Origin: Escherichia coli
GTDB taxonomy: Bacteria > Pseudomonadota > Gammaproteobacteria > Enterobacterales > Enterobacteriaceae
Length of the DNA stretch: 64,000 nucleotides
NCBI RefSeq assembly: GCF_030013595.1
Contig: NZ_CP122768.1
Strand: one strand, 5' to 3'
Part shown: positions 1 to 64,000 of the stretch, piece after piece
Position numbering within the stretch: position 1 is the stretch's first letter
Layout of the letters: each line of letters opens with the position of its first letter
Notes under the pieces: model-generated
The model's input: the letters and a program-made list of their open reading frames with translations, nothing else
What the model was told of the DNA's origin: nothing
Databases searched by the model: none
Translations under genes and position numbers: made by a program

Positions 1-43
1 GTATACAAACTGTTTTAATCCGTAACTCAGGATGAGAAAAGAG

Positions 44-1252
44 ATGAATGAATTTCCGGTTGTTTTGGTTATTAACTGTGGTTCGTCTTCGATTAAGTTT
101 TCCGTACTCGATGCCAGCGACTGTGAAGTATTAATGTCAGGTATTGCCGACGGTATTAACTCGGAAAATGCATTCTTATCCGTAAATGGGGGAGAGCCAG
201 CACCGCTGGCTCACCACAGCTACGAAGGTGCATTGAAGGCAATTGCATTTGAACTGGAAAAACGGAATTTAAATGACAGTGTGGCCTTAATTGGCCACCG
301 CATCGCTCACGGCGGCAGTATTTTTACCGAGTCCGCCATTATTACCGATGAAGTCATTGATAATATCCGTCGCGTTTCTCCACTGGCACCCCTGCATAAT
401 TACGCCAATTTAAGTGGTATTGAATCGGCGCAGCAATTATTTCCGGGCGTAACTCAGGTAGCGGTATTTGATACCAGTTTCCACCAGACGATGGCTCCGG
501 AAGCTTATTTATACGGCCTGCCGTGGAAATATTATGAAGAGTTAGGTGTACGCCGTTATGGTTTCCACGGCACGTCGCACCGCTATGTTTCCCAGCGCGC
601 GCATTCTTTGCTGAATCTGGCGGAAGATGACTCCGGCCTGGTTGTGGCGCATCTTGGCAATGGCGCGTCAATCTGCGCAGTTCGCAACGGTCAGAGTGTT
701 GATACCTCAATGGGAATGACGCCGCTGGAAGGCTTGATGATGGGTACCCGCAGTGGTGATGTCGACTTCGGGGCGATGTCCTGGGTCGCCAGCCAAACCA
801 ACCAGAGCCTGGGTGACCTGGAACGCGTAGTGAATAAAGAGTCGGGATTATTAGGTATTTCCGGTCTTTCTTCGGATTTACGTGTTCTGGAAAAAGCCTG
901 GCATGAAGGTCACGAACGCGCGCAACTGGCAATTAAAACCTTTGTTCACCGAATTGCCCGTCATATTGCCGGACACGCAGCCTCATTACGTCGCCTGGAT
1001 GGAATTATATTCACCGGCGGAATAGGAGAGAATTCAAGTTTAATTCGTCGTCTGGTCATGGAACATTTGGCTGTATTAGGCGTAGAGATTGATACAGAAA
1101 TGAATAATCGCTCTAACTCCTGTGGAGAGCGAATTGTTTCCAGTGAAAATGCGCGTGTCATTTGCGCCGTTATCCCAACCAACGAAGAAAAAATGATTGC
1201 TTTGGATGCCATTCATTTAGGCAAAGTGAACGCGCCCGCAGAATTTGCATAA
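44..1252 (+). CDS. tdcD: propionate/acetate kinase TdcD
   Basis: ORF 32..1252. Protein recognised as TdcD, starting [19 protein letters not shown] at the internal ATG at 44 (402 aa). First gene of the collinear tdcDEFG block. Confidence 0.93.
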
Positions 1253-1285
1253 TTTAGTTGAAGTATTGTAGAGAGATTATTTTTC

Positions 1286-3580
1286 ATGAAGGTAGATATT
1301 GATACCAGCGATAAGCTGTACGCCGACGCATGGCTTGGCTTTAAAGGTACGGACTGGAAAAACGAAATTAATGTCCGCGATTTTATTCAACATAACTATA
1401 CACCGTATGAAGGCGATGAATCTTTCCTCGCTGAAGCGACGCCAGCCACCACGGAATTGTGGGAAAAGGTGATGGAAGGCATTCGTATTGAAAACGCAAC
1501 CCACGCGCCGGTTGATTTCGATACCAATATTGCTACCACCATTACCGCTCATGATGCGGGATATATTAACCAGCCGCTGGAAAAAATTGTTGGCCTGCAA
1601 ACGGATGCGCCATTAAAGCGTGCGCTGCATCCGTTCGGTGGCATTAATATGATTAAAAGTTCATTCCACGCCTATGGCCGTGAAATGGACAGTGAATTTG
1701 AATATCTGTTTACCGATCTGCGTAAAACCCATAATCAGGGCGTATTTGATGTTTACTCACCGGATATGCTGCGCTGCCGTAAATCTGGCGTACTGACCGG
1801 TTTGCCAGATGGTTATGGCCGTGGGCGCATTATTGGTGACTACCGCCGCGTGGCGCTGTATGGCATTCGTTATCTGGTGCGTGAACGCGAACTGCAATTT
1901 GCCGATCTCCAGTCCCGTCTGGAAAAAGGCGAGGATCTGGAAGCCACTATCCGTCTGCGTGAGGAGCTGGCAGAGCATCGTCATGCGCTGTTGCAGATTC
2001 AGGAAATGGCGGCGAAATATGGCTTTGATATCTCTCGCCCGGCGCAGAATGCGCAGGAAGCGGTGCAGTGGCTCTACTTCGCTTACCTGGCGGCAGTGAA
2101 ATCACAGAACGGCGGCGCGATGTCGCTGGGTCGCACGGCATCGTTCCTCGATATCTACATTGAGCGCGACTTTAAAGCTGGCGTCCTCAATGAGCAGCAG
2201 GCACAGGAACTGATCGATCACTTCATCATGAAGATCCGTATGGTACGCTTCCTGCGTACACCGGAATTTGATTCGCTGTTCTCCGGCGACCCAATCTGGG
2301 CGACGGAAGTGATCGGCGGGATGGGGCTGGACGGTCGTACGCTGGTGACCAAAAACTCCTTCCGCTATTTGCACACCCTGCACACTATGGGGCCGGCACC
2401 GGAACCTAACCTGACCATTCTTTGGTCGGAAGAATTACCGATTGCCTTCAAAAAATATGCCGCGCAGGTGTCGATCGTCACCTCTTCCTTGCAGTATGAA
2501 AACGACGATCTGATGCGTACTGACTTCAACAGCGACGATTACGCGATTGCCTGCTGCGTCAGCCCAATGGTGATTGGTAAGCAGATGCAGTTCTTTGGTG
2601 CGCGCGCTAACCTGGCGAAAACACTGCTGTACGCAATTAACGGCGGGGTGGATGAGAAGCTGAAGATTCAGGTCGGGCCGAAAACAGCACCATTGATGGA
2701 CGACGTGCTGGACTACGACAAAGTGATGGACAGCCTCGATCATTTCATGGACTGGCTGGCAGTGCAGTACATCAGCGCGCTGAATATCATCCACTACATG
2801 CACGACAAGTACAGCTATGAAGCCTCGCTGATGGCGCTGCACGATCGTGATGTTTATCGCACGATGGCGTGCGGCATCGCGGGCCTGTCGGTGGCAACAG
2901 ACTCCCTGTCCGCTATCAAATATGCCCGCGTGAAACCAATCCGTGACGAAAACGGCCTGGCGGTGGATTTCGAAATCGACGGTGAATATCCGCAGTACGG
3001 CAACAACGACGAGCGCGTAGACAGCATTGCCTGCGATCTGGTTGAACGCTTTATGAAGAAAATTAAAGCGCTGCCAACCTATCGCAACGCCGTCCCTACC
3101 CAGTCGATTCTGACTATCACTTCTAACGTGGTGTACGGCCAGAAAACCGGTAACACGCCAGACGGTCGTCGTGCGGGTACACCGTTCGCACCGGGCGCTA
3201 ACCCGATGCACGGTCGTGACCGCAAAGGTGCGGTAGCCTCGCTGACGTCGGTGGCGAAACTGCCGTTCACCTACGCCAAAGACGGGATCTCGTACACCTT
3301 CTCGATCGTGCCTGCGGCGCTGGGCAAAGAAGATCCAGTACGTAAAACCAACCTTGTCGGCCTGCTGGATGGGTATTTCCACCACGAAGCGGATGTCGAA
3401 GGCGGTCAACACCTCAACGTCAACGTAATGAATAGGGAAATGCTGCTGGATGCCATCGAGCACCCGGAAAAATATCCTAACCTGACAATCCGTGTCTCTG
3501 GCTACGCCGTGCGCTTCAACGCACTGACCCGTGAACAGCAACAGGATGTTATTTCACGTACTTTTACCCAGGCGCTCTGA
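1286..3580 (+). CDS. tdcE: 2-ketobutyrate/pyruvate formate-lyase (glycyl radical enzyme)
   Basis: 764-aa ORF of the PFL family. The C-terminal glycyl-radical motif RVSGYAVRF is visible. Confidence 0.96.
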
Positions 3581-3593
3581 CGCCGGAGGATGT

Positions 3594-3983
3594 ATGAAAA
3601 AGATTATCGAAACGCAACGTGCCCCAGGCGCAATCGGCCCTTATGTTCAGGGCGTTGATTTAGGCAGCATGGTCTTCACCTCCGGGCAAATTCCGGTTTG
3701 CCCACAGACCGGTGAGATCCCGGCTGATGTGCAAGATCAGGCGCGTTTAAGTCTCGAAAACGTCAAAGCGATCGTGGTTGCTGCCGGGCTGAGCGTGGGC
3801 GATATCATCAAGATGACCGTGTTCATCACCGATCTGAATGATTTTGCCACCATCAACGAAGTCTATAAGCAGTTCTTCGATGAGCATCAGGCGACCTACC
3901 CGACCCGGAGCTGTGTACAGGTCGCGCGTTTGCCGAAAGATGTGAAGCTGGAAATTGAAGCCATCGCAGTACGTAGTGCGTAA
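3594..3983 (+). CDS. tdcF: RidA/YjgF-family enamine/imine deaminase TdcF
   Basis: 129 aa from MKKIIETQRAPGAIGPY, inside ORF 3531..3983. Confidence 0.93.
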   Translation: MKKIIETQRAPGAIGPYVQGVDLGSMVFTSGQIPVCPQTGEIPADVQDQARLSLENVKAIVVAAGLSVGDIIKMTVFITDLNDFATINEVYKQFFDEHQATYPTRSCVQVARLPKDVKLEIEAIAVRSA

Positions 3984-4054
3984 AGCCTCGTGAGCGGGAC
4001 GGTCGCAAGGTCGTTCCGCTCCACTTCACTGAACGGCAATCCGAGGGTATGGAT

Positions 4055-5419
4055 ATGATTAGTGCATTCGATATTTTCAAAATTGGGATTGGTCCCTCCA
4101 GTTCGCATACCGTGGGGCCAATGAATGCCGGAAAAAGTTTTATTGATCGGCTGGAAAGTAGCGGCTTATTAACCGCGACGAGCCATATTGTGGTCGATCT
4201 GTACGGGTCGTTGTCACTGACGGGCAAAGGCCATGCCACGGATGTCGCCATTATCATGGGACTGGCAGGAAACAGTCCGCAGGATGTTGTCATTGATGAG
4301 ATCCCTGCATTTATAGAGTTAGTAACGCGCAGCGGGCGGCTGCCAGTGGCATCTGGTGCGCATATTGTTGATTTTCCTGTAGCAAAGAACATTATCTTCC
4401 ATCCCGAAATGTTGCCTCGCCATGAGAACGGAATGCGGATCACTGCCTGGAAGGGACAGGAAGCGCTATTAAGTAAAACCTATTACTCTGTCGGCGGCGG
4501 GTTTATTGTCGAAGAAGAACACTTCGGCCTGTCGCACGATGTCGAAACGTCCGTACCTTACGATTTCCACTCAGCAGGTGAACTGCTGAAAATGTGTGAT
4601 TACAACGGCCTGTCTATATCTGGTCTGATGATGCACAACGAGCTGGCGCTGCGCAGCAAAGCGGAAATTGACGCCGGTTTTGCCCGTATCTGGCAAGTGA
4701 TGCATGACGGTATTGAACGCGGGATGAACACTGAAGGCGTGCTGCCTGGTCCGCTCAATGTGCCGCGTCGTGCCGTAGCGCTGCGTCGTCAGCTGGTTTC
4801 CAGCGATAACATCTCTAACGATCCGATGAATGTCATCGACTGGATCAATATGTACGCGCTGGCGGTTAGTGAAGAAAACGCAGCTGGCGGGCGCGTGGTG
4901 ACGGCACCGACTAACGGTGCGTGCGGCATTATTCCGGCAGTGCTGGCTTATTACGATAAGTTCCGTCGTCCGGTAAACGAGCGGTCAATTGCCCGCTATT
5001 TTCTGGCAGCGGGGGCTATTGGCGCGCTGTATAAAATGAACGCCTCCATCTCTGGCGCGGAAGTCGGCTGTCAGGGGGAGATTGGCGTGGCCTGTTCAAT
5101 GGCGGCGGCAGGGTTAACTGAACTCCTGGGCGGCAGTCCGGCGCAGGTGTGCAATGCGGCGGAAATCGCGATGGAGCATAACCTTGGGCTGACCTGCGAT
5201 CCGGTTGCCGGACAGGTACAAATCCCGTGCATTGAACGTAATGCCATTAATGCCGTGAAAGCAGTAAATGCCGCACGGATGGCGATGCGCCGCACCTCGG
5301 CACCGCGTGTTTCACTCGATAAAGTGATCGAGACGATGTATGAAACCGGCAAAGATATGAACGATAAATACCGCGAAACATCACGCGGAGGACTGGCCAT
5401 TAAAGTGGTCTGCGGCTGA
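4055..5419 (+). CDS. tdcG: L-serine dehydratase TdcG
   Basis: 454 aa from [23 protein letters not shown]. Single-chain alpha/beta serine dehydratase. Confidence 0.93.
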
Positions 5420-5443
5420 CATTACTGTCAGCTTTCATCCTTG

Positions 5444-5469
5444 GGTGCACAAATGTGCACCTTTTTTTT
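5444..5469 (+). terminator. intrinsic terminator after tdcG
   Basis: Stem GGTGCAC / GTGCACC with loop AAAT, followed by T8. Confidence 0.85.
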
Positions 5470-5693
5470 GTGATCTGCCGCAAATAGAGAATGAATATTC
5501 TCTTGCAGTTAATTTAGTAGAAAATTCTTATCCATCTCCGTTATTTCAAAGTCTTGATTGTGAAGATTTTCTCTGACCTCGCGCGTATCATTTCTTTATT
5601 CTAATAACTCGCCTGCAAAAACGTAGACTGCATATCGCCTTGATGCGGCTCGGAAAAAAATAATAAGCCCTACAAAATATTGAGCGAGAAATT

Positions 5694-7025
5694 ATGGAAA
5701 TTGCATCGAATAAAGGCGTCATTGCAGACGCTTCGACCCCGGCGGGTCGTGCTGGAATGAGTGAGAGCGAGTGGCGAGAAGCGATCAAATTCGACAGTAC
5801 TGACACCGGCTGGGTGATTATGAGTATCGGGATGGCGATTGGCGCGGGGATTGTTTTTCTCCCGGTGCAGGTCGGTTTGATGGGATTGTGGGTATTTTTG
5901 CTCTCATCGGTGATTGGTTACCCGGCAATGTATCTGTTTCAGCGGTTGTTTATTAATACGCTGGCAGAATCACCAGAATGTAAAGATTACCCGAGCGTCA
6001 TTAGCGGTTATTTAGGTAAAAACTGGGGCATCCTGTTAGGTGCGCTCTATTTCGTAATGCTGGTGATTTGGATGTTCGTCTATTCCACCGCCATCACCAA
6101 CGATAGTGCTTCCTATCTGCATACCTTCGGCGTGACGGAAGGGTTGCTGTCAGACAGTCCCTTTTATGGTCTGGTACTGATTTGCATTCTGGTGGCGATC
6201 TCTTCACGCGGCGAGAAATTGTTATTCAAAATTTCGACCGGCATGGTGCTGACCAAGCTGCTGGTGGTCGCTGCGCTGGGCGTGTCGATGGTGGGAATGT
6301 GGCATCTGTATAACGTCGGTTCGCTACCGCCGCTGGGGCTGCTGGTGAAAAACGCCATTATTACGCTGCCGTTTACCCTGACGTCGATTCTGTTTATCCA
6401 GACGTTAAGCCCGATGGTGATCTCTTATCGCTCGCGGGAAAAATCAATTGAAGTGGCGCGGCATAAAGCATTGCGGGCAATGAATATCGCGTTTGGCATT
6501 TTGTTTGTCACCGTCTTTTTCTACGCCGTGTCGTTCACGCTGGCGATGGGACATGACGAAGCGGTAAAAGCCTACGAGCAGAATATTTCCGCGTTGGCGA
6601 TTGCCGCACAGTTTATTAGCGGTGACGGCGCAGCGTGGGTGAAAGTGGTCAGCGTCATTCTCAATATCTTTGCTGTAATGACTGCATTCTTTGGCGTCTA
6701 TTTAGGCTTTCGCGAAGCAACGCAAGGGATCGTAATGAACATCCTGCGTCGCAAGATACCTGCCGAGAAGATTAACGAAAATCTCGTTCAGCGCGGCATC
6801 ATGATTTTCGCCATTTTGCTGGCCTGGAGCGCCATCGTACTGAACGCCCCGGTGTTGAGCTTCACCTCTATCTGTAGCCCGATTTTCGGCATGGTAGGGT
6901 GCCTGATCCCGGCGTGGCTGGTTTACAAAGTACCGGCATTGCACAAATACAAAGGGATGTCTCTGTACCTGATTATCGTCACTGGTTTGTTGCTTTGTGT
7001 TTCTCCGTTCCTGGCATTTTCTTGA
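5694..7025 (+). CDS. cyuP: SdaC/TdcC-like (HAAAP family) transporter YhaO/CyuP
   Basis: 443-aa multi-TM ORF recognised as YhaO. Synteny with cyuA. Confidence 0.9.
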   Translation: MEIASNKGVIADASTPAGRAGMSESEWREAIKFDSTDTGWVIMSIGMAIGAGIVFLPVQVGLMGLWVFLLSSVIGYPAMYLFQRLFINTLAESPECKDYPSVISGYLGKNWGILLGALYFVMLVIWMFVYSTAITNDSASYLHTFGVTEGLLSDSPFYGLVLICILVAISSRGEKLLFKISTGMVLTKLLVVAALGVSMVGMWHLYNVGSLPPLGLLVKNAIITLPFTLTSILFIQTLSPMVISYRSREKSIEVARHKALRAMNIAFGILFVTVFFYAVSFTLAMGHDEAVKAYEQNISALAIAAQFISGDGAAWVKVVSVILNIFAVMTAFFGVYLGFREATQGIVMNILRRKIPAEKINENLVQRGIMIFAILLAWSAIVLNAPVLSFTSICSPIFGMVGCLIPAWLVYKVPALHKYKGMSLYLIIVTGLLLCVSPFLAFS

Positions 7026-7052
7026 TTTACCTGAAATTTTAAGGTTTTTAAT

Positions 7053-8363
7053 ATGTTTGATTCGACTTTAAATCCGTTATGGCAGCGTTACATCCTCGCC
7101 GTTCAGGAGGAGGTAAAACCGGCGCTGGGGTGTACTGAACCGATTTCACTGGCGCTGGCAGCGGCGGTTGCTGCGGCTGAACTGGAAGGTCCGGTTGAAC
7201 GTGTAGAAGCCTGGGTTTCGCCAAATCTGATGAAGAACGGTCTGGGCGTCACCGTTCCCGGCACGGGAATGGTGGGGCTGCCGATTGCGGCGGCGCTGGG
7301 AGCGTTAGGTGGAAATGCTAACGCCGGGCTGGAAGTGCTGAAAGATGCAACTGCGCAGGCAATTGCCGATGCCAAAGCACTGCTGGCGGCGGGGAAAGTC
7401 TCAGTTAAGATCCAGGAACCTTGCGATGAAATCCTCTTCTCACGCGCCAAAGTCTGGAACGGTGAGAAGTGGGCGTGTGTCACCATTGTCGGCGGGCATA
7501 CCAACATTGTGCATATTGAGACGCACAATGGTGTGGTGTTTACCCAGCAGGCGTGTGTGACAGAGGGCGAGCAAGAGTCGCCGCTGACGGTGCTTTCCAG
7601 GACGACGCTGGCTGAGATCCTGAAGTTCGTCAATGAAGTCCCGTTTGCGGCGATCCGCTTTATTCTCGATTCTGCGAAGTTAAATTGTGCGTTATCGCAG
7701 GAAGGTTTGAGCGGTAACTGGGGGCTGCATATTGGTGCGACGCTGGAAAAACAGTGCGCGCGCGGTTTGCTGGCGAAAGATCTCTCTTCATCCATTGTGA
7801 TTCGTACCAGCGCGGCATCCGATGCGCGTATGGGCGGCGCTACGCTTCCGGCAATGAGTAACTCCGGCTCGGGTAACCAGGGGATCACTGCAACAATGCC
7901 TGTGGTGGTGGTAGCAGAACACTTCGGGGCCGATGATGAACGGCTGGCGCGAGCGCTGATGCTTTCGCATTTGAGCGCGATTTACATCCATAACCAGTTA
8001 CCGCGTTTGTCTGCGCTTTGTGCCGCAACGACCGCAGCAATGGGGGCCGCCGCCGGGATGGCATGGCTGGTGGATGGGCGTTATGAAACCATCTCGATGG
8101 CGATCAGCAGTATGATCGGCGATGTCAGCGGCATGATTTGCGATGGTGCGTCGAACAGCTGCGCGATGAAGGTTTCGACCAGTGCTTCGGCTGCGTGGAA
8201 AGCGGTGTTAATGGCGCTGGATGATACCGCAGTGACCGGCAATGAAGGGATTGTGGCGCATGATGTTGAGCAGTCGATTGCCAACCTGTGTGCGTTAGCA
8301 AGCCATTCGATGCAGCAAACGGATCGGCAGATTATCGAGATTATGGCGAGCAAGGCCAGATAA
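7053..8363 (+). CDS. cyuA: cysteine desulfidase YhaM/CyuA
   Basis: 436-aa ORF recognised as YhaM (UPF0597). Confidence 0.9.
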
Positions 8364-8383
8364 ACGCCAGGTTTTGGGTAACG

Positions 8384-8402
8384 TGCCGGATGCGATGCTG
8401 GC
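8384..8402. repeat. left half of a REP palindromic unit split by the IS
   Basis: TGCCGGATGCGATGCTGGC. It continues as TGGCGCGTCTTATCTGGCCTAC at 9835. Confidence 0.8.
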
Positions 8403-8444
8403 TGAACTGCACCCCAAATGTTGGACATAATCTGACATCTGAAG

Positions 8445-8975
8445 GTGCAGTTTATGAAACATTCATTTGAAGTAAAACTTGCCGCTGTAAATCATTACCT
8501 GGCTGGTCATGCAGGCATCATTTCTACGGCAAAACTCTTTCAACTTTCTCACACCAGCCTCTCACACTGGATTAATCTTTTTCTTCTTCACGGTCCTCGT
8601 GCACTGGATTGCAGACACAAGCGTAGCTATTCTCCTGAAGATAAACTTTGCGTGGTTCTTTATGCTCTCGGGCATTCTGAGTCTCTACCCCGGGTAGCTG
8701 CCCGGTTTAACATTCCCAGCCACAACACGGTTAAAAACTGGATAAAAGGCTACCGCAAATCTGGTAATGAGGCCTTTATCAGGCGCAGGAAGGAGAAAAG
8801 CATGACCCGTTCTGATGATACCCATGAAAACGAGGCAAACATGACGCCGGAAGAGATGAAGAATGAGCTGCGTTATCTTCGCGCAGAAAATGCATATCTG
8901 AAAGCCATGCAGGAGCATCTCCTGGAAAAAAAGCGCCAGGAGCTGGAGAAAAAACGAAAGTCATCCGGAGCCTGA
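8445..8975 (+). CDS. IS3-family transposase OrfA (HTH, leucine-zipper-like C-terminus)
   Basis: 176-aa ORF. The coiled-coil-like C-terminus LRAENAYLKAMQEHLLEKKRQELEKK is typical of IS3 OrfA. Confidence 0.88.
   Translation: MQFMKHSFEVKLAAVNHYLAGHAGIISTAKLFQLSHTSLSHWINLFLLHGPRALDCRHKRSYSPEDKLCVVLYALGHSESLPRVAARFNIPSHNTVKNWIKGYRKSGNEAFIRRRKEKSMTRSDDTHENEANMTPEEMKNELRYLRAENAYLKAMQEHLLEKKRQELEKKRKSSGA
8927..8933 (+). other. programmed -1 ribosomal frameshift heptamer A AAA AAG
   Basis: The heptamer is in the orfA zero frame (codons AAA AAG). The -1 frame is open from here into orfB, reading KKAPGAGEKTKVIRSLRCGH...GLARSTLYYQL. Confidence 0.8.
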
Positions 8976-9079
8976 GGTGCGGACACTGCCAGTCTGACCT
9001 GTTAAAGGCTGCAGGGCTGGCCAGAAGCACGCTGTACTACCAGCTGTCACTGCAGAAGGCTAAGGACAAGTATGCTGAT

Positions 9080-9856
<777 letters not shown>

Positions 9857-9889
9857 GAATTGCACAATTTGTTGATGTTGTTGGGTTTT

Positions 9890-9924
<35 letters not shown>

Positions 9925-9931
9925 CCTGTCT

Positions 9932-10096
9932 TTACGCGGTAGCTTCATCCTCGGCTAAACGCGTTTCAGCATCCGCGACGATGGCTTCCAGCTCGCTCAA
10001 CATCTCTTCATAGCCAAAATTATTGGCGGTGCGAGCAGGTTCTTTCGCCACCACGGGCTTCACTGGCTGACGCTTTTTGGCCGATTTTTTACTCAT
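9932..10096 (-). CDS. yhaL: small protein YhaL (54 aa)
   Basis: Not in the ORF track (<60 aa). Manual translation gives MSKKSAKKRQPVKPVVAKEPARTANNFGYEEMLSELEAIVADAETRLAEDEATA with an upstream GGGAGA RBS. Confidence 0.8.
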   Translation of the reverse strand: MSKKSAKKRQPVKPVVAKEPARTANNFGYEEMLSELEAIVADAETRLAEDEATA

Positions 10097-10118
10097 CATC
10101 ATCTCCCTGTAAAAACAA

Positions 10119-10820
10119 CTAGACAGGCAAATCTATCAGCAAAGCGCGCAGTGGGGAATCGGCAACCAGCGTAATGTTAGCCTCGTCACGAATAAACGCC
10201 CCATCACCGCAGGTCAGCGCCGCTTTCTCTTCATGATGCGTAAGCGCATGAAATTTCCCGTGAATCGATTGCAAATACGCGCGTGGTCCATGCAACTGGA
10301 AATTCGCACTTTCGCCTTTGTCGAGCACGATATGGTGCAGCCACACTTGCTGGCGCAGTTGCAGGCTACCCACTGTGCCCTCTGGCGAGGCGATTAATTG
10401 CTGCTTGCCCATATTAAGCGCCAGTTTTTGAATCAGCGGATTCTCTCGCTGCGGGCAGGCATCCAGCCAAAGCTGCATTCGCGTTAACGGTTTGTCTTTG
10501 CTGAGATTGTGTTCACTATAGCTGACACCCGGCTGGGTAGAGAGCAGCAACGCCTCTCCGGCTCTGGCCTGAACATGATTGCCTTCGCTGTCGCGATACT
10601 CTGCTTCTCCATCCAGAATCACATTTAAAATATCGACTTTGGGATAGGTTCGCGGCTGAAAGGCGGCACCTGGGGCCAGCACTTCCTGGTTAAGCACGCG
10701 CAGGGAGGCATAGCCTAACAATTTCGGGTCGAAGTAGTGTCCAAAGGAAAAAGTATACCGGGCCTGCAACCATCCGTAGTCTGCTTGTCCACACTGCCTG
10801 GCAGTTCGGGTAGTAATCAT
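10119..10820 (-). CDS. yhaK: pirin-like bicupin protein YhaK
   Basis: 233-aa ORF recognised as YhaK. Confidence 0.9.
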   Translation of the reverse strand: MITTRTARQCGQADYGWLQARYTFSFGHYFDPKLLGYASLRVLNQEVLAPGAAFQPRTYPKVDILNVILDGEAEYRDSEGNHVQARAGEALLLSTQPGVSYSEHNLSKDKPLTRMQLWLDACPQRENPLIQKLALNMGKQQLIASPEGTVGSLQLRQQVWLHHIVLDKGESANFQLHGPRAYLQSIHGKFHALTHHEEKAALTCGDGAFIRDEANITLVADSPLRALLIDLPV

Positions 10821-10924
10821 AATTCTTGACCTCTCTTTACTTCCTTTTATGGTAAGGGGCTGGACGCTACATTGTTAGCCAGATATTCTGCCCGGTATGT
10901 TCAAATTTCCTGAATGAGAACGAA

Positions 10925-11821
10925 ATGGCCAAAGAAAGGGCATTAACGCTGGAAGCACTACGGGTTATGGATGCGATCGATCGCCGGGGCAGTTTTGCGG
11001 CGGCGGCGGATGAGCTGGGACGCGTGCCTTCCGCACTTAGCTACACCATGCAAAAACTGGAAGAAGAGCTGGATGTGGTGCTGTTTGACCGCTCGGGCCA
11101 TCGCACCAAATTCACCAATGTCGGGAGGATGTTGCTGGAGCGAGGGCGCGTTTTGCTGGAAGCCGCAGATAAACTGACTACTGATGCGGAAGCTCTCGCG
11201 CGCGGTTGGGAAACGCATCTCACCATTGTGACCGAAGCGCTGGTACCGACACCTGCCTTTTTCCCGTTAATCGATAAACTGGCGGCAAAAGCCAATACCC
11301 AACTGGCAATTATCACCGAAGTGCTGGCGGGGGCGTGGGAACGGCTGGAGCAGGGGCGGGCGGATATCGTTATCGCGCCGGATATGCATTTTCGTTCCTC
11401 GTCGGAGATCAACTCGCGCAAGCTCTATACGTTAATGAACGTCTACGTTGCCGCGCCTGATCACCCGATTCATCAGGAGCCGGAACCGTTATCTGAAGTG
11501 ACGCGCGTGAAATATCGTGGAATTGCGGTGGCGGATACCGCTCGTGAGCGCCCGGTATTGACCGTACAGCTACTGGACAAACAGCCGCGTTTAACGGTGA
11601 GCACGATTGAAGATAAACGTCAGGCATTACTGGCGGGGCTTGGCGTGGCGACGATGCCGTATCCGATGGTCGAAAAAGATATTGCGGAAGGGCGGTTGCG
11701 TGTCGTCAGCCCGGAATCGACCAGCGAGATCGATATTATTATGGCCTGGCGTCGTGACAGTATGGGGGAAGCGAAATCCTGGTGTCTGCGGGAAATTCCC
11801 AAACTTTTTAGCGGAAAATAA
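10925..11821 (+). CDS. yhaJ: LysR-family transcriptional regulator YhaJ
   Basis: 298 aa. N-terminal LysR HTH (SFAAAADELGRVPSALSYTMQKLE). Divergent from yhaK. Confidence 0.92.
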   Translation: MAKERALTLEALRVMDAIDRRGSFAAAADELGRVPSALSYTMQKLEEELDVVLFDRSGHRTKFTNVGRMLLERGRVLLEAADKLTTDAEALARGWETHLTIVTEALVPTPAFFPLIDKLAAKANTQLAIITEVLAGAWERLEQGRADIVIAPDMHFRSSSEINSRKLYTLMNVYVAAPDHPIHQEPEPLSEVTRVKYRGIAVADTARERPVLTVQLLDKQPRLTVSTIEDKRQALLAGLGVATMPYPMVEKDIAEGRLRVVSPESTSEIDIIMAWRRDSMGEAKSWCLREIPKLFSGK

Positions 11822-11843
11822 TGTTTGTTATTTTTAATAACAA

Positions 11844-11861
11844 GGGGCGAAATATCGCCCC
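11844..11861. terminator. hairpin between convergent yhaJ and yhaI
   Basis: GGGGCGA-AATA-TCGCCCC. Flanking A/T tracts are weak. Confidence 0.45.
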
Positions 11862-11871
11862 AATTCTAAGA

Positions 11872-12228
11872 TTAATTTGAACCAAACTTCGGATCGTTTC
11901 CGTAACGATTGCTGCCAGAATTGCCTTCTAAACAGGCAAATACAAACAGAACTAACCAGCCAATGACCGGTACCAGATAGAGAAGCGCCCACGCACCTGA
12001 ACGGTCAGTATCGTGCAGACGACGAACGCACAGAGCAATGACCGGAATGATTGTTGCTGCCAGGTAAATGAGAGAAAGGAATGGAAACTCTAAACCTAAA
12101 ATCAATTGAATGACATTGATAATAGCGCCGACGATGGCGTTAATCAGAGTAAACATCCAGTACTCTTTACGACGTGCGCGACCAGAGAAACCAACATAAT
12201 TTTTTAATACGGCTAAATACCACTGCAT
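11872..12228 (-). CDS. yhaI: DUF805 inner-membrane protein YhaI
   Basis: 118 aa, starting MQWYLAVLKNYVGFSGRARRKEYWMF. Confidence 0.9.
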   Translation of the reverse strand: MQWYLAVLKNYVGFSGRARRKEYWMFTLINAIVGAIINVIQLILGLEFPFLSLIYLAATIIPVIALCVRRLHDTDRSGAWALLYLVPVIGWLVLFVFACLEGNSGSNRYGNDPKFGSN

Positions 12229-12469
12229 AAAAACATCCCTTTAATTAAAAGTTGCGAAAGTCTATTCCGGGGATGGAGTAAATGCTATTCGTATCTTTCT
12301 TTTTCGGATGTTATAAAGCTTTTGATATTTAAGATAAATATATGGTTATTTTTTATAGGTAATTTATATAACGACATTGAAATATTTTAAATAAACATTA
12401 GTAAATTATTCATTCATCAACATGATGATAAAAGCCGGATGAGTCAGACATCCGGCGAGCAGATTTGTT

Positions 12470-12834
12470 TTAAGGTTCCAGTTTTGGATCTGGTCCAAAG
12501 CGGTTTTCGCCTGGCGTACCCGCCTGGCAGTTAAAGACGATGATAATAAGCCAGCCGATAAACGGGATTAAGAACAGCAGTGCCCACCACGCCGAGCGGT
12601 CGGTGTCGTGCAGGCGGCGGAACTGAACCGCCCACCACGGTAAAAACACCAGAATACCGTAGATTGTTGTCAGGATGCCTTCGCCACCAGCGCGTTGCCA
12701 GCCTAACATTTTATCCAGCAGCCCCAGCACGAACGTAAAGATGATGTTGACCAGAATAAACATCCAGTACTCTTTGCGCCGCGCACGACCCGGAAACCGA
12801 CATAATTTTTTAGTACTTTCAGATACCAGTCCAT
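12470..12834 (-). pseudogene. yhaH: yhaH (DUF805 paralog of yhaI) with an apparent 1-nt deletion frameshift
   Basis: The ATG at 12834 gives MDWYLKVLKNYVGFR, then goes out of frame. The 97-aa ORF 12470..12763 extended upstream reads GRARRKEYWMF. The span is 365 nt (366 minus 1). The C3 run at 12789-12791 is the likely site. Confidence 0.7.
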
Positions 12835-12974
12835 TTTTGCCTCAATTTTGCTCAATCACTTGTTTTTAAAGCAGCAAATTAAGAATAGACGTGAATGAAA
12901 TGGCAGTAAATATTCGTTCAAGGAATTAATAAAGTGCCGTGAAGGCGCGCTAAGACTGATGACAAGCGCAAAAT

Positions 12975-13071
12975 CGCCAGATGCGCTACGCTTATCTGGC
13001 CTACGCGGCATTGTAACATATTGAATATAAACGTTTTGTAGGTTGGAGAAAACGTTTACGCCGCATCCGAC
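12975..13071. repeat. BIME (two REP units)
   Basis: CGCCAGATGCGCTACGCTTATCTGGCCTACG ... GTAGGTTGGAGAAAACGTTTACGCCGCATCCGAC. Confidence 0.8.
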
Positions 13072-13125
13072 ATAAATAACACGCACTTAGCTAATAATCA
13101 GAGGCACCTCGTAAGGTGCCTTTTT

Positions 13126-14112
13126 TTAACCGAAGCGAACATCTCGTCCATGCGGTTCATCGAGATCCTGCCACGGACCAATTGAAATAATCCCCGTAGG
13201 GTTGATGGTCTTATGGCTGCGGAAGTAGTGATTACGGATGTGTTCGAAATTGACAGTTTCGGCAATCCCCGGCATCTGGTAGATATCGCGCAGGAAACCA
13301 TACAGGTTCAGGTAATCGCTGATGCGGTGCTTATCACACTTGAAGTGGGTGACATACACCGGATCAAAACGCACCAGCGTGGTCCACAGGCGAATATCGG
13401 CTTCGGTTAGCTGGTTGCCGGTCAGGTAACGATGCTGGCCTAAAATCTGCTCCAGTCGCGCCAGCGATTCAAACACTTTCACTACCGCCTCGTCGTAGGC
13501 TTGCTGGCTGGTGGCAAAACCGGCTTTATACACGCCATTGTTAACGGTGTCATAAATCCAGGCGTTAAGTTCGTCAATTTTCGGTTGCAGGGCTGGTGGG
13601 TAGTAATCACCAGCTTTCGCGCCCAGCGCATCAAACGCGGTATTGAACATGCGGATGATTTCTGCTGATTCGTTGCTGACGATGGTGTGGTTCTTTTTGT
13701 CCCACAGCACGGGAACAGTAACTCGTCCGCTGTAGTGTGGATCGGCGTGGAGATAAAGCTGATACAGAAATTCATGTTGATAGAGCGTATCTCCGGTTGC
13801 TCCCGGAAAACTGTCATCAAAGGTCCAGCCGTTTTCCAGCATCAGCGGGTTCACTACGGAAACGGAAATAAATGGTTCCAGTCCTTTGAGTTTACGCATG
13901 ATCAGCGTACGGTGCGCCCACGGGCAGGCGAGTGAAACATAGAGATGATAACGATCTTTCTCTGCGGTAAAACCGCCTATGCCAGTGGGGCCAGGAGTGC
14001 CATCGGCAGTGAGCCAGTTACGAAATGCGGAAGCTGAACGTTGAAATTTACCGCCGGTGGATTTGGTATCGTACCAGGTGTCATGCCAGACGCCGTCAAT
14101 CAGTTGACCCAT
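13126..14112 (-). CDS. yqjG: glutathionyl-hydroquinone reductase (Xi-class GST) YqjG
   Basis: 328 aa from MGQLIDGVWHDTWYD. The CPWAHR active-site motif is visible. Confidence 0.93.
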   Translation of the reverse strand: MGQLIDGVWHDTWYDTKSTGGKFQRSASAFRNWLTADGTPGPTGIGGFTAEKDRYHLYVSLACPWAHRTLIMRKLKGLEPFISVSVVNPLMLENGWTFDDSFPGATGDTLYQHEFLYQLYLHADPHYSGRVTVPVLWDKKNHTIVSNESAEIIRMFNTAFDALGAKAGDYYPPALQPKIDELNAWIYDTVNNGVYKAGFATSQQAYDEAVVKVFESLARLEQILGQHRYLTGNQLTEADIRLWTTLVRFDPVYVTHFKCDKHRISDYLNLYGFLRDIYQMPGIAETVNFEHIRNHYFRSHKTINPTGIISIGPWQDLDEPHGRDVRFG

Positions 14113-14131
14113 ATTTCTCTCCTCCAATAGC

Positions 14132-14160
14132 AAAAACGAGGAGTTTCCTCCTCGTTTTTT
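14132..14160 (-). terminator. intrinsic terminator after yqjF (hairpin flanked by A5 and T6, potentially bidirectional)
   Basis: CGAGGAG-TTTC-CTCCTCG, flanked by AAAAA and TTTTTT. Confidence 0.7.
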
Positions 14161-14181
14161 ATCGTTAAGTATAGCGCGTGC

Positions 14182-14574
14182 TTACCACTTTTTATTCAGC
14201 AGGCGGTCGATGCTATACGCGCCCGGACCGGTAATTGCCAGCAGCAGGAATCCGCCAGAAATTGTCAGGTTTTTCATGAACATCAGCGAGTTGACGCCTT
14301 CAGCAAAGTTGCTGTGAAATAAAAATGCCGTCAGCAGCGTAAAGCCCGCAGTAAACAGGGCTGTGGTGCGAGTCAGGAAACCAAACAGGATTGCCAGACC
14401 ACCACCAAACTCAAGCAGAATCACCAGCGGCAGCATAAAGCCTGGGACACCCATCGCTTCCATATATTGTTGGGTACCCGCGTAGCCAGTAATTTTTCCC
14501 CAGCCTGCGGTAATAAACAGAATCGGCATTAAAATGCGCGCTACCAGTACACCAACATCTTCTAATTTTTTCAT
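14182..14574 (-). CDS. yqjF: DoxX-family inner-membrane protein YqjF
   Basis: 130 aa from MKKLEDVGVLVARILMPILF, within ORF 14182..14664. Confidence 0.88.
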   Translation of the reverse strand: MKKLEDVGVLVARILMPILFITAGWGKITGYAGTQQYMEAMGVPGFMLPLVILLEFGGGLAILFGFLTRTTALFTAGFTLLTAFLFHSNFAEGVNSLMFMKNLTISGGFLLLAITGPGAYSIDRLLNKKW

Positions 14575-14760
14575 CATACTCTCCACTGCGCCACTCAGGC
14601 TGCTGATTGTTTTTTTGTGCAAGGGCGCGGTATTAGCGTCGTTGCTGTCGATGGAGAGAATCATAAACGTGGTGAATGATGATTGTTAGCAAGGAAAACT
14701 GTCAAAAATCTTCAAAAAATTTGAGGGATAAGGCCGGAATGGCTCCGGCCAGAGAGGTTA

Positions 14761-15060
14761 TTAACCGCGAAGCTGTTGCTGCTTGAGGGTCGTTTTAACC
14801 AGACGCCAGGCGCTCCATAAGCCAAAACCGCGTCTGGCCCAGCGGACCAGCATATTAGGATGGCGAATCGTCCAGATCGCCATCACGCTACTGCCAACCA
14901 GCGCCCAGGAGCGCAGACTTAGCAGCATATTCCAGCGACGATCGTAAGCGCCTGTTGCCTCCAGCCATTCACGACGACTGGCAGAAAGATCCAGCCGTTG
15001 TTGCTGGATCTGGCTAAGCAGTTGCGCCTTACGTCGTTCACGTTCGACTTTACTGCTCAC
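14761..15060 (-). CDS. yqjK: small membrane protein YqjK
   Basis: 99 aa from the GTG at 15060 (SSKVERERRKAQLL...). It overlaps the yqjE stop. Confidence 0.8.
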   Translation of the reverse strand: MSSKVERERRKAQLLSQIQQQRLDLSASRREWLEATGAYDRRWNMLLSLRSWALVGSSVMAIWTIRHPNMLVRWARRGFGLWSAWRLVKTTLKQQQLRG

Positions 15061-15454
15061 GGGACTCCTCCTCGAGCAGCTGCCGATCGTTTGCCAGCTC
15101 ATGGCGTGTATGGCGCAGCAAGGTGGATTTACGCGATTTACGTAACGTCCAGATACCGCCAATCAGTGCCAGTAGCAGCAACACCACGGTGGTGGCAATC
15201 ATCGCATTCAGGCGATATTGCGGATCAACCGCCCAAATAATCAGCACCATCAGGCTCATAAGACCAAATGCAGCGAAAAGCATCGTCAGGCCCAGCATCA
15301 GTAAAAGTTGAAAGAGATTCGCTTTTTCCTCTTCCAGCTCCACCACCGCCAGCCGCAGACGTGTTTCCACCATTTCAACCATGATGGAAACAATTCGCTG
15401 CCCGATGCCCAGAACGCTTTTACCGGGCCCTTGCGCGTGATGAGTGTCCGCCAT
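15050..15454 (-). CDS. yqjE: inner-membrane protein YqjE (DUF1469)
   Basis: 134 aa from MADTHHAQGPGKSVLGIGQR. Confidence 0.88.
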   Translation of the reverse strand: MADTHHAQGPGKSVLGIGQRIVSIMVEMVETRLRLAVVELEEEKANLFQLLLMLGLTMLFAAFGLMSLMVLIIWAVDPQYRLNAMIATTVVLLLLALIGGIWTLRKSRKSTLLRHTRHELANDRQLLEEESREQ

Positions 15455-15456
15455 AA

Positions 15457-15762
15457 TTAACGACGCGACAGCAGAACGCCGAGCACTACACCGATTGCAG
15501 CGCCAATGCCCACGCCCGTCCATGGATTTTCACGCACATACTCATCGGCACGCGCTGCCGCAACACGGGTTTGTTTGGCGATGGCATCACCGGTTTCACC
15601 CAGGCGATAACGGCTCTGTTTCAGTGCCTGCTCCGCTTTGCTACGAATCTTACTCAACTCTTCTTTCGACTTCTCGCCAGATGAGCTAAGCACCTCTTCC
15701 AGCGTATCGGAAAGGGATTTCAACTCAGCACGCAGATGTTCCGTAGTGTGTTCTTTCGACAT
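15457..15762 (-). CDS. yqjD: membrane-anchored ribosome-binding protein YqjD (ElaB/YgaM family)
   Basis: 101-aa ORF with a C-terminal TM segment (WTGVGIGAAIGVVLGVLL). Confidence 0.9.
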   Translation of the reverse strand: MSKEHTTEHLRAELKSLSDTLEEVLSSSGEKSKEELSKIRSKAEQALKQSRYRLGETGDAIAKQTRVAAARADEYVRENPWTGVGIGAAIGVVLGVLLSRR

Positions 15763-15799
15763 AGTTTTCTCCAGGTGAGTAAGTAGTGACTATTGTGAG

Positions 15800-16168
15800 T
15801 TAGTAGTCGCGCGCTTCCAGCTTTTTCAGCTCTTCCTGCGCTTCTGCCAGTTTCCGTTCGCGTTTGGCAATCTTATCGGCATCGCCTTTTTGCTTCGCCT
15901 CGGTTAAATCTTGCTGGCGTTCCGCCACCTCATCTTTCTGCTTTGCGATTTTCTTCTGATGATCGGCACGTAGCTGGCTATCTGAACAGTTGGCCCGGAC
16001 TTCACTCAGGGCTTTATTCAGACCGTCAATACGATTCTGGTTTTGGTGTTTTTCGGCATAGCTGATCTCCTTAAGGATATTTTGCTCCTTTTCCTGACAC
16101 AGGGTAGTGGCATAACTACCGGCACTAAGAGCAAAAAGAGAAACAGCTAAAGCGATGCGGTATTTCAT
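15800..16168 (-). CDS. yqjC: periplasmic DUF1090 protein YqjC
   Basis: 122 aa from MKYRIALAVSLFALSAGSYA (signal peptide). Confidence 0.88.
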   Translation of the reverse strand: MKYRIALAVSLFALSAGSYATTLCQEKEQNILKEISYAEKHQNQNRIDGLNKALSEVRANCSDSQLRADHQKKIAKQKDEVAERQQDLTEAKQKGDADKIAKRERKLAEAQEELKKLEARDY

Positions 16169-16314
16169 TCTTGAACCTTCCATTGTGATTCGGACCTATT
16201 ACAAAGGAACGATTGTCCAGACAACGAAGCGGTAGTGTTAACCACCGCCTCATTAATCATAGACAGTTACGGTGAAATCACCAAAGTCAGTGATATGTTT
16301 CGGATAACAGGAAG

Positions 16315-16698
16315 TTATCCGAAGCGATGAGAGTTATCCCGCAACCGGGTCAGCCACTGCATAGCCTGACTATTATTGTCCTGCTGCGCGATGATGTAGC
16401 CATGGGGCAATGTTCTGTCGAGGACCGCTTTTGCGGCGGCACTCTGGTCGCTGGAGTCAAAGGTAATTAACAGAGTGTCATTTTTGGGGGTGATACTTTT
16501 GAAAGGAATGCCGTGAGCGTCAAGGTGATGCCAGATTGAAAAACCGTCTGGCATCGTTGTCCCTTGATGAACGGCACGAATCGCCAGCGTAGACTCTTGC
16601 TGGCGAACCGCGGACCAGGCCAGCAACAGTGTGCCGACCAGAAGTAAAACAGCGCCGGACCAGGCTAGCTGGCGAAGCGACATGCGAGGTATTTGCAT
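16315..16698 (-). CDS. mzrA: EnvZ/OmpR modulator MzrA
   Basis: 127-aa ORF recognised as YqjB/MzrA. Confidence 0.9.
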
Positions 16699-16701
16699 CC
16701 C

Positions 16702-17364
16702 TTACCCCCGATTTCCATATTTCTTTTTCCATAACACGACCAGAGAACCTGCCAGGCCAAACACCAGCAGCACCACCGGGAGCAGCATCAGGCATGACAT
16801 CAGCTGGTCCTCGTACTTTAAAAATACCGGCGTTTTGCCGAGCATGTAACCCAGAGTTGTCAGGATCAATACCCACAGCAGACCGCTCATCCAGTTGAAG
16901 AACTGAAAGCGCGCGTTATTCAGCCCTGATAATCCGGCAATCGTCGGCAGCAGTGTTCTGACAAATGCAATAAAGCGACCAATTAACAGCGCCGATAAAC
17001 CGTGTTTATGAAAAAGATGGTGTGCGCGTTGATGATAATGCGCGGGTAAATGAGATAGCCAGTTTTGTACGGTGCGGGTATTGCCCAACCATCGCCCCTG
17101 AATATAGCTGACCCAGCAACCGAGGCTGGCGGCAACGGTCAGCAGCAGAATCGTTTGCGGATAGCCCATCGCGCCTTTCGCAATCAATACGCCGACCAAC
17201 ACCAGTAAACTGTCGCCCGGTAAAAAGGCCGCCGGAAGCAAGCCGTTTTCAAGGAACAAAATTACAAACAAGACAAAATACAACATGCCAATCATCGACG
17301 GATTGGCCAGGGTTTCAAAATCCTGCGCCCACAGGGCTTGCAGCAATTGGGTCAAAAGTTCCAT
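16702..17364 (-). CDS. yqjA: DedA-family inner-membrane protein YqjA
   Basis: 220-aa multi-TM ORF recognised as YqjA. Confidence 0.92.
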
Positions 17365-17664
17365 TCATTATTCCTGGTGAATCGGTTAACGCCACGCTGG
17401 TTTTAAAAGATGCACTACCGCAATGTTATTGCTGTTTTGGTATGTTTTGCGGGTTTGATACATCAACACAGCCTGAACTATTCCCTGTTAAATCGTGAGA
17501 TAAGAAAGCATTCAAAAGCATAAATTCAAATTGAATCTAATTGTAACAAAGGTCAACGTTGTTCGTTATCAAAATTACATGTCCGTGGAGTCTGATTTTG
17601 CTGATTGCAGGGGAGGGTGGCGAGAGGATTTACACAGGCTGACACTTTATACTTTTCGCTTACC

Positions 17665-17696
17665 GACGAAGCAAACAGGCGCATTGCAGCGCCTGT
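17665..17696 (-). terminator. hairpin terminator after exuR
   Basis: ACAGGCGC-ATTGCA-GCGCCTGT (8-bp stem), followed on the minus strand by TTGCTTCG. Confidence 0.55.
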
Positions 17697-17708
17697 CGGA
17701 TGGAAATT

Positions 17709-18485
17709 TCATTTGCTGCCGCTGGTGGCCGTATCGAGATGCACAACCGGGTTTTCTGCGAACAGATAGCGGTCGGCATTGAACTCGAAATCGTCGCTGG
17801 TTTCGTTAAATAACATGATTTTGGTGTTTTCCAGATGCTGCCACATTGCCAGCTTAGCAGCATGAGGATCTTTGCGAATTAACGCCTTGAGGATCTGATC
17901 GTGGTCATCGCACCAGTTATCGACAGTACGGGCATCAATGTGTTCGTGTAGTTTTTTCCAGTACGGGTTATGGCTACGTTGGGTCCACATTTTTTCAACG
18001 ATAGCCGCCAGGGCGGAGTTCTGCGTCGCCAGGGCTACCTGAATGTGGAACTGCAAATCCCACTCGGAATCACGGAAGCATTGTTCGCCGCGCGCCTGCT
18101 CCTGGATGGCCATCAATTTCATGATGTCCTGTTTCGTTACCTGAGTTGCCGCGAACTCGGCAATATTACTTTCGATGAGCTGGCGAGCCTGGAGCAACTC
18201 AAACGGACCGTAATTGGCGAATTCCATATTATTGTCCGCCGCCTGCTGATGACGCGGCTGGTTGGAAACCACGTGAATACCTGAACCTTTACGCACCTCC
18301 ACATAGCCTTCAACTTCCAGCATGATGATGGCTTCACGAACTACCGTACGGCTGACGTTCTTTTCATCGGCAATAAAGCGCTCAGCAGGCAGTTTATCAC
18401 CCACCAGATAGACGCCCTGTTCGATGCGCTCTTTCAGATCAGCGGCAAGTTGTTGATACAAACGGCGTGGTTCAGTGATTTCCAT
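17709..18485 (-). CDS. exuR: GntR/FadR-family hexuronate regulon repressor ExuR
   Basis: 258 aa from [21 protein letters not shown]. Confidence 0.93.
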
Positions 18486-18513
18486 ATGCGCTCCAGGCAT
18501 GATACGGCAGACT

Positions 18514-18533
18514 ATATTTGTTATACCACTTTT
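18514..18533. promoter_or_regulatory. candidate ExuR/UxuR operator upstream of exuR
   Basis: ATATTTGTTATACCACTTTT resembles the remembered AAATTGGTATACCAATTT-type palindrome. Confidence 0.45.
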
Positions 18534-18558
18534 GCGAGTTTAGCTCTACTCACAGTGA

Positions 18559-18585
18559 TGAAAAAGCCGCCTGAGAAGGCGGCTT
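18559..18585 (-). terminator. intrinsic terminator after exuT
   Basis: AAGCCGCC-TGAGAA-GGCGGCTT, with T5 downstream on the minus strand. Confidence 0.8.
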
Positions 18586-18614
18586 TGAAGGGAAACTAAA
18601 ACTTACACGAAGCC

Positions 18615-19913
18615 TTAATGTTGCGGTGCAGGATCGTTATGTGTTTCCTGCGCCACCTCAATCGCCGGTTTGTTCTGCAACACGGTCCAGATAACCAGTG
18701 CACCCAGCAGGTCGAATACTGCCAGAACTGCGAACAGCGGGCTGAAGCCGATGGTGTCAGCCAGTGCACCGACAACCAGCGCAAACAGCGTACTTGCCAG
18801 CCATGCGGACATCCCGGTTAAACCGTTCGCCGTCGCCACTTCGTTACGACCGAACACGTCAGAAGAGAGCGTAATCAGCGCGCCAGACAGTGCCTGGTGA
18901 GCAAAACCACCGATACACAGCAGCATAATTGCGACATACGGGTTGGTGAACAAACCGATCATACCCGGGCCAATCATCAGCACTGCACCCAGCGTTACGA
19001 CCATCTTACGGGAAACGATCAGGTTCACACCAAACCAACGCTGGAACAGCGGCGGCAGGTAACCACCGAGGATACAACCGAGGTCAGCAAACAGCATCGG
19101 CATCCAGGCGAACATCGCAATCTCTTTCAGGTTAAAGCCGTAAACTTTAAACATGAACAGCGGGATCCACGCGTTAAAAGTACCCCAGGCCGGTTCTGCC
19201 AGGAAACGCGGCAGCGCGATACCCCAGAACTGACGGTTACGCAGGATCTGACCAACGGACATTTTCTTCGCCGTGCTCACCTGGTGCTGGGCTTCCTGAC
19301 CATTAATAATATAGTCGCGTTCTTCATCGGTCAGATGCTTCTGGTCGCGCGGATGTTTATAGAAAATCAGCCATGCCATCGCCCAGATAAAGCTCAATGC
19401 ACCGGAGATGATAAATGCCATCTGCCAGCTGTGCATTACGATTGCCCATACCACCAGCGGCGGTGCAATCATCGCACCAATCGAAGAACCTACGTTAAAG
19501 TAACCTACCGCGATGGAACGCTCTTTCGCCGGGAACCATTCGGAGCTGGCTTTCAGACCCGCCGGGATCATCGCTGCTTCCGCGGCACCGACCGCACCAC
19601 GAGCAACAGCCAGGCCGCCCCAGCTACCTGCCAGCGCGGTTGCACCACAGAACACGGCCCACAGCACAGCAAACATTGCATAACCGATTTTCGTACCCAG
19701 CACATCCAGTACATAACCTGCTACCGGTTGCATGACCGTATAAGCAGCAGAATAGGCTGCGATGATATAGGAATACTGTTGGGTGGAGATGTTTAACTCT
19801 TCCATCAGAGTTGGCGCAGCTGCCGCCACAGTGTTACGCGTCAGGTAACCAAGCACGGTGCCGAGCGTCACCAGTGCGATCATATACCAACGTAACCCTT
19901 TAATTTTACGCAT
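18615..19913 (-). CDS. exuT: MFS hexuronate transporter ExuT
   Basis: 432 aa from MRKIKGLRWYMIALVTLG. The longer 472-aa ORF is taken to be an upstream extension. Confidence 0.92.
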   Translation of the reverse strand: MRKIKGLRWYMIALVTLGTVLGYLTRNTVAAAAPTLMEELNISTQQYSYIIAAYSAAYTVMQPVAGYVLDVLGTKIGYAMFAVLWAVFCGATALAGSWGGLAVARGAVGAAEAAMIPAGLKASSEWFPAKERSIAVGYFNVGSSIGAMIAPPLVVWAIVMHSWQMAFIISGALSFIWAMAWLIFYKHPRDQKHLTDEERDYIINGQEAQHQVSTAKKMSVGQILRNRQFWGIALPRFLAEPAWGTFNAWIPLFMFKVYGFNLKEIAMFAWMPMLFADLGCILGGYLPPLFQRWFGVNLIVSRKMVVTLGAVLMIGPGMIGLFTNPYVAIMLLCIGGFAHQALSGALITLSSDVFGRNEVATANGLTGMSAWLASTLFALVVGALADTIGFSPLFAVLAVFDLLGALVIWTVLQNKPAIEVAQETHNDPAPQH

Positions 19914-20144
19914 GTAAAACCTCATCGTTTTGTTATATCCGCAGGAAGCGCGGCCATCATCCCGCCAGAGGCTGAAGATGTTAGTTACGACCGGGTAACC
20001 GAAAAAAAACCGGCACGCCCCGAACGTTGCCATGAAAGTTTCGTGCTAATTCGGCTTCCGTACCGGTTAACCCGATTCATCTAACAAATGAATGAATCGG
20101 CAATTTGCATTCCGTCGACTTATGATTTGCGACGGCAGAAAGAT

Positions 20145-20162
20145 AACTTGTCATACAACTTT
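20145..20162. promoter_or_regulatory. candidate ExuR operator in the exuT-uxaC divergent region
   Basis: AACTTGTCATACAACTTT pseudo-palindrome (TTGT.ATAC.AA core). Confidence 0.45.
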
Positions 20163-20293
20163 AAAAGGTGAGAGCCATCACAAATGTGGGAATATTTGTA
20201 GGGACATTACCTGACGACAGCGAGGCCAGTACTGGCGCGGCCTGCAGCGAGATTTACCACTTTGAGAGTAATTTTTTTAACTACGTTTATTGA

Positions 20294-21808
<1,515 letters not shown>

Positions 21809-21822
21809 GGTCTGGGGTTGAT

Positions 21823-23310
21823 ATGCAATACATCAAGATCCATGCGCTGGATAACGTCGCGGTCGCTTTAGCAGATTTGGCTGAAGGCACAGAAGTCAGT
21901 GTCGATAACCAGGCTGTTACGCTGCGCCAGGATGTTGCTCGTGGACATAAATTTGCGTTAACGGATATCGCAAAAGGGGCCAACGTCATCAAATATGGCC
22001 TGCCGATTGGTTATGCATTGGCGGATATTGCGGCGGGGGAACACGTTCACGCCCACAATACGCGCACGAATCTGAGCGATCTGGATCAGTATCGCTATCA
22101 ACCTGATTTTCAGGATCTGCCTGCGCAAGCGGCAGATCGTGAAGTGCAGATCTATCGTCGCGCTAACGGCGATGTCGGGGTGCGCAATGAGCTGTGGATC
22201 CTGCCAACCGTGGGCTGTGTCAACGGCATCGCGCGGCAGATCCAAAATCGTTTCCTGAAAGAGACCAACAACGCTGAAGGTACCGACGGCGTGTTCCTCT
22301 TCAGCCACACCTACGGCTGCTCACAGCTGGGCGACGATCACATTAATACCCGCACCATGCTGCAAAATATGGTGCGCCACCCGAACGCGGGCGCAGTGCT
22401 GGTGATTGGCCTGGGTTGTGAAAACAACCAGGTTGCCGCATTCCGTGAAACGCTGGGCGATATCGATCCTGAACGCGTTCATTTCATGATCTGCCAACAG
22501 CAGGATGATGAGATCGAAGCCGGGATCGAGCATTTGCATCAGCTGTATAGCGTGATGCGCAACGATAAACGCGAACCGGGCAAACTCAGCGAACTGAAGT
22601 TTGGTCTGGAGTGCGGTGGTTCTGACGGTCTTTCTGGTATTACTGCTAACCCGATGCTGGGGCGTTTCTCTGACTACGTGATTGCTAACGGTGGTACTAC
22701 CGTACTGACCGAAGTGCCGGAGATGTTTGGCGCAGAGCAGTTGCTGATGGACCATTGCCGCGACGAAGCAACGTTTGAAAAACTGGTCACCATGGTCAAC
22801 GACTTCAAACAGTACTTTATTGCCCATGACCAGCCGATCTACGAAAACCCATCACCGGGGAACAAAGCGGGCGGTATCACCACGCTGGAAGACAAATCAC
22901 TTGGCTGTACCCAGAAAGCGGGTTCCAGTGTCGTGGTTGACGTGCTGCGTTACGGCGAGCGTCTGAAAACGCCGGGGCTGAACTTGTTAAGTGCGCCGGG
23001 TAACGATGCCGTAGCGACCAGCGCCCTGGCGGGTGCGGGCTGTCATATGGTGCTGTTCAGTACTGGTCGTGGCACGCCGTATGGTGGATTTGTGCCGACG
23101 GTGAAAATCGCCACCAACAGTGAACTGGCGGCGAAGAAAAAACACTGGATCGACTTTGACGCGGGTCAGCTGATCCACGGTAAAGCGATGCCGCAGTTGC
23201 TGGAAGAATTCATCGATACCATCGTTGAGTTTGCCAACGGTAAGCAAACCTGTAACGAGCGTAACGACTTCCGCGAACTGGCGATCTTCAAAAGCGGCGT
23301 AACGCTATAA
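21823..23310 (+). CDS. uxaA: altronate dehydratase UxaA
   Basis: 495-aa ORF recognised as UxaA. Confidence 0.95.
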   Translation: MQYIKIHALDNVAVALADLAEGTEVSVDNQAVTLRQDVARGHKFALTDIAKGANVIKYGLPIGYALADIAAGEHVHAHNTRTNLSDLDQYRYQPDFQDLPAQAADREVQIYRRANGDVGVRNELWILPTVGCVNGIARQIQNRFLKETNNAEGTDGVFLFSHTYGCSQLGDDHINTRTMLQNMVRHPNAGAVLVIGLGCENNQVAAFRETLGDIDPERVHFMICQQQDDEIEAGIEHLHQLYSVMRNDKREPGKLSELKFGLECGGSDGLSGITANPMLGRFSDYVIANGGTTVLTEVPEMFGAEQLLMDHCRDEATFEKLVTMVNDFKQYFIAHDQPIYENPSPGNKAGGITTLEDKSLGCTQKAGSSVVVDVLRYGERLKTPGLNLLSAPGNDAVATSALAGAGCHMVLFSTGRGTPYGGFVPTVKIATNSELAAKKKHWIDFDAGQLIHGKAMPQLLEEFIDTIVEFANGKQTCNERNDFRELAIFKSGVTL

Positions 23311-23333
23311 AGTCGAAATGAGTTGTTAATAAA

Positions 23334-23370
23334 AAACGGCGTTTCATAATGTGAAGCGCCGTTTGCTTTT
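23334..23370 (+). terminator. hairpin terminator after uxaA
   Basis: AAACGGCG...CGCCGTTT (8-bp stem, 15-nt loop), followed by GCTTTT. Confidence 0.5.
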
Positions 23371-23392
23371 CCAGACCTGCTAAGGATTTATC

Positions 23393-23944
23393 ATGACCGC
23401 GTATTGGCTGGCCCAGGGCGTGGGTGTCATCGCCTTTCTGATTGGTATCACAACATTTTTCAATCGTGACGAACGTCGCTTCAAAAAGCAGCTTTCGGTC
23501 TATAGCGCCGTTATTGGCGTACATTTTTTTCTTCTGGGCACCTATCCCGCCGGTGCCAGTGCCATCCTTAATGCCATTCGTACATTGATTACCTTACGCA
23601 CGCGCAGCTTATGGGTAATGGCGATTTTTATTGTGCTGACTGGCGGAATTGGCCTCGCGAAGTTCCATCATCCTGTCGAACTATTGCCGGTTATCGGCAC
23701 GATTGTCAGTACCTGGGCGCTATTCCGCTGTAAAGGGCTGACCATGCGCTGCGTAATGTGGTTTTCAACGTGTTGCTGGGTGATTCACAACTTCTGGGCG
23801 GGGTCGATAGGCGGCACGATGATTGAGGGTAGTTTTCTGCTGATGAATGGTCTGAATATCATTCGTTTCTGGCGGATGCAGAAAAGGGGAATTGATCCGT
23901 TTAAAGTAGAGAAAACCCCTTCCGCCGTAGACGAAAGGGGTTAA
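23393..23944 (+). CDS. ygjV: inner-membrane protein YgjV
   Basis: 183-aa multi-TM ORF. Confidence 0.88.
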   Translation: MTAYWLAQGVGVIAFLIGITTFFNRDERRFKKQLSVYSAVIGVHFFLLGTYPAGASAILNAIRTLITLRTRSLWVMAIFIVLTGGIGLAKFHHPVELLPVIGTIVSTWALFRCKGLTMRCVMWFSTCCWVIHNFWAGSIGGTMIEGSFLLMNGLNIIRFWRMQKRGIDPFKVEKTPSAVDERG

Positions 23945-23948
23945 ACAA

Positions 23949-25193
23949 TTAATTACGCAGGGCGCTATTTGCCAGACGATCGTCTTCTGCCTGGCAAGCT
24001 GCCGCAGTGAATAGCACGTCAGTTGAAGAGTTCAGCGCGGTTTCGCAAGAGTCCTGCAATACGCCGATGATAAAGCCGACGGCAACCACCTGCATGGCGA
24101 TATCGTTCGAAATACCGAACATATTACAGGCCAGTGGGATCAGCAGCAGAGACCCCCCCGCCACGCCGGATGCGCCACAGGCACACAGAGAAGCCACTAC
24201 GCTCAACAGCAGCGCTGTGGGCAGATCGACCGGAATACCCAGCGTATTAACCGCAGCCAGCGTCAACACGGTAATGGTGATTGCTGCGCCCGCCATATTG
24301 ATGGTGGCTCCCAGCGGAATAGAAACGGAATAGGTATCGCGATCCAGATTCAGCTTTTCACACAGCGCCATATTCACCGGAATGTTCGCTGCAGAGCTGC
24401 GGGTGAAGAAGGCATACACACCGCTTTCACGCAGGCACAGCAGCACCAGCGGGAACGGGTTACGACGAATTTTCCACCACACCAGCAATGGGTTAACCAC
24501 CAGCGCCACCAGTAACATACAGCCAACCAGCACGACCAGCAGTTGCGCGTAGCCCCACAGTGTGGAGAAACCGGTGGTTGCCAGGGTAGAAGAAACCAGA
24601 CCAAAAATACCGATCGGTGCGAAGCGAATGACCAGTTTCACCATAAAGGTGACGGCATTCGACATATCGTTGATCAGGTTTTTGGTGGTCTCGTTACCGT
24701 GACGCAGTGCGAAACCGAGGCCAATTGCCCACACCAGGATCCCGATGTAGTTACCTTTCAGCAGCGCGTCGATGGGGTTGGAAACCATGCTCATTACCAG
24801 CCCGCGCATCACTTCTACAATGCCTGACGGCGGCGAAATATCACCCGCGCTACTGGATAAGTGCAGGGTAGAAGGGAAGGCAAAGCTGAAGACTACTGCG
24901 GCCAGAGCAGCAGAGAAGGTGCCCAGCAGATAGAGGAACAAAATAGGGCGGATATTGGTTTTCTGCCCGTGCTGGTGGTTAGCAATAGATGCCATTACCA
25001 GCATCAACACCAGGATGGGGGCAACGGCTTTCAGTGCGCCGACGAACAAAGTACCTAACAGACCAACAGCTTCCGCCGCGGGTTTTGAGATCCATGCCAG
25101 AAGAATCCCCAGAACAAGGCCGACCAGGATTTGTTTTACCAGGCTGCCATGAGCCAGACGCCGGAATAGCCCCGGTGAACGTTGCGTAGTCAT
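23949..25193 (-). CDS. sstT: Na+/serine-threonine symporter SstT
   Basis: 414-aa ORF (DAACS family) recognised as SstT. Confidence 0.95.
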
Positions 25194-25207
25194 TTTTCGA
25201 TCCTTTC

Positions 25208-25216
25208 ATTGTGTTG
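25208..25216 (-). promoter_or_regulatory. C/A-rich element just upstream of the sstT SD, a likely GcvB sRNA pairing site
   Basis: The minus strand reads GCGACAACACAAUGAAAGGAUCGAAAAAUG. sstT is a published GcvB target and GcvB binds C/A-rich 5' UTR sites. Confidence 0.5.
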
Positions 25217-25489
25217 TCGCACATCCCTGGTGCGTTCTGTCGACGCATCTTTCAGGATGTAACAAAGTGTTTGCAAGGTCGAGTATAAGGAAAGTTACAG
25301 CTTCGGGAAGCGAAAAATGCTGGATTTTAAAGAGAGGTCATATTTTGCAACTTAATGGTTACATTTATTTGACATAAACAGAGGGAAGGACTGGCTACTA
25401 AGGCTGATTAGATAACATATGGGCAAAACTATTTGGAATATGAGAACGGTTGCGCTCTTTTAATGTGCTATGCCATATAAAGTCACTGG

Positions 25490-25700
25490 CGCAGGGAGCG
25501 CGCAGGGGGCGGCCAATCGCCGCCGCCCCCTGCACCCCCAGGCTCTGGCGAACAAAATCGCCGCTGCGCGGTTCCCTCAGCTTATCCCTTGCGGCTACCG
25601 GGTCGGGCGCAAGGGAACGTCCCTGTAAGATGCCCCCTCGCCGCGCATCCATGCGCGTCGCCCCGGCCTCCAGGGAACGCTTCGGCGATTTTGACGCCAC
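25490..25700. other. GC-rich multi-helix element in the alx-sstT intergenic region, function unknown
   Basis: Several complementary segments. The clearest is the 11-bp stem 25503-25513/25522-25532; the others are listed in findings. Confidence 0.4.
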
Positions 25701-25808
25701 CAACACCCGTGCGGTCTTTTTGTAAAGAGCTATAAGCCGATTACATAATTAATAGCTCACCTTTGTCTGGAATGAGTTATCTCTAGTAATGGCTTAATAT
25801 ACAGCGAA

Positions 25809-26774
25809 TCATTCTCCCCGCTGCTTATCATGCCGATAATTCACCCAAGCGTTGATAATAAACGTCATCACCAGAATGCCAAACACCACGCCCAGCGAAA
25901 CGGCGATCGGAATATGGTAGAAGTCAACAATCAGCATCTTGATACCGATAAACACCAGAATCACCGCCAGACCATATTTGAGCATCGAGAAACGTTCTGC
26001 TACGCCCGCCAGCAGGAAATACATCGCACGCAGGCCGAGGATCGCAAACAGGTTTGAGGTCAGCACAATGAACGGGTCAGTGGTAACAGCGAAGATAGCT
26101 GGAATGCTATCCACGGCGAAAATCACGTCGCTCAATTCCACCAGAATCAGCACCAGCATCAGCGGTGTGGCATACAGCAAGCCATTCTTGCGCACAAAGA
26201 AATGCTCGTTGTCGATGGTGTCGGTCATACGCAAATGACCGCGCAACCAGCGCACCAGCGGCTTGTCGCCAATGCCTGATTCATCTTCATGGGCCAGCGC
26301 CATCTTCACGCCGGTAAACAGCAGGAAGGCACCGAAGATATACAGGATCCAGTCGAACTGCGAAATCAGCCAGCTGCCAGTGAAGATCATGATGGTACGC
26401 AGAACAATCGCCCCGAGCACGCCATACACCAGCACGCGGCGTTGTAATGCCGCCGGAACAGAGAAATAGCTGAACAACATCAGCCAGACAAAGACGTTAT
26501 CGACCGCCAGCGATTTCTCAATCAGATAACCCGTGAGAAAGGCCAGTGCCTGTGGATCGGCAACGGCGCGACCTTCGGTTTGCACCAGATACCACCAGAA
26601 AGCGGCGTTAAACAGTAACGACAGCGTCACCCAGACCAGCGACCAGGCCGCAGCCTGTTTCATGGTCATGGCATGTGCCCCACGACGCCCCTGCAACAAC
26701 AGGTCGATAGCCAGCATAATGGCGACAACAACAGCGAATCCGCCCCATAGCAACGGCGTGCCGACAGTATTCAT
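25809..26774 (-). CDS. alx: TerC-family membrane protein Alx
   Basis: 321-aa ORF recognised as Alx/YgjT. Confidence 0.94.
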
Positions 26775-26790
26775 AGAAGTTCCTTACACA

Positions 26791-26826
26791 TAAAAAAAAC
26801 GGCCAACGTCGGAAGACGTCAGCCGC
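26791..26826 (-). terminator. leader hairpin plus U8 immediately upstream of the alx start (attenuator)
   Basis: The minus strand reads CGGCUGACGUC-UUCC-GACGUUGGCCG followed by U8. Confidence 0.65.
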
Positions 26827-26845
26827 TGCTTTTTATGCATAGACC

Positions 26846-26990
26846 TCGCCTTCCGGCAAGGTCTCACTTACAACAAAAAAGGAATACGTCTGCGTATTCC
26901 TTTCGGGTTGCCCGGTGACCGGATGTGGTTTTGCACACATCGTAATGACGATCGACCGGCAATGAAGTTACTCCCCTTTGCAGGTAACAA
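26846..26990 (-). promoter_or_regulatory. yybP-ykoY (Mn2+/pH-responsive) riboswitch-type leader of alx (SraF/PRE region)
   Basis: The minus strand contains AAAGGGGAGUA and GAGACCUUGCC, the hallmark conserved segments of the yybP-ykoY motif. Located in the alx 5' UTR as in K-12. Confidence 0.72.
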
Positions 26991-27057
26991 AGTATGACAG
27001 ACCATTCAGTCAGTCAATGGTCTGTTACATGCCTTTTACACTGTTTTACTTTGGCAA

Positions 27058-28044
27058 TTATAGTTTTACTCTATCTGCCGGAAAAATCACCCCAGTCTGG
27101 CGGCGGATCTCGGTCAGCAGTTTGGCGGTGATGCGACTGACCGTCAGCCATGGATGATCCACCAGATGCTCATCCACCAGTTCAGCAAACAGCTCTGCTT
27201 CGTAGAGCATGGTATTAATATGCTGCGGTTGGGTGAGATCCTGCATCTGGCTGCCACGCGGAACAAAGCAAACTTTCTGGCATTCAGACAGTTTTTCAAT
27301 CACCAGCGATCCCGCTTCGCCCTGAATCTCGCTTGCCAGGACAGAATCGCTCACTTTTGAGTGCTGCAACGTAACGCTGAAATCACCGTAATCCATCACC
27401 ACCACGCCGTGGGCATCCACACCGCTTGCCAGCAAACTGGCGGTTGCCTGCACGCTTTTCGGTTCACCGAATAATGCCACCGCCGACGCCAGGCAGTAAA
27501 AGCCGATATCCATAATTGAACCGTTAGAGAATGCCGGATTAAAGGTGTTGGGATTCTCACCATCCAGGTAACGTTGATACCGCGAGGAATACTGGCAATA
27601 GTTGAAAAAGACTTTACGCAGTTTGCCGACTTTCGGCAGCGCCTGGCGTAACAGATGAAAGTTCGGCAGGCTGGCGGTTTTAAATGCCTCAAACAGCACC
27701 ACCTGATTTTCCCGCGCACAGGCAATGGCGGCATCCACTTCCGCCAGATTCGATGCCAGCGGCTTCTCGCAAATCACATGAATTTTGTGGCTAAGGAAAA
27801 GTTGTGTCTGGGAAAAGTGCAGGGCATTCGGGCTGGCAATATACACCGCGTCAATGGCATCGCTTTCTGCCATCGCTTCCAGCGACGTAAACAGATGCTC
27901 GACAGAAAAATCATTGGCAAAGTGCTGGGCCTGTTCAAGGCTGCGGGAATATACGGCGGTTAACTTGTATTTACCGCTCTCATGGGCGGCCTCGACGAAC
28001 TGGCGAGTGATCCAGTTCGTACCAATCACAGCGAAACGTATCAT
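27058..28044 (-). CDS. ygjR: Gfo/Idh/MocA-family oxidoreductase YgjR
   Basis: 328 aa from MIRFAVIGTNWITRQFVEAA (Rossmann N-terminus). Confidence 0.9.
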   Translation of the reverse strand: MIRFAVIGTNWITRQFVEAAHESGKYKLTAVYSRSLEQAQHFANDFSVEHLFTSLEAMAESDAIDAVYIASPNALHFSQTQLFLSHKIHVICEKPLASNLAEVDAAIACARENQVVLFEAFKTASLPNFHLLRQALPKVGKLRKVFFNYCQYSSRYQRYLDGENPNTFNPAFSNGSIMDIGFYCLASAVALFGEPKSVQATASLLASGVDAHGVVVMDYGDFSVTLQHSKVSDSVLASEIQGEAGSLVIEKLSECQKVCFVPRGSQMQDLTQPQHINTMLYEAELFAELVDEHLVDHPWLTVSRITAKLLTEIRRQTGVIFPADRVKL

Positions 28045-28122
28045 AACGCGTGGATACTCCATAAAGGGATTCTGCCGTCAATGTAGCACGCCTTTTTCAT
28101 CTTCGACGTGCGCAGATACGCA

Positions 28123-28815
28123 TTATTTCTGCGCCGGACAGCCATGCTCACTAAACGGCCCAATCATGACCGATGGCCCGAGATATTTCGGCTGGCGATG
28201 GAGGATTTTTGCGTCAATCACCGCGCTGACTCTGGCGAGTTTCTCCCGTAACTGAGTATAAAAACCGTGCTTCATATTGAGGTCTGGCGCGTTAAAGCCG
28301 ATAGCGTCGATGCCGTACTGTTTTGCCAGCCAGATGGCGCGTTGGTTATGAAATTCTTGCGAAATAATGGTGATATGGTTTTCCCCAAACACCTTTTTGG
28401 CACGCACCACCGAATCAAGCGTTGAGAATCCGGCATAGTCGCAGAAGATCACTTTCGCCGGTACGCCTTTAGCGATCAAAGCCTGCTGCATACCTGAGGC
28501 TTCATCGTAATTTTTACGTCCGTTATCGCCACTTACCAGTAGCCATTTCACTTTTCCGGCGTGGTACAACGCTGCTGCAGTATCAATACGTCGGGTAAAG
28601 TAGCGATTACCCGGCCTCGCCCCCAGCAATAAACCCACGTTCCGCGCCGGAACGGCGTTGACATCGCTCCAGGTCAGTTGTTGGCTGGCGTTGACCATAA
28701 CGCGATCGGCAATAAAAATGGTTGCTCCTGCTATAAGCAGCAATAAACAGCCAATCTTAAGAGTCCGGCGAGAAAAACAAATACGGAGAAGAAGGCGGGC
28801 AAAGGCGCGCAGCAT
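28123..28815 (-). CDS. ygjQ: DUF218 (SanA-like) protein YgjQ
   Basis: 230-aa ORF with an N-terminal TM segment. Confidence 0.88.
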
Positions 28816-28891
28816 GGTCGTTATCCTTAACGAAAAGGGGGAGGTCGATTTTAGGCGCTAAAGGAAGAAAAGATAACGCCTGACATCATTT

Positions 28892-29395
28892 TCAGATTTT
28901 GTCCTGCCCAAGCGACAACTGCGTTAGCCACAGCCGGGTGTCGAACTCAAGCTGGTGGTACTGCGGCTCCATATGGCAGCACAATTGATAGAACGCTTTG
29001 TTATGCTCTTTCTCCTTCAGGTGCGCCAACTCGTGCACCACGATCATGCGCAAAAACGGTTCCGGCGCGTTGCGAAACACGGTAGCGACGCGGATCTCTG
29101 CTTTTGCTTTCAGCTTGCCGCCCTGCACACGCGAAACAGCGGTATGTAACCCGAGCGCGTTTTTTAGCACGTGGATCTTATTGTCATACATCACTTTATT
29201 GATCGGCGGGGCATTGCGCAGAAACTGATTTTTAAGATCTTGGGTATATTGCCAGAGGGCTTTATCGGTGGCGTAGTCGTGTGTTCCCGGATAACGTTTT
29301 GCCAGCACATCGCCCAGACGCTGTTCGTTAATCAGCGTTCGCACCTGGGAAAGTAGCTGGTCGGGATAACCCTGAAGATAAGTAAGATTGCTCAT
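28892..29395 (-). CDS. ygjP: metal-dependent hydrolase YgjP (DUF45)
   Basis: 167 aa from [11 protein letters not shown]. The HELAH zinc-hydrolase motif is visible. Confidence 0.88.
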
Positions 29396-29479
29396 AACCG
29401 CCCACGAAAAAGAGAAAAAGGGTATACTCACGCACCCTTTTCAGGGGCAACGTCGAAATTTTATCATTCAGGAGGGCCG

Positions 29480-30616
29480 ATGAGCCACTTAGACAACGGT
29501 TTCCGTTCACTGACACTACAACGTTTTCCGGCGACGGATGACGTTAACCCGCTACAGGCGTGGGAAGCGGCGGATGAGTATCTGCTGCAACAGTTGGACG
29601 ACACAGAGATCCGCGGCCCGGTGTTAATCCTGAATGATGCTTTTGGTGCGTTAAGCTGTGCGCTGGCGGAACATAAGCCCTACAGCATTGGTGACTCATA
29701 CATCAGTGAACTGGCCACGCGCGAGAATTTACGCCTCAACGGGATTGATGAGTCGAGCGTGAAGTTTCTCGACAGCACCGCCGACTACCCGCAACAGCCG
29801 GGTGTGGTGCTGATCAAAGTACCCAAAACACTGGCGTTGCTGGAACAACAACTGCGTGCGCTGCGCAAAGTCGTCACGCCGGATACACGTATTATTGCCG
29901 GTGCCAAAGCCCGTGACATCCACACTTCCACGCTGGAACTGTTCGAAAAAATGCTCGGCCCGACCACCACCACGCTGGCATGGAAGAAGGCACGCTTAAT
30001 TAACTGTACTTTCAACGAGCCGCCGCTGGCCGATGCGCCGCAGACCGTTAGCTGGAAACTGGAAGGTACTGACTGGACTATCCACAACCATGCGAATGTC
30101 TTCTCCCGCACCGGGCTGGATATTGGCGCGCGCTTCTTTATGCAGCATCTGCCAGAGAATCTCGAAGGTGAGATTGTCGATCTCGGTTGTGGTAATGGCG
30201 TTATTGGTCTGACGCTGCTTGATAAAAACCCGCAGGCGAAAGTGGTGTTTGTCGATGAATCGCCGATGGCGGTTGCTTCCAGCCGTTTGAACGTTGAAAC
30301 CAACATGCCAGAGGCGTTGGATCGCTGCGAGTTTATGATCAACAACGCGCTCTCCGGCGTGGAGCCTTTCCGCTTTAATGCTGTGCTCTGCAACCCGCCG
30401 TTTCATCAGCAACATGCGCTGACCGATAACGTCGCCTGGGAGATGTTCCACCACGCCCGCCGCTGTCTGAAAATCAACGGCGAGCTGTATATCGTTGCCA
30501 ACCGTCACCTGGATTACTTCCATAAACTGAAGAAGATTTTCGGCAACTGCACCACCATCGCCACGAATAATAAATTTGTGGTGCTGAAAGCAGTGAAGCT
30601 GGGGCGTCGTCGGTAA
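29480..30616 (+). CDS. rlmG: 23S rRNA m2G1835 methyltransferase RlmG
   Basis: 378-aa ORF with a SAM-MTase motif ([11 protein letters not shown]) and NPPFH. Confidence 0.94.
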
Positions 30617-30630
30617 GATTGGCAGCTACC

Positions 30631-30719
30631 TGCCAGATAAGGCGTAAACGCCTTATCTGGCATACGTTCAGCACATTACCCCCAGGTCGGATAAGACGCG
30701 GCAAGCGTCGCATCCGGCA
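30631..30719. repeat. BIME (two REP units) filling the rlmG-fadH gap
   Basis: TGCCAGATAAGGCGTAAACGCCTTATCTGGCA ... AGGTCGGATAAGACGCGGCAAGCGTCGCATCCGGCA. Confidence 0.82.
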
Positions 30720-30733
30720 CTTCAATGCACGAT

Positions 30734-32779
<2,046 letters not shown>

Positions 32780-32781
32780 TT

Positions 32782-32798
32782 ATGTGGTCGGATGAGTT
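32782..32798. promoter_or_regulatory. candidate FadR operator upstream of fadH
   Basis: ATGTGGTCGGATGAGTT resembles FadR sites (compare the fabA-type TGATCGGACTTGTT core). Confidence 0.4.
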
Positions 32799-32881
32799 CT
32801 AATTTAGCCGTCGCCGGAGAAAAGGGAAAAGGGGAGTGCGGGGTTTGTGATGGAATTCAAAAAGAATACGCCCATTGGAAA

Positions 32882-32943
<62 letters not shown>

Positions 32944-32944
32944 G

Positions 32945-34625
<1,681 letters not shown>

Positions 34626-34651
34626 AGATAGTGCCGTGTTTGCTCACTGGC

Positions 34652-34728
<77 letters not shown>

Positions 34729-34745
34729 AACCATTAAACGTCAGC

Positions 34746-34839
<94 letters not shown>

Positions 34840-34840
34840 A

Positions 34841-34876
<36 letters not shown>

Positions 34877-34888
34877 AGCCATTGCAAA

Positions 34889-46769
<11,881 letters not shown>

Positions 46770-46975
46770 TTAACATCTGTTGTTATTTTGCACGGTTTTT
46801 GTCGGGTATGGATTTGGCGATTGCTTCACAAATGCACACTTTCAGGGCAACAACTGCCTGATTTTTGGGCAAGATAATTAACGTTTTCGTATAGTAACAG
46901 AGTGAAAGTATTTTAAATCAAGGGATTAGATTTATGCTTTAATCGCAAATTGCGATCTAAATCAAATTAATCAGT

Positions 46976-47002
46976 TAAAGATAACCGCAGCGGGGCCGAC
47001 AT
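46976..47002 (+). promoter_or_regulatory. sigma28 (FliA) promoter of aer
   Basis: TAAAGATA-N11-GCCGACAT matches the TAAAGTTT-N11-GCCGATAA consensus. It lies ~50 nt upstream of the aer ATG. Confidence 0.75.
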
Positions 47003-47051
47003 AAACTCTGACAAGAAGTTAACAACCATATAACCTGCACAGGACGCGAAC

Positions 47052-48572
47052 ATGTCTTCTCATCCGTATGTCACCCAGCAAAATACCCCGCTGGCGGACG
47101 ATACCACTCTGATGTCCACTACCGATCTGCAAAGCTATATCACTCATGCTAATGACACTTTTGTGCAGGTGAGCGGCTATACCTTGCAAGAGTTACAAGG
47201 TCAACCGCACAACATGGTGCGTCACCCGGATATGCCAAAAGCGGCGTTTGCGGATATGTGGTTCACCCTGAAAAAAGGGGAGCCCTGGAGCGGCATCGTG
47301 AAAAATCGCCGCAAAAATGGCGACCATTATTGGGTGCGGGCCAATGCGGTACCGATGGTGCGCGAGGGAAAAATCAGTGGCTATATGTCGATTCGCACCC
47401 GGGCGACGGATGAAGAGATCGCGGCGGTGGAGCCGCTGTACAAAGCGTTGAACGCCGGACGTACCAGTAAGCGTATTCATAAAGGCCTGGTGGTGCGTAA
47501 AGGCTGGCTGGGTAAACTGCCTTCATTACCGCTTCGCTGGCGGGCGCGTGGCGTGATGACCCTGATGTTTATCTTGCTGGCGGTCATGCTTTGGTTTGTT
47601 GCTGCCCCGGTGGTGACGTATATCCTCTGTGCGTTAGTGGTATTGTTGGCAAGCGCCTGTTTTGAATGGCAGATTGTCCGCCCGATAGAAAATGTCGCCC
47701 GTCAGGCACTGAAGGTGGCGACCGGAGAGCGTAATAGTGTTGAGCATCTGAATCGCAGCGATGAGCTGGGGCTGACATTACGCGCGGTAGGGCAGCTTGG
47801 CCTGATGTGCCGTTGGCTAATTAACGATGTCTCAAGCCAGGTGTCCAGTGTCAGAAACGGCAGTGAGACGCTGGCGAAAGGCACCGATGAACTGAACGAA
47901 CATACCCAGCAGACAGTTGATAACGTTCAGCAAACGGTGGCGACCATGAACCAAATGGCGGCGTCGGTGAAACAGAACTCTGCCACGGCGTCGGCTGCCG
48001 ATAAACTTTCTATCACTGCCAGTAATGCGGCAGTGCAGGGCGGGGAGGCGATGACCACGGTGATCAAGACAATGGACGATATCGCCGACAGTACCCAGCG
48101 CATTGGCACCATTACTTCGCTGATTAACGATATTGCGTTTCAGACCAATATTCTGGCCCTGAATGCGGCGGTGGAAGCGGCACGAGCCGGCGAACAAGGC
48201 AAAGGTTTTGCAGTGGTGGCAGGGGAAGTGCGTCATTTAGCCAGCCGCAGCGCCAATGCTGCCAACGATATTCGCAAGCTGATTGATGCCAGTGCTGATA
48301 AGGTGCAATCCGGTTCGCAGCAGGTACACGCAGCCGGACGGACGATGGAAGATATTGTGGCACAGGTGAAAAACGTCACCCAGTTGATCGCCCAGATTAG
48401 CCATTCAACGCTGGAACAGGCCGATGGGCTTTCCAGCCTGACCCGTGCAGTGGATGAGCTTAACCTCATCACCCAGAAAAATGCCGAGCTGGTGGAAGAG
48501 AGTGCGCAGGTGTCGGCGATGGTGAAACACCGCGCCAGCCGACTGGAAGACGCGGTGACGGTGCTGCATTAA
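47052..48572 (+). CDS. aer: aerotaxis receptor Aer (PAS-FAD, HAMP, MCP signalling domain)
   Basis: 506-aa ORF recognised as Aer. Confidence 0.96.
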
Positions 48573-48578
48573 TCGATA

Positions 48579-48670
48579 TGCCGGATCCGGTGTTTGATAC
48601 ACGATGGCTGATGCGATGCTGGCGCATCTTATCAGGCCTACGGGGGGGTAGGGCACGCCACATCCGGCAA
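48579..48670. repeat. BIME / REP cluster after aer
   Basis: Contains CTGATGCGATGCTGGCGCATCTTATCAGGCCTAC and flanking partial units. Confidence 0.78.
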
Positions 48671-48677
48671 TCGGTGA

Positions 48678-49301
48678 TTAATCCAGTTGCGTAATATCAA
48701 AAGCGGCGCGGTCGATCACCGCAATGATCTTTTTTATTTGTGCATCAGTGATATCGCTCTGGTTGACGCGTAAATCCAGCACCGCTTTAAAATTATCCAG
48801 CGCCCGCTTCATTTGCGGGTTCTGGCGGAGTGCAGCACCAACGCAACGCGCTTTGATGCGTTCTTCGATCATCTCCACCTGTTCGCGGTTTTCTTCCAGC
48901 CACTGCGCGCCCTGTTCGGTCAACGCAATCTGCTTCTTACCACCTTCCTCTTCGCGGATGGTAATCAGCGACTGCTCCTGCAGAAAATCCAGCGTCGGGT
49001 AGATGACACCCGGGCTTGGGGTGTAATTCCCCTGGGTTAGATTCTCAATCGCTTTAATCAATTCGTAACCGTGGCTGTCATCGCGCGAGAGAATATCCAG
49101 AATCACCAGACGCAATTCACCGTGACCAAAGAAACGCTGCCGACGACCGCCGCCGCGACCGTGGCGACCACCGCAGCATTGACCGTGTTCATGCTGGTGA
49201 CCGTGTCCGCAGTGCTCATGTTCTGACTTCTCACCTTTGCAGCAGCCTTCATGGCGTGGCTGGCCTTCATGTTTACAACACCCTTCGTGATGATGGCTCA
49301 T
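48678..49301 (-). CDS. yqjI: PadR-like Ni/Fe-responsive repressor YqjI (NfeR)
   Basis: 207 aa with a His/Cys-rich N-terminus (MSHHHEGCCKHEGQPRHEGCC...). Confidence 0.92.
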   Translation of the reverse strand: MSHHHEGCCKHEGQPRHEGCCKGEKSEHEHCGHGHQHEHGQCCGGRHGRGGGRRQRFFGHGELRLVILDILSRDDSHGYELIKAIENLTQGNYTPSPGVIYPTLDFLQEQSLITIREEEGGKKQIALTEQGAQWLEENREQVEMIEERIKARCVGAALRQNPQMKRALDNFKAVLDLRVNQSDITDAQIKKIIAVIDRAAFDITQLD

Positions 49302-49322
49302 ATCAGCCTCCTTTTGCTTAAT

Positions 49323-49336
49323 TAGATATATCTAAT
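49323..49336. promoter_or_regulatory. palindrome TTAGATATATCTAA, a candidate YqjI operator
   Basis: Near-identical copy TTAGATATATCTGA at 49541-49554. The AGATATATC core occurs again at 49472-49480. Confidence 0.5.
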
Positions 49337-49506
49337 TTATGTCTAATATGAGCGCTTTTGCAAGTATAAAAATGATTTTTAAACGTGAATACACCTCACA
49401 TCCAGGCCGGATAATTCGTTCACGCCGTATCCAACAGCCTTGCTACGACGCTGAATGTCTTCTCATACTTCAGATATATCAGTTCTACAAATCGCTTGCA
49501 TTTATC

Positions 49507-49525
49507 ATGATTAACAATCATTATC
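49507..49525. promoter_or_regulatory. Fur box upstream of yqjH
   Basis: ATGATTAACAATCATTATC matches 13/19 to GATAATGATAATCATTATC. yqjH is known to be Fur-regulated. Confidence 0.65.
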
Positions 49526-49540
49526 ATTTGCGAAATTTAT

Positions 49541-49554
49541 TTAGATATATCTGA
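49541..49554. promoter_or_regulatory. second TTAGATATATCTGA palindrome, a candidate YqjI operator
   Basis: Lies ~25 nt upstream of the yqjH ATG. Confidence 0.5.
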
Positions 49555-49577
49555 TTACTATCACGAAGGCGATAACA

Positions 49578-50342
49578 ATGAATAACTCCCCCCGCTACCC
49601 GCAGCGCGTTCGCAATGATCTGCGCTTCCGTGAATTGACTGTGCTACGCGCTGAGCGTATTAGCGCCGGTTTTCAGCGCATTGTCCTTGGCGGCGAGGCG
49701 CTGGACGGTTTTACATCGCGCGGCTTTGACGATCACAGCAAACTCTTCTTTCCTCAATCTGATGCTCACTTTGTGCCGCCAACGGTAACGGAAGAGGGCA
49801 TCGTCTGGCCGGAAGGACCACGCCCACCGTCGCGTGACTATACGCCGCTGTATGACGAACTACGCCATGAACTGGCGATTGATTTCTTTATTCACGACGG
49901 TGGCGTCGCCAGCGGCTGGGCGATGCAGGCGCAACCGGGCGATAAACTCACGGTGGCAGGTCCGCGCGGTTCGCTGGTGGTGCCAGAGGATTACGCGTAT
50001 CAGCTGTATGTCTGCGATGAATCCGGAATGCCCGCACTGCGCCGCCGCCTGGAAACGTTGAGCAAACTTGCCGTTAAACCGCAAGTTAGCGCGCTGGTTA
50101 GCGTGCGGGATAACGCCTGTCAGGATTATCTCGCGCACCTTGATGGTTTTAATATCGAATGGCTGGCACATGATGAGCAGGCAGTAGATGCGCGTCTGGC
50201 GCAGATGCAAATCCCTGCCGATGATTACTTCATCTGGATAACCGGCGAAGGCAAAGTCGTTAAGAATTTAAGCCGCCGCTTTGAAGCGGAACAGTATGAT
50301 CCACAGCGGGTACGTGCAGCGGCTTACTGGCACGCAAAGTAA
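49578..50342 (+). CDS. yqjH: NADPH-dependent ferric-siderophore reductase YqjH (NfeF)
   Basis: 254-aa ORF in the siderophore-interacting FAD-binding family. Confidence 0.93.
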   Translation: MNNSPRYPQRVRNDLRFRELTVLRAERISAGFQRIVLGGEALDGFTSRGFDDHSKLFFPQSDAHFVPPTVTEEGIVWPEGPRPPSRDYTPLYDELRHELAIDFFIHDGGVASGWAMQAQPGDKLTVAGPRGSLVVPEDYAYQLYVCDESGMPALRRRLETLSKLAVKPQVSALVSVRDNACQDYLAHLDGFNIEWLAHDEQAVDARLAQMQIPADDYFIWITGEGKVVKNLSRRFEAEQYDPQRVRAAAYWHAK

Positions 50343-50360
50343 CTGATATATAAAAAGAAA

Positions 50361-50390
50361 AAGGCTGACGATTTCTCGTCAGCCTTTGCT
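50361..50390 (+). terminator. hairpin terminator after yqjH
   Basis: AAGGCTGACGA-TTTC-TCGTCAGCCTT, followed by TGCT. Confidence 0.6.
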
Positions 50391-50467
50391 ATGTCTGGCC
50401 CTGCTGTCTCTTAATTGGTTGTGTAATTAATTGAAATTAAACAGGTAAATGCAATTTATTTTTTATC

Positions 50468-50489
50468 GATATGCCTTTTTGTATGCCTA
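50468..50489. repeat. 22-nt repeat GATATGCCTTTTTGTATGCCTA (distal island end)
   Basis: 20/22 identical, in direct orientation, to 58569-58590 next to int. Candidate integrase arm-type sites. Confidence 0.6.
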
Positions 50490-50916
50490 TTGGGAAAAAC
50501 ACGCTTTCTTCAACAGGGAATAAAAGCCGCTTTTATGGTGTTTTGAAACGGGTTTTAAAATGGCGCTCGTGGTGCTCTCGGGCACTCAATGGCGCTCTGT
50601 GATGTGGCTGGTGGTATGTGGCCGCCATGCATAATGGGGCTGATTTTGTTCATGGCCCGGCAGCGGGTGAGCATTTTTTACCATATTCAGGGTAAAAATG
50701 GGCGAAAAAGTTCATTTCTGGCATGGCCTGAAATGCCACGCAGCCCGCGCCGCGTGTGCTCTTGCCGGGGAAAACGGCGCGGAATAATGACCGCCACCCC
50801 ACCTTATGGCGGGCAGTCCCACGAAATCCCGGTTATTTCCGTTTATTCCCGGATTAATCCCGCCTTCTCCCGCATTCTCCCGGCTGTTCCCGGAATTAAT
50901 CGCCGTGGGGTGGTGG

Positions 50917-51207
50917 TTATCTGGTGTGGTCGTAGTTCTGCCGTAGTCGTTCACCCTCAGCGCAATGACGCGGTTTTTTAACGCCGCTGGTAACGCAACG
51001 CGGGCAGGTCATGACGTGGCTGATATACGCATCACGGGCAGCCAGCCACGTCGCTGACGGGGCGCACATATCCGCCAGCGCCTGGCCGTTGCTGGTGGTG
51101 TTGTCTTCCGGCCATGTTTCGGGCTGGTGCGCTTCCGGTAAATCCGGTGCAGGTAATGCCCGGATAAACTCACACAATGCATCCGGCAGGCTGAATAACT
51201 TATGCAT
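50917..51207 (-). CDS. hypothetical 96-aa ORF (doubtful)
   Basis: ATG start but no obvious SD. Shares a ~29-nt patch with the helicase gene. Contains CPRC...HC. Confidence 0.3.
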   Translation of the reverse strand: MHKLFSLPDALCEFIRALPAPDLPEAHQPETWPEDNTTSNGQALADMCAPSATWLAARDAYISHVMTCPRCVTSGVKKPRHCAEGERLRQNYDHTR

Positions 51208-51630
51208 AAATCTGATGTTCTGAATCGCTGAAAACGTGCGTTTTATGGCGTTTTTTCGTGATTTCTGCGTGTTCTGATGTGCTCATTTCGCTGTATCCCT
51301 TGTGTGGCGCGGGCTGCGCGTGTGTTTCGGTGTTCTTTTTTACCGCCAGAAAACGGTAATCAGGCATATAAACACGGCTGTAAGCCGCGCCGCGTCTGGC
51401 TTCGCGTGATTTTGTGCGTCAAAAAGTGCATTTTTGCCCTTAAAAAGCGTTATTCGTAATTCACTGGTAAATGCTCCGCAGGCCGCGCCATTGCTGGCCT
51501 TTTCGCTATTCTGTGTGGTTTTGCTGTTTAACCCGTTTTGCACACTAAAATTGCCTTGCATCCCGCGCCACGTAAGGGATTGCCGGGTTTTTATGTTGCG
51601 TTTTTTGCCGTGCGTAATATTGTGCAAGTT

Positions 51631-51871
51631 GGTGGGACTGGTGGGAACTGTGGGAACCGCCTAGAACCACGCGGCTTTCAGTGGTTCCCACCAGTTCCCA
51701 CGTTGGCTTTTTGTGGGAACCGTGGCGGTTATTTTTTGTTCTTTGCGGTTCCCACCAGTTCCCGCAGAGTTCCCACTCAAAAACGAACAATAATCATACT
51801 GATGGTTTTATTATTTACTGATTTATATATGTTTTATTTTTACGGTTCCCACAGTTCCCACCAGTCCCACC
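51631..51871. repeat. iteron cluster, the putative island replication origin
   Basis: 12 copies of GTGGGAAC/GTTCCCAC (three degenerate) at 9-11-bp spacing. Perfect 28-bp inverted repeat 51631-51658 / 51844-51871. An AT-rich stretch at 51777-51843. Lies directly 3' of the helicase gene. Confidence 0.7.
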
Positions 51872-51906
51872 ACTTTTTCAGTTTTTAAAAACGCAATTTT
51901 TGTGAA

Positions 51907-53745
51907 TTATTCATCAATTGCGAATAACAATGCATTCTGGCCGATGGCGTAAACGCGGTGTTTCTCCCCGTTAACGGAAACGCGTTTTGTGTATCGGCGT
52001 TTCCCGTCCGTGTCGCGGTCAACAATCGCGCCAGCATCGTCAAGACTGGCCGCTATGCGTTTCAGGTCGTAGCCGCTGGCCGCCTCACATAGTGCTTCCG
52101 GTAAAAACCAGTAAACCCGCTCGCCGTTGCTCCCCGGTCGCCACCATCCGGCGCGGGTGCTTACTGGTTCGCTGTATGTGCTGCCCCCTTCAAAGCGTGA
52201 AGCATGGCGGGCGATAAACCCCGCGACGGCCCGGAGTATTTTCACGTCCTCCGATTGCCCCCGCCCACGATAGTCCGCCCACGCATCAAACATCGCTTTC
52301 ACTGCCTCCAGTGCTTCGCCCTGTTTCCACGGCAGAATCCCGGCAGTTATCGCCATTTCCCCGGCCAGTGCGCACAGTGTGAAACGCGCGGCGGCGCGTG
52401 CCTCCTGTCCGGTGCTTACGGGGAATTGTTCGCGCAGTATGGCGTACATATCCGCCAGCGTCTGGCCGTTGCTGTCGGTGCTGGTGGTGTCACTTTCATT
52501 GCGGGAAATCAGCCAGCGCACAAACTCCGGCCCGGCGTGGCCGTAATGGGTAGCCGCATTACCGCGCAGTGTTTCGGCAAATTTCCGGCCTGCTCCCCGG
52601 CGTTCTGTGTCGTTGTCGGGGTTGTGGGGTAGTGCCATTCCGTGAAGACAGTCAAATGCCCCGTAAAGCCGCTGTGCCGGAATATCCAGTAACCGCATTT
52701 CCTGCCCGGCCTTGATGCGCTGGCCGCCGCTTTCCATGTGTTTACCCACGGTCATTTCCCCGGTGGAAATAATCATGGTGCGCCATGTGTTGACCGGGCG
52801 GGCCATGCCGGACACCTTGCCACGCTGACGGCCTGTTCCGTTGCCAAGCTGATAAATCAGCCCGCCAATATCTCTGGCCGGGGCTTCGCCAATTTCATCC
52901 AGTATCAGCGCGGTATCGTTCCGCATGGTTGCCAGCCCTTCAAGCCCGGTGCTGGTGGCGTTCCAGTTGCGTTTAAAGTTGCGGGGTTCTCCCCATACGC
53001 TACAGGCCACCAGCGCCCCCACGCTTTTCCCGCTGGAACTGTCGCCCATGAAATGAAATCCGCCGCTGTCCACATCAAGCAACCACAGCAACGGCCCGGC
53101 GAGCGATGCACACACGGCCAGCATGGTTACCGGGTTTCCCCGGCATAATGCGGCCACGTTGTCGCGCCAGCCCTCCGGCGTTCCTGCGGTGGCGTACTCC
53201 TGTGAGCCTGCTTCTGTTGACTGAAACACCACATCACCATCACCGATAACCCCGCCCGGCATGACAAACAGGGCCGGGGAGTGCCACCCGGTGGCCGTGG
53301 CCGCGAGCGCCCGGCGTTTTGGTGCTGACTCCATGATGTATTCAGTCAGTGCCTGCCGTTGTTTGTAGGGAATGGTAACGCCCATGCGTAGCAGTTCCTG
53401 CCGGAGTTCTCCGCCGTCTCCGGCGAGCATTTCCATCGGTGCGGCCCATTCCCGCCACTGGCCTGACGGCGTGAGAAAACGGAGTAATCGCCCGTAGTTT
53501 TCGTCTTTGCTGTCGCTGGTCATGGCGATGACCTCCAGCGGGGAACATATAAACGTGTCTGTGTTGGTTGAGTCGCGCACGCCGTGCCAGTAAAGGCCGG
53601 GTTTCAGTATCTGGCCGCCGTCCACCTGTACATGCTGCGAATAAGTGGCGTAGCCCGGACGCGCCGGGCTGACTTTGGGGTGTTTCTTGCGTGGTGGTTT
53701 TCTCTTCCCGGATGTGACCGGGGTTTTAGTGGTTGTCCGGGTCAT
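51907..53745 (-). CDS. DUF927-type / SF3-like replicative helicase
   Basis: 612 aa. Walker A GDSSSGKS and Walker B ALILDEIGE are visible. Its start overlaps the primase stop by 20 nt. Confidence 0.8.
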   Translation of the reverse strand: MTRTTTKTPVTSGKRKPPRKKHPKVSPARPGYATYSQHVQVDGGQILKPGLYWHGVRDSTNTDTFICSPLEVIAMTSDSKDENYGRLLRFLTPSGQWREWAAPMEMLAGDGGELRQELLRMGVTIPYKQRQALTEYIMESAPKRRALAATATGWHSPALFVMPGGVIGDGDVVFQSTEAGSQEYATAGTPEGWRDNVAALCRGNPVTMLAVCASLAGPLLWLLDVDSGGFHFMGDSSSGKSVGALVACSVWGEPRNFKRNWNATSTGLEGLATMRNDTALILDEIGEAPARDIGGLIYQLGNGTGRQRGKVSGMARPVNTWRTMIISTGEMTVGKHMESGGQRIKAGQEMRLLDIPAQRLYGAFDCLHGMALPHNPDNDTERRGAGRKFAETLRGNAATHYGHAGPEFVRWLISRNESDTTSTDSNGQTLADMYAILREQFPVSTGQEARAAARFTLCALAGEMAITAGILPWKQGEALEAVKAMFDAWADYRGRGQSEDVKILRAVAGFIARHASRFEGGSTYSEPVSTRAGWWRPGSNGERVYWFLPEALCEAASGYDLKRIAASLDDAGAIVDRDTDGKRRYTKRVSVNGEKHRVYAIGQNALLFAIDE

Positions 53746-54769
53746 GCTCCATTTCCCATAGCATCAAATCGTTAAAGTCGGAAAGGTCTGGTGATGCACC
53801 GGGCGGCCATTCCGGGAATGTGACGTAACACCCGGCCAGCAATGCGGCTTCGTTGGCTGCTCTGGAACCGGGGTTATCTTTTGATGCCCGGTCATCATCC
53901 CCGGCGATAACGAGAGATATGCGCGAGCCGTATCGCTCACGCAGCGCCATAGCCACATGTTTAAGGTTTCCCGCATTCATGGCACACACCACGGCCATGA
54001 CGTTCCAGTACTGGAGAAGGGCGGCCCCGGTGGCCCACCCCTCACACACGTAAACGTCATGTTCCGGCGCTTCCGGGGCCATCAGGTCAAAGCTCCCCAT
54101 AACATGGAAAGCCCCCTGCACCTGACCATCACGGAGAAACATTTTTCGACCGTCCGGGCTGATAATCTGCACGTTCACCACTTCGCCGCATACGTTGTAC
54201 AGCGGGACAAGCAAATCATTACCTGACTGATACAGATTGCCGGGCTGTAGCCGTTTTTTCATGAGATAGGGATGAGAAGGGTTTGCCACCTCCGCCCGGC
54301 CAAGCAACTCAAAGGCCCGGCAGGCGGTCAGTTTCTGGCGCTGGTGGCGCTGTTGCTGTTCCCGCTGGCGGAGTCTGGCCGCCTCCTGTTCTGCGGCCTG
54401 TACCCGCACCCGTTGCGCCTCCCGTTGTTCGCGGGTCATTACATCAGGTTTGCCCAGCGCGGGCAGGCACAGCCCCAGCCTGTCCGCCACAATACGGGCG
54501 GCATCAGTCTGCCGCACATTCCATAAATAAGCCCCCAGCGCCACAAGGTCGCCGCCGCTGTCCCCGGTGGCGAAGTCGTGCCAGCATCCGTCCACCAGCG
54601 AGACGGAAAAACTGCCCGCGTGACGGTCTGCACGCGTGGGGTTACGACACACCCATTCAGTGGCCTGCCGTTTACCTTCGGGCAGCCATTCGGGAACAAG
54701 GATTTCTGCATGTTGTGCCGCCACTGCGGCAACGCTACGGATTGCGTTAATCGTGGCTATGTCACGCAT
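53726..54769 (-). CDS. Toprim-domain DNA primase (P4 alpha / bacteriophage-type)
   Basis: 347 aa from the ATG at 54769 (MRDIATINAIRS...). Toprim-like VYVCEGWATGAAL and LVIAGDDD acidic motifs. The 397-aa ORF is an upstream extension. Confidence 0.75.
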   Translation of the reverse strand: MRDIATINAIRSVAAVAAQHAEILVPEWLPEGKRQATEWVCRNPTRADRHAGSFSVSLVDGCWHDFATGDSGGDLVALGAYLWNVRQTDAARIVADRLGLCLPALGKPDVMTREQREAQRVRVQAAEQEAARLRQREQQQRHQRQKLTACRAFELLGRAEVANPSHPYLMKKRLQPGNLYQSGNDLLVPLYNVCGEVVNVQIISPDGRKMFLRDGQVQGAFHVMGSFDLMAPEAPEHDVYVCEGWATGAALLQYWNVMAVVCAMNAGNLKHVAMALRERYGSRISLVIAGDDDRASKDNPGSRAANEAALLAGCYVTFPEWPPGASPDLSDFNDLMLWEMEHDPDNH

Positions 54770-55076
54770 GTTGCCCGTCCTCCCTGATTTCCCCGGTGCG
54801 GCAGCGCCAGTTATACGCCTCCACAACCTCACTGAATCCGGCCACAAGTTCAGCCGTAACAGCGATGGAATCGCCCAGGCTGCGTAGTTCATTTGGACCA
54901 AGAGCATTATTGTCGCCAATTACCGAAAGTAGCCGCCCTGTGCCAGCCAGCGCATCAAGCAGTTTGCGGGCGCAGTAATCCGCATCATCAAACATTGCGC
55001 GGGCTTCCTGTGCGTCTGCGTTTTTGATGGCCGCAACCAGTAGTTCAGGTATCCGGGTGTTATACATATCACGCAT
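54762..55076 (-). CDS. hypothetical 104-aa island protein
   Basis: Coupled at both ends through ATGCGTGA overlaps. Weak paralog of the 98-aa neighbour. Confidence 0.6.
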   Translation of the reverse strand: MRDMYNTRIPELLVAAIKNADAQEARAMFDDADYCARKLLDALAGTGRLLSVIGDNNALGPNELRSLGDSIAVTAELVAGFSEVVEAYNWRCRTGEIREDGQHA

Positions 55077-55365
55077 GGCTTACCTCCCCGGCCTGCTGGT
55101 CGTAACACTCCATCAGTTCGGCCATACAGCCAATGAGGGCAGGGGCTGTCTGTAGAAATCCGGCTAACTGGCAGATCTCGTCTCTGGAATAGGTGATGGG
55201 GTTTTCGCGTAACTGGCTTTCCTCCAGTGCCTTACCAACAAAGGCAATCCCCGCAAGTAAATTCACTCTGTGCCAGTCTGCATCAACGCGCAGACTCCAG
55301 CGGCTTTCTTCGTCCGGCATACTGCTCATGGCGGCTTTCATTGACTCACGCAGACAATCACGCAT
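55069..55365 (-). CDS. hypothetical 98-aa island protein
   Basis: Starts at the ATG at 55365 (MRDCLRESMKAAMS...), overlapping the upstream stop by 8 nt. Confidence 0.6.
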   Translation of the reverse strand: MRDCLRESMKAAMSSMPDEESRWSLRVDADWHRVNLLAGIAFVGKALEESQLRENPITYSRDEICQLAGFLQTAPALIGCMAELMECYDQQAGEVSHA

Positions 55366-55555
55366 GACGCACCCCCTGAGCCGGAACGCGGCCAGCAAAC
55401 AGCAACACAAAATCACGCGCCAGCATACGGCGGGCGGTTGTTTCATCGGGTGCGTTGACGGATTCGCGGTGTGGGCGGTCGTTCAGGTCGGAACGGCGAA
55501 CAGCCAGAAAGTGAAAGGTAAATTCAGGGTGTAACGGGGTTGGGGTCGTAGCCAT
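55358..55555 (-). CDS. hypothetical 65-aa island protein
   Basis: The ATG at 55555 is preceded by a strong AAGGAGG RBS. Begins MATTPTPLHPEFTFHFLAVRR... Confidence 0.65.
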   Translation of the reverse strand: MATTPTPLHPEFTFHFLAVRRSDLNDRPHRESVNAPDETTARRMLARDFVLLFAGRVPAQGVRHA

Positions 55556-55746
55556 TCTGGCAGCCTCCTTTTGCAAATTTAAGGAGTCACCGCCTGAGTT
55601 CCTACACTCATAAGGGGCGGTGACGCTGGCAGGGGTAGGAATACCGGCGCAAAAGGAAACCGGCCAGCCTTTCGGCTGCCCCACCAGCGCCACCATAGAT
55701 ACAGTGCGGGTCTTGCCGCTGTGCATGGGTGCGCGATGGCACGACA

Positions 55747-55775
55747 CAAAAAAAGACGCTGGGCGCGTCTGTGTC
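55747..55775 (-). terminator. intrinsic terminator within the alpA-to-replication-module spacer
   Basis: The minus strand reads GACGC-GCCCA-GCGUC followed by U7. Confidence 0.75.
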
Positions 55776-55981
55776 GCCTTTTGCTCATTAAACGGGTTCC
55801 TACGCCCGGCTGGTGGATTTACACCAGCGGGGGAAATATAACGCCCACCAGCGATGGCAGGCAAGCAATATTTGCGGTTGCCGCCCATCCCGTGGGGCGT
55901 GTGGTGGTTGTTTTGGGCGTGAGAACGCCCCGGCCCTGTTACGGGCCTTTCTGGCATTTTCATAATGATTATCGCGGTTGG
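55776..55981 (-). ncRNA. candidate structured leader or ncRNA between the alpA stop and the terminator
   Basis: Successive hairpins: GGCCC/GGGCC, GGGCGT-GAGA-ACGCCC, ACGCCCAC...GTGGGGCGT, GCTGGTG...CACCAGC. No convincing ORF or RBS. Bounded by an intrinsic terminator. Confidence 0.35.
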
Positions 55982-56236
55982 TTAGTGGCTGGTGGGTTCT
56001 TTGTTTTTTTGCGCTCTGGCGATAATTTCTGCCATTACGTTATTGCGTTCCTCCACGCGGGCCGCAAGCCATGCATTAACTTCGGATTCAAACCATCCAA
56101 CGCGGCGCAGCCCGCGACGAAAGCCGGGGATAAATTCGCCAGCCCGAATCATGTCGTCAATGCTGGTAGTGGAACGAAGGCGCAGACGCGCAGCAACCTC
56201 GCGTTTGGTGAGGATTTTATCTTGTGTGGTGTCCAT
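55982..56236 (-). CDS. alpA: AlpA/MerR-type (HTH_17) phage regulatory protein
   Basis: 84 aa from the ATG at 56236 with an AAGAGG RBS. ILTKREVAARLRLRSTTSIDDMIRAGEFIPG...WFESEVNAWL is the typical AlpA pattern. Confidence 0.8.
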   Translation of the reverse strand: MDTTQDKILTKREVAARLRLRSTTSIDDMIRAGEFIPGFRRGLRRVGWFESEVNAWLAARVEERNNVMAEIIARAQKNKEPTSH

Positions 56237-56312
56237 GATATTTCGCCTCTTAATTGTATTAATTGGCCCTAACTGGCCATAACAATATGGAAGCACAAGA
56301 AGGCGTGAAATT

Positions 56313-56348
56313 GCCGGACATGTCCATCAGATGGCTGACATGTCCGGC
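56313..56348. promoter_or_regulatory. perfect 12-bp inverted repeat GCCGGACATGTC-N12-GACATGTCCGGC, an operator or a terminator
   Basis: Lies between the stop of the 292-aa gene and the alpA promoter region. Confidence 0.5.
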
Positions 56349-56369
56349 GTATACTCATTCGTGAATTGA

Positions 56370-57248
56370 CTAATCAACCTTAAACCAGCGTCGCATGGTT
56401 TTTTGTGAGGGCAGAGATAAACCAGCTTTGCAAAAATCGTTTTCTAATTCTGTTGGCTGGCCCTTGGTTTTGTCTTCTCTTACATGAAGCCATGGTTTGC
56501 CTCGCTTCGTTTCATCCTTGTAATACAGATAAAGCAAATCATCCACAAAAGCAGGCAGTGCGCTTCTTGGGTCTGGTTGTGTCGTCGGTGATGGTAGTTT
56601 TTTGGTTATGCACCCCATTAACATCCCGTTAGCGCAATCTCTCCCGCCATCCTTAAGGATTTCGATTTCTTCGGCGGTAATAAACAGGTCATCAATGCTT
56701 ACATCGAGTGGACTGGAATCAAAAGTAATCATCGGGCTGAGGGAATAATCGTCACCGTCAGTGTTCATTGTCCTTGGCTTTCCAAGAGAAAAACGAGCCG
56801 ATGACTTTCCATATTTTACAAAATCATAAAAAGGCATGGATTTGGTCAGGTTGCATATGGACATTAACCCTTCTATGGTCAAGTACCTGTATCCCATTAA
56901 AGGTATTTGGTTTTTCGGAATACCTCTGGGACGTTCTTCACTGATAAACAGAATTGCTGTTGTGACTTCAAAATCTCCCGCGCTATATGGTGTATAGACG
57001 GTAAATGGTAGCTGACACAGTGAATCGCCAAGCGGTTTAAATAAAACATACTTATCAGTTGATTTAGTTTCATAATGGTTAAACAGGTCAATTTCAGCCC
57101 GCCACCTTCCTGATATATGTGTACAAATCTCCAGCATTCCTATGTCAGCAAAATGAAGCAAATCATCAACACTGCACTTATTGGAGTTTGCAGTCAGATA
57201 ACTGGCCGCATCGCGTAGTGAGTAAAACAATCTTTTAGGTAATGCCAT
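56370..57248 (-). CDS. orphan 292-aa protein in the int-alpA cargo slot, function unknown
   Basis: The ATG at 57248 lies 1 nt after the int TAA (TAATATG). AT-rich compared with the rest of the island. Only HTH-like patterns at the two termini are recognisable by eye. Confidence 0.75.
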   Translation of the reverse strand: MALPKRLFYSLRDAASYLTANSNKCSVDDLLHFADIGMLEICTHISGRWRAEIDLFNHYETKSTDKYVLFKPLGDSLCQLPFTVYTPYSAGDFEVTTAILFISEERPRGIPKNQIPLMGYRYLTIEGLMSICNLTKSMPFYDFVKYGKSSARFSLGKPRTMNTDGDDYSLSPMITFDSSPLDVSIDDLFITAEEIEILKDGGRDCANGMLMGCITKKLPSPTTQPDPRSALPAFVDDLLYLYYKDETKRGKPWLHVREDKTKGQPTELENDFCKAGLSLPSQKTMRRWFKVD

Positions 57249-57249
57249 A

Positions 57250-58524
57250 TTATTCACCAACCACTTTTAAGCCACGAAAACCGCCAGTTGCACTAAGGCT
57301 TCCGGTTGCTGCCTGTTCGATAAAATCACCCCACCACGCCATCAGTGGGCGGCGTTGCTCCAGATATGTGGAGCGATTGTAAGCCCGTCTCACCGTGTCC
57401 TTATCCAGATGGGAAAGCGCAGCCTCTATTACATCTGGCGGGAACCCCTGTTCATTAAGCGCCGTACTTGCTACAGAGCGTAAACCATGCGCCACCAGCT
57501 TTCCGGTATACCCCATGCGCCTGATAGCGGCGTTTGCGGTCTGTTGATGCATCCCACGCATGGGGTCGCTGTTATGTGGAAAAACAAACTTTCGATGCCC
57601 GCTGATTGGGCGCATGGCTTCAAGAATGGCCATTGCCTGATTATTCAGGGGGACAATGTGCTCCCTTCGTTGTTTTAGTCGCCCGGCTGATATACGCCAC
57701 ACTCTGGCATCTGCATCTATCTCGCTCCACTGTGCCCCGGCTGCCTCGCATGGGCGGCAAATAGTTAATAATTGCCATTCAATAACAAGACGCGTTTGAA
57801 GTTCTGCGCGAGCCGTTGCCAGTTTTTGCATAAATTCCGGCAACTCATCAGGCCTGATTGTTGGCATGTGTTTAACTACAGGTGGGTTGAATGCCTTGCT
57901 GATTTGAGCGGCGGGATTAGCTGGAATTAATCCAATATTCACTGCGTAATACATAACCTCATTGATTCTTTGTGCCAGCCGTCGCACCGTATCCGCTTTG
58001 CCCTGTGCTGATACAGGTTTCAGGGCTTCGATAAAATCCCGTGCAACCAGTTCTGTGATTGGGCGATGGCCTATGGGTGGCAGCACATGACGCTCAAGAG
58101 AACGCCATATATCACGGAGTGTATTTGCCGCCAGATTCTGGCCGCGCTTTACTTCAAACCATTCTTCGGCCACGCGCTGAAATGTGTTTAATCGCCGTAT
58201 TTCATCATCCCGGCGTTGTTTTTCCCTGTGTTCTTTGGGGTCAGTTCCATTTGCGACCAGTGAGCGATACTCGTCTTTAATCCTGCGAGCATCGGCAATG
58301 CTGATTTCGGGATATGCACCAAGGCTTAACATTGCCCGTTTTTTGGTGTGTGGCTTGTAGTACCGGAACCGCCATAAGGCTGATGCGCTACCCGCTTTCA
58401 CAACTAACTCCAGCCCATCGCCATCCGTGATAAATAAATCCTTCTCGGCGGTGAGCGATTTCTTCTGCAAACTTTTAATCGTCGCTGGTGTAAGTAATTT
58501 TGTGTTTTTGGCCACTGGTTGCAT
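57250..58524 (-). CDS. int: P4-type tyrosine integrase
   Basis: 424 aa. N-terminal arm-binding-like region (LTPATIKSL...GLELVVKAGSASALWRFRY). C-terminal AHGLRS...HLDKDTVRRAYNRSTY catalytic region. Adjacent to a tRNA. Confidence 0.92.
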   Translation of the reverse strand: MQPVAKNTKLLTPATIKSLQKKSLTAEKDLFITDGDGLELVVKAGSASALWRFRYYKPHTKKRAMLSLGAYPEISIADARRIKDEYRSLVANGTDPKEHREKQRRDDEIRRLNTFQRVAEEWFEVKRGQNLAANTLRDIWRSLERHVLPPIGHRPITELVARDFIEALKPVSAQGKADTVRRLAQRINEVMYYAVNIGLIPANPAAQISKAFNPPVVKHMPTIRPDELPEFMQKLATARAELQTRLVIEWQLLTICRPCEAAGAQWSEIDADARVWRISAGRLKQRREHIVPLNNQAMAILEAMRPISGHRKFVFPHNSDPMRGMHQQTANAAIRRMGYTGKLVAHGLRSVASTALNEQGFPPDVIEAALSHLDKDTVRRAYNRSTYLEQRRPLMAWWGDFIEQAATGSLSATGGFRGLKVVGE

Positions 58525-58568
58525 CCCGAAACAGGTTTAAGGCATACGAGATTGCTTCTGTTTGTGAG

Positions 58569-58590
58569 GATATGCCTTGATGTATGCCTA
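58569..58590. repeat. 22-nt repeat GATATGCCTTGATGTATGCCTA (int-proximal end)
   Basis: Partner of 50468-50489. An inverted AGGCATA copy lies at ~58547. Confidence 0.6.
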
Positions 58591-58712
58591 AAGAATCTGG
58601 CTTATACCTTAGCAAACTGGCCAAAACTGGACAATAAAAAACCCGCAAGCCTTGTGTGGCGCGGGTTTCGTCTGATTAACTGGCCGTATCTGATACTAAC
58701 CGAATGTCAATT

Positions 58713-58788
58713 TGGTGGCCCCTGCTGGACTTGAACCAGCGACCAAGCGATTATGAGTCGCCTGCTCTAACCACTGAGCTAAGGGGCC
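58713..58788 (-). tRNA. ileX: tRNA-Ile2 (anticodon CAU, lysidine-modified), ileX
   Basis: 76 nt: GGCCCCTTAGCTCAGTGGTTAGAGCAGGCGACTCATAATCGCTTGGTCGCTGGTTCAAGTCCAGCAGGGGCCACCA. Cloverleaf arms and encoded CCA are present. Confidence 0.93.
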
Positions 58789-58912
58789 ATGGTAGCGGAT
58801 TATAAAGTAACTCCGTGTCGCAATCCAGCCATTACCGCGCGCCTGCTGTTTTTATAAACAATGTATTTTCAATCCGTTATACTTTTCCTGGTGATGTTAG
58901 AAAGGAGTAAAT

Positions 58913-59419
58913 ATGGTTGAGGATATTTTGGCTCCAGGGTTACGGGTCGTGTTTTGCGGTATCAACCCTGGGCTTTCATCTGCCGGGACTGGTTTTCCCT
59001 TTGCTCATCCGGCAAATCGCTTCTGGAAGGTGATATATCAGGCCGGGTTTACCGACCGTCAGTTGAAGCCGCAGGAGTCACAGCATCTGCTGGATTATCG
59101 TTGTGGCGTCACCAAACTGGTAGACCGTCCAACGGTGCAAGCCAATGAAGTTTCAAAGCAAGAACTACACGCAGGCGGGCGTAAGCTGATTGAAAAAATT
59201 GAAGATTATCAGCCGCAGGCGTTGGCGATTCTGGGCAAACAAGCATATGAACAGGGATTCAGCCAGCGCGGTGCACAGTGGGGGAAACAAACGCTCACCA
59301 TTGGTTCGACGCAGATTTGGGTGCTGCCAAATCCCAGTGGTTTAAGTCGCGTTTCACTGGAGAAACTGGTTGAAGCGTATCGCGAGCTGGACCAGGCGCT
59401 GGTAGTGCGTGGGCGATAA
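58913..59419 (+). CDS. mug: G/U mismatch-specific uracil DNA glycosylase Mug
   Basis: 168-aa ORF with the GINPG motif visible. Confidence 0.94.
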
Positions 59420-59447
59420 AAAACGCCACCGAAAAGGTGGCGTTTGT
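59417..59447. terminator. bidirectional intrinsic terminator between mug and rpoD
   Basis: ACGCCACC-GAAAA-GGTGGCGT, flanked by A6 and TTTG. Confidence 0.85.
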
Positions 59448-59459
59448 GCAGAGGGCCTA

Positions 59460-59494
59460 GTGCCGGGTGCGGCGTAACGCCTGATCCGGCCTAC
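59460..59494. repeat. REP unit
   Basis: GTGCCGGGTGCGGCGTAACGCCTGATCCGGCCTAC. Confidence 0.75.
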
Positions 59495-59497
59495 CGA

Positions 59498-61339
59498 TTA
59501 ATCGTCCAGGAAGCTACGCAGCACTTCAGAACGGCTCGGGTGACGCAGTTTGCGCAGCGCCTTCGCTTCGATCTGACGGATACGTTCGCGGGTAACGTCG
59601 AACTGTTTACCCACTTCTTCCAGCGTGTGGTCGGTGTTCATATCGATACCGAAGCGCATACGCAGAACTTTCGCTTCACGCGCGGTCAGGCCAGCCAGCA
59701 CGTCGTGCGTTGCCGCACGCAGGCTTTCGGTGGTCGCAGAATCCAGCGGCAGCTCGAGGGTGGTATCCTCGATGAAATCCCCCAGATGCGAATCTTCATC
59801 ATCACCGATCGGCGTTTCCATGGAGATTGGCTCTTTGGCGATCTTCAGCACTTTGCGGATCTTATCTTCCGGCATAAGCATACGTTCAGCCAGTTCTTCC
59901 GGCGTCGGCTCGCGGCCCATCTCTTGCAGCATCTGGCGAGAAATACGGTTGAGCTTGTTGATAGTCTCAATCATATGCACCGGAATTCGGATGGTGCGCG
60001 CCTGATCCGCGATAGAGCGGGTGATCGCCTGACGGATCCACCAGGTTGCGTAGGTGGAGAACTTGTAACCACGGCGGTATTCGAATTTATCAACCGCTTT
60101 CATCAGGCCGATGTTACCTTCCTGAATCAGGTCAAGGAACTGCAAGCCACGGTTGGTGTATTTCTTGGCGATAGAAATAACCAGACGTAAGTTCGCTTCA
60201 ACCATCTCTTTCTTCGCACGGCGGGCTTTCGCTTCACCGATGGACATACGACGGTTGATATCTTTAACCTGCTCGATGGTCAGGCCCGTTTCTTCTTCAA
60301 TCTGCTGCAGTTTCTGCAGGGCGCGATGCACTTCTTCAGAGACATCGTGCAGTTTTTCCGACCACGGCTTGTTCATCGCAATTGCCGCGTTGAACCAGGT
60401 ATCGCTGGTTTCGTTGCCGGTAAACAGGGTAATGAAGTTTTTCTTCGGCATTTTGCACTGCTCAACGCAGAGCTTCATGATCAGACGTTCTTGCGTACGA
60501 ACGCGGTCCATCATGACGCGCATGCTGTTGACCAGGTAGTCAAACTGCTTCGGCACCAGGCGGAACTGTTTGAATACTTCAGACAGTTTCAGGATCTCTT
60601 CCTGAGCGGCAGCGTGACTGCGACCTTTCGCTTTGATGGTGTCACGCGTTACAACGTACTGAGCGCGCAGTTCCGCAAATTTTTCACGAGCCAGTTCCGG
60701 GTCGATGCTGTTGTCATCATCGGCGCTGTCGTCATCGCCATCTTCTTCGTCTTCATCTTCGTCATCGTCCAGATCTTCCTGGGAAAGCTCAGAACCGACG
60801 TGAGTGGCGGTAGGTGCCAGATCTTCTTCTGCGTTCGGGTCAACAAAGCCGGTGATCAGATCGGACAGACGCGCTTCTTCTGCTTCAACACGATCGTACT
60901 GTTCCAGCAGATAGGTGATCGCTTCCGGATATTCAGCAACGGAGCATTGAACCTGGTTGATCCCGTCTTCAATACGCTTAGCGATGTCAATTTCGCCTTC
61001 GCGGGTCAACAGTTCAACGGTGCCCATTTCACGCATGTACATGCGTACCGGGTCAGTCGTGCGCCCGATTTCAGATTCCACGCTGGAAAGCACCTGCGCG
61101 GCGGCTTCGGCAGCATCTTCGTCCGCGGTGTTTTCAGCCAGCATCAGATCATCGGCATCCGGTGCTTCTTCCATCACCTGAATGCCCATGTCGTTGATCA
61201 TTTGGATGATGTCTTCGATCTGATCTGAATCGACGATATCTTCCGGCAGATGGTCATTGACCTCGGCATAGGTCAGATAGCCTTGCTCCTTACCACGGGT
61301 GACAAGAAGTTTCAGCTGTGACTGCGGGTTTTGCTCCAT
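59498..61339 (-). CDS. rpoD: RNA polymerase sigma-70 RpoD
   Basis: 613-aa ORF recognised as RpoD. Confidence 0.98.
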
Positions 61340-61533
61340 AAGACGGTATCCACACTTATTTCATGAGGTTGGTGTTGGGCGATTGACCCGATGTCCTTCA
61401 GCCGTTAACGCTGAAATCCAACGGTTGTTTACCGCCAACGATAATTACGAGGGCGTACTTATATATTTGCCGCTGCCTCTCAGTGCGGCTGTCGGGGGCT
61501 TCCCGATCGCTCTTCGGCACTTAAGCCGTTAAA

Positions 61534-63279
61534 TCACTTTTTCGCCAGCTCCTGGTTTAATGTCCAGAGCTCCAGGCGTTCTTCGTTGCTTAAACCATGC
61601 GTGCGCTCACGAGCGATTAACTCTTCCTGGCGCAGTTCAAGCAGCGAATCAAACATATGGTTGAGTGAGTCGGTGAAGGTTTGCTCAGCAATATTCTTAT
61701 CTGCTATATCGTCCCACATCGACAGTTTTTCAAGGGTGGCAGCATTATTTGTACCACGATAGTGCTCTAAAAGTTGCCCGGTGGTCAGACCTGGCTGGGA
61801 GAGACAAGTGTTGACCAGTTCTCTGAATAAGCCAAGTCCAGGGAGCTTATTTTCATCCAGATTCTCAAGCGGCGGGACCAACGTCGCTAATTCTGGATTT
61901 TGCACCAGCAACCCTATAAGTATACGCATGGTCGTGCGTTTTAGCTGCGGAACAGGGCGAGAAACGCCGCTCTCTGCCGCTTTTGGCATTAATCGTTCAA
62001 GCTGGCTGTCATCAAGTATGCCTAATTTGTTGCCTAATTCCTGACGAAGATATATTCGCAGCGTTTCGCCCGGCACTTGCGATATCAATGGCAGTGCCAG
62101 CGTACTCAAACGTGCGCGCCCGTCAGGGGTACTCAGATCAACTTGCGGCATCAGACTGTTAAACAGAAATGCGGAGAGTGGCATCGCCTGCTCCATCCGC
62201 GCTTCAAACGCTTCTTTACCTTCTTTTCGTACCAGCGTGTCAGGGTCTTCGCCATCCGGCAAAAACATAAAGCGTAGCTGACGACCGTCTGTCATGTAAG
62301 GCAGCGCCGTTTCCAGCGCTCGCCAGGCGGCATCGCGGCCTGCACGGTCGCCGTCATAACAGCAAATGACATTGTTGGTCGCGCGGAACAACAGTTGTAT
62401 GTGATCGGCGGTGGTTGACGTACCTAACGACGCAACGGCGTAATTAATGCCGTATTGCGCCAGCGCCACCACGTCCATATAGCCTTCGACCACAAGCAGA
62501 CGATTGGGTTCAGCGTTATCCTGCTGCGCTTCATAAAGACCGTAAAGCTGGCGGCCTTTATGGAAAATGTCCGTTTCCGGCGAGTTCAGGTATTTGGGGG
62601 TATCGTTGCCCAGCACACGCCCGCCAAAACCAATCACCCGACCGCGTTTATCACGAATGGGGAACATCACCCGCTCGCGGAAACGGTCGTAACTGCGCCC
62701 CTGATCGTTAGTGACCAACATCCCCGCATCAATCAATGACTGGCGATTTTCTGGATTGCCGCCAAACCGCTTCAGGACGTTGTCCCAGCCGGGGGGCGCA
62801 AAACCAATCGCAAAGCGGGCGATAACCTCGTGGCTTAATCCGCGTTTTTCCAGATACTGGCGCGCAGACGTGGCAACAGGTTGTTGTAAAGATTGTTGGT
62901 AAAACGTATTCAGACCGTCCATCAACTGATAAAGCGTTTGCCGCTGATGGCGCTCGATCTGGCTGGGGCCGCTGCCTGCTTCAAATGGCACTTCAAGATT
63001 GTGCATTGCTGCCAGCTCTTCGACCGTTTCGACGAACTCTAGCTTGTCGTAGTTCATCAGGAAGTCGATCGCGTTGCCGTGCGCGCCACATCCAAAGCAG
63101 TGGTAAAACTGTTTCTCACCGTTAACGGTGAATGACGGGGTTTTCTCGTTGTGGAATGGACAACACGCGTGGAAATTCTTGCCCTGCTTTTTCAGCTTTA
63201 CACGGGCATCGATCAGATCGACGATGTCAGTGCGTGCCAGCAGATCATTAATGAATACGCGTGGGATTCGTCCAGCCAT
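61534..63279 (-). CDS. dnaG: DNA primase DnaG
   Basis: 581-aa ORF with a CHC2 zinc finger (CCPFHNEKTPSFTV...CFGCG). Confidence 0.98.
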   Translation of the reverse strand: MAGRIPRVFINDLLARTDIVDLIDARVKLKKQGKNFHACCPFHNEKTPSFTVNGEKQFYHCFGCGAHGNAIDFLMNYDKLEFVETVEELAAMHNLEVPFEAGSGPSQIERHQRQTLYQLMDGLNTFYQQSLQQPVATSARQYLEKRGLSHEVIARFAIGFAPPGWDNVLKRFGGNPENRQSLIDAGMLVTNDQGRSYDRFRERVMFPIRDKRGRVIGFGGRVLGNDTPKYLNSPETDIFHKGRQLYGLYEAQQDNAEPNRLLVVEGYMDVVALAQYGINYAVASLGTSTTADHIQLLFRATNNVICCYDGDRAGRDAAWRALETALPYMTDGRQLRFMFLPDGEDPDTLVRKEGKEAFEARMEQAMPLSAFLFNSLMPQVDLSTPDGRARLSTLALPLISQVPGETLRIYLRQELGNKLGILDDSQLERLMPKAAESGVSRPVPQLKRTTMRILIGLLVQNPELATLVPPLENLDENKLPGLGLFRELVNTCLSQPGLTTGQLLEHYRGTNNAATLEKLSMWDDIADKNIAEQTFTDSLNHMFDSLLELRQEELIARERTHGLSNEERLELWTLNQELAKK

Positions 63280-63303
63280 AGGCCCCGATTTTTAGCAATT
63301 CAT

Positions 63304-63342
63304 AAACGAAAATAAGCCGCGCATTCCTTTCGGAAGCACGGC
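63304..63342 (-). terminator. terminator T1 between rpsU and dnaG
   Basis: The minus strand reads GCCGUGCUUCC-GAAA-GGAAUGCGCGGC followed by UUAUUUUCGUUU. Confidence 0.75.
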
Positions 63343-63389
63343 CTTACAACTACAACTCGGTCTGATCGGAGAGCAACGCTCTCGGGGAA

Positions 63390-63644
<255 letters not shown>

Positions 63645-63824
63645 TCAACGCCAGCTTATTTCAAAATGGTGCGGAATTTTACTGCAATTGCTGCTGCTTT
63701 GTAAAGCACCGCGGCCTTTTTTGAAAGGGACTTTTATAAGGGTGAGGAGTATACACGAGGCTTTCTCCAGGGGCGAACAAAGTTTTACATCAACCCGCAT
63801 TGGTCCTACACTGCGCGGTAATAA

Positions 63825-64000
<176 letters not shown>

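Follow-up and report, generated by a model that had tools for sequence, protein, structure and literature searches.

A P4-like island without late genes at ileX of Escherichia coli is a candidate minimal phage satellite

How does a genomic island spread that brings its own integration and replication genes and no gene recognisable for a phage particle? This question is raised by ileX in the 64,000-nt stretch of Escherichia coli DNA analysed here (the window), where a preliminary description had proposed a strain-specific satellite. Between nfeF/yqjH (49578-50342) and the tRNA-Ile(CAT) gene ileX, whose other neighbour is mug (58913-59419), we found a strain-specific 8.3-kb island in this pig-type E. 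coli. In K-12 MG1655 the ileX-nfeF gap is only 53 bp long, and alignment of the K-12 attB with both junctions placed the insertion exactly at the tRNA 3' end. With an intact tRNA at the right junction and a degenerate copy of its end at the left, the island therefore extends from about 50409 to 58712. For PICIs at tRNA-Ile2, displaced tRNA copies with small deletions have been described (PMC10111431 supplement).

50397-50408: attL core, a degenerate 11-12-nt copy of the ileX 3' end, TGGCCCTGCTG (K-12 attB versus both junctions)
50409-50522: integrase-specific att arm, with the repeat GATATGCCTTnnTGTATGCCTA at 50468-50489 and its partner at 58569-58590
58713-58788, minus strand: ileX, tRNA-Ile(CAU), whose 3' end is the attR core (K-12 attB alignment)

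The att arm is not common to relatives with a different integrase, and homology with these begins at about 50490-50523. As anticipated in the preliminary description, presence/absence polymorphism was evident at ileX: among the 5,426 complete genomes of E. coli compared, the whole island is rare, occurring in 14, mostly pig ETEC, and ISEc12 or an aph(3')-Ia transposon is inserted in some copies.

All island genes lie on the minus strand. Searches with Pfam, PHROGs and NCBIfam confirmed the proposed order of int, 292-aa gene, alpA, small genes, primase, helicase and origin, a layout that is indeed that of Gram-negative PICIs and P4. The nine genes are all intact and under purifying selection (dN/dS 0.07-0.31, calculated against one relative whose proteins are mostly 78-85% identical, 47% for the 96-aa gene product). 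The integration end is composed as follows.

57250-58524, minus strand: int, P4-type tyrosine integrase (Arm-DNA-bind_3, Phage_int_M and Phage_integrase; NCBIfam PRK09692, E 1e-156; PHROG match)
56370-57248, minus strand: 292-aa low-GC gene, directly abutting int (TAA-T-ATG), of a small family recurring in the int-X-alpA slot
55982-56236, minus strand: AlpA/Vis-family HTH regulator/excisionase (Pfam Phage_AlpA, 18 bits, below cut-off, and HTH_17; PHROG_66, E 2e-12); dN/dS 0.08

The 292-aa gene had been regarded as an orphan. Instead, we found its family between int and alpA in unrelated elements, with conserved HTH-like ends, and judging by the position that this family keeps, the gene is not random cargo. 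Its GC content is 40-44% (versus 55-62% in the replication genes) and its dN/dS 0.27; the protein had no Pfam, PADLOC or PDB match, and its AF2 model reached a pLDDT of 30. The low GC content and the slot itself, the content of which varies among relatives, would fit a chiefly anti-phage defence island, in which the 292-aa gene or the small genes are selected cargo amplified by the replication module on infection. Defence cargo is known on P4-like satellites and PICIs, and PICMIs carry a defence system and shield their hosts from competing phages (PMC10803314). Yet the missing PADLOC, Pfam and PDB matches and the specific recurrence of the family beside integrases, HTH-like ends included, argue against this reading, which we consider very improbable; an accessory role in excision or regulation, as for the PICMI 'iolg/icg' genes, suits the family at least as well as defence. 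A defence function would be compatible with satellite status.

Sequence comparison indicates that the int-X-alpA block is an exchangeable integration module. The replication half, 97-98% identical, also occurs at dinD-yicC, there as part of a minimal form of 7.7 kb whose integrase is 28% identical. That one minimal form occupies two att sites, with integrases unrelated to each other, speaks against the view that the island is what decay has left of a larger PICI- or P4-like satellite, with its late zone deleted, no specific mobilisation and vertical descent only. So do the nine intact genes with their low dN/dS, the retention of both att ends and arm repeats, and Pseudomonas relatives that are equally small from int to the gene after the helicase. 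Decay would be consistent with the rarity of the island, chiefly in pig ETEC, with the ISEc12 and transposon insertions, with a capsid gene in the distant relative U10, and with the extra genes (SSB fragment, PerC, Mor), some of them pseudogenes, that the dinD-yicC relatives and the related locus L032 hold past the 96-aa gene. All in all, we regard decay as unlikely.

Downstream of alpA, a structured leader plus terminator had been proposed, in place of which Rfam identified a C4 RNA and an isrK-like RNA.

55358-55963, minus strand: eta/kil-like long ORF, 201 aa, reading through the RNA genes; annotated 'Ash' or 'Icd-like'
55749-55841, minus strand: isrK / a1b1 (seqA-like) upstream target and terminator (Rfam RF01394, 60.7 bits; gathering score 50)
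55613-55700, minus strand: C4/CI-type antisense immunity RNA (Rfam RF01695, full length, 79.6 bits; gathering score 45)
55358-55555, minus strand: Icd-like gene (cell-division inhibitor family), 65 aa (NCBIfam phage_ICD_like, E 7e-20)
55069-55365, minus strand: 98-aa gene where P4 has epsilon; fast-evolving, absent in STEC308
54762-55076, minus strand: 104-aa gene with an 8-nt overlap with both neighbours

The C4 RNA region shares 70% DNA identity with the P4 cI region, and the seqA-like target, which also matches RF03163 (38.6 bits, below its gathering score), is 79% identical to P4 8608-8676. The 201-aa ORF is 42% identical over 182 aa to the P4 'cI ORF' region, with Pfam Phage_ASH falling on the RNA region; the P4 eta model is given in PMC10111431. 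A promoter and terminator scan yielded a promoter-like site at 55835-55864. A constitutive-looking promoter inside the eta-like ORF is followed by the isrK/seqA-like target, the C4/CI RNA and a second target over the Icd-like ribosome-binding site. At this last position, the C4 loop UCCUUUUGC reads as complementary to GCAAAAGGA at the Shine-Dalgarno sequence of the Icd-like gene. Two small genes, the Toprim primase and the DUF927 helicase follow with overlapping stop and start codons (8 nt between successive genes from the Icd-like gene through the primase, 20 nt between primase and helicase). The C4-type immunity RNA and the isrK/seqA-like target probably control the Icd-like gene and the primase-helicase operon. 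The 98-aa protein occurs in only 3 clusters of the protein collection, and the 104-aa protein matched no family in Pfam, PHROGs, PADLOC or NCBIfam.

53726-54769, minus strand: Toprim primase with a DnaG-like zinc-ribbon region (Pfam Toprim_3; PHROG_2249 DNA primase, E 4e-50); dN/dS 0.07
51907-53745, minus strand: DUF927 replicative helicase (Pfam DUF927, E 8e-83, and HTH_56; PHROG primase/helicase); dN/dS 0.10
51630-51872: predicted replication origin with nine GTTCCCAC iterons, a 30-nt perfect inverted repeat and an AT-rich stretch at about 51780-51840

The helicase contains Walker A (GDSSSGKS) and Walker B (LILDE) motifs and a Cch-type C-terminal HTH, and weakly matches the NCBIfam SCCmec Cch1 model. 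A helicase 37% identical to it is encoded by the published satellite phiAH14b, and a more distant relative (25% over a third of the protein) is found in the SaPIpT1028 record. Directly 3' of its gene, within 51641-51861, lie nine exact GTTCCCAC copies versus 2.0 expected in the whole 64-kb window, and the iteron positions are kept in relatives whose helicases are 82-86% identical.

The island is collinear with the left operon of P4, with which it has in common the order of Vis/AlpA, an eta-kil ORF with embedded CI RNA and seqA-type target, small overlapping genes, primase-helicase, iterons, attP and P4-type Int. Homologous are Int (35% identity), ORF88/Vis (41%), the cI/eta region (42% in amino acids, 70-79% in nucleotides) and the Toprim part of alpha (36%). 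In contrast to P4, the island has no sid, delta, psu, epsilon or P2-type cos; its helicase is a separate DUF927/Cch-type gene rather than part of a fused alpha protein; its iteron sequence is unlike that of P4; and it measures 8.3 kb versus 11.6 kb. From its gene content it is better described as the 'left operon' of P4 with the late operon missing. With Gram-negative PICIs of the EcCICFT073 type it shares integration at a tRNA 3' end, int, alpA and pri-rep all reading in one direction with the ori downstream, and a 'dynamic' zone in which C4/isrK immunity RNAs are located (PMC10111431); a four-zone plan with these RNAs and DUF927-class primases has been published for them in the same study, and PICIs of Pasteurellaceae are known to integrate at tRNA-Ile2. 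The late zone of the island, however, is essentially empty: we found no capsid homologue, terS or rpp/ppi, and no lambda-type cosN in the non-coding DNA. Capsid, terminase, lysis, sid/psu/delta and epsilon genes had no match in Pfam, PHROGs, NCBIfam or PADLOC, in agreement with the earlier statement that recognisable morphogenesis and lysis genes are absent. By the published SatelliteFinder rule the island should score as a 'Type C' PICI, a class set aside in that study (PMC10085698).

The preliminary description had also considered PICMIs, the minimalist satellites of Vibrionaceae. By description, their plan of int, int-abutting gene, alpA, small gene(s) and primase is similar, as are the lack of capsid-remodelling and packaging genes, the long non-coding stretches, and the concatemer/headful packaging proposed here by analogy. 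The PICI part of the assignment stands; we rejected PICMI membership, since integration at fis in Vibrionaceae is the hallmark of that group (PMC10803314), whereas the island lies neither at fis nor in Vibrionaceae, has a separate DUF927 helicase and carries P4-type RNA immunity, not described for PICMI. The Pseudomonas sp. ANT_H14 satellite phiAH14b and the vB_Pae_U10 record share the order of int, regulators and primase-helicase (DUF927 helicases 37-38% identical over >90% of their length) but are larger (10-17 kb), and U10 has a GpN-like capsid gene.

How such an island might be packaged is a question for its left arm. These 1.4 kb had been called mostly non-coding and repeat-rich; phased repeats are present, but so is a conserved gene.

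50917-51207, minus strand: conserved 96-aa gene with an invariant H-x3-C-x2-C...H-C motif
50817-50892, minus strand: phased (C/T)GGGA array (TRF), a candidate pac-like protein-binding site just 3' of the 96-aa gene

The array comprises about 8-9 units at a spacing of 10-11 bp, with seven (C/T)GGGA and one degenerate CGGAA located at 50817-50892, and is followed by a hairpin with GGTGGGG (50791-50812). It is non-random (3-unit pattern expected 0 times in 64 kb) and is kept in the diverged relatives L003-L006 and partly in L032; the Pseudomonas relatives have no such array. Arrays of this type recur close to phage genome termini, 30-80 bp inward, in Mu, B3, BcepMu, an ETEC Mu-like prophage and a large number of Mu-like viral contigs. 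Mu pac presumably maps to the array-bearing end region; it is said to have been placed at about nt 32-58 by Groenen & van de Putte in 1985 and Harel et al. in 1990. The resemblance to Mu ends makes the earlier claim of no cos/pac function doubtful. Mu hallmark genes were present in 30 of 120 array-bearing IMG/VR loci, and array and Mu-type transposase were on the same strand, 1.7-5.8 kb apart, in 19 of the 20 transposase-bearing loci. The fetched DNA of the other 90 loci held no Mu hallmark gene, and 25 of these are plain tandem repeats, so that the array cannot be taken as a mark of Mu-like phages alone.

Two relatives of the island encode Mor/C-type activators, one of them 31% identical to Mu C (E 3e-15); the gene is absent from this copy, and island proteins showed no homology with Mu proteins. 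In 3 of the 14 island genomes, versus 1.7% overall, we detected a Mu-related prophage, recognised by a match covering its left end as far as genes A and B; this co-occurrence comes from no more than two independent lineages of pig isolates. The Pasteurella PICI PmCI172 provides, by description, a precedent for a Mu-like helper (PMC6092414), but it forms small capsids and has a gene for a capsid homologue, while a Mu-like helper of the island is only inferred.

The array unit also resembles the island's own iteron (CCGGGAAC versus GTGGGAAC), and the array could therefore serve replication instead, as a counterpart of P4 crr. The island might then be an integrative plasmid-like element without a dedicated helper, excising and replicating like plasmid-state P4, with the array serving replication or partition as a binding site of the helicase or of the 96-aa protein, and transferred only by generalised transduction, conjugative mobilisation via an unrecognised oriT, or transformation. 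A full excision and replication set with no packaging gene agrees with this, as does the equivalent position of crr, between alpha and attP; phased 10-11-bp direct repeats are, moreover, typical of ParR-type centromeres. Nevertheless, searches including Pfam and NCBIfam found no relaxase, oriT, ParA or ParM in the island, AlpA, the immunity RNA and the Icd-like gene are characteristic of phages or satellites, the array is common to Mu-like phage ends and not to plasmids, and the relatives' Mor/C-type activators are best explained by action on a phage. We consider a plasmid-like element decidedly unlikely.

We favour, with moderate confidence, an integrative self-replicating element of the P4 / Gram-negative PICI lineage, the most likely role of which is that of a minimal satellite dependent on a helper, possibly a Mu-like phage. 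A P4-type integrase inserted it into the ileX 3' end. By analogy with P4, P1 and EcCICFT073, the C4-like RNA would pair with its targets in the resting state, so that transcription stops prematurely, Icd translation is blocked and replication is therefore off. A helper phage would turn on alpA, and transcription from the alpA promoter together with translation would pass through the RNA region; AlpA-driven induction has been published (PMC6092414). Excision and origin-driven replication into multimers would follow. Less certainly, the array beside the 96-aa gene may mimic the pac region of Mu-like genome ends. A Mu-type terminase might then package several island copies by headful, about 4-5 for a head capacity of roughly 39 kb, comparable to PICMI concatemers. 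Judged by its genes, the functions of the island are integration, RNA immunity and DNA replication only, with no late or morphogenesis genes, and its probable vehicle of spread is the particle of a helper phage, possibly a Mu-like one.

The window holds a single tRNA gene, tRNA-Ile(CAT) (ileX), with mug and rpoD on its right and nfeF/yqjH, nfeR and aer about 8.3 kb to its left. In K-12 MG1655 the gap between ileX and nfeF is 53 bp. Aligning the K-12 site to both junctions revealed an intact tRNA on the right and a degenerate 11-12-nt copy of its 3' end on the left, which together delimit the island. Such a specific attachment site with flanking repeats is characteristic of Gram-negative PICIs, and displaced tRNA copies with small deletions are known for tRNA-Ile2 PICIs (PMC10111431 supplement).

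Boundaries of the island, with the predicted circle and empty site
58713-58788, minus strand: tRNA-Ile(CAT) gene ileX
about 50409-58712, genes on the minus strand: island
50397-50408: degenerate copy of the tRNA 3' end, TGGCCCTGCTG
predicted circle junction: ...CCGAATGTCAATT-[TGG(TGGC)CCCTGCTG]-TCTCTTAATTGGTTG...
predicted empty site: nfeF terminator...GCTATRTC-TGGTGGCCCCTGCTGG

Using megablast, the whole island was found in 14 of 5,426 complete E. coli genomes, mostly pig ETEC, which confirms presence/absence polymorphism; the preliminary description was thus right to regard the island as strain-specific and located exactly at ileX. The left arm, a stretch of about 1.4 kb beyond the helicase gene toward attL, occurs in 31 of the 5,426 genomes, in one copy per genome and never within a prophage. 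Some island copies, namely H4, H6 and H7 (ETEC4090, ETEC1732 and ETEC1734), are broken by ISEc12 or by an insertion that carries aph(3')-Ia, so the island can acquire resistance genes or insertion sequences.

The genes, all on the minus strand and pointing away from the tRNA, encode in order a P4-type integrase, a 292-aa protein, an AlpA/Vis-like HTH protein, an Icd-like protein of 65 aa, proteins of 98 and 104 aa, a Toprim primase and a DUF927 helicase that has both Walker motifs (A and B) as well as a Cch-type HTH. From the Icd-like gene through the primase gene, consecutive genes overlap by 8 nt, and the primase and helicase genes overlap by 20 nt. The integrase is 35% identical to P4 Int (E 2e-75) and carries an Arm-DNA-bind_3 domain, while the AlpA/Vis-like protein is 41% identical to P4 ORF88 (E 3e-11; Pfam AlpA below cut-off). 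The Toprim part shares 36% identity with P4 alpha over 109 aa, whereas the helicase belongs to DUF927 and not to the P4 alpha type. Downstream of the helicase gene, a 220-bp segment contains nine exact GTTCCCAC iterons, where chance predicts 2.0 in the entire window. The iterons lie on either side of an AT-rich stretch, with a perfect 30-nt inverted repeat among them. The island has the co-oriented int, alpA and pri-rep genes and the ori downstream of rep by which Gram-negative PICIs are recognized (Fillol-Salom 2018, PMC10111431).

The 292-aa gene (56370-57248), which starts one base past the int stop codon (TAA-T-ATG), had been considered an orphan. Its product has just three close clusters among 5.8 billion proteins. 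An exhaustive HMMER scan recovered a family of 33 representatives that are similar in length and have conserved HTH-like regions at both termini. In three unrelated viral contigs, a 27%-identical homologue again occupies the place between an integrase gene and an alpA-like gene, so the 292-aa gene belongs to a family that recurs in this position. It is under purifying selection (dN/dS 0.27). Profiles of 30 relatives matched nothing in Pfam or PDB, and the AF2 model (pLDDT 30) was unusable. Its placement recalls that of PICMI genes which overlap or directly adjoin int; one of these is required for excision (PMC10803314). Since the IMG/VR contigs L038-L040 carry the cassette of int, 292-aa-family gene and alpA on otherwise unrelated backbones, it may travel as a unit between island types; L040 additionally encodes ORF6N and two LexA-like S24 repressors.

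Between alpA and the replication genes, what had been read as a structured leader plus terminator was resolved by Rfam into a C4 antisense RNA (55613-55700, about 88 nt; 79.6 bits versus a gathering score of 45) and, upstream of it, an isrK-like RNA (60.7 bits, with a gathering score of 50), which itself overlaps an a1b1-type target (38.6 bits, below its gathering score). Over 9 nt, the C4 loop UCCUUUUGC is perfectly complementary to GCAAAAGGA, a stretch overlapping the Shine-Dalgarno sequence of the Icd-like gene. An upstream C4 target combined with a downstream one at the ribosome binding site is the design of P1 immI and P4 immunity, and by analogy would mediate repression here. The immunity-RNA region is the only island DNA matching any phage record (P1-like, N15-like and Stx phages, P4 cI); for the left arm, no DNA similarity was found among 50,697 phage records. 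A 201-aa ORF reads through the two RNA genes and on into the Icd frame; it shares 42% identity with the P4 'cI/ash' ORF. In the case of the nested eta/kil of P4, translation from the upstream promoter overrides RNA-mediated termination (summarised in PMC10111431).

The naming of this ORF varies, with NCBI using both 'ash family' and 'Icd-like'. Pfam PF10554 Phage_ASH matches its aa 42-148 (window 55519-55837, minus strand), exactly over the isrK and C4 genes, and old P4 records call the stretch under this match 'put. ash gene' or 'cI gene product'. PF10554 may therefore largely reflect the conserved RNA genes or the nested eta ORF and not an independent protein. The variable part of the island family is the zone from alpA to the primase gene: in a variant island at the ileX site of STEC308 (L037, 11771-12376), the 98-aa gene is missing and the Ash/Icd region is rearranged.

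The left arm, which had been described as mostly non-coding, contains a conserved 96-aa gene (50917-51207). Its product has an invariant H-x3-C-x2-C...H-C motif, and its C-terminal domain is encoded just behind the helicase gene even in Pseudomonas relatives whose helicase is 60% identical; neither a fold nor a sequence match explained its function. A 43-nt direct repeat, 88% identical, links this gene (51061-51103) to the helicase gene (52441-52483). Both copies encode ...NGQ(A/T)LADM..., so part of the helicase coding sequence may have been duplicated into the 96-aa gene.

The island belongs to a wider family. Its replication half (window about 50523-55963) was found at dinD-yicC with 96-98% identity, joined there to an integrase that is 28% identical. 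At this locus L003 is a 7.7-kb minimal element, whereas L004 carries in addition an SSB fragment, PerC and Mor at its far end. One break-point coincides with the alpA/eta junction and the other lies some 115 bp from attL, so the att arm, int, the 292-aa gene and alpA constitute one exchangeable module, which is contiguous in the circular form only. The same island at the same site is present in L032, a metagenomic enterobacterial contig, with most proteins 78-85% identical (47% for the 96-aa gene). Between these two copies the genes show dN/dS values of 0.07-0.31, which argues against a decaying remnant. Distant relatives occupy tRNA-Leu, tRNA-Asn and tmRNA sites in Pseudomonas, where a simple search found no exact att repeats. 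The helicase shares 37% identity with its counterpart in the published satellite phiAH14b and, over one third of its own length, 25% with a helicase in the SaPIpT1028 record. In the late zone of L033, a close IMG/VR relative, capsid genes were not recognisable.

Two further observations concern the ends of related elements. At the far end of L004 (7486-7567), RefSeq annotates a tRNA-Tyr that ARAGORN did not call and that may be a tRNA-like remnant or att-associated fragment. In the Pseudomonas relatives L007-L011, L014, L034 and L035 (about 12.1-13.8 kb), a second tyrosine recombinase directly follows the gene with the 96-aa-like domain; it was found at three different att sites and seems to be part of the element.

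Compared with known satellites, the island follows the order of the P4 left operon (Vis, cI/eta/kil, epsilon, ORF151, cnr, alpha, crr iterons, attP, int) and shares with P4 homologous versions of Int, Vis, the cI/eta region and, from alpha, the Toprim part. The P4-like core as defined in SatelliteFinder comprises int, psu, delta, sid, alpA, epsilon and alpha. For the late operon sid-delta-psu, neither tblastn against P4 9583-11460 nor Pfam and PHROG gave a match, and the 98-aa gene, at the position equivalent to P4 epsilon, has no similarity to it. Searches of the island with Pfam, PHROG, NCBIfam and PADLOC detected no capsid, terminase, lysis, sid/psu/delta or epsilon families, and PADLOC assigned no defence function to the unassigned genes. 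Likewise, neither encapsidation or interference genes of Gram-negative PICIs (capsid homologue, terS, rpp/ppi) nor a cosN site were found in the island. EcCICFT073-type PICIs use a lambda-like cosN. The sole match to lambda cosN (GGGCGGCGACCT) was CGGCGGCGACCT at 54546-54557 (minus strand), with one mismatch and within the primase gene; such a match does not exceed what chance predicts for the window, and this one is probably accidental in GC-rich coding DNA. The 19-nt P2-type cos had no match at up to 3 mismatches, and the P4 cos region gave noise only (blastn-short).

Three of the four zones of Gram-negative PICIs are represented, namely Integration, the dynamic 'Bro' zone with C4/isrK RNAs, and Replication, whereas the Late zone is nearly empty (PMC10111431). 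Under the published SatelliteFinder rule, this gene content should make the island a 'Type C PICI' (int, alpA and primase/replicase only), a class of which more than 6,000 elements were detected and then left aside as possibly defective (PMC10085698). With its co-localised int, alpA and prim genes, its small size (8.3 kb) and its lack of capsid-remodelling genes, the island also resembles PICMIs (PMC10803314). The membership entertained in the preliminary description is nevertheless not tenable, because the PICMI hallmark is integration at fis in Vibrionaceae (PMC10803314) and the island sits at ileX in E. coli.

The same description had recognised no cos or pac function in the element. This holds for lambda cosN and P2-type cos; in place of pac, however, the left arm offers a candidate signal, an array of phased (C/T)GGGA units that resembles the ends of Mu-like phages.

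Phased arrays in the island and in Mu-like phages (phage positions in nt from the genome end)
Island, 50817-50892, minus strand: seven (C/T)GGGA units and one degenerate CGGAA, immediately 3' of the 96-aa gene
Mu, 32-81: CGGGA 32, TTGGA 43, CGGGA 52, TGGGA 62, GGTGGGG 75
B3, 44-78: TGGGA 44, TGGGA 54, TCGGA 64, CGGGA 74
BcepMu, 45-79: CGGGA 55, CGGGA 65, ACGGA 75
Mu-like prophage of the island-bearing strain ETEC1732: layout as in Mu

The island units are spaced by 10, 10, 10, 11, 10, 10 and 10 bp, and a hairpin with GGTGGGG comes after them; even for a three-unit pattern, zero occurrences are expected in the window. The array is kept where flanking DNA is no longer alignable, whole in the relative L006 and partially in L032. 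No CGGGA-type arrays were found in the Pseudomonas relatives or U10. A CsrA sponge, as the GGA-rich units might suggest, was set aside because the strict 10-11-bp phasing would point to binding along one face of the DNA; Rfam detected nothing there. Integrase arm sites were rejected as well, because the array lies in a block common to elements with 28%-identical integrases.

Scanning IMG/VR with a four-unit pattern yielded at least 120 contigs (loci L045-L164). Among the matches listed, many arrays are island-like in having variable spacers, and many are located 100-400 nt from a contig end, typically with an HTH repressor gene reading toward the end and a Mu-type transposase gene (Pfam DDE_2, Mu-transpos_C, HTH_Tnp_Mu) about 2 kb beyond. 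The transposase was present at 20 of these listed loci, 1.7-5.8 kb from the array and in 19 of the 20 on the array strand. At least one Mu hallmark gene accompanied 30 of the 120 listed arrays, and 25 of the other 90 were plain tandem repeats. Phased (C/T)GGGA-N5 arrays appear to be a common signature of the pac-proximal ends of Mu-like phages across three genera. The Mu pac site was reportedly placed at about nt 32-58 of the left end by Groenen and van de Putte in 1985 and by Harel et al. in 1990, and we take it to coincide with the phased array of Mu. Packaging of Mu proceeds by headful from the pac-proximal end (PMC5557969). Other recurrent array classes came without detectable Mu genes, for example a ...CCGGGACATACCGGGACAAATCGGGACAAATCGGGACAATT group (L058, L060, L069, L091 and others) and a TTCCGGGAACTT tandem group. 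In the IMG/VR loci L055 and L079, the array lies about 2.1 kb upstream of a co-oriented homologue (31% identity) of the Mu small terminase gp27 (L055 at 4853-5395 and 7480-7514, L079 likewise); no Mu transposase was found in the 12 kb fetched for either.

A Mu-like helper would have a precedent in the PICI PmCI172 (PMC6092414). Two relatives of the island encode Mor/C-family activators, the one in L004 being 31% identical to Mu C (E 3e-15) and that in L032 a weaker match; the island copy in the window has no Mor/C gene. Mu-related prophages, scored from the left end through genes A and B, occur in 91-96 of the 5,426 genomes (about 1.7%) and in 3 of the 14 island genomes, these being ETEC1732 and ETEC1734, which represent one lineage, and UMNF18. 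Given the common ecology, this co-occurrence is suggestive only. In the island itself neither Mu proteins (transposase A/B, structural) nor Mu ends were found, no island protein resembles one of Mu's, and the array is the only feature in common. Since the array units resemble the island's own iteron, the array could also be a crr-like replication element and not pac. The ETEC1732 prophage (L166, 1176 onward; chromosome 2159657) is inserted in flhA, annotated as a truncated FHIPEP protein, and the strain should be non-motile as a result.

Comparison at the sequence level establishes the insertion site, the parts list, RNA-target complementarity, operon structure, iterons, purifying selection and the exchange of integration modules; the life cycle can be proposed by analogy. 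As in P4, P1 and EcCICFT073, the C4-like RNA would hold Icd and the replication operon off. A helper would turn on alpA, and translated read-through of the eta-like ORF would overcome termination. The circle would be excised by Int and AlpA, perhaps assisted by the 292-aa protein, and the iteron origin fired by primase and helicase. More speculatively, a Mu-type terminase would recognise the array and fill a Mu-size head with several tandem island copies; a head of about 39 kb corresponds to about 4-5 copies. In family members that encode it, the Mor/C activator would turn on middle or late genes of the helper, for which the action of P4 delta on P2 is the model.

We conclude that the island is a real, rare and intact mobile element, a satellite of the P4/PICI lineage without a late module and not a new category. 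We are highly confident in placing it among the integrative replicons of this lineage, and slightly favour the view that it works as a helper-dependent satellite. A Mu-like helper with the array as its pac signal is a tentative proposal that we would not expect to hold, although it is a testable and moderately novel lead. Equally doubtful is its extension to the family, which would then consist of enterobacterial minimal satellites that parasitise Mu-like phages: a P4-type RNA-immunity and replication core, no capsid genes, plasmid-derived concatemers packaged via a Mu pac array mimic and, in some members, an added Mor/C activator.

Independent of the island, the array may serve as a marker of the pac-proximal end in Mu-like phages (Muvirus, Beetrevirus, Bcepmuvirus and many metagenomic contigs). 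If the proposal is true, E. coli itself would harbour a PICMI-like 'minimal' satellite of about nine genes, none of them for capsid or packaging, whose helper would be a relative of Mu, among the best-understood phages. This would permit a clean genetic test of the minimal requirements for a DNA element to exploit a tailed phage, and a test of how a plasmid-type concatemer is treated by a terminase whose normal substrate is integrated phage copies. The island would also be the first characterised member of the 'Type C PICI' elements that large surveys have left aside.

Follow-up and report, generated by a model that had tools for sequence, protein, structure and literature searches.

A probable iteron-type replication origin 3' of a DUF927 helicase gene in a PICI-type island at tRNA ileX of Escherichia coli

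Introduction

The Rep proteins of SaPIs are self-loading helicases. With a C-terminal winged helix, they bind 6 to 12 iterons that lie a short way downstream of rep, and a pair of hexamers probably loads around an AT-rich region (PMC9371898, PMC7581432). This AT-rich region has been described with opposed iterons around it (PMC9371898). For the SaPIbov1-type origin, we draw on the work of Ubeda from 2007 and 2012 to the extent that it is summarised in PMC9371898 and PMC7581432. For SCC elements, no origin had been identified before the study in which repeats downstream of the Cch2 gene were described as bound by the C-terminal domain of Cch2 (PMC7581432). The origins of Gram-negative PICIs share the SaPI organisation, and the rep-ori of EcCICFT073 drives plasmid maintenance (Fillol-Salom 2018, PMC6092414). 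DUF927 proteins have been counted among the Gram-negative PICI primases (PMC10111431); in the searchable literature, we found no mapped origin of a Gram-negative DUF927 replicon.

Here we analyse an array of short repeats in E. coli that lies within a stretch of 64,000 nucleotides of contig NZ_CP122768.1 (referred to as the window, to which all positions refer). From its sequence features and from comparison with its relatives, we conclude that the segment 51630-51872 is very probably the vegetative replication origin of a Gram-negative PICI-type (phage-satellite) island of ∼8.3 kb at tRNA ileX.

Results

An iteron array lies directly 3' of the helicase gene

All GTGGGAAC-type sites of the array fall within 51632-51870 (Table 1). 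Nine are exact copies of GTGGGAAC/GTTCCCAC (starting at 51641, 51650, 51684, 51694, 51713, 51748, 51769, 51845, and 51854) and three are degenerate (GTGGGAC at 51632, GTTCCCGC at 51758, and GTCCCAC at 51864), which bears out the twelve iterons listed in an earlier sequence-only reading of this DNA. On the plus strand of the window, four sites are forward and eight are reverse; inside clusters, they are spaced 9 to 11 bp apart, and their extended consensus is tgGTGGGAACyg. The same reading had described an exact outer inverted repeat of 28 bp. The repeat exists and is perfect, but its length is 30 bp (51630-51659 and 51843-51872, with the arms 183 nt apart). RefSeq annotates no gene over the array, which is separated by 35 bp from the stop codon of the helicase gene (51907-53745, minus strand). 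The placement directly 3' of the helicase, on which the proposal of an origin had been based in part, recurs in homologous loci. On one side of the array the pri-rep operon ends, and on the other lies a non-coding region of ∼420 nt upstream of a conserved small gene.

Table 1. Coordinates of the features in the window
Feature	Position	Strand	Description
Whole predicted origin	51630..51872	.	243 bp; 12 iterons, AT-rich stretch, and conserved non-iteron element
Distal arm of the 30-bp inverted repeat	51630..51659	+	Forward iterons at 51632 (GTGGGAC), 51641 and 51650 (GTGGGAAC); invariant in six related copies
Conserved GC-rich non-iteron element CCGCCTAGAACCACGCGGCTTTCAGTGG	51657..51683	+	∼25 nt, between convergent iterons
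Two reverse iterons	51684..51701	-	Starts at 51684 and 51694
Single forward iteron	51713..51720	+	
Three reverse iterons	51748..51776	-	51748, 51758 (degenerate, GTTCCCGC), and 51769
AT-rich stretch, candidate DNA-unwinding element	51777..51843	.	67 bp; contains the least stable 50-bp duplex of the island
Helicase-proximal arm of the 30-bp inverted repeat	51843..51872	-	Reverse iterons at 51845, 51854, and 51864 (GTCCCAC)
Non-coding DNA adjoining the origin	51208..51629	.	∼420 nt; repeat units of 80-100 bp with weaker copies of the GCCGCGCC..CTGGC-type element
DUF927 Rep helicase, 612 aa	51907..53745	-	Homologue of SaPIbov1 Rep and SCCmec Cch
Helicase C-terminal winged-helix domain, residues 495-612	51910..52263	-	Predicted iteron reader; HTH_56 match weak
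Toprim-domain primase, 347 aa	53726..54769	-	20-nt overlap with the helicase start
P4-family tyrosine integrase	57250..58524	-	At the tRNA end of the island

Outside the array, the whole 64-kb window holds a single exact GTGGGAAC, at 11335. The expectation from 100 shuffles was 1.75 exact copies per window with a maximum of 6, and no shuffle (0/100) reached the observed count, which speaks against a chance repeat. Elsewhere in the island, copies with one mismatch are scattered singly at chance frequency and form no second cluster. Could the array instead be a miniature transposable element with 30-bp terminal inverted repeats? A perfect inverted repeat of this length with its arms 183 bp apart is MITE-like. 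However, 31 of 5,426 E. coli genomes carry the helicase and these same genomes carry the array, adjacent and single-copy in all 31, the inner sequence is made of the same 8-mer, and no flanking target duplication was seen. The MITE reading was rejected because the element is single-copy and always beside the helicase, and we find either explanation, transposition or chance, scarcely credible.

No DnaA box or IHF consensus was found inside 51630-51872. Theta-type iteron plasmid origins (RepA/pi/TrfA) are made of direct repeats of 17 to 22 bp, have a winged-helix initiator that is not a helicase, and usually contain DnaA boxes; the island differs in having 8-bp repeats in both orientations, no DnaA box within the array, and a helicase as the initiator candidate. 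A relaxed DnaA-like 9-mer occurs at 51536, outside the array, at chance frequency. There is also a weak terminator-like hairpin at 51718-51730 on the plus strand, opposite to the helicase strand. An Rfam scan of the array gave nothing at threshold; a plastid-family match at 51710-51761 was sub-threshold (E 0.1) and was taken as chance.

The AT-rich stretch and the comparison with SaPIbov1-type origins

Between the last two clusters, the sequence-only reading had placed an AT-rich stretch as a possible unwinding element, and the numbers agree. The GC fraction is 0.22 at 51790-51849, and the 50-bp duplex from 51790 (-50.2 kcal/mol) is the least stable of the island (mean -72.0, sd 5.6), with just 39 of the 63,950 window positions giving a less stable one. 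The stretch is off-centre, with three iterons on one side and nine on the other. The two triplets that flank it have the same orientation, and the inverted partner triplet is at the far end of the array. In Tenebrionibacter, the composition of the stretch is retained and its sequence has diverged; high-GC relatives have the array without a clearly AT-rich stretch.

The Rep encoded by PT1028 matches the crystallised SaPIbov1 Rep (8tch) along its full length with a score of 1224 bits, and directly 3' of its gene lie nine exact GGGAAC sites, three degenerate ones, and an AT-rich core. With this SaPIbov1-type origin the E. coli locus shares a homologous initiator-helicase (full-length fold and C-terminal domain included), a separate primase gene upstream, the location directly 3' of rep, the GGGAAC core, the twelve sites with the same nine-to-three division, and an AT-rich stretch within. 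It differs in its Gram-negative host, in an iteron extended to 8 to 11 bp, in the off-centre position of the AT-rich stretch between same-orientation triplets, and in outer triplets that form a perfect inverted repeat of 30 bp. The E. coli island also has a GC-rich non-iteron element, of which none was seen on reading the PT1028 origin, and its int-alpA-pri-rep genes are arranged unidirectionally, as has been described for Gram-negative PICIs. The SaPI/PICI-like organisation that had been proposed therefore holds for the iterons, the AT-rich stretch, the Rep homology, and the GGGAAC core, but not for the orientation of the triplets around the AT-rich stretch.

The helicase and its predicted iteron reader

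By sequence, fold, and predicted C-terminal winged helix, the island helicase fits the self-loading SaPI Rep/Cch kind. It matches Cch (5dgk) at E 1e-17 and SaPIbov1 Rep (8tch) at E 1e-12. SCCmec Cch is its best sequence match in both the PDB and NCBIfam, in the latter as Cch1, whereas Cch2, the origin of which was mapped in PMC7581432, belongs to another helicase family. An AF2 model of the helicase matched 8tch and 5dgk at E 6e-15 and 3e-14 over ∼590-610 alignment columns with TM-scores of 0.38-0.48, and the identity to SaPIbov1 Rep over the Foldseek structural alignment was 15-18%. We read the P-loop-type GDSSSGKS (residues 234-241) and the acidic LILDEIGE (residues 280-287) as putative Walker A and B motifs.

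When the C-terminal domain was modelled alone (pLDDT 87.5), its best match was the C-terminal domain of 8tch (TMq 0.65). The next matches were the DNA-bound relaxosome accessory protein 5vfx and regulators of the CRP, MarR, and PadR families, all of which we take to be winged-helix folds. The N-terminal domain of the helicase had been suggested as the candidate for binding the 8-mer; the prediction points away from this and to the C-terminal winged helix (residues ∼495-612) as the likely reader.

Iteron type switches with the helicase C-terminal allele

The array is found at the same place in relatives from Enterobacterales, Pseudomonas, and Burkholderiales, with an iteron sequence that is lineage-specific (GTGGGAAC, CCGGGAAC, GGGGACA, GGGTTAC, GGTGTAAC, and others). 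The 300 bp directly 3' of the helicase had the top exact-8-mer repeat count of the ∼11.7-kb locus in 32 of 62 homologous loci; among the more distant loci, about half gave a weak exact-8-mer signal. Twelve was the commonest number of sites (16 of 36 loci; range, 5-15), and clear arrays in relatives kept the architecture, with the outer triplets inverted. Among six same-allele copies (from E. coli, E. albertii, and Tenebrionibacter), variable positions numbered 3 of 94 in iterons versus 49 of 149 elsewhere (Fisher p = 5e-9). A different arrangement was seen in pHS87b, a circular element of 11.2 kb from P. aeruginosa that carries int-Toprim-DUF927. No array follows its helicase directly, and an iteron-like run starts ∼650 bp downstream, past a small ORF (sequence to 7600). 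The authors who described pHS87b found no known replication gene and reported the circular form to be about twice as abundant as the integrated form.

Among close relatives, a switch of iteron type goes together with a switch of the last ∼110 residues of the helicase. Over residues 29-500, the related helicases P0001-P0018 are mostly 74-95% identical to the window protein, with a drop to 67% in the loop 361-430. Over residues 501-612, P0001-P0005 are 72-98% identical to it and the loci read (the window, L002, and L004) all have GTGGGAAC, while P0006 and P0008-P0018 are 43-57% identical and the loci read (L085-L089) all have GGGGACA. P0007 (57-60%) and Brenneria P0019/L003, the iteron of which is C(C/T)GGGAAC, stand outside both C-terminal alleles. 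Because the array directly neighbours the sequence that encodes the C-terminal domain, this co-variation could reflect linkage after recombination rather than recognition. The idea that the same iteron implies a similar C-terminal domain was also considered, and it fails for Agitococcus (L075), which has GTGGGAAC and a C-terminal domain that is 26% identical.

These comparisons bear on a possible role of the repeats in regulation, as an operator array for an island regulator (AlpA-like, Ash, Icd-like, or the 96-aa protein) that would control the downstream gene or terminate or insulate the pri-rep operon. The position of the array between the operon end and the non-coding region ahead of the conserved small gene would suit such a role, and the inverted repeats could act at the RNA level. 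However, a scan of 50300-52100 for sigma-70-type promoters gave no site, the array contains no RNA family at threshold, and the iteron type tracks the helicase C-terminal allele. Arrays also lie 3' of DUF927 helicases in islands with different regulatory genes and in S. aureus. We consider an operator array highly improbable.

The island compared with EcCICFT073 and phage P4

The island (∼50399-58730, ∼8.3 kb) is inserted at tRNA ileX (58713-58788), and tRNA-Ile2 is a reported PICI integration site (PMC10111431). All of its genes are on the minus strand and run from tRNA ileX in the unidirectional order int - alpA - pri/rep - ori; the ash gene is partial according to PGAP. Its 296-, 125-, 104-, and 96-aa proteins had no match in NCBIfam or PADLOC, nor did the three of them that were scanned against Pfam and PHROGs match there. 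After the origin, the island contains only the 96-aa ORF (50917-51207). A reading of this ORF as a helicase remnant was rejected, the common stretch with the helicase being 14 residues. Gram-negative PICIs are expected to measure 10-20 kb and to carry a post-origin module, and at ∼8.3 kb the island falls short of this. Longer copies at another site have SSB (a pseudogene), PerC, and Mor after the origin, with no capsid or packaging gene annotated in the stretch examined. Among the 31 E. coli genomes, the helicase-array pair occupies at least two integration sites. Because the ileX copy is short and lacks the post-origin module of the longer copies, it may no longer be mobilised.

EcCICFT073 resembles the island in layout (int, alpA-type HTH, Icd-like gene, small ORFs, replication gene or genes, origin). 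Its origin is likewise directly 3' of the replication gene and has ∼12 short iterons in both orientations, an AT-rich stretch, and, between iterons, the same conserved CTGAAAGCCGCG... element as in the E. coli island; SSB and PerC genes follow, as in the longer copies of the E. coli island. In contrast, its iteron is GGTAGA(C/T)A, and its Pri-Rep, a D5_N/DUF5906/Pox_D5 protein, does not significantly resemble the DUF927 helicase. In the ileX island, primase and helicase are separate proteins, and this 8.3-kb copy is without capsid, packaging, and interference genes.

Phage P4 and the island have in common a P4-family integrase, a Toprim_3-type primase domain, and a C4/CI-type immunity RNA, and in both the replication gene is followed directly on its 3' side by octamer iterons of either orientation; Ash and Icd-like genes are further present in the ileX island. 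In P4 alpha, the helicase is D5-type (D5_N/Pox_D5) and fused to the primase, whereas the island helicase is a DUF927 protein. P4 replication requires two clusters that lie apart from each other (ori and crr), whereas the island has one. Among the ten island ORFs scanned, none matched sid, psu, delta, epsilon, or alpha.

The octamer cluster directly 3' of alpha is crr, which is required in cis, and the P4 origin proper is 4.5 kb off. Because a cluster at a like position is crr in P4, the position of our array alone is no proof that initiation occurs there, and the array could be a Rep-bound cis-acting accessory or copy-control site (like crr or the handcuffing iterons of plasmids) with initiation elsewhere. 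However, the island has a single iteron cluster, with no further exact copy of the iteron elsewhere in the island, and this cluster encloses the least stable duplex of the island. The helicase, moreover, is of the SaPIbov1 Rep family, in which the origin is a single cluster 3' of rep, and not of the D5_N/Pox_D5 family of P4 alpha. We consider an accessory role with initiation elsewhere very unlikely.

Satellites carry the packaging signals of their helpers, and the sequence-only reading itself had named a packaging protein as an alternative reader of the repeats. The array could then be a packaging (pac/cos) or partition site read by a protein of the helper phage or of the island. Against this, no terminase small subunit or partition protein was found among the ten island ORFs scanned, no P2/P4 cos sequence was found within three mismatches, and the array is conserved with the helicase from Staphylococcus to Burkholderiales and not with any packaging gene. 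We give a packaging or partition site very little chance.

A conserved GC-rich element lies among the iterons

The GC-rich non-iteron element has a consensus of about CTGAAAGCCGCGCCATTACTGGC and is present in DUF927-helicase islands of gamma- and beta-proteobacteria. It also occurs amid the iterons of origins served by unrelated initiators, namely the D5-type Pri-Rep of EcCICFT073 and the O/gp18-type proteins of Sf6/HK/P22-like phages. In the lambdoid origins of the Sf6/HK/P22 type, a ∼23-nt CTGA(A/G)AGCCGCGCCATTACTGG has short iterons around it and an AT-rich stretch alongside. These origins differ from that of the island in lying inside the initiator gene (O/18), in having an O/gp18-like initiator that works with a DnaB-like helicase, and in that the iterons on either side of the element are direct repeats with sequences unrelated to those of the island. 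Comparison by eye with sigma-54 promoters, Fis and IHF sites, DnaA boxes, and primosome assembly sites gave no convincing match, and a full-text literature search for the element sequence found no paper. Weaker copies of the element are repeated in the 420 nt adjoining the origin, a region that is possibly part of the origin.

One possibility, which we hold to be rather doubtful, is that the element at 51657-51683 is a functional origin module that is independent of the initiator and so far undescribed within the searchable literature. A shared host factor could use it for docking, priming, or loading, or it could be a means for satellites and lambdoid phages to exploit the same replication step.

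Discussion

Our analysis revealed the anatomy of the array and the homology of the helicase to SaPIbov1 Rep and Cch. It also showed that the architecture is kept within the family, that the iterons are conserved selectively, and that iteron type co-varies with the helicase C-terminal domain. These observations support the interpretation of the segment as an origin, which the sequence-only reading had put forward. Rep binding, melting, double-hexamer loading, and priming are carried over from work on SaPI, Cch, and EcCICFT073. By analogy with these systems, the DUF927 Rep would, upon induction of the island, bind the twelve 8-bp iterons through its C-terminal winged helix, and two Rep hexamers would assemble on the array (12 sites for 2 x 6 subunits), with the inverted outer triplets setting the boundaries. 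The duplex would then open at the AT-rich stretch, and the Rep helicases would be self-loading, with no need for a separate loader. Primers would be made by the co-transcribed Toprim primase, and the excised circle would be copied by host polymerase.

The comparison with staphylococcal and E. coli pathogenicity islands, in which such origins have been shown to function, provides good support for regarding the predicted origin as one of the same kind, and in this respect it is an ordinary find. Nevertheless, the analysis pins down the likely origin and the likely initiator specificity domain of a DUF927-based replicon, the relatives of which are widespread in islands of Enterobacterales, Pseudomonas, and Burkholderiales. 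It also suggests a rule for annotating such islands: about 12 short sites ending in ..AC, with inverted outer triplets, 20-40 bp after the helicase stop codon. For specificity swaps, C-terminal domains could be used together with their matching iterons (GTGGGAAC, GGGGACA, and CCGGGAAC). If the GC-rich element is functional, it would indicate that satellites and lambdoid phages have a replication step in common. Finally, the GGGAAC iteron core appears to be common to staphylococcal and proteobacterial members of the family, and this favours a common descent of initiator and origin over convergence.

The iteron array and its AT-rich stretch

A sequence-only reading had taken the region directly 3' of the DUF927 helicase gene for an iteron-type replication origin. 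Our results support this reading well, by homology, conserved design, selection on sites and allele co-variation, and we treat 51630-51872 as a predicted origin. Nine exact copies of GTGGGAAC/GTTCCCAC lie within 51641-51861 and only one further copy elsewhere in the 64-kb window, compared with an expectation of 1.75 per window from shuffles, none of which (0/100) attained the observed count. These nine and the three degenerate copies, at 51632, 51758 and 51864, are the sites named by that reading, all found in the sequence; their consensus, when extended, reads tgGTGGGAACyg. The outer clusters are perfect inverted copies of each other over 30 bp (51630-51659 / 51843-51872), not over 28 bp as had been proposed. 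The AT-rich stretch was correctly placed between the last two clusters: its GC falls to 0.22, and it holds the island's least stable 50-bp duplex (-50.2 kcal/mol versus a mean of -72.0, sd 5.6), with only 39 of 63,950 window positions less stable. We infer that melting begins here.

A SaPI-type helicase and predicted origin

Sequence searches with the DUF927 protein matched SCCmec Cch (5dgk, E 1e-17), SaPIbov1 Rep (8tch, E 1e-12) and, in NCBIfam, the Cch1 model. The best PDB matches of its full-length AlphaFold model (mean pLDDT 69, about 87 in the C-terminal third) were 8tch (E 6e-15) and 5dgk (E 3e-14) over ~590-610 alignment columns, with TM-scores of just 0.38-0.48. Residues 495-612, modelled separately (pLDDT 87.5, pTM 0.81), gave the 8tch C-terminal domain as top match (TMq 0.65), followed by the oriT-bound relaxosome accessory protein 5vfx and by CRP-, MarR- and PadR-family regulators, whose folds we take to be winged-helix. 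Pfam weakly matched residues 503-601 to the Cch HTH domain.

SaPI Reps are self-loading helicases whose C-terminal winged helix recognises 6-12 short iterons directly downstream of rep; these surround an AT-rich region, and Rep probably acts as two hexamers (PMC9371898; PMC7581432). Unlike this description, the E. coli AT-rich stretch is off-centre, with three sites toward the helicase and nine on the other side, and its flanking triplets share an orientation, the opposed triplet standing at the array's far end. In S. aureus PT1028, whose Rep matches the crystallised SaPIbov1 Rep 8tch along its whole length (1224 bits), nine exact GGGAAC/GTTCCC and three degenerate sites, 12 in total, surround an ~85-nt AT-rich core directly past the rep stop. 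The GGGAAC hexamer is contained in the E. coli iteron. Because the two predicted origins have the same hexamer and 12 sites, 3' of a SaPIbov1-type Rep, they look homologous, beyond mere analogy.

Conservation of the design and co-variation with the helicase

We compared 80 loci with helicase relatives (36-99% identity) and five for close enterobacterial relatives. The 300-bp segment immediately 3' of the helicase stop had the top exact-8-mer repeat count of the whole ~11.7-kb locus in 32 of the 62 cases analysed, with up to 11 copies in the array versus 2-5 in coding controls. Read by eye, the architecture is repeated in Salmonella, Klebsiella, Pseudomonas, Herbaspirillum and Caballeronia: a triplet 20-45 bp past the stop, an inverted triplet 200-245 bp beyond, and pairs or singles in between. 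Twelve was the commonest site count (16/36 loci; range, 5-15). The iteron word differs by lineage (GTGGGAAC, C(C/T)GGGAAC, GGGGACA, AGGGAAC, GGGTGACA, GGGTTAC, GGTGTAAC, GTGCCAC, GAAGACA), and all iterons read closely end in ..AC, then an optional A or C. A fixed position and design with a varying word is the behavior expected of an initiator-binding array. In relatives from high-GC hosts the pattern stays dyad-symmetric (>>> < >> << > <<<) and no AT-rich stretch stands out.

Not every element has the array in this position: in pHS87b of P. aeruginosa an iteron-like run begins ~650 bp past the helicase gene, beyond a small ORF. This 11.2-kb circular element has int, Toprim and DUF927 together with a P2-family capsid gene and an ogr/delta-type gene. 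The authors who described it identified no known replication gene, and in their measurements the circular form was about two times as abundant as the integrated one. The P. aeruginosa phage record PP003922 (vB_Pae_U10, 10.2 kb) also has int, Toprim and DUF927. The two deposits are classed differently, as plasmid and as phage respectively; both elements look like P2-type satellites using the DUF927 replicon family.

Six copies share the same iteron (the window, three E. coli islands at another integration site, E. albertii and Tenebrionibacter). Among them, 3 of 94 iteron positions are variable, versus 49 of 149 other positions (p = 5e-9), and the Tenebrionibacter AT-rich stretch has kept its composition, not its sequence.

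Compared with the window protein, the close helicase relatives P0001-P0018 have mostly 74-95% identity over residues 29-500 (67% in the loop segment 361-430), and their residues 501-612 split into distinct alleles. The 72-98%-identical allele (P0001-P0005) goes with GTGGGAAC at every locus read (window, L002, L004), the 43-57%-identical allele (P0006, P0008-P0018) with GGGGACA in 5/5 loci read (L085-L089), and a third, in Brenneria (P0019, L003), with C(C/T)GGGAAC; P0007, 57-60% identical in its C-terminal region, lies outside both of the first two. Because the iteron type follows this allele, the co-variation points to the C-terminal domain as the predicted iteron reader, instead of the N-terminal domain considered for the 8-mer by the sequence-only reading. 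A recombination breakpoint near codon 500 would give the same pattern by linkage, since the array lies next to the coding sequence of the C-terminal domain. Agitococcus (L075) is a counter-example to the pairing, with the GTGGGAAC iteron and a C-terminal domain only 26% identical.

The host island

The window is E. coli DNA, and porcine ETEC chromosomes match this region at 100% identity. An ~8.3-kb island contains the repeats and sits between nfeF and tRNA ileX; in island-free genomes the flank matched up to 50398 only, then the tRNA. All island genes are directed away from the tRNA. Of 5,426 complete E. coli genomes, the same 31 have both helicase and array, with two or more integration sites represented; we ruled out a MITE because the two are always adjacent and single-copy.

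Features of the island and locations of the GC-rich element (~25 nt, about CTGAAAGCCGCGCCATTACTGGC); island genes in order from the tRNA end
Feature	Position	Strand	Remark
P4-family integrase		minus	tRNA end
296-aa protein		minus	no assigned function
AlpA-type HTH		minus	
Ash-family ORF		minus	partial per PGAP
Icd-like gene		minus	
Two small ORFs		minus	
Toprim primase	53726-54769	minus	
DUF927 protein	51907-53745	minus	612 aa; repeats come next
AT-rich stretch	51777-51843		
GC-rich element, window	51657-51683		
Non-coding DNA	51208-51629		~420 nt, between repeats and 96-aa ORF
96-aa ORF		minus	last in island
attR	about 50396-50408		partial tRNA 3'-end copy CTGGCCCTGCTG
GC-rich element, L091	19181-19205		
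GC-rich element, L096	3001-3023		
GC-rich element, L097	3001-3025		
GC-rich element, L083	7689-7710		pHS87b

The EcCICFT073 Pri-Rep is a D5_N/DUF5906/Pox_D5 protein unrelated to the window's DUF927 helicase, and its origin has about 12 GGTAGA(C/T)A sites. P4 alpha, also D5-type, carries a Toprim_3 primase domain in the same polypeptide; immediately 3' of the alpha gene is the crr cluster, and the P4 origin is 4.5 kb off, whereas the island has one iteron cluster only. The island does not qualify as P4-like: sid, psu and delta were unmatched among the ten ORFs scanned, no cos site was found, and the helicase is not D5-type. The island has the Gram-negative PICI gene order, and its replicon joins a primase domain of the Toprim_3 type, found also in P4 alpha, to a SaPIbov1/Cch-type helicase and a predicted SaPIbov1-type origin.

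At another chromosomal site, beside a tRNA-Tyr gene and between the yicC-side integrase and dinD, longer E. coli islands (L093-L095) carry a 97-98% identical helicase-origin module. Past the origin come an SSB pseudogene and the PerC and Mor genes, and the regulatory zones of these islands are different, with AntA and Icd-like variants. The window's ileX copy, without the post-origin module, is a shortened variant.

A C4/isrK-type antisense RNA module lies at 55613-55841 on the minus strand (Rfam: C4 antisense RNA, 79.6 bits; isrK, 60.7 bits; c4-a1b1 target, sub-threshold), within or beside the Ash-family ORF and upstream of the Icd-like and primase-helicase genes. It looks like a P1/P4-type RNA immunity switch and could control the replication operon; C4/isrK-type antisense RNAs have been reported in Gram-negative PICIs (PMC10111431).

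Around seven TCCCG(G)-type motifs, 10-11 bp apart, closely follow the 96-aa ORF on its 3' side, at 50810-50900, with ~410-500 bp between them and the attR end of the island. Similar to the CCGGGAAC iterons of Brenneria and Pseudomonas relatives, they could be a degenerate second array, a recombination-directionality site or a regulator site. A 43-nt stretch of the 96-aa ORF (51061-51103) is 88% identical to 52441-52483 in the helicase gene and encodes ..SNGQ.LADM.A.., apart from which the two proteins are unrelated. An island-borne terminator-like hairpin (58640-58675, minus strand; AACCCGC...GCGGGTT plus a T run) lies just downstream of tRNA ileX, and a 21-nt near-copy (90%) 7.35 kb off, at 51298-51318, adjoins the non-coding repeat region.

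A GC-rich element shared by origins of unrelated initiators

The convergent iterons at 51650 and 51684 are separated by a GC-rich element, CCGCCTAGAACCACGCGGCTTTCAGTGG. Pseudomonas and Burkholderiales origins have related elements at the equivalent position, often one per end and inverted, and the EcCICFT073 origin has the version CCACTGAAAGCCGCGCCATTACTGGC. We built a profile from nine instances, all of them from Pseudomonas and Burkholderiales, and ran it on 254 kb of test DNA; the top three hits were the window element (E 3.8e-4), pHS87b and the EcCICFT073 origin. When E. coli genomes were searched with the EcCICFT073 55-mer, 814 matched, and partial matches (the element alone) were located in O/gp18-type replication genes of lambdoid prophages. 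Two of these prophages were read; in both, a DnaB-like helicase gene comes next, the element has direct iterons on either side (ATGTGCGG for one prophage, GGACAACCGTT for the second), and an AT-rich stretch adjoins. The same phage origin type, annotated there as a putative origin, occurs in Sf6, HK75, HK106, mEp234, ST64T and phage L, with element-only matches in Kapi1, JEP4, one Stx2 phage and two Aeromonas phages.

Weaker copies occur in the non-coding stretch beside the window origin, at 51376-51401 and in repeat units. This stretch is made of 80-100-bp units (copies at 51384, 51482 and 51562); the Salmonella/Klebsiella relatives L085-L087 and L089 have a region similar in length and repeat content, and PGAP inconsistently calls hypothetical ORFs in such regions of some genomes. 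In several Halomonas, Pseudomonas and Methylomicrobium loci (L025, L026, L046, L051, L009, L017 and others), the element scores at ~4820-5003, just upstream of the helicase start instead of downstream of the stop, and the origin position may differ in those lineages.

The element matched neither the DnaA nor the IHF consensus, and our literature search for its sequence found no paper containing it. It is common to origins of three unrelated initiator families: the DUF927 islands, the D5-type EcCICFT073 Pri-Rep and the Sf6/HK/P22-type O/gp18. The array itself is an additional member of an already known kind of origin; what could prove new in the finding is the non-iteron element that these origins share.

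Follow-up and report, generated by a model that had tools for sequence, protein, structure and literature searches.

A probable P4-type RNA immunity leader overlapped by an eta-like reading frame in a short island of Escherichia coli

The region at positions 55556-55981 (minus strand) of the analysed window, a stretch of 64,000 nucleotides from Escherichia coli (contig NZ_CP122768.1), is with high probability the immunity region and early leader of a P4-related island. Part for part, it is homologous to the PLE-seqA-t1-cI-seqC-kil/eta region of satellite phage P4 as well as to the c4-icd module known from phages of the P1 type. The assignment is based on matches to the Rfam C4 and isrK models above their gathering scores, P4 giving both in the same order; a base-by-base alignment with P4 from the -35 element through the kil gene; DNA similarity to the cI/ash region of P4 and to the P1-like phage D6, phiKO2 and Stx phages; synteny and protein homology (int, vis/alpA, eta/kil and Toprim primase); covariation of the C4 helices, of the isrK helices with the terminator, and of the helix presenting the target a2; triple covariation of a'/a1/a2 and of b'/b1/b2 among 83 loci; a perfect 9-mer between b' and b2 that overlaps a Shine-Dalgarno sequence, together with a positionally conserved promoter-like -35/-10 pair; and an Icd-like gene of 65 aa with a coding signature, with an eta frame which is open and 42% identical to P4 eta. 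The gene order of the P4 left operon was found throughout (vis/alpA, internal promoter, seqA, t1, cI, seqC, kil and replication genes), the eta ORF overlapping the RNAs. All features described below lie on the minus strand.

An earlier note on this DNA had proposed a regulatory leader that works through its RNA and contains a genuine intrinsic terminator, located between alpA and the replication genes and reminiscent of the CI-RNA immunity of P4. The Rfam search, the covariation analysis and the terminator scan agree with the first proposal, the P4-like synteny confirmed the location, and the immunity type was borne out by the same Rfam families as in P4, in the same order. The Rfam scan and the covariation analysis for which that note had called gave C4 and isrK above the gathering scores and compensatory change in the helices of C4, isrK and a 9-bp stem (about 60 distinct relatives). 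However, its statement that no sequence similarity to P4 was seen does not hold, as blastn aligned 55540-55860 with P4 positions 8353-8676 at 72.6% identity, and the antisense RNA of three helices at 55613-55700, which is the main element, had been missed; only the alternative 9-bp stem, which uses the 3' strand of this RNA, had been noticed.

The island is short (about 8 kb from the tRNA gene to nfeF), and its insertion site is the tRNA gene (CAU anticodon; tRNA-Ile in RefSeq); a search for a repeat of the tRNA 3' end (attR) of at least 15 nt found none. The leader is preceded by a gene for an 84-aa AlpA product (55982..56236; stop TAA at 55982-55984), which is homologous to P4 ORF88/vis (41% identity, E = 8e-13) and of which the Pfam HTH_17 and Phage_AlpA matches were weak, both under the curated cut-offs. 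When the 10 main ORFs of the island were compared with all P4 proteins by blastp, only int, vis, eta/kil and the Toprim part of alpha matched, and sid, delta, psu and epsilon were absent. The P4-type assignment is an assignment of the immunity module, not of the element as a whole.

The whole 426 nt folded at -186.1 kcal/mol, compared with -153.0 +/- 5.8 kcal/mol for shuffled sequences (z = -5.70), and the excess of structure is local, within 55556-55828: z was -4.27 for the C4 segment (55613-55700), -3.97 for 55556-55628 and -2.19 for the isrK-like segment (55749-55828). The description of the region as highly structured is therefore right for the whole, but 55861-55981 (z = -1.24, 22 of 200 shuffles folding equally well) and the linker at 55701-55748 (z = -0.10, no signal over the shuffles) fold at the level of chance. 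The former segment holds two GC hairpins beside the alpA stop, GGCCC-GUAACA-GGGCC (55932-55947) and GGGCGU-UCUC-ACGCCC (55915-55930), both of which had been reported and were found again on inspection of the sequence. A long-range pairing of ACGCCCCAC (55892-55900) with GUGGGCGU (55841-55848), also reported, is present but imperfect (6 bp, a bulged C and 2 bp). The two hairpins were identical in the two nearest relatives (L002 and L005) and absent from all others, including P4; being lineage-specific, they are unsupported. We rejected them as functional RNA on account of their folding score and their conservation only in near-identical relatives, and the long-range ACGCCC/GGGCGU pairing was likewise rejected, since it spans the promoter and has no wider conservation.

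A PLE-like constitutive promoter was detected inside the eta ORF by the promoter scan (55835..55864), with -35 TTGCCT at 55859-55864, -10 TATATT at 55835-55840 and a spacer of 18; its end is 7 nt from the first base of the isrK-like RNA, and the start of transcription is predicted near 55828. The P4 counterpart hexamers (TTGCCT/TATAGT), which are taken to be PLE, align with these just upstream of the P4 isrK match, and a promoter-like -35/-10 pair at the same distance from hairpin 1 was visible in nearly all the relatives listed. The earlier suggestion that a small RNA is made from the alpA 3' UTR gives way to this sigma-70-like, positionally conserved promoter directly upstream of the RNA.

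The RNA that follows is a seqA/IsrK-like leader (55749..55828; Rfam isrK RF01394, score 60.7 bits, gathering score 50). Its hairpin 1, GCUGGUG-UAAAUC-CACCAGC (55809-55828), had been recognised in the earlier note; hairpin 2 (55793-55808) carries the target a1, GUAGGAA (55797-55803), in its loop, and the target b1, GCAAAAGG (55777-55784), is single-stranded between hairpin 2 and the terminator. Among 60 sequences, 88.5% of the cells were paired, with compensatory change in 15 of the 23 pairs; none of 500 shuffles matched the observed percentage of pairing or the covariation score, and two of 500 matched the number of compensatory pairs. The helices of the isrK model were paired at 91.7%, 99.6% and 100%, with compensatory changes. 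The score, the two hairpins followed by an intrinsic terminator, and a predicted upstream promoter of its own, which are marks of the isrK/P4 seqA type, were found. The Rfam model c4-a1b1 (RF03163) scored 38.6 bits at 55789-55841, under its gathering score of 46.7, as did P4 (44.1 bits); the overlapping isrK model describes the leader better. The intrinsic terminator, a homologue of P4 t1 (55748..55770; AGACGC-GCCCA-GCGUCU followed by U7; stem 55754-55770, U run 55748-55754), was found by the terminator scan, as had been noticed by eye, and its stem was 100% paired with compensatory change in three of five pairs. An outer helix around it, GCGACAC (55771-55777) with GUGUCGU (55741-55747), is partly conserved (69.7% paired). 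The linker from the terminator to the antisense RNA (55701..55747) is the most variable segment (diversity 0.47).

The antisense RNA of the C4/P4 CI type (55613..55700) matched the full-length Rfam C4 model (RF01695) with 79.6 bits (gathering score 45; E = 8.8e-15). In the C4 fold, an outer stem of 17 bp (55679-55695 with 55618-55634) encloses hairpin 1 (55665-55678) and hairpin 2 (55643-55664); b', UCCUUUUGC (55649-55657), lies in the loop of hairpin 2, and a', UUCCUAC (55635-55641), is single-stranded. Relatives were gathered with a DNA pattern for C4 hairpin 2 (120 loci); since hairpin 2 and the UCCU of b' are set by this pattern, their columns are uninformative and hairpin 2 appears invariant. 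The search with the Icd protein gave one locus in genome contigs and three loci in viral contigs. Among 60 distinct sequences, 96.6% of the cells of the C4 fold were paired and 18 of the 27 pairs showed compensatory change; none of 500 shuffles did as well, and slid controls were 33-48% paired. Of the features of the C4 family, the score, a closing stem and two hairpins with compensatory change, and targets of a' and b' on both sides, with b2 on a ribosome-binding site, are present. By analogy with P1 and P4, the C4 RNA would be excised by RNase P and, after 3' trimming, would give a stable RNA of about 70-80 nt.

The complement of a', GUAGGAA, occurs twice (a1 and a2), and so does that of b', GCAAAAGG(A) (b1 and b2). 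The a'/a1/a2 and b'/b1/b2 elements covary across 83 loci: at fixed positions, the complementary runs averaged 6.9-8.6 nt within the same locus and 4.0-5.4 nt with other loci. The target b2, GCAAAAGGA (55566-55574), is a perfect 9-nt complement to b' and overlaps the kil Shine-Dalgarno sequence AAGGAGG (55564-55570), the kil/icd start codon being at 55553-55555; the b'/b2 covariation is seen across the 83 loci. The target a2, GUAGGAA (55599-55605), is shown in the loop of a small inner hairpin (55595-55610) within the 9-bp stem (55586..55624), which pairs GUCACCGCC (55616-55624) with GGCGGUGAC (55586-55594). This stem, which had been pointed out before, is 100% complementary and has compensatory changes in the relatives (54 sequences; 87.4% paired, seven of nine pairs compensatory, and four of four in the inner hairpin), and its complementary run was on average 7.1 nt within the same locus and 5.4 nt with other loci. 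A downstream segment here pairs with the 3' side of the outer stem of C4, and this helix and the base of the C4 stem are mutually exclusive. Note that the a and b elements were freely reassorted among the relatives.

The specificity of the island is a = GUAGGAA and b = GCAAAAGGA, and that of P4 is a = GUGAGAA and b = UUCACAGGA; since the two differ, the island should be heteroimmune to P4. A search for phages and satellites of the same a and b specificity found only one 8-kb contig, so that no matching helper is indicated. There is a small chance that the helix at 55586-55624, being incompatible with the tRNA-like stem on which RNase P would depend, acts as a co-transcriptional switch between a mature antisense RNA on the one side and a2 in a loop with a stop at a t4-like site on the other, and that, with the reassortment of a and b, the system works as a two-part RNA 'barcode' for mutual sensing and repression among C4-carrying satellites and helper phages.

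The eta-like ORF of 201 aa (55358..55963), taken from the ORF list, extends through the promoter, the two RNAs and the terminator, and its 3' part is the kil/icd gene of 65 aa. It starts 18 nt past the alpA stop, in the frame of alpA, at an ATG (55963) without a Shine-Dalgarno sequence; with this start and no overlap, translational coupling to alpA is less certain than in P4. The ORF matched Pfam Phage_ASH (PF10554) with 92.1 bits against a cut-off of 26, residues 42-148 covering positions 1-107 of the 107 in the model, and is 42% identical to the 199-aa eta frame of P4 (E = 3e-31). The kil (eta) frame was free of stops in 34 of the 46 distinct loci, the two remaining frames being open in 1 and 10, and in 47 of 49 loci the interval between the starts of the leader and of C4 (55701-55828) differed in length by a multiple of three. 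In the codon-position test (49 sequences), diversity at the three positions was 0.295, 0.314 and 0.314 in 55556-55828, with no third-position excess (p = 0.41), and 0.436, 0.446 and 0.571 in the kil part, with a clear one (p = 8e-7); the test of 55556-55828 thus gave no sign of selection on the Phage_ASH amino acids. The Pfam Phage_ASH profile largely mirrors conservation at the RNA level, and the conservation of the eta frame could come in part from the shared ancestry of RNA-constrained sequences.

The spacer had been called untranslated and the 201-aa ORF probably not coding; both statements are superseded by the full-model Phage_ASH match and by the conservation of the open frame and its homology to P4 eta; the frame would be translated here as in P4. 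Proof that the ORF is translated and conserved had been named as what would speak against a functional RNA: the conserved open frame is there, but its amino acids appear unconstrained, and the RNA reading stands as well. The eta frame and the RNA elements overlap. That the region is purely a non-coding spacer, in which the ORF is an artefact of RNA conservation and the RNA is either a small RNA from the alpA 3' UTR or an attenuator of read-through from alpA, is in our estimate improbable. The start codon without a Shine-Dalgarno sequence, the passage of the ORF through the U7 terminator and the lack of a third-position excess would all suit such a spacer, but it is at odds with the conserved promoter directly upstream of the small RNA, with one frame staying open in 44 of 46 loci and the length differences in multiples of three, and with the homology to P4 eta, which is reportedly translated from an upstream late promoter with the regulatory effect of preventing termination (PMC10111431). 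No late-type promoter was recognised upstream of alpA, the sole feature noted being a 12-nt inverted repeat.

The opposite extreme, that the region functions through the Ash/Eta protein and that its RNA structures are a by-product, is very improbable indeed. It would be in keeping with the full-length Phage_ASH match and with the annotation of the ORF as a protein in RefSeq, where in one strain the 201-aa frame is an "Icd-like protein" and in another there are an "ash family" pseudogene and a separate 65-aa Icd-like gene, the RNA being annotated there in neither record. Against it, compensatory changes keep three RNA domains paired, the antisense elements covary with two target sites, and the codon-position signature is absent although it is present in the kil part. 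In the primary genetics of P4, too, the immunity factor is an RNA. An open-access account agrees in describing it as an RNA processed from an untranslated transcript (PMC4825925). In the P4-type reading, the kil/icd gene (55358..55555, 65 aa; NCBIfam NF033153 Icd-like, 73.2 bits; aligned with P4 kil) heads the genes translated from the internal promoter. Its 5' half gives a transcript rich in C and poor in G (GC skew), which, with the presence of the intrinsic terminator, is indirect evidence for the predicted CI-dependent premature termination.

After kil there are two small genes, of which the products (98 and 104 aa) have no assigned function, and the genes that come next in the same orientation resemble the P4 left operon in encoding a Toprim primase and a DUF927 helicase. 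No homologues of P4 epsilon, cnr or orf151 were found among the small downstream ORFs. These genes bear on a further explanation, that the C4 RNA controls, as in immI of P1/P7, an antirepressor that inactivates the repressor of a helper or resident phage, and not the replication genes of the island. The c4-icd arrangement is common to the P1-like phage D6, in which ant follows icd, and two genes without an assigned function follow kil here; but profile and blastp searches of the 98-aa and 104-aa products revealed no similarity to Ant, KilA, Bro or P4 epsilon, an ant gene is absent downstream of icd, and the primase and helicase follow. We consider this explanation quite unlikely.

The mechanism proposed under the P4-type reading rests on sequence and covariation for the steps on promoter, leader and C4, and is carried over from P4 and P1 for those on repression and on relief by eta. 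Transcription would start near 55828 from the constitutive promoter (55864-55835), and the first 80 nt would form the IsrK/seqA-like RNA, with a1 in a hairpin loop, b1 single-stranded and the intrinsic terminator (55770-55748) at its end. Terminated transcripts would give a small RNA of about 80 nt, and read-through transcripts would carry the tRNA-like, three-helix C4/CI RNA (55613-55700), which RNase P and 3' trimming would release. The a' and b' of the mature antisense RNA may pair with a1 and b1, increasing termination at t1 as a form of autoregulation, and also with a2 and b2, whereby translation of kil/icd would be blocked, since b2 covers the Shine-Dalgarno sequence. With kil/icd translation blocked, premature termination would be expected within and beyond kil, owing to Rho, a t4-like site or both. 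The genes for the primase and the DUF927 helicase would then not be expressed, and repression would extend to a second element with this specificity; this would constitute immunity. When a regulated promoter before alpA fires, ribosomes from alpA might continue through the 201-aa eta frame across the leader, and this translation would melt the RNA structures and shield the transcript from termination, so that the replication genes would be switched on despite immunity. The details of P4 t1, t4 and the Rho-dependent timm used here come partly from secondary sources and partly from general background.

According to the logic of IsrK in Gifsy-1, the short leader RNA (55749-55828) would itself be the active regulator in trans, an activator or a decoy. 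By base-pairing to free C4 RNA or to the C4-like segment of the long transcript, it would expose the ribosome-binding site and turn on the downstream operon. The leader passes the isrK gathering score, its a1/b1 are complementary to a'/b' of C4, and in Salmonella IsrK in trans raises translation of the downstream ORFs more than 100-fold (PMC4825925). However, the downstream genes of Gifsy-1 form an antirepressor cascade and are not replication genes, and the synteny here (alpA/vis, eta/kil and primase) is that of P4, where seqA is a target for CI-dependent termination. We regard such a role as possible but rather unlikely; it could be compatible with the P4-type reading as an added layer.

The mechanism has already been worked out in P4, P1/P7 and Gifsy-1, and matches to C4 and isrK in Gram-negative PICIs have already been published. 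The region is thus a further copy of a well-known system, and the consequences are practical, none of them conceptual. The region should be annotated with two RNA genes, the kil/icd gene and the eta frame that overlaps them, Pfam Phage_ASH being largely translated conserved RNA. The immunity specificity, judged from the a and b sequences to be unlike that of P4, would predict which related elements can co-reside with the island and which are excluded.

Among the known systems, P4 shares with the island about 73% of the leader DNA, the order of the parts and the flanking genes (vis/alpA upstream and replication genes downstream), and the identical Rfam pair, C4 then isrK (P4 CI scores 74.9 bits on C4); IsrK corresponds to seqA and C4 to CI (PMC3632133; PMC4825925). 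The eta frame of P4 has 199 aa and that of the island 201 aa; both start upstream of the internal promoter and end as a 65-aa kil, and in both the antisense element has one upstream and one downstream complementary site, the latter on the kil ribosome-binding site. P4 differs in that its t1 and cI lie about 57 nt further apart and in that it lacks the approximately 75 nt carrying the two hairpins after the vis stop, has an eta start that overlaps the vis stop (18 nt after the alpA stop here) and encodes a single alpha protein, whereas the island has a separate Toprim primase and DUF927 protein and is without sid, delta, psu, epsilon and cII. The immI region of P1/P7 (RF01695 and RF03163) has an RNA of the same family and fold, two-element recognition by a'/b' on both sides, and b2 on the ribosome-binding site of an Icd-like gene, as in the island, and the DNA of the P1-like phage D6 aligns with the island at 75.8% identity; in P1/P7, the ant antirepressor gene comes after icd, whereas replication genes do so here. 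The IsrK locus of Gifsy-1 (isrK, orf45/STnc1160 and anrP; RF01394) likewise has an 80-nt RNA with two hairpins, an intrinsic terminator and a promoter of its own, and a long read-through transcript that carries a C4-like processed RNA (the processing is predicted in the island). In Gifsy-1, as here, the RNA is overlapped by a reading frame whose nucleotides are conserved and whose amino acids vary (PMC4825925). The short RNA of Gifsy-1 is described as a trans-activator of an antirepressor and AntQ cascade leading to growth arrest, whereas the island has a replication operon of the satellite type. The island, with about 8 kb and without recognised late or packaging genes, differs from the PICIs, but shares with them the layout of int, alpA, Phage_ASH/eta (the 'Bro zone') and primase (PMC10111431). 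In Gram-negative PICIs and helper-embedded PICIs, C4 and isrK Rfam matches likewise lie inside an eta-like gene (Mageeney et al. 2023, PMC10111431), and the model of eta, kil and the late promoter is set out in the same study.

An Rfam scan, which the earlier note had proposed for the 426 bp between alpA and the replication genes (55556-55981), gave two families above the gathering score on the minus strand: the C4 antisense RNA (RF01695; 55613-55700, 79.6 bits against a gathering score of 45) and isrK (RF01394; 55749-55828, 60.7 bits against 50). The c4-a1b1 match was below threshold in the window and likewise in the satellite phage P4. In a blastn search of phage genomes, 55540-55860 matched the P1-like D6 and RCS47, phiKO2, Stx phages and P4; the earlier note had seen no sequence similarity to P4, which was wrong, as P4 8353-8676 (the old "cI/ash gene") has 72.6% DNA identity and the same Rfam families in the same order. 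In P4, C4 was found at 8420-8507 (74.9 bits) and isrK at 8615-8692 (60.8 bits), oriented as in the window and flanked by ORF88/vis and the left-operon genes. The pairwise alignment spans the -35 hexamer, leader, terminator, antisense RNA, ribosome-binding site and 65-aa gene. Judged from the sequences, the likeness to P4 that had been sensed earlier is homology, and the leader module holds C4, isrK and the P4 leader architecture including eta. IsrK and C4 have already been equated with P4 seqA and P4 CI RNA, respectively (PMC3632133, PMC4825925), and C4 and isrK matches are known from Gram-negative PICIs (PMC10111431).

All structures of the earlier note (hairpins, terminator and 9-bp stem) were present where it had placed them, and its description as highly structured was borne out (-186.1 kcal/mol for the 426 nt versus -153.0 +/- 5.8 in dinucleotide shuffles, z = -5.7). 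By segment, z was -4.27 for 55613-55700, -3.97 for 55556-55628, -2.19 for 55749-55828, -1.24 for 55861-55981 and -0.10 for the linker 55701-55748. For the two hairpins 3' of the alpA stop, which lie in 55861-55981, occur unchanged in the two closest relatives and are absent in every other relative and in P4, neither these statistics nor the comparison supports a functional RNA. The long-range ACGCCC/GGGCGU pairing was also rejected; it straddles a promoter. This predicted promoter, TTGCCT-18-TATATT (55864-55835, minus strand), ends 7 nt upstream of the first base of the isrK model; the P4 hexamers TTGCCT/TATAGT, which we take to be PLE, align with it, and a -35/-10 pair at a constant distance from hairpin 1 was seen in nearly all among the relatives listed. 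Since the predicted promoter is directly upstream and conserved in position, the small RNA should have its own promoter, rather than being made from the alpA 3' UTR as the earlier note had considered.

Relatives (120 viral-contig loci) were retrieved with a pattern for C4 hairpin 2, so that the columns fixed by it (hairpin 2 and UCCU of the recognition element b') are uninformative. Compensatory changes were found in the C4, leader and 9-bp helices. For C4 (60 distinct sequences), 96.6% of cells were paired with both-sided changes in 18 of 27 pairs; none of 500 shuffles reached the observed value, and slid controls were only 33-48% paired. For the leader RNA (60 sequences; 88.5% paired, 15/23 pairs compensatory), covariation strongly supported both hairpins and the stem of the intrinsic terminator, which the earlier note had correctly located. 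On the minus strand, a' UUCCUAC (55635-55641) of C4 is complementary to a1 GUAGGAA (55797-55803), in the loop of leader hairpin 2, and to a2 GUAGGAA (55599-55605), and b' UCCUUUUGC (55649-55657) to b1 GCAAAAGG (55777-55784) and to b2 GCAAAAGGA (55566-55574), which overlaps the Shine-Dalgarno AAGGAGG of the 65-aa gene. All six sites differ in sequence in P4 (UUCUCAC with GUGAGAA; CCUGUGAA with UUCACAGG). Across 83 loci the complementary runs were constant in position and averaged 6.9-8.6 nt within a locus versus 4.0-5.4 nt with the loops of other loci, a sequence pattern characteristic of a two-target antisense RNA and of many immunity specificities. The a and b elements reassort among relatives (loci L005, L011, L028, L046, L077, L102 and others, versus window 55566-55803): a = GUAGGAA is combined with any of five b sequences and b = CUUCAAGG with any of three a sequences, and the exact pair of the window was seen in one IMG/VR contig only (L076, 8.3 kb). 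A helix GCGACAC (55771-55777)/GUGUCGU (55741-55747), which begins at the last base of b1 and flanks the t1 terminator, is partly conserved (69.7% paired, 4/7 pairs compensatory), and could link b1 occupancy to terminator folding. In the MFE fold UCCUU (55581-55585) pairs with AAGGA of the Shine-Dalgarno/b2 (55566-55570) in a local hairpin hiding the ribosome-binding site; its conservation is doubtful because P4 has a different small hairpin there.

The 9-bp stem is formed by GUCACCGCC (55616-55624), the terminal part of the 3' side of the stem that closes C4, and GGCGGUGAC (55586-55594), which follows a small hairpin with a2 in its loop. In 54 sequences it was 87.4% paired with compensatory changes in 7 of 9 pairs, and the enclosed hairpin also co-varied; by comparative sequence, the stem is real and conserved. 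It and the base of the C4 stem are mutually exclusive. The CI-dependent terminator t4 of P4 lies between cI and timm, which is Rho-dependent, and the 9-bp helix followed by UCCUUAAAUUU is a candidate counterpart of t4.

The 201-aa ORF (55963-55358, minus strand), whose final 65 aa are the Icd-like gene, had been regarded as probably not coding, but it is more than noise. Its residues 42-148 match the whole Pfam Phage_ASH model (92 bits), and it aligns over the full length with the 199-aa P4 frame ending as kil (42% identity, E = 3e-31). Between the leader 5' end and the kil ATG, the kil frame was stop-free in 34 of 46 distinct Icd/Kil-type loci and the other two frames in 1 and 10; in those 10 the leader frame is the same, and a 1-nt spacing change puts it out of phase with kil. 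The open frame extends beyond the promoter in 33 loci, and the interval between the starts of the leader and of C4 differs in length by -27, 0, +12, +18, +30 or +57 in 47 of 49 loci. The codon-position test gave no third-position excess for 55556-55828 (0.295, 0.314, 0.314; p = 0.41) and an excess for the kil part (0.436, 0.446, 0.571; p = 8e-7). The eta frame is held open, but the peptide as such is not conserved. P4 eta is reported (PMC10111431, citing Forti et al. 1999) to begin ahead of the internal promoter, to be coupled to the alpA homologue and to be translated from the upstream late promoter alone, and this translation to prevent termination. The pattern seen for the window ORF fits this; its ATG is 18 nt past the alpA stop, in the same frame, without a Shine-Dalgarno. 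The frame is intact in both E. coli cq9 (locus L001, 6338-6943) and STEC306 (locus L002, 3338-3943), although RefSeq names it 'host cell division inhibitor Icd-like protein' for one genome and 'ash family protein, pseudogene' with a separate 65-aa Icd-like gene for the other; C4 and isrK RNAs are unannotated in both records. The transcript of the kil/icd 5' half (55410-55569) is rich in C and poor in G (plus-strand GC skew +0.24 to +0.39), a composition compatible with, and no proof of, a Rho-utilisation site of the P4 timm type.

The island that holds the leader is about 8 kb long, lies on the minus strand between mug/rpoD and nfeF and adjoins a tRNA with a CAU anticodon (58713-58788; RefSeq tRNA-Ile). 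In transcription order it has a tyrosine integrase (57250-58524), a 296-aa ORF, the 84-aa alpA-type gene (55982-56236), the leader, the 65-aa kil/icd gene (55358-55555), two small ORFs, a Toprim primase and a DUF927 protein; between the last and nfeF, no gene for capsid, packaging or helper exploitation was recognised. For the island (50400-58788), no repeat of the tRNA 3' end of at least 15 nt was found elsewhere in the window, so that the far boundary (attR) was not placed. E. coli cq9 carries an identical copy. Among 5426 complete E. coli genomes, 172 have related copies, and in 17 of these the match covers 80% or more of the 1-kb query. Between the 296-aa ORF and alpA is a perfect inverted repeat of 12 nt (GCCGGACATGTC/GACATGTCCGGC, 56313-56324 and 56337-56348, 12-nt spacer), which may be an operator or a piece of the regulated (PLL-like) promoter required by the eta model.

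From P4, P1 and Gifsy-1 we infer how these parts, whose homology, pairing potential and co-variation are demonstrated in the window, would work. Some transcripts from the internal promoter would end at t1 as an IsrK/seqA-like RNA of about 80 nt; others would read on, and C4/CI RNA would be excised from these. Its pairing with seqA (a1b1) would increase termination at t1 and that with seqC (a2b2) would block the kil ribosome-binding site, the untranslated transcript then being terminated and the primase and helicase genes kept off. Transcription from upstream of alpA would bring ribosomes across eta and override the block.

The value of the analysis lies in a corrected annotation and in the observation that Phage_ASH is mostly translated RNA; what the conserved 9-bp helix does as an alternative to the C4 stem, and the a/b reassortment, are the remaining points of some interest. 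In a comparison of 10 main ORFs, the island shares with P4 only int (35%), vis (41%), eta/kil (42%) and, from alpha, the Toprim part (34%), and lacks sid, delta, psu and epsilon; by sequence only the immunity module is P4-type, and this likeness does not identify the whole island as a P4-like satellite. In P1 immI ant follows icd, whereas here the replication genes do. The leader adds one more copy, predicted to be heteroimmune to P4, to a system that has been known since the 1990s and already has entries in Rfam, Pfam and NCBIfam.

Follow-up and report, generated by a model that had tools for sequence, protein, structure and literature searches.

We report that a 292-aa gene in an island at ileX of Escherichia coli, here called X, belongs to an unannotated new protein family whose members are always encoded upstream of alpA, directly adjoining the AlpA/HTH_17 gene in P4/PICI-like satellites and usually just after the integrase gene, int. 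Since X has its own paired palindromes and a constant place upstream of alpA, comparison among related islands suggests that its most likely role is that of a DNA-binding switch in the induction of the island, and not that of a self-contained anti-phage weapon. The DNA analysed, referred to below as the window, is a stretch of 64,000 nucleotides from contig NZ_CP122768.1 (assembly GCF_030013595.1), and its relevant features are listed in Table 1.

Table 1. Features of the ileX island and of gene X, in window coordinates.
Feature	Coordinates	Strand	Basis or remark
tRNA-Ile2 (ileX), anticodon CAT	58713..58788	-	RefSeq tRNA-Ile; integration site, left end of island
P4-type tyrosine integrase (int)	57250..58524	-	Pfam Arm-DNA-bind_3, Phage_int_M, Phage_integrase
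Gene X, 292 aa	56370..57248	-	ORF with start, purifying selection, conserved synteny
X residues 1-47, predicted MerR/Xis-like winged helix	57108..57248	-	Best-conserved part of family, MxLPxRxYYxLxxAA...DLLHFAxxGxLE
X residues 48-170, beta-rich central domain	56739..57107	-	Hypervariable; candidate sensor or protein-interaction domain
X residues 184-203, strand-helix motif DLxITxxE(I/L)ExLKxGG	56640..56699	-	Conserved in family alignment
X residues 207-223, P/T/Q-rich flexible linker	56580..56630	-	pLDDT below 50
X residues 227-292, C-terminal four-helix domain	56373..56570	-	Proposed palindrome reader; ends in helix-turn-helix ELENDFCKAGLSLPSQKTMRRWFK
Two copies of palindrome GGACATGTCC	56313..56348	.	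Proposed operators; shuffle test, RNA fold
alpA-like excisionase/activator gene, 84 aa	55982..56236	-	RefSeq and PHROG 66; proposed regulation target
isrK / c4-a1b1 target	55749-55841	-	Rfam isrK 60.7 bits, threshold 50
C4 antisense RNA	55613-55700	-	Rfam C4 79.6 bits, gathering threshold 45
Toprim_3 protein	53726-54769	-	Replication module; Pfam, PHROGs
DUF927 primase-helicase	51907-53745	-	Replication module; Pfam, PHROGs
Iteron cluster, GGTTCCCACCAGTTCCC repeats and 30-nt perfect inverted repeat	51630..51872	.	Past primase gene

The island is about 8.3 kb long, the K-12 empty site joining the tRNA to about position 50391, and RefSeq annotates just nine genes across it. Its order (int, X, alpA, Ash/Icd, two small ORFs, Toprim_3, DUF927, iterons) matches the layout of Gram-negative PICIs (PMC10111431), with int, alpA and primase genes co-oriented, with integration, Bro/Ash and replication zones (the replication module spanning 51907..54769 on the minus strand), and with no virion or lysis genes. 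The iteron cluster downstream of the primase gene is likely the ori, and the placement of ori in Gram-negative PICIs agrees with its position here (PMC10111431). The alpA product matches the excisionase/regulator family PHROG 66 (E 3.9e-12), with below-threshold scores against Pfam HTH_17 and Phage_AlpA. A P4-type RNA immunity system, that is a C4/CI RNA and its target (55613..55841), sits inside the Ash/Icd (Ash/eta) ORF. When the nine ORFs (int, X, alpA, Ash/Icd, the two small ORFs, Toprim_3, DUF927 and a 96-aa ORF) were scanned against Pfam-A for the P4 hijacking genes sid, psu and delta, there was no Psu, Sid or Ogr_Delta match. We note that a related island, L007, adjoins P2-like genes.

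X is a real coding gene, because pairwise dN/dS among five alleles is 0.05-0.49 and an MxLP start is common to its homologues. It is carried by 17 of 5426 E. coli genomes, the same 17 that carry int, and its frame is intact in all of them as well as in relatives at only 25-35% identity. The low G+C of X, and a first word-based search that left it an orphan (3 clusters only), might have suggested a decaying or spurious ORF without function. However, both ends of the gene have dN/dS values well under 1 and a 35-sequence alignment gives a confident fold; selection and conservation already contradict this reading, and we regard its probability as negligible. The ATG (57248-57246) follows the int stop (57252-57250) with 1 base between, reading ...GGTGAATAAtATGGCA, and the last int codons contain a GGTGA Shine-Dalgarno-like motif ahead of X. 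The stop/start junction is 1 nt or -1 nt in five diverged islands, a conservation that keeps plausible the proposal of the first-pass annotation that X is co-transcribed and translationally coupled with int; co-transcription with the upstream int is probable. The 292-aa ORF, the TAAtATG junction, the low G+C, the 12-bp inverted repeat and the ileX location given in that annotation were all reproduced by recomputation or found in RefSeq, and a recount of its two sampled 60-nt lines returned exactly 24 and 37 G+C. Overall, G+C is 0.42 in X, 0.51 in int and 0.57 in the remaining island. X is AT-richer than its neighbours for every family member in every island, so that low G+C is a family trait which does not show a recent drop-in of X, and we would caution against reading low G+C beside an integrase as a mark of defence cargo.

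The X family is rare, with 35 representatives recovered by a full HMMER scan of 1.8 billion proteins; word-indexed searches for homologues, even when run with a profile, recovered no more than 3-6 proteins, and tblastn against phage and plasmid collections gave no match. The earlier statement that X falls in no known family is borne out, as searches of Pfam, PADLOC, NCBIfam, PHROGs and PDB sequences returned no significant match to it; Pfam families gave none at E up to 0.1, and no HTH_17/Phage_AlpA or other Pfam family was found at E up to 0.05 for any of the 35 members. At every X locus with enough flank the gene order is an int-size ORF, X and alpA. Nevertheless, the invariant neighbour of X is alpA and not int, because in L100/L101 X follows a ParE toxin gene, with no adjoining integrase, yet directly precedes an HTH_17 gene. 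The int-alpA slot is variable, as had been supposed: two Pectobacterium islands have no gene there, and their AlpA matches that of an occupied island at 97-99% identity. The cargo reading thus holds for the accessory nature of the slot but not for its contents, since its occupants have one common architecture, each with its own palindromes, and are not random cargo. X and the slot protein of yicC-dinD islands have no significant similarity by BLASTP or hhalign and are linked solely via P0022, which has the same C-terminal half; X-type N-termini are found joined to at least two types of C-terminal domain that are unrelated to each other.

Between X and alpA lies a perfect 12-bp inverted repeat (GCCGGACATGTC / GACATGTCCGGC, 56313-56324 and 56337-56348), which had been presented as a single element and is really two palindromic GGACATGTCC sites, 20 bp apart start to start, 21 nt from the stop codon of X and 76 nt ahead of the ATG of alpA. 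A shuffle test of the window pair gave 0/2000; at no locus did more than 1/2000 shuffles yield a pair, with controls at 17/1008. Palindromes occur just past the X stop in related islands also, typically as two copies about two helical turns apart: GGACATGTCC is present twice in the window, L002, L003, L007, L009, L010 and L102, GGAATATTCC is present twice in L012, L098/99 and L114/116, and further classes occur in L115, L117-121, L019 and L058. In the distant lineages L013, L004, L019, L021 and L100 pairing is imperfect or the site is single. In a comparison of about 20 lineages, palindrome class goes with the class of the X C-terminal domain and not with AlpA or Int, a correspondence that could partly reflect linkage, given that the palindromes adjoin the C-terminal coding region. 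For instance, the half-site GACTAAA is common to L013 and L004/L006, which have the same C-terminal domain.

AlpA as the palindrome binder was rejected on cases in which the two are decoupled. L012 and L099 have the same palindromes, with diverged spacers, at int and AlpA identities of 28% and about 26%, whereas the palindromes of L115 and L117 differ at 77% AlpA identity; among L021, L022 and L024 (AlpA 97-99% identical) paired palindromes are missing from the two islands that lack a slot gene. The X N-terminal domain was likewise rejected as the specificity determinant, L013 combining an X-type N-terminus with another palindrome class. When viral contigs were scanned for paired GGACATGTCC, the 11 matches were all unrelated iteron-like repeats without X or alpA, which gives no sign of a helper phage carrying this operator. 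A sigma-70 consensus promoter could not be assigned to alpA with confidence. As RNA, the window pair forms a 12-bp hairpin of -24 kcal/mol, and the pairs across loci form hairpins of 12-14 bp and -17 to -24 kcal/mol. Such a hairpin could act solely as a transcript-end insulator, which would count against the operator reading; each hairpin arm is itself palindromic, with arm sequence conserved while the spacers drift.

The same comparisons bear on the possibility that X is a partner of the integrase, namely a recombination directionality or architectural factor made in fixed proportion with Int and bridging DNA sites via two DNA-binding domains. Such a partner would be in keeping with the close int junction retained in five lineages, with the co-occurrence of X and int in the E. 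coli genomes, and with a predicted resemblance of the X N-terminal domain to the Xis, RdfS and AlpA excisionases. However, X is missing from islands with an Int 90-96% identical to that of occupied islands, and where present it can be uncoupled from int, as in L012 (155 nt), L099 and L004 (a terminator between the two), quite apart from L100/L101. One X class with its palindromes serves integrases only 28% identical, the palindromes lie at alpA and not at the att arms (the att-proximal repeats are of other motifs), and 292 aa is far above the size of known directionality factors. We consider this role distinctly improbable.

The AF2 model of X built from the 35-sequence alignment has a pLDDT of 79 and a pTM of 0.64, as compared to a pLDDT of 30 from a 3-sequence alignment. 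Within the strand-helix motif, which is modelled as E188-191 and H192-199 at a pLDDT of about 92-94, there is no variation at E194 and almost none at G201 and G202. The C-terminal domain is predicted to have helices at 227-243, 252-255, 267-274 and 282-289. It has no sequence match to known HTH families, a Pfam scan of individual C-terminal sequences from the family gave no match, PDB sequence searches with full-length and C-terminal profiles gave nothing significant, and Foldseek of the model against PDB and BFVD found no match. The earlier suggestion of a second, C-terminal HTH nonetheless gains support from the helix-turn-helix in the model and from the co-variation of this domain with the palindromes.

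These observations can be set against the alternative that X is accessory cargo beside the integrase and serves, as a single gene, in anti-phage defence or interference, with the palindromes being a mere transcript-end hairpin. It could be argued for this alternative that the slot is accessory, with presence/absence polymorphism, that X is AT-rich, rare among E. coli genomes and fast-evolving, and that the hairpin is stable. Defence-like genes follow other integrases of the wider clade (e.g., a UvrD-like helicase in L087, PADLOC PDLC03002, E 2.7e-126), and a PICI without a known defence gene confers superinfection immunity (PMC11773190). Yet X and its island neighbours had no match in PADLOC-DB v2 at E up to 0.1, nine other slot proteins from alpA-linked islands had no PADLOC or Pfam match, and the X model contains no enzymatic or effector fold, its end domains being DNA-binding-like. 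A hairpin, moreover, needs no palindromic, sequence-conserved arms, and strict alpA adjacency is left unexplained. Where the first-pass annotation offered either a defence factor or an Stl-like repressor, we find the Stl-like regulator to fit much better, and think a defence role unlikely.

Selection on X is uneven, with dN/dS at most 0.17 at the ends (0.07-0.17 in the C-terminal domain) and 0.26-1.24 in the centre, where the high values may represent relaxed constraint instead of an arms race. X is only 32-47% identical where int is 81-82% and alpA 71-72% identical, and dS of X is decoupled from that of int. Alternatively, then, X might mediate satellite-versus-satellite immunity or exclusion, as a resident repressor that occupies the alpA operators of related islands when these enter the cell, in the way of phage immunity regions. 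The existence of several operator/C-terminal specificity classes, the shuffling of X alleles independently of their flanks, the finding of one cassette in islands with unrelated int and alpA, and a plausible resting-state expression with int would suit such a role. The ileX clade, however, has a constant DNA-binding end and operator and a diversifying centre, the opposite of what an immunity-specificity locus predicts, and this makes immunity a very unlikely primary explanation in our judgement.

The reading we prefer, at about even chances, is that X and its operators form an accessory cassette gating alpA, in which a domain of X acts as a variable sensor, as an analogue of Stl. X would be a regulator that recognises specific DNA sequences and moves together with the sites it binds, the cassette having been inserted between int and alpA of a P4/PICI-like satellite at ileX. 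Produced alongside Int from the int transcript while the island is at rest, it would bind the palindromes through its C-terminal domain as a dimer or a dimer of dimers, and would thereby control transcription entering or starting at alpA, the presumed trigger of excision and replication in such satellites, either by repression (roadblock or occlusion near -43 and -63) or by activation (class II position). The fast-evolving centre might sense the signal for induction, for which a protein of the helper phage is the most plausible candidate, and this would make X a functional analogue of the Stl of Gram-positive PICIs. Given the C4 RNA immunity on the island, X is not its sole brake, and to call it a master regulator or repressor, as had been done, overstates its role; as close relatives also work without X, the regulator is not required for the basic cycle. 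More tentatively, we speculate that the X family is the missing helper-sensing switch of a clade of Gram-negative P4/PICI-like satellites. It would be a portable unit, made up of a sensor, a DNA-binding domain and the operators, plugged in upstream of alpA and setting which helper induces the island; its centre would co-evolve with the helper protein and its operator specificity would be swapped by domain exchange, making it an Stl analogue of unrelated fold and other gene layout. We regard this wider proposal as possible, if somewhat doubtful.

The silencing of Gram-negative PICI-type satellites, and the way in which a helper phage turns on alpA, have been open questions since 2018, and X represents a concrete candidate regulator for at least one satellite clade. 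It offers defined domains, a 36-bp candidate target beside alpA, natural specificity classes and, as controls, islands free of the cassette. A mobile cassette of regulator plus operators would appear to recombine among satellites with unrelated integrases and AlpA proteins.

With regard to known systems, the int-alpA slot of the PICI EcCIMP1 holds a gene of unassigned function, EcCIMP1_002, described by its authors as a possible accessory gene (PMC11773190); as an X-family member it was rejected, the int-alpA gap being only 427 bp, the product much smaller, and the X profile having failed to detect it. Proteins of the Bro-N network or CapR type (PMC10111431) resemble X in being satellite-encoded, in DNA-binding regulatory roles (proposed in the case of X) and in mosaic evolution by domain swapping; X, unlike them, has no Bro-N, KilA-N, ANT or ORF6N domain, and its place is not the Bro zone but the integration zone, where it precedes alpA. 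AlpA, P4 Vis and Xis (HTH_17, MerR-like winged helix) act, like X, in the satellite integration zone, and the same fold is predicted for the N-terminal 45 residues of X. They are small single-domain proteins (about 50-100 aa) that direct excision, whereas X has 292 aa, three further regions and no match to Pfam HTH_17 (PF12728) or Phage_AlpA (PF05930), and its island has a separate alpA directly after X, with palindromes that do not track AlpA.

P2 Ogr and P4 delta are zinc-finger proteins of ~70 aa that recognise TGT-N12-ACA and activate the P4 late promoter PLL upstream of vis. The likeness here is a dyad-symmetric site just upstream of the alpA/vis promoter and a P4-like layout in which alpA is followed by an Ash/eta ORF with C4 RNA. 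X, in contrast, has no Ogr_Delta domain, and its sites are two 10-bp palindromes in which the TGT...ACA spacing is 14-15, which led us to reject an Ogr-type box; L100/L101 carry X plus an Ogr_Delta gene.

The closest comparison is with Stl/Rpr of the SaPIs, from which X differs in several respects. There is no sequence or fold match, nor has X any CI-like HTH_3 homology; Stl is divergent from str/xis, while X is co-directional with int and alpA, all on the minus strand; and the X palindromes lie 3' of their own gene and 5' of alpA, as opposed to operators in a shared divergent intergenic region. Unlike Stl, X is dispensable in close relatives, and its island also uses C4 RNA immunity. What the two have in common is a gene beside int in a phage satellite (in SaPIs accessory genes also lie between int and stl; PMC6092414), DNA-binding end domains with a highly divergent region and, as proposed for X, induction coupled to a helper phage. 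As for binding to the control region, the alpA palindromes co-vary with the X C-terminal domain in our comparative data, and as for a helper protein, the hypervariable centre, with dN/dS up to 1.24, hints at a changing partner.

The 292-aa reading frame X, with its ATG one base past the stop of the integrase gene (int), was confirmed as the first-pass annotation had described it (a gap of 1 nt, GGTGAATAAtATG), and the last int codons contain a Shine-Dalgarno-like GGTGA ahead of it. The ileX tRNA that it had named as the tRNA of the island and its perfect 12-bp inverted repeat are likewise present, and its statement that no known family could be recognized is borne out, as nothing significant was returned for X from Pfam, PADLOC, NCBIfam, PHROGs or the PDB sequences. 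The G+C counts of 24 and 37 that it gave for two sampled lines are exact, and the G+C content of X is 0.42 as compared to 0.51 for int and 0.57 for the remaining island. The low G+C, read there as fitting a dropped-in cassette, does not show a recent arrival, however: in every island X has a lower G+C (0.31-0.43) than its neighbours (0.43-0.64), which makes AT-richness a trait of the family. A spurious ORF was considered and excluded; X is a real gene of a new and rare protein family. A word-based protein search gave only 3 clusters, and scanning all 1.84 billion representatives with HMMER gave 35 members, 250-340 aa in length except for two shorter fragments, with no Pfam match for any of the 35. 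X has no match in phage or plasmid collections.

Since ileX adjoins nfeF directly in E. coli K-12 (the empty site), the element is about 8.3 kb long, at roughly 50.39-58.71 kb. Along the minus strand come int, X, an alpA-like gene (84 aa; PHROG excisionase/regulator, E 3.9e-12), an Ash/Icd-like ORF, two small ORFs, Toprim_3, DUF927 (a primase-helicase, preceded by the Toprim_3 protein), iterons and a 96-aa ORF. The C4 RNA and its isrK/a1b1 target in the Ash ORF are P4-type RNA immunity, the iteron cluster is probably the ori of the satellite, and the nine island ORFs scanned gave no match to the sid, psu and delta families. The 22-nt direct repeats near both island ends, each copy of which holds two ATGCCT units, are candidate integrase arm-type sites. 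The copies of GGCCAGTT, one of which lies just 5' of the alpA start as a tandem GGCCAGTTAGGGCCAA kept in relatives, may be AlpA/directionality-factor boxes, separate from the palindromes downstream of X. The terminator and 43-nt duplications may have been left by an earlier rearrangement or by tandem integration.

Features of the ileX island in the window
Feature	Position (nt)	Strand	Remarks
ileX tRNA	58713-58788		
X, ORF	56370-57248	-	292 aa
Perfect 12-bp inverted repeat	56313-56324 / 56337-56348		
C4 antisense RNA	55613-55700	-	within Ash/Icd-like ORF; Rfam RF01695, 79.6 bits
isrK / c4-a1b1 target element	55749-55841	-	within Ash/Icd-like ORF; Rfam
Iteron cluster	51630-51872		just 3' of DUF927 gene; GGTTCCCACCAGTTCCC, three direct copies
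Perfect 30-nt inverted repeat	51630-51659 / 51843-51872		at iteron cluster
22-nt direct repeat	50468-50489, 58569-58590		GATATGCCTT..TGTATGCCTA, 91% identical
GGCCAGTT	58678-58685, 58615-58622 (between ileX and int); 56271-56278	-	
Terminator-like sequence	58650-58670		beside ileX
Duplicate of terminator-like sequence	51298-51318		90%; right-hand non-coding region of island
43-nt DUF927-gene segment	52441-52483		
Repeat of 43-nt segment	51061-51103		88%; within 96-aa ORF

Of 5426 complete E. coli genomes, 17 carry X; most of these are pig ETEC, and the same integrase accompanies X in every one. The replication core of the island occurs in 31 E. coli genomes, 14 of which have the island at yicC-dinD with another integrase (30% identity) and another alpA; in these 14 the slot between int and alpA encodes a hypothetical protein of 306-317 aa. 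This protein and the X-family member P0022 have a common C-terminal half (31% over 140 aa, E 9e-14), and no relation of its N-terminus to X was detectable; the superfamily of slot proteins is a mosaic. The locus of E. coli cq9 (L001) has an integrase annotated as frameshifted (7735-8999), an intact X and an IS4 between rpoD and mug (5398-6744). The yicC-dinD variant of E. coli JNEC-KY203 (L006) has at its far end a tRNA-Tyr and a 'tRNA-OTHER' (14109-14304), accompanied by regulators of the PerC and Mor families.

The position of X is identical in every family member with enough contig. Among related loci in other genomes or contigs, L002, L003, L007/8, L009 and L010/11 have the order int, X, alpA-like (81-84 aa), Bro/Ash, Toprim_3, DUF927; L012 has the same opening order but a P4-alpha-like primase, and int, X, alpA is found in L099, L102 and L114-L121. 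In L100/L101 the gene before X encodes a ParE toxin, not an integrase, and HTH_17 and Ogr_Delta genes come after X; because X here lacks int on its 5' side yet lies directly upstream of HTH_17, alpA is the constant neighbour. Members of the ileX clade have int and X separated by 1 or -1 nt, as compared to 155 nt in L012; the gap in L004 measures 95 nt and contains a terminator-like hairpin.

An integrase scan of GTDB representatives gave 80 loci at 50-59% identity, and the X profile matched only L019 among them. Within a tight Pectobacterium clade, all members of which have int at 88-96% identity and in which AlpA identity runs from 82% (L019) to 97-99% (L021, L022, L024), L019 has an X-like protein of 294 aa in the slot, L021 has a different 294-aa protein with N- and C-termini of the same kind as X, and L022 and L024 have nothing there. 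Since the slot is filled or empty among islands this closely related, X is accessory, and to this extent the term "cargo" used in the first-pass annotation was apt; the occupants of alpA-linked slots, however, have one common architecture, and PADLOC matched none of them. That annotation had offered either a single-gene defence or an Stl-like repressor. The former would suit an accessory, AT-rich and fast-evolving gene, but X has neither an effector fold nor database support, and the conserved self-palindromic sites and the adjacency to alpA would be left unexplained; we consider it unlikely and favour the Stl-like option.

Some integrases of the wider clade are followed by defence-like genes, in loci where no alpA was detected. 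For instance, in L087 (Pectobacterium sp. B1J-3) a 693-aa UvrD-like helicase (7182-9263; PADLOC PDLC03002, E 2.7e-126) follows int with overlapping stop and start, and a 223-aa ORF is also there; here, in an island without a detected alpA, a gene of defence type occupies the position after int. Satellite relatives also carry, at the far end or inside, likely accessory conflict genes (L099:7048-8299; L098:10560-12431; L100:5571-5861) that encode a reverse transcriptase (RVT_1), a NACHT NTPase and a ParE-type toxin. The satellite of the metagenomic relative L007 adjoins the P2-like genes Ogr_Delta, gpD and gpU (13330-15027), which hints at P2-like phages as neighbours or helpers.

X diverges faster than its flanks, the identities to the window of int, X, alpA and Toprim being 82, 32, 71 and 81% in L010, 81, 47, 72 and 81% in L007, and 100, 86 and 99% (Toprim n/a) in L003. 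Pairwise dN/dS is 0.05-0.49 for the whole of X as compared to 0.02-0.10 for int, and by region it is 0-0.15 for residues 1-47, 0.26-1.24 for 48-170 and 0.07-0.17 for 171-292. The dS of X is decoupled from its flanks (window and L003: int 0.06, X 0.24; window and L002: int saturated, X 0.38), which indicates allele exchange at X. An AF2 model built on the 35-sequence alignment (pLDDT 79, pTM 0.64) predicts a strand and two helices at residues 8-35, then a beta hairpin (pLDDT 91-97), a beta-rich central domain up to about residue 160, a disordered linker (207-223) and a C-terminal four-helix domain, the final helices of which (267-274 and 282-289) form a helix-turn-helix; residues 184-203 hold the conserved strand-helix motif DLxITxxExExLKxGG.

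Alignment of the X-alpA spacers resolved the inverted repeat into two GGACATGTCC sites, each self-complementary, at a distance of 20-21 bp, the first of which begins 3-23 nt past the X stop; the pair is kept across its class, and the spacer between the copies and the flanks drift. Strict paired palindromes were found in seven lineages (shuffles <=1/2000), and downstream of 17 of the 1008 control ORFs.

Palindromes between X and alpA in the window and related loci (L numbers), by type of X C-terminal helix
Loci	C-terminal helix	Palindrome
Window, L002, L003, L007, L009, L010, L102	[ST][QRA]K[TS]xxRW	GGACATGTCC x2
L012, L098/99, L114/116	xGKT[IV]xxW	GGAATATTCC x2
L100/101	xGKT[IV]xxW	GGAACTTTCC
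L115	SPSNLRNWL	AAACTTTCAAAGTTT + half-site
L117-121	DDKTLIDWL	CGGAATT-N5-AATTCCG + half-site
L019	not classified	TTCCATTAAG-A-CTTAATGGAA + partial copy
L058	not classified	CCCTTAATAAGGG x2
L013, L004/L006	common second C-terminal type	half-site GACTAAA

L012 and L099 have identical palindromes at identities of 28% for int, about 26% for AlpA and 37% overall for X, the N- and C-terminal ends of which are conserved. L115 and L117, with AlpA 77% identical, differ both in X C-termini and in palindromes; the AlpA of L019 is 61-63% identical to the window type and its palindromes are of another kind; L022 and L024, with AlpA 97-99% identical to that of L021, have an empty slot and no paired palindromes; and in L013 the palindrome is that of its other C-terminal type, although its N-terminus is of X type (identity of 58-60% to those of the window and L012). 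From these comparisons the palindrome class follows the X C-terminal domain and not AlpA, Int or the X N-terminus. Because the sites directly adjoin the sequence that codes for the C-terminal domain, linkage has a part in this tracking, but it does not account for both copies being perfectly conserved where the spacers have diverged. As RNA the pair gives a 12-14-bp hairpin (-17 to -24 kcal/mol), followed by a U-run only in L102; given this stability, a role as transcript-end insulator, alone or in addition, is possible, and self-complementarity within each arm is not needed for a hairpin. Alternatively, X might be an integrase cofactor or directionality factor, in keeping with the int/X coupling and its Xis-like N-terminus; this is more doubtful still than a defence gene, as there are islands with near-identical Int but without X, X exists without an adjacent int, and the location of the palindromes contradicts it.

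The anatomy of X, its selection pattern and the co-variation are observed, and what X would bind, target and sense is our inference. The int transcript probably yields Int and X together; the C-terminal helix-turn-helix would bind both palindromes as a dimer of dimers and would control read-through into alpA, or initiation at alpA, with the hypervariable centre as the likely signal receiver. No consensus promoter was found for alpA; if the conserved CATAT(T/C) block is the -10, the palindromes centre near -43 and -63 (read by eye), which would fit occlusion or class II activation alike. A scan of viral contigs for the operator pair gave unrelated iterons only, so no helper phage is implicated. 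Satellite-versus-satellite immunity, a variant of the regulator model with another purpose, seems about as improbable as an integrase cofactor. Our preferred reading of X is that of a regulator which, together with its operators, forms a portable cassette at the alpA switch of P4/PICI-like satellites, and in this clade it would be an optional plug-in module beside the C4 RNA immunity acting downstream of alpA. The island is laid out like the Gram-negative PICIs of PMC10111431, in which integration, Bro, replication and late zones are distinguished.
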